In this document: positions 1 to 32,000 of the stretch, piece by piece
Layout of the letters: every line of letters begins with the position of its first letter
Position numbering within the stretch: the first letter of the stretch is position 1
Origin: Trichodesmium erythraeum IMS101
GTDB lineage: Bacteria; Cyanobacteriota; Cyanobacteriia; Cyanobacteriales; Microcoleaceae
Reading direction: 5' to 3'
Assembly: GCF_000014265.1 (NCBI RefSeq)
Contig: NC_008312.1
Location: 4,560,001 to 4,592,000 of the forward strand
Length of the DNA stretch: 32,000 nt
Translations under genes and position numbers: made by a program
The notes under the pieces: model-generated
Told to the model about the DNA's origin: nothing
The model's input: only the letters and a program-made list of their open reading frames with translations
Database searches by the model: none

Positions 1-3000
1 ACCTTCCTCAAAAATATCGAGATCATCATCCCAATTTTGTTCCAAACGATTAATCTCTGCACTCAGGGCATCTTCATAAGCATTAAAACCAGTACCAGCA
101 GGAATCAATCGCCCAATAATTACATTCTCTTTCAATCCCCTTAACCAATCAGACTTACCCTCAATTGCAGCTTCCGTCAACACCCGTGTAGTCTCTTGGA
201 AACTTGCTGCTGAAATAAAGCTATCTGTATTTAGGGACGCTTTTGTAATCCCCAACAACATTGGTGTATATTGAGCAGTGGCTCCACCCGTAATAGACAT
301 AGCCTCATTAACCTGTTCCACTTGTCGCAACTCTATCAATTCCCCAGGTAACATAGTAGTATCACCACCATCATCAATCCTCACCTTAGCTGTCATCTGA
401 CGCACAATTACCTCAATATGCTTATCAGAAATATCTATACCCTGAGACTGATACACTGCTTGCACCTGATTAACCAAAAACCTCTGACACGCCTCAAAAC
501 TCCTCAGGCAGGCTTCATAAGCGCTTTCATGTTCTCGGTAATAGTTGAAGAAAGTCTCCAGAATTTCATGGGGATTCTGAGGTCCATCTGTCAGAGCTTC
601 ACCCACGTTAACATTTTGTCCATCAGCAACAATCACATTCTGGCCATGACCTAGAGGATAATCTGTGATTGTGCCATCACTGGAGACCACGCTCACCTCT
701 ACATTATCATCATTAACATTAACCTGAGCTTGACCAGGATATTTTACTAAAATACAAGACTCTTTGGGTTTACGTGCCTCCAACAACTCTTCAATCCGAG
801 GTAAACCCTGAATAATATCCCCAGTCTTAGTCCGCTCAAACACCAACAGTACCAAAATATCTCCCCGTTGCACTAAATCTCCATCCATAGTCAGCAATAC
901 TGCTCCCGTAGAAACACGATAAGGTCTGCCTTTACGCAAGATTACCTGATAACCTTTACTACCATCATTTAAAACAGTTTCCTCAACTTTTGACACCAGA
1001 CCAGACCTTGGAATAACTATTCCCGGAGCAATTTCGGTACCAGCAACCAACAAATCACCTTCAACTACAGAAGGTAAAGTATTTACTGGTATTTTAACTA
1101 AATCTGCTTCTCGAACTATCAAAATACGACGAATAGCTTCTGAACCTTCTCGGATACCGCGAACCTCACCAGATTTTTTAGATAATATCTGTGTGCGAGA
1201 TACTACCCCTCCAGCTTCAATAACATCTCCATCTTTAACTAATAATCGAGTACTTGTACTACCTTGAGTTGTATCTGCTACCACATCTCGTCGAATGACT
1301 AAAGACTCTAGAATTACCAACTGCAAACGCATTATTCCCTCTTCCTCTAGGTCTGGTAATAACTCAATATCAGCAGCTAATTGAGGGGCTTCTTCTCCAA
1401 TCTCCAATACTAACTGGGTGCGCAGCAATTCTATACCTTCTACAGATTTAACTCTTTCCCCATCCTTAAAAGGAATTCGTTGTACTGCCCGTAACTCAAT
1501 AGAAGAATTAATTGATTTCTGAGAAGGCACACCAGGTTCATCCGGCACATGAAATTCAGTCACAGGTCGCAATAATAAACCAGGACCCTCTGGTGTTTCT
1601 ATATACTCAATGTACTTTAACTCAGATGTTACTAATCCTGGAATTACTTCCTCTCCCGGTGTAGCAATTTGACCATCCATCAGGGTTAAATCCCCTAAAT
1701 CTATTTCATAGTTCCCACTATGTAGTTTGCCTGGTTTAATTACAACTTCTCTGAGAATATCATTTTTCTGGTGTACTTCTGTTACTCCATTAGACTGACA
1801 GAAAATATCCTTAACTATTTCTGTACCAGCTTCCACATATTGACCGTCTTCTACCAAAAGTAAAGATATGTCTTTATTAACTTCATGGCATTCTTCAGGA
1901 ATCCATAGCAACGTACCACCTTTTACTACCTCATAGCCTTGTTTCGCTTTACCACGTTTGAGAACTTCTACTCCAGCATATTTAATGATACCACCTGTAG
2001 AAGTTTGATAATTTTCGTCTAAAAGCTCAGCAATAACTTCGTGGTTGCCAACCTTACTACCAGGGGTAACTTTTAGGGCAAACCGTTGATCATTTTGGGT
2101 CTCAATGATATATTGCTCGCGGTTGGAAATACTTTCCAACCGAACTTTCGCCTGGTCTAGTCGCACACTTGCCGTAATCACCTCAATCTCACGAGGCAAA
2201 TTATCCGGCATTTCAGTATTTATTGGCAGTTGGGCAGAAGTTCCCGTCATTGAGGCTTCTAACTCATCTATTGTTGATTCTTGAGTAGCTTGGGCCAAAA
2301 CATTTGTCTCATTTTGCTTCTCAGGACTGTACAAAGGAGAAGAAGAGATTCTGATCACACCACCATGTTCGGTTACTAATTTAGTTTCCGCAAGTACGCT
2401 GTTAATATTAATCCTAGTGCCATTTTTTACCATTGCTTCTGCACCTGGTGGCAAATTATATACTTCTCCTTCTAATATCCATATCAAACCACCTCTTTGA
2501 GCAATGCGAGTTGTTGTTCCTTGTTTATCTACCTTTTCTTCTTGCACCAACTGAGCAAATTTAAGTTCTCCTGCTAGGTCTGAAGCAACTTCTTTTGTTA
2601 CTTTTTCAGTGGTTTTTCTGACCTGACCTACCTTTGGTACTTCTGCTAAAACTATGCCTGCTGATACCTGCTGGTTATTTTGCACCATTAAAATAGAACC
2701 TTGAGCGATAGGTATAGTTTCTTTACGACCATCAACTCCTAATATTATCATATCAAAATTATTCTCTGCAATCATTGCTTCATCCCCATGACGAGTTCGG
2801 AATGATCTGGTACGCACATTAGATGGATATTTGACTACACCTCCAAAAGATGCTACGAATTGACGGGCCACTTCTCCTGTAAAGACTCCTCCAGTATGGA
2901 ATGTTCGCATAGTTAATTGGGTACCTGGCTCACCGATCGACTGGGCAGCAATAATCCCAATAGCTTCTCCCATGTCAACCATATGACCGTGAGCGAGACT

Positions 3001-3921
3001 CCACCCATAGCAAGTTTGACAGACAGATCGCGGTGATTCACAAGTTAAAGGCGATCGCACAAACACATTTTCTACACCTGCTTTACCTATAGCTTTTGCC
3101 AAATCCTCGGTTAATACTTGATTTTTTACCGCCTGAATATGGCCTTGAGTAACAATTTCTCCTGTTTTTGGATCCTTGACATCATCAGCTAAAACTCTTC
3201 CTAATAGTCTATCCTTGACCGGAATCAAAACACGATCACCATCTTTCATACTAGTTACCATCACTCCCCGCTTAGTGCCACAGTCTGCTTCCCGAACTAT
3301 TACATCTTGAGAAACATCAACCAAACGACGTGTCAAATAACCAGAGTCAGCAGTTCTCAAGGCTGTATCAACTAAACCTTTCCGCGCACCGTAAGAAGAG
3401 ATAATATACTCAGTTACAGTTAAACCCTCCCGGAAATTCGTCTTAATTGGTAAGTCAATAATTTCCCCCTGTGGATCTGCCATCAAACCACGCATCCCAA
3501 CTAACTGGCGAACCTGAGATATATTACCCCGCGCTCCAGAAAATGCCATCATATAAACTGAGTTCAAGGGATCAGTTGATCTAAAGTTACGAACTACTTC
3601 GTTTTTGAGATTTTCACTAGTACTATTCCAAGTATCAATTACTTTTTGAAAGCGTTCTACTTCCGTGATTTTCCCTTTAGTATAACGTTCAGTTGTATTG
3701 CGAATTTCTTGCTCTGCTTCATCTAAAAGTTGTCGTTTAGAAGGAGGTACTTGTAAATCATCTACACTAATAGAAACTCCTGCCTTTGTTGCATAACGGA
3801 ATCCTAAATCTTTCAGCTTATTTGCCATTTGTGCAGTTATTGCTGTACCGTAATTATTAAAAGACCAAGAAATTAGCTTTTTCAGTTGACCCTTATTGAT
3901 AACTCTATTATAGAAAATCAT
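1..3921 (-). CDS. rpoC2: DNA-directed RNA polymerase subunit beta' (cyanobacterial RpoC2); the 3' end runs off the left edge of the window
   Basis: Absent from the ORF track because the frame stays open to position 1. The reverse-strand ATG is at 3921..3919. My translation starts [56 protein letters not shown]. It passes through [22 protein letters not shown] and reaches [12 protein letters not shown] near position 100. These are classic motifs of the beta' C-terminal half. The gene lies directly downstream of rpoC1, as in cyanobacteria and plastids. Confidence 0.96.
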
Positions 3922-4108
3922 GTTTTTTTACCTTTATTTGTTAGTTGACGGGGAGTAGTTAAATAAAACATCCCTACCTATTTCCTATTTCCTATGGAGT
4001 TACGTAGAAACCAGGTTAATCAAGGAAATTTCGCATAGTTACAAAAATCAGGCCATACAGTGCACCCGGTTTCGGTTTCCTGTTTAGGTCTGTAAGTTCT
4101 GCCATGAA

Positions 4109-6127
4109 CTAAAGCACACTTTGAATTGTTTGATTGATAATTATTCGACCAGGCGTTGTCACAACAAACTGTGTAGTCACTAATCCATTACTCTGCCGAA
4201 CTTGGCGAGATTTAATATAAACTTTCTTAATCTCTCCCTCTTGACTATAATGGATTCTATAAAGATTATAAGCCTTCACCAAATCCCCATTTTCGCACTT
4301 TTGCTCTGATTTCAACTCTCCTAAAGTATTAGGTAATACTTTACTATCCAATGGCATCCAATAAGTATGAACCACTAGTTCATCAGATATTTGTTGTATA
4401 TCAGGAGGTATTTCTTCTGGTTTATCAGTTTCAATCTCCACATCAGGAGCTAACCTCAAATAAACATAAGTATGCAAATCTATCTTATCTTGTTGATAAG
4501 CTAAAATTACATCATCAGGGTTAGCAAAATAAAGTGCTTTACTACCTTGGAGTTTATGGTTTTCTGCCGTTAGATAATAACAACCCAACACCATATCTTG
4601 AGAAGGCGTAATAATTGGGCGACCAGTTGCCGGAGACAAAACATTATTCGATGCCAACATCAATAACCTAGCCTCCGCTTGCGACTCCAAAGACAGTGGC
4701 ACATGAACCGCCATTTGGTCTCCATCAAAATCAGCATTAAATGCTGGACATACTAAAGGATGTAGCTGAATTGCTCTACCTTCGACTAAAATAGGTTCAA
4801 AAGCTTGAATCCCTAATCTATGCAAAGTTGGAGCGCGATTTAACATTACTGGATGGCCGTCTATAACTTCTTCTAGTACATCCCAGACGTTGGGGTCTCC
4901 TTTTTGAATTAGTTTTTTGGCAGCCTTAATATTATTCACTAATCCCTGACGAATTAACCGATGAATCACAAATGGTTGAAACAACTCAATTGCCATTTCT
5001 CGTGGTAAACCACATTGATTAATAGCCAACTTAGGTCCAACAACAATTACGGATCTCCCTGAATAATCAACCCGTTTACCTAACAAGTTTTGCCGAAAAC
5101 GACCCTGTTTTCCTTCAATAATATCGCTCAAAGATTTTAGAGGCCTGTTATTTGCACCTACCACAGTTCTACCCCTACGACCATTATCAATCAAAGCATC
5201 AACTGCTTCTTGCAACATTCGTTTTTCATTGCGGATGATAATCTCTGGAGCCAATATTTCCTGTAACCTCGCCAAACGATTATTTCTATTAATTACTCGT
5301 CGGTAAAGATCGTTCAAATCACTAGTGGCAAACCTACCCCCATCCAACTGTACCATCGGACGTAGGTCTGGAGGAATAACAGGAATTGCATCCAAAACCA
5401 TCCATTCTGGTCTTGAACCTGTAGCAATAAAGTTGTCAATTACCCGTAAACGCTTGATTAACTTCGCTCGTTTTTGCCCTTTAGAATTAGCAATTTCTTC
5501 CCGTAGTTTTTCCGCTTCTACTTCTAGATCCAGATTTGCTAACAAAACCTGCAAAGCCTCAGCACCAATACCAACATCAACCCCTACTATTTCAGAATCT
5601 TCACTATAAATTTGGTCTTCAATTTCTAACCAAACATCTTCACTTAACAGTTGTTTATAACTTAAACTTTCGTGATTTCCTGGTTCCAATACCACATAAG
5701 CATTGAAGTAAACAATTTGCTCCACATCCCGCAATGGCATATCTAATAAAATTGCCATGTAACTCGGAATACCTTTGAGGTACCAAACATGAGTTACTGG
5801 TGCTGCTAACTTAATATGTCCCATGCGGTGACGACGCACCCGTGACTCAGTTACTTCCACTCCACATCTTTCACAAACAATTCCCCGATGTCGGACTCGC
5901 TTATATTTTCCACAATGACATTCCCAGTCTTTCGCCGGACCAAAAATACGTTCGCAAAATAACCCATCCATTTCTGGTTTTAGAGTCCGGTAATTGATAG
6001 TTTCTGGTTTAGTTACTTCTCCTACCACAGTACCATTTGGCAGAGTTCTTTCTCCCCATCCACGAATTCTGTCTGGAGAAGCTAACCCAATTTTCACATA
6101 ATCGAATCTTTGTTCAAGTTTTGGCAT
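4109..6127 (-). CDS. rpoC1: DNA-directed RNA polymerase subunit gamma (N-terminal half of beta')
   Basis: 672-aa ORF. It has the Zn-binding [23 protein letters not shown] and the catalytic [16 protein letters not shown] motif. The N-terminus [32 protein letters not shown] is typical of cyanobacterial gamma subunits. Confidence 0.98.
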
Positions 6128-6589
6128 TTCAGTTATTCATGTATCAGTTATCAGTTAGCCTCCTGCGTCAGAGTTTAATTAATATTACCGACAGCTAAGG
6201 CTAGAGGCTTGAAATACTGAGGTTTGTTTTTTTCGTCCCCTTATAGGAGTCGCCAGGGCAGAATTTGATATTCTCAAATATAGTCACAGCAAGAATTTAA
6301 TTTCTGACTTTCGCCTTCTGACTTTTGCTATAAAAGGGGGGCTATTGACCTCATTATTTTGTCAATTTTTATCAATAGCTATTAGCTTTTCCTTTCGGAA
6401 TACTCTGCAAAGAGGACTTAGCTATCAGCTAAAAATTCAAGAGTAACCGTCTCCTACTATATTTGAAAGAAAAAAAATAGTGGTGCATTTTCAAAGTAGT
6501 TTTAATTTCCCATTATACATGAAAAACTCATAGCTGATCCCTGAATGATCAGTACTACTTCAGATTTCACTCCTCCTCACTCCCTGCTT

Positions 6590-9500
6590 TTAGTCTTGGT
6601 TCCCTTCAGTCGATAATGATTCATATATAGGACGAGATGGTGTTCGCTTTCCTGGCAAATCTGCCATTAAATCAACCTCCACATCCTGAGTCGTACCATC
6701 ATCAACAGTTTCTACTTTATGGGCTGCAATATCCAAACATAGGGACTGTAACTCTCGCATCAATACCTTGAAAGATTCAGGAGTACCAGGTCGTGGAATT
6801 GCTTTTCCTTTCACAATTGCATTCAACGCTTCATTGCGACCCTGCATATCATCAGATTTCACAGTCAACAATTCTTGTAAAGTATAAGCAGCACCAAAAG
6901 CTTCTAATGCCCATACTTCCATTTCCCCAAAACGCTGACCACCTTGTTGCGCCTTACCCCCTAAAGGTTGCTGTGTCACCAGAGAATAAGGTCCTGTGGA
7001 ACGAGCATGAATCTTATCATCAACTAAGTGAACCAGCTTCAACATATAAGCAATTCCCACAGTTACCGGGCGATCAAACCTTTCTCCAGTCCGCCCATCA
7101 AACACCCAAATTTTTCCAGGATGCTTCTCATCAAATACCCAATCTTTACCAGAATTATCCCTGGCTAATTTTAACATTAGATGTACTGTTTCCCTGGATT
7201 TTTCAGGACCATGCATCTCATCAAAAGGTACACACTTAAACCGCACGCTTAAAATTTCACCAGCCCATCCTAACAAACACTCAAAAATCTGTCCTACATT
7301 CATTCGGGAAGGTACGCCCAAAGGATTTAACACCACATCTATAGGAGTACCATCAGGCAAATAAGGCATATCTTCAATCGGTAAAATTCTTGAAATAATA
7401 CCTTTATTTCCATGGCGCCCTGCTACTTTATCCCCTACCTGAATCTTCCGCTTTTGAGCTACATAAACCCTGACCACCATATTTGCTCCTGGTGGTAGTT
7501 CATCTCCTTTTTCCCTAGTAAATACTCGGACATCAACAATACGACCTTTTTCACCATTAGGTACCCGTAAAGAATTATCTCGAACATCTCTTGCTTTCTC
7601 CCCAAAAATTGCCCGCAACAGTTTTTCTTCTGGGGGTTGGTCAGATTCTCCTTTGGGGGTGACTTTACCTACGAGAATGTCCCCTGATTGTACCCAGGCA
7701 CCAACACGAATAATTCCCTGTTCGTCCAAGTTCCGCAGACCGTCTTCTCCAACATTCGGAATTTCTCTAGTAATTTCTTCTGGTCCTAATTTTGTCTGTC
7801 GAGCCTCAATTTCAAACTTTTCAATATGAATAGATGTATAAACATCATCATATACTAAACGCTCACTAATCAGAATCGCATCTTCATAGTTATAACCTTC
7901 CCAAGGCATATAAGCTACTAGAACATTTTGCCCCAAAGCTAACTCAGCCCCTTCAGTAGAGGAACCATCAGCTAATACCTGACCTGCAACTACTTGGTCT
8001 CCCTCAAACACCAGGGGTCTTTGGTTTAAGCAGGTGTCTTGGTTAGACCGCTGATATTTACATAGTGGGTAGTCGGCTTGGTTGCCCTCTTTGTCAATGA
8101 CGGATATCTTAGTTGAATCTACATAGCTAACTTCTCCATCTGTCCGAGTAACAACTACCATACCAGAATCTCGGGCAGCTTGAGGTTCTAAACCTGTTCC
8201 TACAAGAGGTCTATCTGGGTTTAATAATGGCACTGCCTGTCGCTGCATATTAGAACCCATAAGCGCTCGGTTAGCATCATCATGTTCCAAAAATGGAATT
8301 AATGATGTAGCCACTGAAACAACCTGTACTGGGGAAACTGCTACATAGTCTACTTGTTGGGGATTGGTAGTGGTAAAGTCTTGTCGATAACGTACTGGTA
8401 CAACATCCCCTAAAATCTTCCCTTCCGCATCAGTCATAATATCCCCTGGTGCTACTCGCAAATCGTCTTCTGCATCTGCTGTCATATATATTGGGGTGCG
8501 ATCGCGCAACACCCGACCATTTTCTACTGGATAATAGGGAGTCTCTATAAATCCATAGCTGTTGACTTTAGCATGGTTAGCTAGAGAACCAATTAATCCA
8601 GCATTCGGGCCTTCTGGTGTTTCAATAGGGCAAATCCTGCCATAGTGGGAAGGATGGATATCTCGAACAGCAAATCCAGCTCTTTCTCTGGTTAATCCTC
8701 CAGGTCCCAAAGCTGAGATTCGTCTTTTGTGGGTCAGCTCCGCCAATGGGTTTGTTTGATCCATAAATTGGGACAACTGAGATGAACCAAAGAATTCTTT
8801 GATAGCTGCTACTAATGGTTTTGGGTTAACCAGTGATGTTGGAGTTAATGTCTCTGATTCAGATACAGTCATTCGCTCCCGAATAATTCGCTCTAAACGG
8901 TTTAACCCGACTCTGATTTGATTTTGCAGTAGTTCTCCTACACTTCTGACTCGTCGGTTGCCTAGGTGGTCAATATCATCTGTCTGACCAATGTCATACT
9001 CCAAATTAATTAGATAGTCAATCGAAGCTAATATGTCTTCTTTCGTTAATACTCGTACTGTGTTTGGTAAGTTTAACCTTAGTTTATTATTAAGTTTATA
9101 TCGTCCTACTTGCCCTAAGTCGTATCTTTTCTGGTCAAAGAATCGACTGTGGAGTAGTTGTTCTCCACCAGCTATGGTAGGTGGTTCCCCTGGGCGTAGT
9201 TTCCGATATAGTTCTAATAGGGCTTCTTCTTCTCCGTATTGTCCTTCTTTTTCTATAGTTTTTTGGAAATAATCCGGGTGTCTCAAGGAGTCAAAAATTT
9301 CACTGTCTCCTAATCCCAAAGCCTTAAGTAATACTTGAGCAGAAAGTTTACGAGTTTTATCTATTCTAACCCAAACTAGGTCATTTTTATCTGTCTCAAA
9401 TTTAAGCCATGCACCTCGGTTAGGAATTAAACTAGCATTATATGTCCGTCGACCACTCTTATCTGTCTCAGATTTATAGTAAACTCCTGGAGAACGAACT

Positions 9501-9928
9501 ATCTGATTAACAATTACTCTTTCAGCTCCATTAATAATAAATGTTCCCCTATCTGTCATTAGGGGTAAATCTCCAATAAATACTTCTTGTTCTTTTATCT
9601 CCCCAGTTTCTTTGTTAATTAAGCGGGTGGGAACATACATTTGCACTGCATAGCTGCTGTCTCGGCGTTTGGATTCTTCTACACTATATTTTGGTTGTTT
9701 TAGTTTGTAGTTTTTGGCAATAAAGTGAAGTTCTAATTTACCTGTATAATCGGTAATTGGAGAATAACTGTCTAGTTCTTCTATTAGTCCATATTCTAGA
9801 AACCAGCGAAAGCTAGCCCTCTGAATTTCAATCAGATCGGGCATATTGAAAATTTGTAGGTTACTGTAAGTATTTACATTTAATTTTTGATAAGTCATTC
9901 TTGAGTATCCTATTAGGTAGGGAGACAT
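6590..9928 (-). CDS. rpoB: DNA-directed RNA polymerase subunit beta
   Basis: 1112-aa ORF with near-invariant beta motifs: [46 protein letters not shown] and [14 protein letters not shown]. The true start may be the internal Met at 9898 (MTYQKLNV...), because homologs align only from ...[15 protein letters not shown]. Confidence 0.97.
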
Positions 9929-11089
9929 TTTTTATCAGTAGATTTTTAAGTAAACAATCGTGGATTAATATTCCACCAATTAATTGACTATAGATAGCAG
10001 ATTTAAAGTACGTGATAAACAAATATTAATAATACAACCTTTGTGGGACAAATATCTTCTTTAGCACAACTATAAATTACTGAAATAAAATCTGCTGTAG
10101 ACTGACAAATTTTTAAGGCAAGTAAGTAAATTTTTCACTATTAAGTTATTTTGTAGTAATTAAAAGTTTATATTTTAACTGATATAAATCTTATTTTTAC
10201 CAGTCAAACCTATCCAGTTAACGGTATTTTAATCAGATTAAAACTCATATTTAATTTCTCCTTTCACTATAATAATTGTTTAAGGGATAATTTTTTTTTT
10301 GTAATTTTTCTACTGTTTACTCAGATTGATCTCTAGTTTTTTTATTTTCATTTTTGATATACATTCTCATGAAATTATAACTTTTCCCTTTTTCTTGTGC
10401 CACAACAACTAACAACATATTTGCTATACTCACTGAATCGGTTATGAACACAAATATTTATTTAATTTTTTAACCTGTTAATATCAATTATATTAGTAGT
10501 TTGTTAAAAATTAGATAAACTACAAAACAATTATTTGAATCTAATATGATAAGTTTTGCTATCTATCCTTGCTTATATGTTATAAGGAATTAGTTATTTT
10601 GTTTCTAGTTACTAAAATTGTACTGTTACTTATTAAATATTAATAATATATCTATTAATTCATCTTAATTATCATTAATTAATAGTTATGATAATATTGT
10701 ATATAGATTTGTTTCGGCTAATAAATACACTTGATCAATAATGTGTTTATAGATTTACAGCAACAAACTTAGCATAAGTAATGTATATTTGAGATATGAA
10801 CTTCGTTTGAGTAATAAATCATACATATTAAAATAAAATCCAAGAATGTAAGTTAAAATATGAGTTTTAGTAGGATATTATCTTAACTATATCTACTCTA
10901 CAGAACTTACACTTAAGATCTGAACTTACTATTAATTAAAAACTTTACCTGGCAAGCAGCCCACCACAAGAGAGCATAAGAGAGTTTTTCCTAGTATGAA
11001 GAATGGCGATCTAGTTTCAAACTCATTTGTCAATAAATATAATCATAATTAAATCATTAACCTACTCCTCTAAAATAAGTGGAGCTGGG

Positions 11090-11911
11090 TTATTGAAAAT
11101 GAATAGAAAAGCCAAATAGTTCGCAAGCATTTTTGCTGGTTTGTGCTGCTAAATTTTCTAATGTTATACCTCTAAGTTCAGCAACTTTTTTGGCCACATA
11201 TTTTACATAAGCAGGTTCGTTGCGTTTGCCCCGCTTTGGCACTGGTGCGAGAAATGGACAATCTGTTTCTATTAACAGGCGATCATCAGGTACTATTTTA
11301 GCTGATTCTTGAATTTGTGTAGCATTTTTAAATGTCACAATTCCACTAAAGCTAATATAAAACCCTATATCTAAGAACATTTTAGTTTCTTCTGGAGTAC
11401 CTCCCCAGCAGTGCATAACCCCTGTAACAGGCCTGTGATTTTCTTGAAAATCGTACAAAATCTCTGCCATTGAGTTAGCTGCATCACGACAATGAATAAT
11501 TAATGGCTTGTTAAGTTCTTGAGCTATAGTTAATTGCTGTTTGAAGACAAATTTCTGTTGCTCTTGATTATCTGCTTTGTAAAAATCTAATCCCGTTTCA
11601 CCTATAGCTACTACTCTAGGGTCTGATATACCCCAGTTTTTAATTTGATTAGCAGTGGCAGATGTCCACTTGTGAGCATCTAAGGGATGTAAGCCAACTG
11701 CATAAGAAAGTTCTGGAAAGCGATCTGCTATTGCTTTTATAGAAAGGAACTCCTCTGGTTCTACACAGGAGTGAACTAGGTGAACTACTCCTGCTTCTTC
11801 CCAACGTTTACGGATCTTTTCCAAGTCAGAATTGAATATATCAAAGTTGATGTGGACGTGAGTATCAATTAGCTGCATTTGGCTTTTATAGTTAATTTTA
11901 CTACTCCCCAT
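11090..11911 (-). CDS. tatD: TatD-family metal-dependent hydrolase (DNase-like)
   Basis: 273-aa ORF with the TatD signatures [16 protein letters not shown] and ETDCPFLAP. The likely real start is MQLIDTHVH at 11878. Its position between rpsT and rpoB matches the conserved cyanobacterial gene order. Confidence 0.88.
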
Positions 11912-12251
11912 ACTAAAGTTACGGAGATTTTTAACGAGTTAAAACTGCGTTTTTCCACATCTACTAGCTGCCACTGGACGCATCCTTGAGGCTATTACAT
12001 AATACTGCACTATACTGTCAAGTTAACGTGGGCATCCTATTTTTTCGTCTTGGTATACTATTTAGATACACATAGACACACAGGTTATCTAAGAACAGAT
12101 GTGCTTAGAGCCCTATATTTTGTATTTATAGATACGCTTTAATAAAGACACATTATAATTCTACAAATCGGACAGGAATTTATTTTTTCTGATAGTTTTT
12201 TTCAGAACTGACTAAATGATAATGATTTATGATAGCTAGACTATTATTCCC

Positions 12252-12590
12252 TTAGGAAGCTACAGAAGTATCTTTAACCCCAGAGTCTGTCTGACTTTTT
12301 TGACTAATTAAATGTCTCTTATAAAATCTCACTAACCTAGCCTTTTTACGAGAACCATTATTTTTATGTAGAACACCACGTTTCACAGCTTTGTCTATCT
12401 TACTATAAGCTTTTGACATTTGCTGTTCAACTTCTATCTTTAATTCATCTGTGGGATTGGAGGCATACTTTTCAACAGTAGTGAAGTATTTTTTCATCAA
12501 AGTTCTAACTGCAGATTTATAACTTTTGTTCCGCAGACGGTTGCGCTCAGCAACTTGGATACGTTTAATAGCAGACTTGATATTGGCCAT
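12252..12590 (-). CDS. rpsT: 30S ribosomal protein S20
   Basis: 112-aa basic ORF starting [34 protein letters not shown], the canonical S20 N-terminus. It carries a short Ser/Thr-rich C-terminal tail ([16 protein letters not shown]). Confidence 0.94.
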
Positions 12591-13362
12591 AGTTTAATTT
12601 TATTTATATTCAGAATTTTTGACATCCTCCCGATGCCTTTTATATCGCACGGAACTTAAGGCTCCCTATAATTATCCTTAGTCACTATTAGTTTATAGTA
12701 TATAACACTTTTATATAATAGCATTGACTTTGTCAATAGGCAAGGTATTTTTTGGCATTTCCATCAAACTCAAAATGTATAGCTCAACTCTAGACTCCTT
12801 TAACCTCTAATATGATGGGTTAGGTTGAGTTTGGCATAAATCTTAATTTTCTGAAGGCATTAAGATTGGGACTTATGCAGGATAACCCAGAAACCTAGTT
12901 TTTTTAGCAGATGTCTATAGCTATTCATTCATAGTTTGTCAAGGTTAAACAACTAGAAATAAACTATTAAACTCTTGCCCATTAACCATTACCTATTCTA
13001 TATTTCCTAAAAACCCCAAAATTTTGGACAAGGTTAAAATAGGATTGCTATATTATTAAAAACAAGGATTTATTCTAGAAATCTGACTTTAGTGGATAAG
13101 TCTTAAAATATGTCAAAAAGTATTAAAGATGCCAGTGTTATGACTTCACGCTATAACAAAGAGTAATGGGTGATTGGGAAATTGAAAGAATTGTTTGACT
13201 CTTATTCCTAGATCAAGTCAGGGTAATTACAAGACAATTGACAATCAGCAGGAATTTTATTTCTAATTTGTCAGCGTTTAATATTATAGATAAATAGTTT
13301 TAAGATTTATCCAACTCTTTTGGTTCTCAAACTACCCTCTACTGGCGAACTTTATTTTTTAG

Positions 13363-14745
13363 TTGGCATTCCTAATCTCTATGCTGCGAATAATTACTGA
13401 GTGGGTTGAGGCACAAGCTGAATTAAAACGGATTACAGAGCGTACCCACGATGATATGGCTATTCATAAAGAAACAACGGTGCGAGAAATTTTGCGCAAC
13501 GTTAGAGAAAAAGGTGATGAGGCTCTATTAAACTATACTTCTGAGTTTGACCATATCACCTTGACTTCAGAAGAGTTAAAGATAAGTGGTTCTGAGTTAG
13601 ATGCAGCCTATCAGCAAGTCAATAAGGACTTATTAAGTTCCATTCGTTTGGCTGCTAAACAGATAAAGGCTTTTCACCGACAACAAATTCCTAAGTCCTG
13701 GGTTCAGTTTGGTGATGATGAAGTGGTCTTGGGCAAACGTTACACTCCTGTGGATAGAGCTGGACTTTATGTTCCTGGTGGTCAGGCTGCTTATCCTAGT
13801 ACAGTTCTGATGAACGCTATTCCAGCTCAAGTGGCTAAAGTCCCCAAGATTGTTATGGTGACACCACCCTCTCAAGGAAAAAAAATTAATCCTGCGGTAC
13901 TGGTGGCTGCTCAAGAGGCAGGTATTCAGGAAATTTATCGAATTGGAGGTGCTCAGGCAATAGCGGCTCTGGCTTATGGTACAGAGACTATACCCAAAGT
14001 GGATGTGATTACTGGGCCTGGGAATATATATGTAACTTTGGCCAAAAAAATTGTTTATGGTACAGTAGGTATTGATTCTTTGGCTGGGCCTTCAGAGGTG
14101 CTGATTATTGCAGATTCTGAGGCTAATCCAGTTTATGTGGCAGCAGATATGTTGGCCCAAGCAGAACATGATTCTTTGGCTGCTGCTATTTTATTGACTA
14201 CAGATTTAGAACTAGCACGTCAGGTGGTGGTAGAGGTGGAACGACAACTTGAAGATCATCCACGTCGCACTTTGACGGAAAAAGCGATCGCCCATTATGG
14301 TTTGGTGGTTGTTGTTTCATCTTTTGAAGATGCTGTTGAACTTTCTAATCAATTTGCTCCAGAACACTTGGAGTTGGAAGTTTCAGATCCTTGGGAACTA
14401 CTGGAAAATATTCGCCATGCTGGTGCTATTTTCCTTGGTTATTCAACTCCGGAAGCTGTGGGAGATTATTTGGCTGGGCCGAATCACACTTTACCTACTT
14501 CTGGTGCTGCTCGTTATGCTTCAGCATTGGGAGTAGAAACTTTTCTGAAGCATTCTAGTTTGGTTCAATATTCTCCTACTGCTTTGCAAAAGGTTGCTTC
14601 TGATATTGATTTATTGGCCACAGCTGAGGGTTTGCATTCTCATGCTAACTCAGTTAGATTGAGGATGAAAGCTCATGAACATGAACAACCTGAGTTAGTA
14701 AAACAAGAAACAATTAGTCAGGAGCACGACGGTAAAAATTTATAA
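13363..14745 (+). CDS. hisD: Histidinol dehydrogenase
   Basis: 460-aa ORF with the HisD motifs GLYVPGG.AAYPS, AGPSEVLIIAD, QAEHD, APEHLEL and GDYLAGPNHTLPT. The probable true start is MLRIITE at 13381. It is transcribed divergently from rpsT. Confidence 0.95.
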   Translation: MAFLISMLRIITEWVEAQAELKRITERTHDDMAIHKETTVREILRNVREKGDEALLNYTSEFDHITLTSEELKISGSELDAAYQQVNKDLLSSIRLAAKQIKAFHRQQIPKSWVQFGDDEVVLGKRYTPVDRAGLYVPGGQAAYPSTVLMNAIPAQVAKVPKIVMVTPPSQGKKINPAVLVAAQEAGIQEIYRIGGAQAIAALAYGTETIPKVDVITGPGNIYVTLAKKIVYGTVGIDSLAGPSEVLIIADSEANPVYVAADMLAQAEHDSLAAAILLTTDLELARQVVVEVERQLEDHPRRTLTEKAIAHYGLVVVVSSFEDAVELSNQFAPEHLELEVSDPWELLENIRHAGAIFLGYSTPEAVGDYLAGPNHTLPTSGAARYASALGVETFLKHSSLVQYSPTALQKVASDIDLLATAEGLHSHANSVRLRMKAHEHEQPELVKQETISQEHDGKNL

Positions 14746-15287
14746 ATGATGCTAGGTGACTCCCGTTAGAATCTTTAGATCGCGGGAGAATATGTTATTT
14801 CAGTTATCGGTTATCACTTCATCAGTAACTCTGGCTACAGTATCCAACTCGAAATGCTAATATTGTTTTTTTGTCAATTAGACTGTCTTTCATCCTTTGG
14901 TATTCCCTAGCTAGATTTTGTTTTTTACCTTCCTAGAATAATACTACTTCCTAAAAAACAGGTTTGGGGTCTCGGCTATTGCTGACATTAAAGTTGGAGC
15001 AAGTACAGTAACTATATTACTCTCTTGGGAAGTCGAATGAACTAATACCTATTCCACACGGGATCGTGCTCTGCACTACCAAATCAATAATAATTTGAAA
15101 TTAAAACAAATTTTAATATCTAAGTCTTAAATACCTAAGAAAGTTAAAAAAACCAAATTTTCTCACTTGAGAAGATTTAGACTAAATAGGGTTTGACAAA
15201 TATTTAGGTAAGGTACGAAAATTAGTTTTCAAATTTCTTAAAATTTACAACATTCTTGGATATATCAAATCAGACAAAACAACACGG

Positions 15288-15863
15288 ATGAAAACTTTTT
15301 TCAAAAGGTCTATAGCTGCACTTACAACTTTAGGGTTATTGACTTTATCTTCTATAATTCCCGCGAAGGCAAATTTGTTTAACCAAAAAGAAGTTGAACA
15401 ATCTAGATATGTTGCAATTGCCATTCGCCGTGATTTTGGGCCACAATTACTAATTTTAGAGCAAAAAACTGATACCAGACAATGCTGGAGTGAAAGTGGC
15501 GATCGTCCTACGTTGGTCGATCCCCTGTTACTAAATTTCGATTTTACAGGCATTTGTGGCCGTGCTACTGACAGTAATGGTTATTCTATCCGAATGGCTA
15601 ATACTGATCTAGCTCTTGACTATGCTCTCTCTTTACAAGAGAGTGGGGGTGATATACGACTGATGGGTATTTCTCGTGTTGATTCTAATGCACCACGACT
15701 ACTTATTGGTAGAACTTATGGTTTGGCAAATGGATTTACTAAGATTATTCTTGAACCTGGGTGGCGGTTTGCTAAAAGAAGTTATCAGGGTAAAGAGTTA
15801 GGACACATATATGTTACTACTGACTGGATGCCAACAGAGTTAGAAAGCTACAATTCCCAATAG
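15288..15863 (+). CDS. Secreted conserved cyanobacterial protein of unknown function (DUF3747-like, recognised from memory)
   Basis: 191-aa ORF. The N-terminal signal peptide is MKTFFKRSIAALTTLGLLTLSSIIPAKA/NLF. The core CWSESG...VDPLLLNFDFTGICGRATDSNGYSIRM resembles a cyanobacteria-restricted family. A strong terminator follows the gene. Confidence 0.7.
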   Translation: MKTFFKRSIAALTTLGLLTLSSIIPAKANLFNQKEVEQSRYVAIAIRRDFGPQLLILEQKTDTRQCWSESGDRPTLVDPLLLNFDFTGICGRATDSNGYSIRMANTDLALDYALSLQESGGDIRLMGISRVDSNAPRLLIGRTYGLANGFTKIILEPGWRFAKRSYQGKELGHIYVTTDWMPTELESYNSQ

Positions 15864-15904
15864 ATGTATCTCGATTAATTTAAATTATTTGAAATTTAAA
15901 TTTC

Positions 15905-15935
15905 AAAAAGCGGTCATTAGAAATGACCGCTTTTT
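15905..15935. terminator. Bidirectional intrinsic terminator
   Basis: The sequence is AAAAA-GCGGTCATT-aga-AATGACCGC-TTTTT. It forms a perfect 9-bp GC-containing stem flanked by an A-run and a T-run. It sits 42 nt after the stop of the 15288..15863 gene, in a convergent gap. Confidence 0.75.
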
Positions 15936-16031
15936 GATAATGTTTAACAAAAATTAAAAGAGATGTGACACAACAATAGTGTCTGAATTTTACTAGAGAT
16001 TTTTAACAGAATTTAAAATTATTATTCAGAA

Positions 16032-16070
16032 AGAGCATCGACGACTGGCCGTGTTTCGTCTCGATGCTCT
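16032..16070 (-). terminator. Possible intrinsic terminator for the minus-strand hydrolase gene
   Basis: AGAGCATCGA (16032..16041) pairs perfectly with TCGATGCTCT (16061..16070), and inner pairing extends the stem. This is a locally GC-rich hairpin in AT-rich DNA. On the minus strand it is followed by TTCTGAATAATAATTTT. It could instead be a small structured RNA. Confidence 0.35.
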
Positions 16071-16165
16071 CGCTGATTTCGCTCCTCACACGACTAATAT
16101 TATAACTTACTAAGTTAATTTTGTCACGACTATTAATATATTTTTTTTTATTAATTTTATAAGTT

Positions 16166-17068
16166 TTACATATTAATCATTTTAGCTAACCAATCTAAAA
16201 TCAAAGAGTTAACTATTGTAGGCCTTTCATCATGGGCACAATGACCTGTGTTTGGTATGGGTTCAAATTGAATAACTCCACTTTTGTCTGCTAAGTCTTG
16301 ATAAATTTGGGCACCAGATATTGGTGTCCAAGGGTCTTTTTCTCCCCAGATCACTAACAATGGAGCTTTAATTTTTGGTAACAATTCTGAGGGATGAGGT
16401 CCAGCCGGTGCGGTGAGAATTGAAGCAAAAACTTTTTGGGCTCCAGCATCGCAAGAGGGACGATGAATTATTTCTACTAATTCTTCTGTGACAGCTTCTT
16501 TATTTATATAGACTTGTTTGAGAGTATTACGGATGCGATGTTTTTGACGGACTTGGTTAAAAATAAATGGTCCTAAAACTGGGGAGCTTACTAATTTGGT
16601 AAACATCCCCATGATGAATCTTAGGGGCAGATTTAATTCTTGGGGTCGATGGTTTAAACCTCCTGCACAATTAATGAGAATTCCTCCTGTGGCAATTTCT
16701 GGGTAACTCGCTAGTATCATTAGACTGAGTAATGCACCTATTGAATTGCCTACAAAGACAGTAGGTTGGCGAATATGTGCGCTCCAGAAGTCGTATATTA
16801 GTTCTTCCCAGAGTTCCATTGAATAATCTATGGAAGGCTTAGAAGATGCTCCAAATCCTAGTAAGTCCAGGGCAAATACTTGGTAACCAGATTTAGCGAG
16901 GAGAGGGATATTATTACGCCAGTGATTTATGGATGCACCAAAACCATGGGTTAATAGTAAAGGTTGTCCAGTTCCCATCATGGTATATTGGATATTATGG
17001 TTTTTCCAACTCCAGTTATACTGCCTTAGCTGGTTATCTAAAGTTGGGTTTGATGTAATTACGTTCAT
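16166..17068 (-). CDS. Alpha/beta-fold hydrolase
   Basis: 300-aa ORF with the HGFGAS oxyanion motif, the nucleophile elbow GNSIGA (G-x-S-x-G), and the C-terminal catalytic-His region NTGHCAHDERP. Confidence 0.85.
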   Translation of the reverse strand: MNVITSNPTLDNQLRQYNWSWKNHNIQYTMMGTGQPLLLTHGFGASINHWRNNIPLLAKSGYQVFALDLLGFGASSKPSIDYSMELWEELIYDFWSAHIRQPTVFVGNSIGALLSLMILASYPEIATGGILINCAGGLNHRPQELNLPLRFIMGMFTKLVSSPVLGPFIFNQVRQKHRIRNTLKQVYINKEAVTEELVEIIHRPSCDAGAQKVFASILTAPAGPHPSELLPKIKAPLLVIWGEKDPWTPISGAQIYQDLADKSGVIQFEPIPNTGHCAHDERPTIVNSLILDWLAKMINM

Positions 17069-17713
17069 TTTATAAACTTTTGTAAAGTTGCATAATTATC
17101 ATAATAGAAATATTGGTAAAATAATAGTCTATCTATAGCTTTAAGCGTTTATATATTAGCTATCAGCTCAAGTAAAAACTATTGGCAGTAAAGGATTCTA
17201 ATTTTATCAATTTTCTAAAATTTTTTTGTAGTACTCTAAAATGATCACTAAAAGCTTTAGCTGGCAATAGTTATTCTCATAAACTCCCACTGTCTAGTTT
17301 ATACTCATCTTTCCTGATTTTTTTATTCTCCTAAACTTATTAAAATAGAGCTTTTTAAACTCATTTATAGTTAAGCGATCGCCTTTTATAAAGGTATTGT
17401 TTTGTTTTTGTATAATTCTTCTTAATCATAATGTTATTATAAATATGGTTTATAGCAGGTATATATTAGTATATGCATCTAATAAAAACTATGAATAATA
17501 CTTTATTTAGGTCAAAATTTTTGGCAAATAATTTTATTTATATACAGTTTTATTTTTATTTAGTATAAGCCTGAAATTAATTGATATATACATTATTATT
17601 AAATGAATGCCAGTAAAATATTTTATCTTAATTTTAACGAAAAATAAAAATTGTATACTAACAACAATCTATTTTTTACATATCACTAAAAATATGCTGA
17701 TTGTTTGCCTTTA

Positions 17714-18703
17714 TTATTTTATTTTTTTACGACTTTCAATAATTTCTAAATTAGCCATTCTATCCTTAAGCATCATCCGCACAACATCTGGCATTTTATA
17801 ATCTGCTTTCCATCCTAATTTTTGTTCAGCTTTAATTGGATTTGCCTTACTAACAAAAATATCAGTAGGACGATATAAACCCTTATCTATCTCTACATAA
17901 TCCTGCCAATTTAATCCTACAGCGGCAAAAGCTTCTAATACAAAATCCTGCAAAGAATAAGTTTTTCCAGTAGCAATTATATAATCATCTGGTTTATCTT
18001 GCTGTAACATTAAAAACATTGCTTTTACATATTCTGGTGCCCAACCCCAATCTCTTTGTACTGAAATATTTCCTAAAGATAATTTCTCTTTACTACCTTG
18101 AGCAATTCTAGAAACAACTGAGACAATTTTTTGAGTAACAAAACGTTGAGGTCTGAGAGGAGATTCGTGATTAAATAAAATTCCAGAACAAGCAAATAAA
18201 TTATAAGCTTCTCGATAATTTGCTACTTCCCAAAAAGCTGCAGATTTAGCAACAGCGTAAGGACTTCTAGGGCGAAATGGAGTAATCTCTGTCGCAGTTT
18301 GACCTTCTGTATCCCCAAAACATTCACTGGAACTAGCATTGTATAGTTTAATTTTTTCTCCAATAAAACGAATTGCTTCTAATAAATTCAATGTACCAGT
18401 AGCGATACTTTCTAGTGTTTCTACAGGTTGCTCAAAAGATAAACCTACTGAACTTTGACCAGCTAGATTATAAATTTCATCTGGTTGATATTTGGTTAAT
18501 ATTTGTAAGACACTTCTAAAGTCATTTAAAGACATAGAATCTAACTTTATCTGTTCACGAATACCTAAATAAGATAAGTTTTTAAAGGTAGACATTTGAG
18601 CATCTCTGGAAGTGCCACAAACATTGTAACCTTTTTCGAGTAACAATTTAGCTAAGTAGGAACCATCTTGACCGGAAATTCCTGAAATTAATGCTGTTTT
18701 CAT
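17714..18703 (-). CDS. gmd: GDP-mannose 4,6-dehydratase (short bacterial type)
   Basis: 329-aa ORF with a Rossmann GISGQDGSYLAKLLLEKGY, SSSECFG, the catalytic SPYAVAK (YxxxK) and ILFNHESPLR. It is close over its full length to Pseudomonas-type Gmd as I recall it. Confidence 0.92.
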   Translation of the reverse strand: MKTALISGISGQDGSYLAKLLLEKGYNVCGTSRDAQMSTFKNLSYLGIREQIKLDSMSLNDFRSVLQILTKYQPDEIYNLAGQSSVGLSFEQPVETLESIATGTLNLLEAIRFIGEKIKLYNASSSECFGDTEGQTATEITPFRPRSPYAVAKSAAFWEVANYREAYNLFACSGILFNHESPLRPQRFVTQKIVSVVSRIAQGSKEKLSLGNISVQRDWGWAPEYVKAMFLMLQQDKPDDYIIATGKTYSLQDFVLEAFAAVGLNWQDYVEIDKGLYRPTDIFVSKANPIKAEQKLGWKADYKMPDVVRMMLKDRMANLEIIESRKKIK

Positions 18704-18904
18704 AATCTTAAAATAAGGAAAAAAGAGGTAAATAGTAGGAGATAATGTTTAGGGATTTTTTTTGCTAAAAAAAATCTCCTAATTTAAATTGTCATTAATA
18801 AAGTTGATCAGTATACCAATAAGCACTTTTATTAGGATAATACTAAGGCTTAAAACTTATTTATAGATTAATTTTTATTATAACTTTTCCGTAGTTATAT
18901 TATA

Positions 18905-21265
18905 TTAATCTTGGATTGTTTCTGCGAGTATTTTCGCCAGATTTTTGATATGAGCTGCATAGTTTTTTGTATTTTTATTTAGTAATATTTTTTCCTGATT
19001 TTCCTGTTTTAATTTTGTTGTTTCTAGTTCTTTTTTAGTTTGCTTAAGTTGGGATTGATAGGTATTGAGTTGTTCCTGATGTTTGGATAACTGAGATTGA
19101 GATTGTTCTAATTCTGCTTGTACTTCATCTAATTGGAATTGAGTAATTTCTAATTCTTCTCGTATATCGTGTAGCTCGGAGTGAGATTTATCTAATTCTG
19201 TTTTAATATTTTGTAATTCTGATTCAGCATTTTTGGCTTTTTCTTGATTTTGCTGAAGTTGAGACTGGGTAGATGTTAATTGCTGGGAAATTTCGTCTCT
19301 TTGTGATTGAGTATTTTCTAATTTTTCCCGAGTTTTTTGTAATTCTGATTCAGCATTTTTGGCTTTTTCTTGATTTTGCTGAAGTTGAGACTGGGTAGAT
19401 GTTAATTGCTGGGAAATTTCGTCTCTTTGTGATTGAGTATTTTCTAATTTTTCCCGAGTTTTTTGTAATTCTGATTCAGCATTTTTGGCTTTTTCTTGAT
19501 TTTGCTGAAGTTGAGACTGGGTAGATGTTAATTGCTGGGAAATTTCGTCTCTTTGTGATTGAGTATTTTCTAATTTTTCCCGAGTTTTTTGTAATTCTGA
19601 TTCAGCATTTTTGGCTTTTTCTTGATTCTGCTGAAGTTGACAGTGGAACTTTTCTAATTCTCCTAATATTTGGTCTCTTTGATATTGGATAGTTTCTAAT
19701 TCTGTTTGATTTTGCTCAAGTTGAGACTGAGTAGATACTAATTTTTGGGAAAGTTCGTTTGTCTGATACTGACTATTTTCTAAGTTTGTCTGGGTTTGCT
19801 GAAGTTGAGATTGTATCTGCCGAAATTGTGCCTCAGACAAAACACTTTTTCCTACTTCATCAATATCTATATCTCGAAAAACAGGAGTACTATTCCAAGG
19901 TTCAAAAGGTATAAGTTTTGCAGTGGAAAAATGGGGGCGAAAGAAATATTTTCCTGTTTGATTTAAGAGGCAAGCACCAAAAGCAAAAGCCGTATTAGAA
20001 ATAGCAACAAAATCACACTTACTCAATAAGAAAAAATTCAGATATTCTAGATTAACCTCTACCTCCAAATCTCGAACCGTTATAGGATTATATTCAGCAA
20101 AATACCCCTTATTTATTTCTTCTATATTATCGCTGGCGATAAATAAAACTGGTTCCTCTAAAGTTTCCCATAAACCATGTAGCCAAATTTTATACCATTC
20201 ATTAGGAGCAACAACAGAATTATTATTTTCATCTGAGTGTAATTGTAAATGTAAACCAATAATAGTTTTGCCAAGAGATCGCAACTTTTCCCAAGCAACT
20301 TTTACTAGAGTTTCTATTTCTGCTACAGGTTGAAATAAAGAACAAAAATATTCTTTGTGATTTCTGTAATAGCTAGTGTGATATAAAAAATATCCTTGAA
20401 TATCTACATTTTTCCAAATTTCTCTATTACCAGGGAAAATTTCATTATTATTCTCAACAACTACAGGCAAATATTCATGAATTTCTCTATCTTTATGTCC
20501 AAACAAATGTTGACCTAACCATTTAGGAATCTCTACAGATAACCTATTTTCTTGAGCATATATTTTTAAGAAAGCATACTGAAAGATTTGATTTCCAAAT
20601 CCGCCATTTTTGCCAAAAGTAGACATAGTAACGACTTGTTTTCTCACATAAAAAGCATTTCCCCAAGATGGGTGAAAAGGTTTTGCTATTGCTACCCTAC
20701 TAAAACCAGTCTGTGCTAAAAATTCATCAATTTTTTCTGCTAAAGCACAACCTTCATAGAGTTCTTCATAATTAACTTTGGTGTAAACTGCATCTATATA
20801 TTTAAGTAGATTAGTTGCTCCTTGTAATGCTAAAAGTTCTGCTCCTTGAATATCAAGATTAAGGATATTAAAATCTTTTGGAGATAACTCTAATTCTTGT
20901 AACAAAGTATCCAGAGTTTTTGCTTCAACTATGAGTTGATGAGCTTCTTTAATATTGGGGTAAATATCTCGATAATATTTCAATGGAAAAATAGAACTAT
21001 TTTGCTCCATTGAGTTAACATATAATCTTACTTTTCCATTTTGATTACTAATAGCATAGTTAACAGCTTGTACATCAATAGATGCTGTGGCGATATTTGC
21101 TTTTAATTTTTCAAATACTATTGGGTTAGCTTCAATAAAGAGAATTTTTGATATGCTTAAATTCTCATAAAGTTTGATATCTTTACCATCATAAGCACCT
21201 ACATGAATAATACCTTTAGGGACGACTGAATTTTGAGTAAAAAGATTCCTTAAGTCTAACTTCAT
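18905..21265 (-). CDS. Three-module fusion protein: FkbM-family methyltransferase (aa 1-~208) + GT11-like alpha-1,2-fucosyltransferase-type domain (aa ~214-470) + Q/E-rich coiled coil (aa ~475-786)
   Basis: 786-aa ORF. The N-terminal part (HVGAYDGKD...FIEANP...LDIQGAE) looks like FkbM/Methyltransf_21. The middle domain has GGFGNQIFQYAF near its start and FLLSKCDFVAISNTAFAFGACLLN near its end, matching the GT11 motifs GGLGNQMFQYAF and ...IIANSTFSWWAAYL. The C-terminal ~310 aa is heptad-like, Q/E/K-rich, and contains exact 42-aa repeats. Confidence 0.8.
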   Translation of the reverse strand: MKLDLRNLFTQNSVVPKGIIHVGAYDGKDIKLYENLSISKILFIEANPIVFEKLKANIATASIDVQAVNYAISNQNGKVRLYVNSMEQNSSIFPLKYYRDIYPNIKEAHQLIVEAKTLDTLLQELELSPKDFNILNLDIQGAELLALQGATNLLKYIDAVYTKVNYEELYEGCALAEKIDEFLAQTGFSRVAIAKPFHPSWGNAFYVRKQVVTMSTFGKNGGFGNQIFQYAFLKIYAQENRLSVEIPKWLGQHLFGHKDREIHEYLPVVVENNNEIFPGNREIWKNVDIQGYFLYHTSYYRNHKEYFCSLFQPVAEIETLVKVAWEKLRSLGKTIIGLHLQLHSDENNNSVVAPNEWYKIWLHGLWETLEEPVLFIASDNIEEINKGYFAEYNPITVRDLEVEVNLEYLNFFLLSKCDFVAISNTAFAFGACLLNQTGKYFFRPHFSTAKLIPFEPWNSTPVFRDIDIDEVGKSVLSEAQFRQIQSQLQQTQTNLENSQYQTNELSQKLVSTQSQLEQNQTELETIQYQRDQILGELEKFHCQLQQNQEKAKNAESELQKTREKLENTQSQRDEISQQLTSTQSQLQQNQEKAKNAESELQKTREKLENTQSQRDEISQQLTSTQSQLQQNQEKAKNAESELQKTREKLENTQSQRDEISQQLTSTQSQLQQNQEKAKNAESELQNIKTELDKSHSELHDIREELEITQFQLDEVQAELEQSQSQLSKHQEQLNTYQSQLKQTKKELETTKLKQENQEKILLNKNTKNYAAHIKNLAKILAETIQD
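19209..19640. repeat. Tandem repeat of a 126-bp unit, ~3.4 copies, in frame inside the 786-aa CDS
   Basis: The units at 19213..19338, 19339..19464 and 19465..19590 are identical base for base when I align them. The fourth, partial unit (19591..19640) has one T>C change at 19628. Each unit encodes LQQNQEKAKNAESELQKTREKLENTQSQRDEISQQLTSTQSQ (42 aa). Older, diverged copies flank the array (e.g. NLENSQYQTNELSQKLVSTQSQLEQNQ). Confidence 0.95.
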
Positions 21266-21355
21266 TCTGATTAATACTTAAATTGATAAATAGTTTTTGA
21301 ATGTGTAATATATTTTAGCTTAATATAGTGAACCGTAAAAAAACTATACTTAACT

Positions 21356-22321
21356 GTGAATGTGTTAGAAAAACAGCAAAAAGCAGCAGAATATTTGGCC
21401 AGAGGTGAATTTGACCTAGCGATCGCTCTATGTCATCAAATTATAGAGGTAAAACCAGATTTTATTCTAGCCTATCAAACTATAGGAAATGCTTGGGAAA
21501 TTCAGGGAAATTTAGAAGCTGCCATGAGTTGGTATGCTCAGGCATTAAAAATTCAACCTAATAACCCAGAATTATACAAAATTACTGGTAATTTATATTC
21601 TCGAAAAAAACAGTGGGATGAAGCGATCGCTTACTATGAAAAGGCTATTAAACTAGAACCGAGTTTAACAGAAGTATATGAAAAGTTAGGGCATATTTTT
21701 AAACAACGTTATCAGGAAAATTTACAAGCAGCATTAAATAATTATCGTCAAGCAATAGAATATTCTCCAGGGGATGAAAGTAATTACTATAAAATCTTAG
21801 AAATTCAGCCATATCATCCAGAAATATGTCGGAAATTGGCGAATACTTTATTGAGCAAAAATAAACTAGGAACGGCAATAATTTTTTATCAAATTGCTTT
21901 AATAACTGAACCAGAAAATTCAGAAATTCATTTTAATCTAGGCAAACTATTGACAACACAAGGTTATTTATTTGAGGCGATATCTGAATATAAACTTGCC
22001 TTAGAGGTAGAGAAAAATAATCCAGATATTTATCTACAACTTGGCATAGTTTTGGCAAAACAAGAAAGGTGGTCAGAAGCGATCGCCTCCTATCGCCGTA
22101 CTATTGAAATTAATCCTAATTTAGATTCTGCTTATAACTATTTAGGAGAAATTTTAACAAAAGTAGGAGAGTTGGAAGAAGGAATTTATATGTTTCAAAA
22201 AGCAATAAATATCAATCCCAACTCATATTTATTTCAGAAAAATTTGGGTGATGCTTTAGCAAAGCAGGGAAAAATAGATGAAGCAAGTGTAGCTTATAGT
22301 CGTGCCATTGAATTAGGGTAA
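21356..22321 (+). CDS. Tetratricopeptide-repeat (TPR) protein
   Basis: 321-aa ORF with a GTG start per the ORF track. It consists almost entirely of 34-aa TPR units (e.g. AYQTIGNAWEIQGNLEAAMSWYAQALKIQPNNP). It is transcribed divergently from the 786-aa gene, 90 bp away. Confidence 0.85.
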   Translation: MNVLEKQQKAAEYLARGEFDLAIALCHQIIEVKPDFILAYQTIGNAWEIQGNLEAAMSWYAQALKIQPNNPELYKITGNLYSRKKQWDEAIAYYEKAIKLEPSLTEVYEKLGHIFKQRYQENLQAALNNYRQAIEYSPGDESNYYKILEIQPYHPEICRKLANTLLSKNKLGTAIIFYQIALITEPENSEIHFNLGKLLTTQGYLFEAISEYKLALEVEKNNPDIYLQLGIVLAKQERWSEAIASYRRTIEINPNLDSAYNYLGEILTKVGELEEGIYMFQKAININPNSYLFQKNLGDALAKQGKIDEASVAYSRAIELG

Positions 22322-22663
22322 AAAGTAAAATAAAAATTTCATCTTTTAATTTACAATATCTGAGGAAATTATATGAAATAGGTTGATTTTTTCTACTGGT
22401 ATATTTGGTATATTGATAGGAGAATAGTCAGATAGGAAAATTCATGGATAGCATCATTTTTTTTTGTATTTGATATTAGATGATATATGTAAGTAGTTAG
22501 GCAAAATTATTTGTGGTAGTTTTGTACAAATCGTGAGATTTTGATAACAATTTAAATAGGCAAGTAATTACTATTATTTGGAAATAAGTTATCTAAATTT
22601 TATCAACGTAAAACTTTATTTGTAAAAGTAATTTATCAAGCTTAAAAAACCAATGCCTCAAGG

Positions 22664-22696
22664 TATGTGTAGTCTGACTTCAGGAAATTGGTATTA
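22664..22696 (+). mobile_element. Solo terminal remnant of the IS630-family element seen at the right edge of the window
   Basis: tatgtgtagtctgacttcaggaaattggtatta matches the reverse complement of 31357..31389 (tatgtgtagtcggactttaggaaattggtatta) at 31 of 33 positions. This corresponds to the last codons of the transposase plus the element tip. Similarity stops abruptly after ...ggtatta in both. Confidence 0.5.
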
Positions 22697-23180
22697 AGTA
22701 GATAAAAAAAAAGGCGTTACATATTTAGCCATAAAACATCTCAAGGGACTTATATAACTAAAATTGGCACTAATTTACAGTTTGATACATAAAGCATAAA
22801 ACTTACCACCCTCTACTTAATTGGAAGATTTTTATGTTTAGATATTCTCTACTTTTATCCTAAATAACTATCATTGAAGCACTAACTGTAGATTTTCATC
22901 AAAGGTCGGGTAGAGAAATAATTACTATTCTTTGGAAACCAGATAATTGAAGTATTTTCTATTTAGCTTTTTCCTATAACTACCTTAAATTAATATACTC
23001 AACGGAACAGGGAGCATATAATATAAAGTATGTAAGAAAGGAAGGAAAAAAATATTTAATTTTGACAATTTATACAAAATAGAAAGTTTTGTTTTATAGA
23101 CGAAAATTAGAGATTAATATATTAATACCATTAGACATCTCCAAAATAGAAAATAAGGTAAAATCATCAAAACCATTTAT

Positions 23181-24556
23181 CGGGACTTTAGTGAAAAAAT
23201 AGTAAAAAAAAGGGTATAATGTATACCTGATATGTATTTTACGTTAATTACTGGCCTGGGAAAAGTTTGATGAAAGAAACAACTTCAGTGGCCATGCCCT
23301 CTTGTTTCCATCGATGGTGCGATCGCTTTAACAATGTCTTTAAAACAAAAGCCCAAAAAACAGGGTTTAGGGAATATATAGGAGGATTACTCTTGAGAAA
23401 GCGATCGAAAAAACTTGTCTCAAATTGCCAACAACACTGTAGGTCACACGTACCACAAATTACGGCATTTTCTAGTTCGAGCAAATTGGTCTGTAGATGC
23501 TGTGAATGAGCGTCGTCTTCAAGTAATGTGGGAACGTCGCCAAACAAAACCTTCTCGATCCTATTGCTTTAATTATAGACGATTCAGGCCACAGAAAAAG
23601 TGGTAATTTTACTGCAGGAGTAGGGCGGCAATATATAGGAGAAATAGGAAAAACAGATAATGGTGTAGTCGTGGTGACAACTCATCTTTATGATGGAGTT
23701 AAAAGTCTACCTTTAGACATAGCTTTGTATCAGAAAGCTGATTCTTTTCCAAAAGGAAAAAAAGACCCAGAATTTGTCAAGAAACCAGACGAGTGCAATG
23801 TCTCTAGTAGATCAATGTTTGTCCAGAGGACACCAACCAGAAATTGTGTTAATTGAAATTTGGCTATGGTAACAATACATCATTCTTAAATCAACTAGAG
23901 AAAAGAAGTTTAACTTATATAGGAGGATTAGCTAAAAATCGAAAAGTCATCATTAAAAAACAAGATGACATTAAAGAGGAAATTAGATTAGACAAGCTGG
24001 CAGAAAGTATACCTCAGAAAGCTTTCAACTTAGTTCAACTAAGTACAAAAAATGCTAGAGAAGTTTGGGTAGCTACATTAGAAGTAGAAATATCTAGGAT
24101 GTCAGGTCAAAAAACTATAGCTATCGTTATGAATGCTAAAAGTTTTTCTGAGGCCACTGATATTAACTATTATATCACTAATAGAGAAGACAAATATGTA
24201 ACTCCTGAGTGGATATATTCTACTTATTCTCAAAGAAATTGGGTGGAAGTTTTCTACAGGGAAGCCAAAGGATGGTTAGGATTAAGAGAATATCAAGTCA
24301 GAGATAAAATCAGCCTTAAAAGGCATTTTATTTTAGTATTTTGTGCTTATACATTTATTATCTGGCATCAGTTAACAGGAGGTATAAGAAGGCGTTGGGC
24401 TAACAAACCATTAAATACGTTTACTGATACTTTAGAAGCATTTCGTACCGCAATATCTTATCGTTTTGTTGAGTGGTTAGATGAAAACATCGACGTATTT
24501 ACCGCTCATAAAGAGAGTTTAGGGTTTGTTTGGGCTTGAAATTTGCTAAAGTCCCG
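23181..24556 (+). mobile_element. IS701-family insertion sequence, copy A (1376 bp)
   Basis: Terminal inverted repeats are CGGGACTTTAG(t)gAAA at the left and TTTgCTAAAGTCCCG at the right. The internal transposase fragments show the IS701-type IIDDSGHRKSGNFTAGVGRQYIGEIGKTDNG block and the Y(2)R(3)E(6)K signature (YSQRNWVEVFYREAK). The flanks are TTAT on the left and TTAG on the right. Confidence 0.9.
23267..24539 (+). pseudogene. IS701-family DDE transposase, disrupted by at least 3 frameshifts (copy A)
   Basis: The coding potential is split over the ORFs 23267..23509, 23415..23606, 23671..23856 and 23853..24539, which use three different frames. One extra base lies in ...GGLLL(a)ESDRKNLSQIANN. 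There is a shift before ALIIDDSGH. A further shift falls exactly where relatives read VLIDAGYG, giving VLIEIW.../KFGYGNN here. Confidence 0.8.
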
Positions 24557-24743
24557 TTAGGAAATTCTAATTCATTTTTAAGCGTGATATGAAATACGAA
24601 CAATTTGAAGTCTTACTTAAGTATAGCTTTAATGCATGATAATTGGCATAAGAGCTAAATAATTACCATTCTACTTTTTACTTTTTCCTTGTTCTTGACC
24701 TTTGCTATAATGCGCTATTCGTGCAGTATTACTATTAGATTAA

Positions 24744-25874
24744 ATGCCTATAAACAATTTTCCCAAAGTTACTGTTTGTTTGCCTACTTATAACTCTGGA
24801 GAATTTCTTAGATATGCAATAGACAGTATTCTTGAACAGACATTTACAGATTTTGAGCTGATTATTTCTGATGACTGTTCTACTGATAATACTCCAGAAA
24901 TTATTAGGAGTTATTTGGAGAAAGATAGTAGAATTCAATACTTACAAAATTCTCACAACTTAGGACTTTTTCCTAATTGGAATCGTTGTTTAGAATCTGC
25001 TTCTGGAGAATATATTACTGTCTTTGCTCAGGATGATGTGATGTTGCCAAAAAATTTAGAGCAAAAGGTAAAAATTCTAGAAAAATACCAAAATGTTGGT
25101 TTAGTTACTTCCTCTATTATGGTGGTGGATAGTGATAATAATTATTTGAATTGGGATTGGGCAAATTATGATGAGGATAGCTTAGTTAATGGTGAGGAAT
25201 GGGTTAAGAAAAATTTGGGAAAAGCTAATCCTATTTGTTGTCCGTTTGTATTGATTAGAAGATATATTTTAGAAAAAGTTGGTGGAAAATTTAATGACAA
25301 TTATCTTTTTGCTGGAGATTTAGAATTATGGTTAAGAATTGCTTTGGTTGCTGATTTGTATTTTGTTAAAGAAATCTTGGGATATTATCGCTGGCATAAA
25401 GAAAATAAAACTCATAGTTTTAATGATTTTGATCAGGTTAAGGAACATTTACAAATTTGTAGTAATTTAATTGATAGTTTAAATTTATCAGATTTAGAAT
25501 TAAATTATTGGGAGACTGAGGTGTTATCTCGAACTGTTAAATGGGTTAGTTATTATCGAATTTATCGTCATTTAGAAATTTCAAATTTTGATGAAGCATT
25601 AAAATTATGTGAGTTACTGGAAAGTTGGCGAGGTAGGTCGGGAAAATTAGGTATTTCTGTGCAGGAATTAGGTACTAGAATACAGAAAATTTTGCAAGTA
25701 AATTCTCGCCTCCATTCAGAGATTAATGAATATAGTACCTGGGTAAATAATCTTGAGGGAAAAAATTCTGCTTTAGAAAGAGAAAAATCTTGGCTAGAAT
25801 CTCAGGTAAAAGCTTGGATGCAAACTGCACAAAAGTATTATCATAAAATAAAAGAAAGTGGGAATTGTTTATAG
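24744..25874 (+). CDS. Family-2 glycosyltransferase (GT2) with a non-catalytic C-terminal extension ending in a coiled-coil-like segment
   Basis: 376-aa ORF. The N-terminus VTVCLPTYNSGEFLRYAIDSILEQTFTDFELIISDDCSTDNT and the FAQDD (DxD-like) motif are classic GT-A/GT2. The C-terminal residues NEYSTWVNNLEGKNSALEREKSWLESQVKAWMQTAQKY are heptad-like. Confidence 0.9.
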   Translation: MPINNFPKVTVCLPTYNSGEFLRYAIDSILEQTFTDFELIISDDCSTDNTPEIIRSYLEKDSRIQYLQNSHNLGLFPNWNRCLESASGEYITVFAQDDVMLPKNLEQKVKILEKYQNVGLVTSSIMVVDSDNNYLNWDWANYDEDSLVNGEEWVKKNLGKANPICCPFVLIRRYILEKVGGKFNDNYLFAGDLELWLRIALVADLYFVKEILGYYRWHKENKTHSFNDFDQVKEHLQICSNLIDSLNLSDLELNYWETEVLSRTVKWVSYYRIYRHLEISNFDEALKLCELLESWRGRSGKLGISVQELGTRIQKILQVNSRLHSEINEYSTWVNNLEGKNSALEREKSWLESQVKAWMQTAQKYYHKIKESGNCL

Positions 25875-26453
25875 GTAAATTAGATTAAATTTTAGGTATT
25901 GATACTAAGTCAATCATAAAAAATAGTAAGATTAAAGACCTCGACAGAATCAATTTCAAATTTGGAGGAAGTAGGTAAAAGTTTTTAATTAGTAGGTGTT
26001 GTATTTGATGGGAATTTTTATACATTAATACTATTTTTTTATAAAACTTTAGTTATTCAATAATTGACAAAAAGGGAATAACTATTTTGCGGGATGAATC
26101 ATCTTGAATTGTGTTAATTTTAGGTAGTTTTGTACGAAGGTTATAGCAACGTACCTACCTATTCCTCTACTCCTCTACTCTCCTACTCAATAACCAAATG
26201 GTATTGGGGGGGTTCAGAAAAAATATCAAAGTATAAAGTGATTTTCACGCTCAAGCATTACTTTTGATAAATAGACATCTCCAAAAATACTTAAACGCTT
26301 ATACTAACTATTTTTAGTGGAGCGTTAGCTCACCTTGAAGATAGTTAATTTGTACAGTTTTATGGGTATCAGAGATATTTCGTGTTACTAATTCAAATAT
26401 TTATTAGACTTTTATTTATTATTTTTATCTCAGTTTTTGATGATTTTTACTAA

Positions 26454-27829
26454 CGGGACTTTAGTGAAAAAATAGTAAAAAAAAGGGTATAATGTATACC
26501 TGATATGTATTTTACGTTAATTACTGGCCTGGGAAAAGTTTGATGAAAGAAACAACTTCAGTGGCCATGCCCTCTTGTTTCCATCGATGGTGCGATCGCT
26601 TTAACAATGTCTTTAAAACAAAAGCCCAAAAAACAGGGTTTAGGGAATATATAGGAGGATTACTCTTGAGAAAGCGATCGAAAAAACTTGTCTCAAATTG
26701 CCAACAACACTGTAGGTCACACGTACCACAAATTACGGCATTTTCTAGTTCGAGCAAATTGGTCTGTAGATGCTGTGAATGAGCGTCGTCTTCAAGTAAT
26801 GTGGGAACGTCGCCAAACAAAACCTTCTCGATCCTATTGCTTTAATTATAGACGATTCAGGCCACAGAAAAAGTGGTAATTTTACTGCAGGAGTAGGGCG
26901 GCAATATATAGGAGAAATAGGAAAAACAGATAATGGTGTAGTCGTGGTGACAACTCATCTTTATGATGGAGTTAAAAGTCTACCTTTAGACATAGCTTTG
27001 TATCAGAAAGCTGATTCTTTTCCAAAAGGAAAAAAAGACCCAGAATTTGTCAAGAAACCAGACGAGTGCAATGTCTCTAGTAGATCAATGTTTGTCCAGA
27101 GGACACCAACCAGAAATTGTGTTAATTGAAATTTGGCTATGGTAACAATACATCATTCTTAAATCAACTAGAGAAAAGAAGTTTAACTTATATAGGAGGA
27201 TTAGCTAAAAATCGAAAAGTCATCATTAAAAAACAAGATGACATTAAAGAGGAAATTAGATTAGACAAGCTGGCAGAAAGTATACCTCAGAAAGCTTTCA
27301 ACTTAGTTCAACTAAGTACAAAAAATGCTAGAGAAGTTTGGGTAGCTACATTAGAAGTAGAAATATCTAGGATGTCAGGTCAAAAAACTATAGCTATCGT
27401 TATGAATGCTAAAAGTTTTTCTGAGGCCACTGATATTAACTATTATATCACTAATAGAGAAGACAAATATGTAACTCCTGAGTGGATATATTCTACTTAT
27501 TCTCAAAGAAATTGGGTGGAAGTTTTCTACAGGGAAGCCAAAGGATGGTTAGGATTAAGAGAATATCAAGTCAGAGATAAAATCAGCCTTAAAAGGCATT
27601 TTATTTTAGTATTTTGTGCTTATACATTTATTATCTGGCATCAGTTAACAGGAGGTATAAGAAGGCGTTGGGCTAACAAACCATTAAATACGTTTACTGA
27701 TACTTTAGAAGCATTTCGTACCGCAATATCTTATCGTTTTGTTGAGTGGTTAGATGAAAACATCGACGTATTTACCGCTCATAAAGAGAGTTTAGGGTTT
27801 GTTTGGGCTTGAAATTTGCTAAAGTCCCG
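26454..27829 (+). mobile_element. IS701-family insertion sequence, copy B (1376 bp), same orientation as copy A
   Basis: It appears identical to copy A over its full length at an offset of 3273 bp, and all ORF-track translations are identical. It is flanked by a perfect 4-bp direct repeat, CTAA (26450..26453 and 27830..27833). Confidence 0.92.
26540..27812 (+). pseudogene. IS701-family DDE transposase, disrupted by the same frameshifts (copy B)
   Basis: The ORFs 26540..26782, 26688..26879, 26944..27129 and 27126..27812 translate identically to their copy-A counterparts. Confidence 0.8.
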
Positions 27830-28812
27830 CTAACTTTCTTTTGAGTAATTAGCTTTATTCATTGCTATTGGTTACCTTACATTACCTCTAACAGTGGGGA
27901 AGCCTCCTCGTAAGCTTCTTAGCTAACCCTATTAACCCTATACCCTTTCTCTCTTAGACCTAAAGCCTTTGTTGACATTGACCTTGAATGATATACCTTA
28001 GTTTTCAAGCTATATCCTTAGGTATCAAGGGAGATATTTCCTCGTTCCCTTATACCTTTATTGCAGCTGATGAGCGTGGTATAAATTATCCCGAAAGGTT
28101 CAGTATAGTTGTTGATATCGACACCAAAATGTTCAGTTCCATTGACCCTTTGACTTTCTTCCTACATCAGCTAGTTACCTTGAGAATTTAATTATCTTCC
28201 TGTTTGTCCACCTATCAGTCTCTACTAAAAGCTTGACTTATCTGCTAGTTAAAGCTGTAAACCCATTTCGGCCAACTTCACAAATTGATGTGATGTTCAG
28301 TTCTTACCCTGTGGCCTATGTTGTTAGGGCAGATGGAATTTCACCATAAAGGACATAAGAATTTTCTAATGGCTTTATGTTTAACCTCCTTATAAGATTA
28401 GCCACAGAAAACTTGCTATACATACTTGAGAGAGGTTTTTACTAGCCAATGAGTTGCCCTTCGCCATTCTTGTTAGTAAATTCTTGCGCCTCTCAAATTC
28501 TATCAGTACTGCGAATTTAACTTTTGACTTGAGCTATAGCCTCAAAGTTTACAGTCTATAAAATCTTACTTTTAACCTTTAATTTCCCCCTTGGAAAGGA
28601 CAAAGGGGAGTTTACTTTTGACTTTATAAATTTCCGGGCGAGTATAACAATTTCTTGTAATAGAGAAGCAGACTCCATACTGAAATTAGGTAGAAAATTT
28701 TTTCCTCCACAAAAATCAAAAAACTGCTCCTGTACTTCAATGGAATATTTGCTAATAAAAATCAACTAAAAACTAACCTTTATTATATATTACATAGATA
28801 AATAAACAAAAT

Positions 28813-30948
28813 ATGAATCTTTCTAAGACAGCCATCTTAACCCTTACTGCCCTCAGTTCCCAAAATTTAGCTACAGAGGCAAAAGTTACTCCTAATACTA
28901 ATCCATATTTTCAGACAACTGCACCAGAGAATATTAATCTTACTAACTCTATTAATGTTATTACTGTGCCTTCCACAAAATCAATTAGCCCCCCAGAAAT
29001 ATTAGTCAGCCAAGCCTATAATAACCTTAACCTTAAGACTACTTTATCAACTCCAAATATACATCAAATTAAAAGAACTTTAAACAATAGTTGGTTAGGG
29101 AAAATAGTAAAGTTTTCAGCAAAAAATAATTATCAATTCCAGCAATTTGCTGAACAAATGGCTTTAAAAACAGATTTAGAATCAGAAGCTAGTCTCAATC
29201 TTAATCCTACCCTAACTTTATTGAATACTTTATTATTAGTTGCAACTTTATTACCTCCTATAACTATAGGTTTTTTTTGGCTCATCAGAAGATTGGTAAT
29301 TAAAGAATTAGTAGGTGAAGTTAATAAGAGGTTAACAAAAATAAGTCAATTAGAATTAAGTCTGAATCAATCTCAAAAATTATTTACTGAATTAGAGAGT
29401 CATATAGTGACTGCAAAACAATCAATTGATTTTCTGCATCAAGAAGCTAAGATATCAAAATCATCTGTAGAACAAATAGAAGTTCTGAAGTCTCAGTTTT
29501 TAATGCAACTGCAAGTGATTATTTCTGAGGCTCAAGAAGCCAAACATCAAGCTATTCAAGAAATTAATTATTCTGTCAATTCAGAAACTAAATCTGTTAA
29601 AAATACCCAGAAATTAAAATCCTCTGAAAAGCAGCCTACTATGATTGCTGATGATTATTTTAAACTAGGAGAAAAACAATTTTATGATGGTCAATATAAT
29701 CAAGCTTTAGCAAATTTTGAAAAAGCTATTTCTCTTAATTCTTATTTAAGTGAAGCTTGGTTTAAGTCTGGTAATGTATTTGTAAAATTGCACCGTTATT
29801 CTGACGCTCTTGCTGCTTACGATCATGCTATTGCAATTCATTCTGATAGATTTGAATATTGGTTTAATCGTGGCAATGTATTTGTCAAGTTAGAACGTTA
29901 TTCTGAGGCATTAGCTTCCTATGATAAAGCTCTTTCTCTTAATCAAAATCATGTAGAAATTTGGCTAAACCGAGGTATTTTATTCAGGAAATTACAACGG
30001 TATAATGAAGCAGTTGTTTCATATCAAAAAGCTATTTTAATCCAGCCTAAAAATGTTGATATTTTGCATAATTTGGGTGCTTTATTAGGAAAGTTAGAGC
30101 GCTATGAAGAAGCAATCACTACTTTTGACCAAGCTCTGAAAATTCAACCAAATAAATTTGAAATTTGGTATAACCGAGGCAATTTACTGGGAAGGATACA
30201 ATCTTTTAACGAGGCAATTAATTCTTATGACAAAGCACTAAAAATTAAACCAGATAGGTATGAAATTTGGTACAACAAAGGTGCTATTTTATGGCAAATA
30301 GAAAAATATCAAGAAGCAGTTAATTGTTACGACCAAGCAATTAATTTAATGCCAGATGATTATGAAGTTTGGCATAATAGAGGAGTAGCTTTAGGTGCTT
30401 TGGAAAAGTATCAGAAAGCAGTTAATTCTTATGATAAAGCAATTAAAATTTACCCCCAATGTTATCAAGCTTTTATCGGTAAAGCAGAAACATTATTGAA
30501 GTTAGAACAATATGAGGAAGCTTTAAGTTCTTGTAATCATGCTATTGCTATTAAAAAGGAACGTTATGAAGGTTGGTTATGTCAAGGTCGGGTATTAGAA
30601 AAATTGACAAGTTATGAAGAAGCTTTGATGGCTTATGATCAAACAATTGCTATTAATGATAATAGTTATGAAGCTTGGGCAAGAAAAGGTATGGTCTTAG
30701 AAAAAATTAAACGCTATCAAGAAGCTTTAATGTGTTATGACCGGGCTATTGCGATTAAACCGAATGATTCAGAATCTCAGCTAAAACGTCGTAAATTATT
30801 GTCAGAATTACAAACAGAAGGAATTTTCACTGAGGCAAATAAATATAATTTACAACTCAATTTAGATGTTAGTAATAACCAAGATAAAAAACTCAAAAAA
30901 AATCAAAAAAATTATCCGTATCTTGCACAGAAGGGAAGAAAGAGCTAA
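28813..30948 (+). CDS. Membrane-anchored coiled-coil + TPR protein (11 contiguous TPR units)
   Basis: 711-aa ORF. It has a hydrophobic N-terminus (TAILTLTALSS) and a clear TM helix, LTLLNTLLLVATLLPPITIGFFWLI, followed by RRLVIK. A ~100-aa coiled-coil-like segment comes next. Then 11 back-to-back 34-aa TPRs with the consensus YEIWYNRG..L.KL.RY.EA..SYDKAI.I.P, followed by a Lys-rich tail. Confidence 0.85.
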   Translation: MNLSKTAILTLTALSSQNLATEAKVTPNTNPYFQTTAPENINLTNSINVITVPSTKSISPPEILVSQAYNNLNLKTTLSTPNIHQIKRTLNNSWLGKIVKFSAKNNYQFQQFAEQMALKTDLESEASLNLNPTLTLLNTLLLVATLLPPITIGFFWLIRRLVIKELVGEVNKRLTKISQLELSLNQSQKLFTELESHIVTAKQSIDFLHQEAKISKSSVEQIEVLKSQFLMQLQVIISEAQEAKHQAIQEINYSVNSETKSVKNTQKLKSSEKQPTMIADDYFKLGEKQFYDGQYNQALANFEKAISLNSYLSEAWFKSGNVFVKLHRYSDALAAYDHAIAIHSDRFEYWFNRGNVFVKLERYSEALASYDKALSLNQNHVEIWLNRGILFRKLQRYNEAVVSYQKAILIQPKNVDILHNLGALLGKLERYEEAITTFDQALKIQPNKFEIWYNRGNLLGRIQSFNEAINSYDKALKIKPDRYEIWYNKGAILWQIEKYQEAVNCYDQAINLMPDDYEVWHNRGVALGALEKYQKAVNSYDKAIKIYPQCYQAFIGKAETLLKLEQYEEALSSCNHAIAIKKERYEGWLCQGRVLEKLTSYEEALMAYDQTIAINDNSYEAWARKGMVLEKIKRYQEALMCYDRAIAIKPNDSESQLKRRKLLSELQTEGIFTEANKYNLQLNLDVSNNQDKKLKKNQKNYPYLAQKGRKS

Positions 30949-31356
30949 TAGTTATCCCTAGATTATTATATAAAAATTACTATAAAGAATGAAGTTTAAC
31001 TCAATGTTAAATTGAAAATAAAAAAATGGTTATAACGATAGATATAACTAATTTAAATAAATTATATTTACTGTTTTTAAGCTACTATAATCATCCAAAT
31101 TTACCCAGGATTATGCTTTTATTTTACTATTGATTAAGAGGCGATCGCTCAATAGATGCACAGAATTACTACTGCTAATTAAGGAATAAAAACTAAATAA
31201 AACTGGAAAAAATTAATTCTGTTCAATAGGTTTTCCAGATACAAACTACAACTTTATCGTCTGATTTAATTTATGTTCCTAACCCTAAAAATGACTCAAA
31301 AAATACCTAATACTAGGGGAAAAAAGGATTGTAATTTCCATCAAGTTATGATATAG

Positions 31357-32000
31357 TAATACCAATTTCCTAAAGTCCGACTACACATAATGCTTCAAGA
31401 ATAAAATCATATCCTGTACAAGAAGCAATATCTTTTTGACTAAATCCAGTTAATATATTTCTCAGGATTCTGCGTAAGAAATCTAAGGAATCGAAAACTC
31501 GATTTTTCAAGAATTTTTTCACCTCTTTCCACAGTCTTTCAATGGGATTAACTTCGGGACAATAAGGAGGTTGAAATAATAAAATGATGTGATCAGGGAT
31601 AGATAAATCATTCCCTAGATGCCCTCGCCCGTTATCTAGTTGAATAATATGAATCTCTTCAGGATATGTTTGAGAAAAAAGCTCTAAAAATCTTTCAAAG
31701 CAAGGAGTATCTAGATGACTAAATTCATAAAAAAAGGAATCTCCTGTTTTTGGTTCTACTAAACCATAAAGCCATAGATATTTAAATAGCCATTGATATA
31801 AACCAATGGGCTTAACACCGCAAGCAGTAATGACTTTACCTGTTATAGTTTTTAATCCAATTCTAGTCTCGTCTTGACACCAATAGCGAATTGGCAGTTG
31901 ATTTTCCGAATATTTATTAATTAACTTAATTTTCTCTTCTAGTTGAGATGAGAGTTTTTTTTAAAGTTTTCTTGAGCTTCTTTATTTTATTTTATGTGAT
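31357..32000 (-). mobile_element. IS630-family element, partial (its tip lies at ~31357; it is degenerate or runs off the right edge)
   Basis: It contains the DDE_3-type transposase fragment listed below. The terminal sequence taataccaatttcc recurs as a solo remnant at 22664..22696. Confidence 0.75.
31370..31957 (-). pseudogene. IS630-family (DDE_3) transposase, C-terminal catalytic part only
   Basis: My minus-strand translation reads KKLSSQLEEKIKLINKYSENQLPIRYWCQDETRIGLKTITGKVITACGVKPIG...IHIIQLDNGRGH...QPPYCPEVNPIERLWKEVKKFL...ILEALCVVGL, with the stop at 31372..31370. The D, D and E residues are present. Upstream of the A8 tract (31964..31971) the frame hits TAA, and the alternative frame also stops. 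No intact N-terminal DNA-binding part is visible. Confidence 0.75.

Follow-up and report, generated by a model that had tools for sequence, protein, structure and literature searches.

Tery_2946 of Trichodesmium erythraeum joins an FkbM-type methyltransferase domain, a candidate pseudo-glycosyltransferase and a coiled-coil stalk of variable length

NoeI is a member of the FkbM family of methyltransferases, and the FkbM-like methyltransferase RfbT (WbeT) of Vibrio cholerae modifies the non-reducing terminal sugar of the O-antigen. In rhizobia, Nod factors are fucosylated by NodZ, and the fucose is then methylated by NoeI (PMC3557214). WbdD comprises a methyltransferase (residues 1-210), a kinase (211-459) and a coiled-coil C-terminal domain (460-708) (PMC3482155); it also has a C-terminal amphipathic helix and a polymerase-recruitment site (PMC11231755). 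In glycan terminators, the coiled coil has been described as "a characteristic marker," and the terminator is located at its distal end. An extended coil also carries the terminating enzyme distally in ORF6 of the Klebsiella pneumoniae O7 system, WbbB of O12 and ORF7 of O4 (PMC11231755). Furthermore, ORF6 has a predicted non-catalytic carbohydrate-binding module, and the ORF6-O7-N orthologues, one of them cyanobacterial, show the layout "methyltransferase + extra domain + coiled coil," some of them ending after the coil (PMC11231755).

Here, we describe Tery_2946 of T. erythraeum IMS101, which lies in the window, the whole stretch of 32,000 nucleotides that was analyzed. A previous sequence-only reading had described its product as a single polypeptide fusing an FkbM domain, a GT11-like domain and a coil of ~310 aa, and this was borne out by the open reading frame, domain searches, homologues and structural model. 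The same reading knew of no characterized enzyme of such architecture. That claim does not hold, since WbdD and other terminators share the layout, with non-homologous domains (PMC3482155, PMC11231755).

The gene, its methyltransferase domain and its relatives

Tery_2946 (18905..21265, minus strand, the stop codon being within the end coordinate) encodes 786 aa. The product exactly matches ABG52110.1/WP_011612468.1 of T. erythraeum IMS101, for which databases give only the names "FkbM family methyltransferase" and "methyltransferase FkbM family." Its modules are, in order, the FkbM domain (aa 1-210), the GT11-like domain (aa 211-470), the coiled coil and a conserved amphipathic helix. An artifactual fusion of genes that are separate in reality, caused by faulty sequencing or assembly or by a pseudogene, is effectively refuted. 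The sole hint of such an artifact is the Okeania KiyG1 orthologue, which is split over two contig ends. Against it, the same uninterrupted frame is present in one isolate genome and many MAGs, dN/dS is below 0.4 in every module, and the sequence of the FkbM-GT junction is kept across dozens of distant fusions. A stop codon lost between modules by a sequencing error, which had been considered earlier, is ruled out by the exact match to ABG52110.1 and by the intact orthologues present in Trichodesmium and Okeania.

The FkbM-family SAM methyltransferase domain (20636..21265, minus strand) was recognized above the cut-offs by two profiles, Pfam Methyltransf_21 (PF05050; aa 21-188, E=2.6e-14, 54.1 bits, cut-off 22.7) and NCBIfam fkbM_fam (TIGR01444; E=2e-18, 67.2 bits, cut-off 37.7), in line with its assignment from the sequence alone. 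PF05575, matches to which are recorded for the orthologue P0012 and for the protein L007, gave no match to Tery_2946 itself in the profile search. The Gly-rich SAM loop reads IIHVGAYDG (aa 19) and the D-x-[EQ]-G-x-E hallmark reads LNLDIQGAE (aa 135). All FkbM domains directly preceding a GT11-like domain share the two subtype motifs in the fusions covering these regions. The motifs of this subtype are unusual in having His in place of Asp and Gln in place of Glu, and the hallmark deviates in two relatives without a GT domain, P0242 (DVPRPE) and P0246 (NIQGAE). Methyltransferase activity is therefore not guaranteed, and we infer both the activity and its substrate.

The three modules had been thought to occur normally as separate proteins. 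An exhaustive search, however, revealed the contiguous FkbM and GT11-like didomain in dozens of proteins of 471-2329 aa, each representing a 50%-identity cluster. The fusion is common, and H[LIV]RRGD[YF] is kept in nearly all cases. In cyanobacterial and proteobacterial multidomain proteins (L005, L006, L008, L011 and L013), the same FkbM subtype is followed by the same GT11-like family, with 35-57% identity to aa 3-468 of Tery_2946. Unlike Tery_2946, these proteins keep HxRRGD[YF], lack the coil and tail (except that P0127 has a coil-like segment at its C-terminus) and are accompanied by GT4, GT17, GT41, TPR or extra FkbM modules. By analogy with NodZ and NoeI, the ancestral didomain with intact motifs probably carried out fucosyl transfer followed by methylation. 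In three proteins from Microcoleus and other Microcoleaceae (P0242, P0244 and P0246), the same FkbM subtype is combined with the LAKxLAET tail and a coil that contains repeats, and a GT domain is lacking. Judged from these relatives, the GT module is dispensable in the Tery_2946 lineage.

A GT11-like domain with a degenerate donor site

Homologues, AlphaFold2 (AF2) and Foldseek place the middle module (19856..20635, minus strand) in the GT11-like fucosyltransferase superfamily with a GT-B fold. The Pfam model Glyco_transf_11 (PF01531) failed to match it, even when the module was scanned alone at E<=10. Its 150 homologues share 35-58% identity with it; most of them have PF01531, and several bear the name alpha-1,2-fucosyltransferase. 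While three intact relatives scored 40-52 bits against PF01531 (cut-off 23.9), in silico repair of motif I gave the Tery_2946 domain 23.9 bits, and repair of further motifs gave 32.6 bits. The AF2 model (pLDDT 91.8) was compared with the PDB using Foldseek. All 50 matches listed were FUT8, NodZ, AtFUT1 or POFUT1/2, with FUT8 and NodZ at the top; 48 of the 50 had E<=0.001, and the query-normalized TM-score was about 0.6. Thus, the fucosyltransferase-type assignment made from the sequence is upheld by the predicted fold.

The N-terminal GT11-type motif MSTFGKNGGFGNQIFQY (20576..20626, minus strand; type GxGNQxFQYAF) is retained according to the family alignment, in which its G8, N12 and Y17 are invariant. 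Its first residue, Met214 (codon 20626..20624), had been interpreted as the fossil start codon of a once-separate gene. This is contradicted by the alignment: the column is Met in 47 of the 60 family members, and most standalone proteins carry 4-14 residues before it (..VVT preceding MSTLG), identical to those in the fusion. Met214 is thus a conserved family residue.

In alpha2- and alpha6-fucosyltransferases, the first Arg of HxRRxD is critical (PMC4202792). In FUT8, Arg365 and Ser469 bind the pyrophosphate, Asp453 binds guanosine, and the R365A variant is inactive (PMC7033129). We mapped the FUT8 residues onto Tery_2946 by profile alignment. Motif I (H-x-R-R-G-D-[YF] in the family), aligned to FUT8 GVHVRRTDK, is replaced by the degenerate HLQLHSDEN (20225..20251, minus strand). 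The loss of this motif, and with it possible inactivity of the domain, had been suggested before, and the letters had been read correctly: IGLHLQLHSDEN stands where the family has HxRRGD[YF], the first Arg of which is found in 108 of 109 family sequences matching the motif pattern. Motif II is YLNFF (20030..20044, minus strand) instead of Y-x-D-F-Y, the Asp of which aligns to FUT8 Asp453; since this Asp persists in P0121 and in the orthologue P0012, the change is sub-lineage-specific. Motif III is AISNTAFAF (19979..20005, minus strand) instead of AISNSTFSF and aligns to the FUT8 CTFSS region with Ser468/469; its alteration is common to L001, L002, L004 and P0121. In summary, the equivalents of the GDP-contacting Arg365, Asp453 and Ser468/469 region of FUT8 are all replaced.

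At family positions conserved to at least 85%, the Tery_2946 domain keeps 66 of 75 residues, including the His aligned to FUT8 His363. The changes comprise 8 of 14 such positions within the three donor-site motifs versus 1 of 61 elsewhere (Fisher p=1.5e-6, the motif windows having been picked with the changes known). We conclude that the loss of the donor site is specific and does not reflect general decay of the domain. Motif I is degenerate in every Trichodesmium and Okeania orthologue, each with its own version (HLQLHSDEN, HLQLPSDEN, HLQLNSDEN, HLQSHSEEN, HLQLHSDKN, or HLKNAP plus a deletion). Its variation between orthologues that are 86-87% identical, together with its partial deletion in P0012, indicates relaxed constraint at this motif. 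The GT11-like domain as a whole is still under purifying selection (dN/dS 0.19-0.36) comparable to that of the FkbM domain (0.17-0.33), and in both domains it is as strong as in the C-terminus. On the basis of its sequence, the domain is a candidate pseudo-glycosyltransferase, which may have a non-catalytic binding role.

Stalk, tail helix and neighboring genes

The continuous coiled-coil stalk (aa ~478-765; 18971..19834, minus strand) consists of about 290 proline-free residues and was detected by periodicity, AF2 and Pfam/NCBIfam coiled-coil matches. The coil region contains 0 Pro and 2 Gly over 316 aa. The power of its 3.5-residue periodicity is 3.31, versus a maximum of 1.18 among 2000 shuffles; the heptad register is constant along the coil, and the AF2 single-sequence model is helical over aa 478-785. 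TRF revealed a tandem repeat (19209..19640, minus strand) with 3.4 copies of a 126-bp unit (42 aa, 6 heptads) that are 99% identical. The copy number differs between strains, with full-length variants of 702, 744 and 786 aa in the at least 90% cluster. Among orthologues, the anchor-to-anchor stalk lengths are 151, 165, 193, 235, 305 and 354 aa, each leaving a remainder of 4 on division by 7. Changes in stalk length between orthologues are thus always whole heptads, and part of the variation could be due to short-read collapse of the repeats.

Orthologue comparison revealed a conserved coil block, SELHDIREELEITQFQLDEVQAELE (19106..19180, minus strand), at a fixed distance of 80 aa upstream of the tail motif. 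This SELH block (SELH..REELE.TQFQLDE) was found in every orthologue of the clade as well as in P0244 and P0246, which lack the GT domain. The protein ends with the amphipathic helix NYAAHIKNLAKILAETIQD (18908..18964, minus strand), which its conservation and hydrophobic moment mark as a candidate membrane- or partner-docking element. The hydrophobic moment of this 19-aa helix is 0.62 (range 0.48-0.65), versus a coil maximum of 0.46. The motif LA[KR][IV][LI]AET is kept in the orthologues and in P0242, P0244 and P0246, and in the orthologues a break with Pro and Asn precedes the helix. No TM segment was found anywhere in the protein. By analogy to known terminators, stalk and tail may function as ruler and docking site, respectively.

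The gmd gene for GDP-mannose 4,6-dehydratase (Tery_2945; 17714..18703, minus strand; PF16363, E=4.8e-110) lies 201 bp downstream of Tery_2946, in agreement with the ~200 bp estimated earlier. It is also directly downstream in L001, L002 and L004, and directly downstream of the GT-less P0242, where a phosphomannomutase gene lies upstream. A divergent gene for a TPR protein of 321 aa (21356..22321, plus strand; assigned by Pfam and synteny) begins 90 bp from the Tery_2946 start. This neighbor is conserved in L001 (confirmed by Pfam) and L002 (by position and size), and both the GT-less relatives and P0004 have a TPR-containing protein encoded immediately upstream; across loci, the TPR proteins resemble each other only generically (30%). 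A GT2 glycosyltransferase of 376 aa (24744..25874, plus strand; PF00535, E=2.8e-32), encoded between two identical IS copies, is a possible partner transferase of Tery_2946. A GT2 gene also adjoins the gene in L002, L039, L040 and L041. Altogether, the synteny conserved across loci comprises gmd, phosphomannomutase, GT2 and sulfotransferase genes. Searches of the 32-kb window, the regions flanking the orthologues and GT-less relatives, and the fusion loci L005-L013 revealed no wzm/wzt-type ABC transporter or ABC ATPase gene.

Possible functions and comparison with known systems

With a probability of about 50%, we propose that Tery_2946 acts in the cytoplasm as an oligomeric O-methyltransferase of glycans, equipped with a pseudo-GT module and a spacer stalk and organized according to a WbdD-like ruler plan. 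The FkbM domain would be its sole catalytic module, most likely methylating a GDP-mannose-derived residue, either a 6-deoxyhexose or mannose, in a glycan that is still growing or complete. The GT11-like domain would descend from an active FkbM-fucosyltransferase didomain and, having lost its GDP-sugar site, would be retained as a non-catalytic acceptor-glycan reader or scaffold. The in-phase coil, about 290 residues or roughly 40 nm long, would oligomerize the protein and set the distance between the catalytic head and the C-terminal helix, which may dock on the membrane or on a partner such as the neighboring GT2 or TPR protein. The polymerase-terminator "molecular ruler" plan of WbdD would thus be achieved with other domains, and each 42-aa repeat gained or lost would alter the spacing by about 6 nm. 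Two findings speak against the ruler part: the absence of an ABC transporter from the loci examined and the more than 2-fold variation of the stalk. To our knowledge, the transporter belongs to the cluster in characterized terminator systems, and natural rulers are expected to be conserved in length.

Alternatively, the coil could serve only to multimerize the methyltransferase or to tether it to the membrane, the septum or a TPR scaffold, its length drifting as long as heptad continuity is preserved. A range of 151-354 aa in close relatives is unlike a length-conserved spacer, the loci examined lack an ABC-transporter or polymerase-terminator context, and the 99% identity of the repeats suggests recent slippage or recombination over length selection. 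On the other hand, the fixed spacing between the SELH block and the tail, both strictly conserved, argues for a specific docking geometry, and the order of N-terminal enzyme, coil and C-terminal anchor is that of known rulers (PMC11231755). We consider such a methyltransferase without ruler function rather unlikely; it departs from the preferred explanation solely in the role of stalk length. The sequence-only reading had proposed a bifunctional enzyme, in which the GT11-like domain, still active with an altered donor or mechanism, adds a 6-deoxyhexose that the FkbM domain then O-methylates. The widespread ancestral didomain with intact motifs probably works in this way, NodZ and NoeI provide a precedent (PMC3557214), gmd adjoins the gene, and the GT11-like domain is under purifying selection, with GxGNQxFQY among its 66 retained positions. 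However, HxRRxD has lost its Asp and both of its Arg, the first of which is critical according to published work (PMC4202792; PMC7033129), the Ser-rich motif has changed, and the Asp corresponding to FUT8 Asp453 is also changed in the lineage of the window. Moreover, motif I varies even between close orthologues, and the GT domain is wholly absent from relatives with the same FkbM domain, coil and tail, one of them with gmd synteny. Since the GDP-contacting equivalents are replaced and close relatives do without the domain, sugar transfer by Tery_2946 is unlikely, and we regard the bifunctional enzyme as improbable. Still far less credible is a structural, filament-forming coiled-coil-rich protein of this filamentous cyanobacterium with both enzyme-like domains vestigial. 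It would fit the coil share of 40%, the lost GT-like donor site and the deviating FkbM hallmark of some GT-less relatives, but not purifying selection on both domains equal to that on the C-terminus, FkbM motifs matching the subtype consensus of the fusions covering those regions, or the conserved synteny with glycan-related genes.

Trichodesmium is of global importance as a marine nitrogen fixer, and its surface and extracellular glycans are poorly understood. Tentatively, and with considerable doubt, Tery_2946 and its Okeania and Microcoleaceae relatives may represent a new class of cyanobacterial glycan terminators or rulers with a coiled coil, in which FkbM caps a deoxyhexose glycan, the pseudo-fucosyltransferase reads the glycan, and 6-heptad repeats retune chain length between Trichodesmium populations. 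In this case, repeat changes could possibly affect colony formation, exopolymer properties, and phage or grazer susceptibility. If the proposed O-methyltransferase model holds, the protein would offer a clear natural case of a glycosyltransferase becoming a pseudoenzyme, with the donor site erased, the fold selected and the domain deleted in sister lineages. It would also be an independent, convergent instance of the plan of methyltransferase, accessory domain, coil ruler and anchor, so far known from enterobacterial O-antigen terminators. The stalks of 151-354 residues in heptad phase would then provide a natural allelic series for the ruler hypothesis beyond engineered E. coli. In any case, Tery_2946 is more than the annotated "FkbM family methyltransferase," and FkbM-GT11 didomains are a large, uncharacterized enzyme module.

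With the GT11 alpha-1,2-fucosyltransferases (FutC, WbsJ, WbwK, FUT1/2; GT11/23/37/65/68 superfamily), Tery_2946 shares GxGNQxFQYAF and the GT-B fold, but its HxRRxD and its Ser-rich motif III are destroyed, and it has no PF01531 match. Like the FkbM-GT11 didomain, NodZ and NoeI couple an enzyme of the fucosyltransferase superfamily to a methyltransferase, which modifies the fucose once it has been added; unlike Tery_2946, they are separate proteins without a coil, and NodZ is active. RfbT has neither a GT-like domain nor a coiled coil. ORF6-N orthologues differ in that their methyltransferase is of the VLE[IL]G[GA]CGG type and is accompanied by a novel kinase domain (PMC11231755), and classification of Tery_2946 as such an orthologue was rejected because of its different methyltransferase motif. 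A PDB sequence search with Tery_2946 gave no match, WbdD included, and no sequence homology was found to the catalytic domains of WbdD or ORF6-O7, in both of which the methyltransferase carries a canonical ExGxGxG motif. The layout of WbdD (E. coli O9a/O8; K. pneumoniae O3/O5), a chain-terminating methyltransferase(-kinase) with a ruler, is nevertheless almost superimposable on that of Tery_2946. Both have a methyltransferase of ~210 aa, a second domain of ~250 aa, a long coil and a C-terminal docking region (a candidate one in Tery_2946), and both are tied to GDP-mannose-derived glycans. They differ in the second domain, which is a kinase in WbdD and an apparently dead fucosyltransferase fold in Tery_2946, and in the methyltransferase, which is of the canonical ExGxGxG class-I type in WbdD and FkbM-type here; furthermore, Tery_2946 has no wzm/wzt nearby and a naturally variable stalk length. 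In domain placement, though not in activity, Tery_2946 corresponds to the terminators, with FkbM at the N-terminus and an anchor-like tail at the C-terminus. We interpret this likeness as architectural convergence with WbdD-type terminators and not as shared homology.

Domain architecture of Tery_2946

The Tery_2946 ORF of Trichodesmium erythraeum IMS101 (18905..21265, minus strand) encodes a 786-aa protein identical to ABG52110.1 / WP_011612468.1, the annotation of which reads merely "methyltransferase FkbM family". The N-terminal module was recognized by the profiles PF05050 (aa 21-188; E=2.6e-14) and TIGR01444 (E=2e-18), matches that identify it as a genuine FkbM domain. When this domain was searched against PDB sequences, no relative emerged, WbdD included.

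Scanned by itself, the middle module had no match to the Pfam GT11 model (PF01531) at E≤10, and searching PDB sequences with it gave nothing usable. Therefore, its identity was assessed using family homologues, a profile, and the predicted fold. We detected 150 homologues (35-58% identity), most of which, unlike the Tery_2946 module itself, carry PF01531, and several of which are named alpha-1,2-fucosyltransferase; three intact relatives scored 40-52 bits (threshold 23.9). The family profile gave a weak match to FUT8 (E about 0.0015), in which the family GlHlrrgD pairs with FUT8 GVHVRRTDK and YpDfYlLsqcd..isnst with ilDihfLSqaD..ctfSS. Furthermore, an AF2 model of the module, built with 60 sequences (pLDDT 91.8; pTM 0.90), matched exclusively fucosyltransferase folds in the PDB (FUT8, NodZ, AtFUT1, and POFUT1/2). 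Based on the profile alignment, the model, and the fold matches, we assign the middle module to the fucosyltransferase GT-B superfamily as a GT11-like member.

Together with the heptad periodicity of the C-terminus described below, these data bear out the proposal that FkbM, GT11-like domain, and coiled coil form one polypeptide, and we regard this architecture as practically certain. A sequencing error joining the modules was ruled out by the exact database protein and by the orthologues in Trichodesmium and Okeania. Literature searches for FkbM together with a fucosyltransferase, and for Tery_2946, Tery_2945, Q110G4, or WP_011612468, found nothing. A promoter/terminator scan around the gene gave signals at or below shuffle expectation.

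The sequence-only reading had also held that the modules normally occur as separate proteins and that Met214 is the fossil start codon of a once-separate gene. An exhaustive HMMER search with aa 1-470 against 1.84 billion representatives yielded 9643 matches, and in dozens of 50%-identity cluster representatives (proteins of 471-2329 aa) the match was contiguous over aa ~3-465. In genomic examples, the FkbM-GT11 didomain, with PF01531 above threshold, is combined with GT4, GT17, GT41, TPR, or an extra FkbM. Thus, the claim of separate modules did not hold, and an FkbM-GT11 fusion is not unusual in itself. Where the sequence of a fusion spans the motif regions, the FkbM copy directly before the GT always belongs to a distinct subtype with the motifs V[IV]H[IV]GAHEG and LNxDIQGAE. 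Nearly all didomain fusions retain H[LIV]RRGD[YF]; a degenerate motif is combined with a coiled coil only in the clade of Tery_2946 itself (representative P0121). The fossil start codon was also ruled out: the Met214 column is M in 47/60 family members, and most standalone proteins start 4-14 residues upstream of it (..VVT|MSTLG, with the Met after the bar).

Further sequences related to the didomain were observed. Trichodesmium metagenome-assembled genomes (MAGs) harbor a second FkbM-GT11-like paralogue, 52% identical, with the motif HLRPIKYDQ (first Arg kept), as tblastn matches in two fusion loci (L009, 1671-3058; L010, 1087-2474). Since these regions contain 12-13 stops in a single frame, the paralogue is either a pseudogene or frameshifted. 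The same motif is present in P0021, a standalone 281-aa cluster with 142 member sequences. The Okeania sp. KiyG1 orthologue is split across two contig ends (L003, 10001-11032; L004, 1-2268) with an overlap of ~195 codons (residues 150-344). The last residues of L003 are precisely those of the degenerate motif (..HLQSHS), and the split probably reflects a break in the assembly, not biology. Finally, the GT11-like protein P0004 (L041, 10001-11215) is encoded between genes for a TPR protein and a GT2. Its N-terminus (MGQGFYVKKAIIRKQQTVTM) resembles the C-terminal portion of the FkbM subtype followed by the linker, its motif (HLRLSDY) has lost one Arg, and it is extended by about 130 aa at the C-terminus. 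Possibly, P0004 is what is left of a didomain after loss of the FkbM part.

Donor-site motifs of the GT11-like domain

Family members almost without exception carry H-x-R-R-G-D-[YF], and the first Arg is present in 108/109 sequences matching the motif pattern. At this site, Tery_2946 reads HLQLHSDEN. The sequence-only reading thus stands in its basic observation and in this motif loss, but not in its claims of separate modules and a fossil start. Of the 75 positions with at least 85% conservation across the family, Tery_2946 retains 66, and 8 of the 9 deviations are located in three short motifs: motif I (R341Q, L342 for R, H343 for G, and S344 for D), motif II (D410N and Y412F), and motif III (S425T and S428A). 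Altered positions amount to 8/14 within the motifs versus 1/61 outside (Fisher p=1.5e-6, with windows set knowing the changes). Alpha2- and alpha6-fucosyltransferases depend critically on the first Arg of HxRRxD (PMC4202792). FUT8 holds the pyrophosphate by Arg365, Lys369, and Ser469 and the guanosine by His363 and Asp453, and its R365A mutant is inactive (PMC7033129). When motif I alone was swapped in silico to RRGDY, the PF01531 result changed from no match to 23.9 bits, and repair of all three motifs gave 32.6 bits. Therefore, the Pfam failure on Tery_2946 is caused by the motif changes.

The orthologues in Trichodesmium and Okeania (78-87% identical to Tery_2946) are all degenerate at motif I but in differing ways (HLQLPSDEN, HLQLNSDEN, HLQSHSEEN, HLQLHSDKN, or HLKNAP with a 10-residue deletion), which indicates relaxed constraint at this site. 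The dN/dS of the GT-like domain (0.19-0.36) is no higher than that of the FkbM domain (0.17-0.33) or the C-terminus (0.27-0.42). In our assessment (probability about 0.75), the GT-like domain is noncatalytic and has been retained for a role other than GDP-sugar transfer.

Coiled-coil stalk and relatives without the GT domain

The C-terminal 316 residues of Tery_2946 contain 0 Pro and 2 Gly. Hydrophobicity in this region shows a 3.5-residue periodicity with a power of 3.31, whereas none of 2000 shuffles exceeded 1.18. Between aa 499 and 722, the heptad register does not shift, and a 126-bp repeat (42 aa; six heptads) is present in 3.4 copies with 99% identity. In a full-length single-sequence AF2 model, the globular parts of which were poor (pLDDT 44.8) and which was used solely for this purpose, aa 478-785 were helical. 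The model breaks the helix at 617-631, inside the perfect repeat; since the other copies of this repeat are helical, the break was treated as a monomer fold-back artefact.

Between PVFRD, where the GT-like domain ends, and the SELH block, the orthologues show six classes of stalk length (151, 165, 193, 235, 305, and 354 aa), each of them congruent to 4 mod 7, while the SELH-to-tail distance is constant within the clade (80 aa). Full-length variants of 702, 744, and 786 aa, differing by one 42-aa repeat per step, were found in different Trichodesmium MAGs (≥90% cluster). Short-read collapse could contribute to this variation, but some differences (14, 28, 49, and 70 aa) do not correspond to whole repeat units. 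A conserved amphipathic helix makes up the tail (hydrophobic moment 0.48-0.65 versus a maximum of 0.46 for any coil 14-mer), and Tery_2946 has no TM segment.

In P0244 (Microcoleus), P0246 (Microcoleaceae MAG), and P0242, a coiled coil that contains repeats begins right after an FkbM domain of the Tery_2946 subtype. The block SELH..REELE[IL]TQFQLDE[VI]Q.ELE is common to P0244, P0246, and Tery_2946, and all three relatives share with Tery_2946 the C-terminal tail [KR]xLA[KR][IV][LI]AET[LI]. Because these three proteins are without a GT domain, the GT-like module is dispensable in this lineage. The FkbM hallmark DIQGAE is altered to DVPRPE in P0242 (L043, 4735-5985) and to NIQGAE in P0246 (L040, 10001-11218); given these deviations, the methyltransferase is possibly not catalytic in every member of the lineage.

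Gene neighborhoods and comparison with glycan chain terminators

The gene gmd (ABG52109.1) is located 201 bp downstream of Tery_2946, and the arrangement TPR, fusion, gmd is kept in Trichodesmium and Okeania. The gene contexts of the GT-less relatives repeat that of Tery_2946: P0244 has a TPR-fused modifying enzyme upstream, a GT2 downstream, and sulfotransferase genes nearby, P0246 follows the same pattern, and P0242 has phosphomannomutase upstream and gmd directly downstream. A specific conserved TPR partner was not supported, since the TPR proteins adjacent to Tery_2946 and P0244 share only generic 30% identity. Tery_2946 is most likely a glycan O-methyltransferase acting on a GDP-mannose-derived sugar, and we lean toward a link between glycan methylation and the gmd pathway.

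Other features of these loci were noted. In the Microcoleaceae loci L039 and L040, the GT-less relatives are clustered with sulfotransferases (PF13469 and PF00685), GT2s of ~570-600 aa, and TPR-fused modifying enzymes; filamentous cyanobacteria may thus have a pathway for a glycan that is both methylated and sulfated. In the window, two direct repeats with 100% identity (23178-23477 and 26451-26750; ≥300 nt; spacing 3273) each precede a 228-aa DDE-transposase-like ORF (23853-24539 and 27126-27812), and these flank a GT2 gene (24744-25874) like a composite transposon (23178-27812). In Trichodesmium MAG_R02 (L002), the GT2 homologue adjoins the TPR gene without an IS and in opposite relative orientation. 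A 711-aa TPR protein (28813-30948, plus strand) has 279 N-terminal residues without a Pfam match that could hold an unrecognized enzyme domain; the TPR-fused methyltransferase and sulfotransferase proteins neighboring the GT-less relatives are a possible parallel. Window positions 10001-11000 and 17001-18000 are very AT-rich (GC 0.235 and 0.254 versus 0.30-0.44 elsewhere), and long noncoding gaps occur (e.g., 9929-11089 and 22322-23850).

In glycan terminators with a coiled coil, the terminator is at the distal end, and WbdD has a C-terminal amphipathic helix and a polymerase-recruitment site at the opposite end (PMC11231755). WbdD is a trimer with a methyltransferase (1-210), a kinase (211-459), and a coiled-coil C-terminal domain (460-708) (PMC3482155). 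Tery_2946 is built on the same plan, although its FkbM domain has no sequence match to WbdD. Orthology to the ORF6-O7-N terminators was ruled out, since those, one cyanobacterial orthologue included, carry a canonical ExGxGxG methyltransferase, unlike Tery_2946. Moreover, a Walker-A/LSGGQ screen of 44 sequences detected no Wzt-like ABC ATPase in the window, the orthologue loci, the GT-less-relative loci, or the fusion loci L005-L013. For these reasons, membership among polymerase terminators is not established, the claim being "works like" and not "is a", and a ruler or terminator function is a tentative suggestion drawn from analogy. In the proposed mechanism, the predicted glycan O-methyltransferase Tery_2946 would carry a pseudo-glycosyltransferase module and would be seated on a heptad-quantized, length-variable coiled-coil stalk with a conserved candidate docking helix. 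On the same three grounds, this plan is convergent with that of the WbdD-type terminators.
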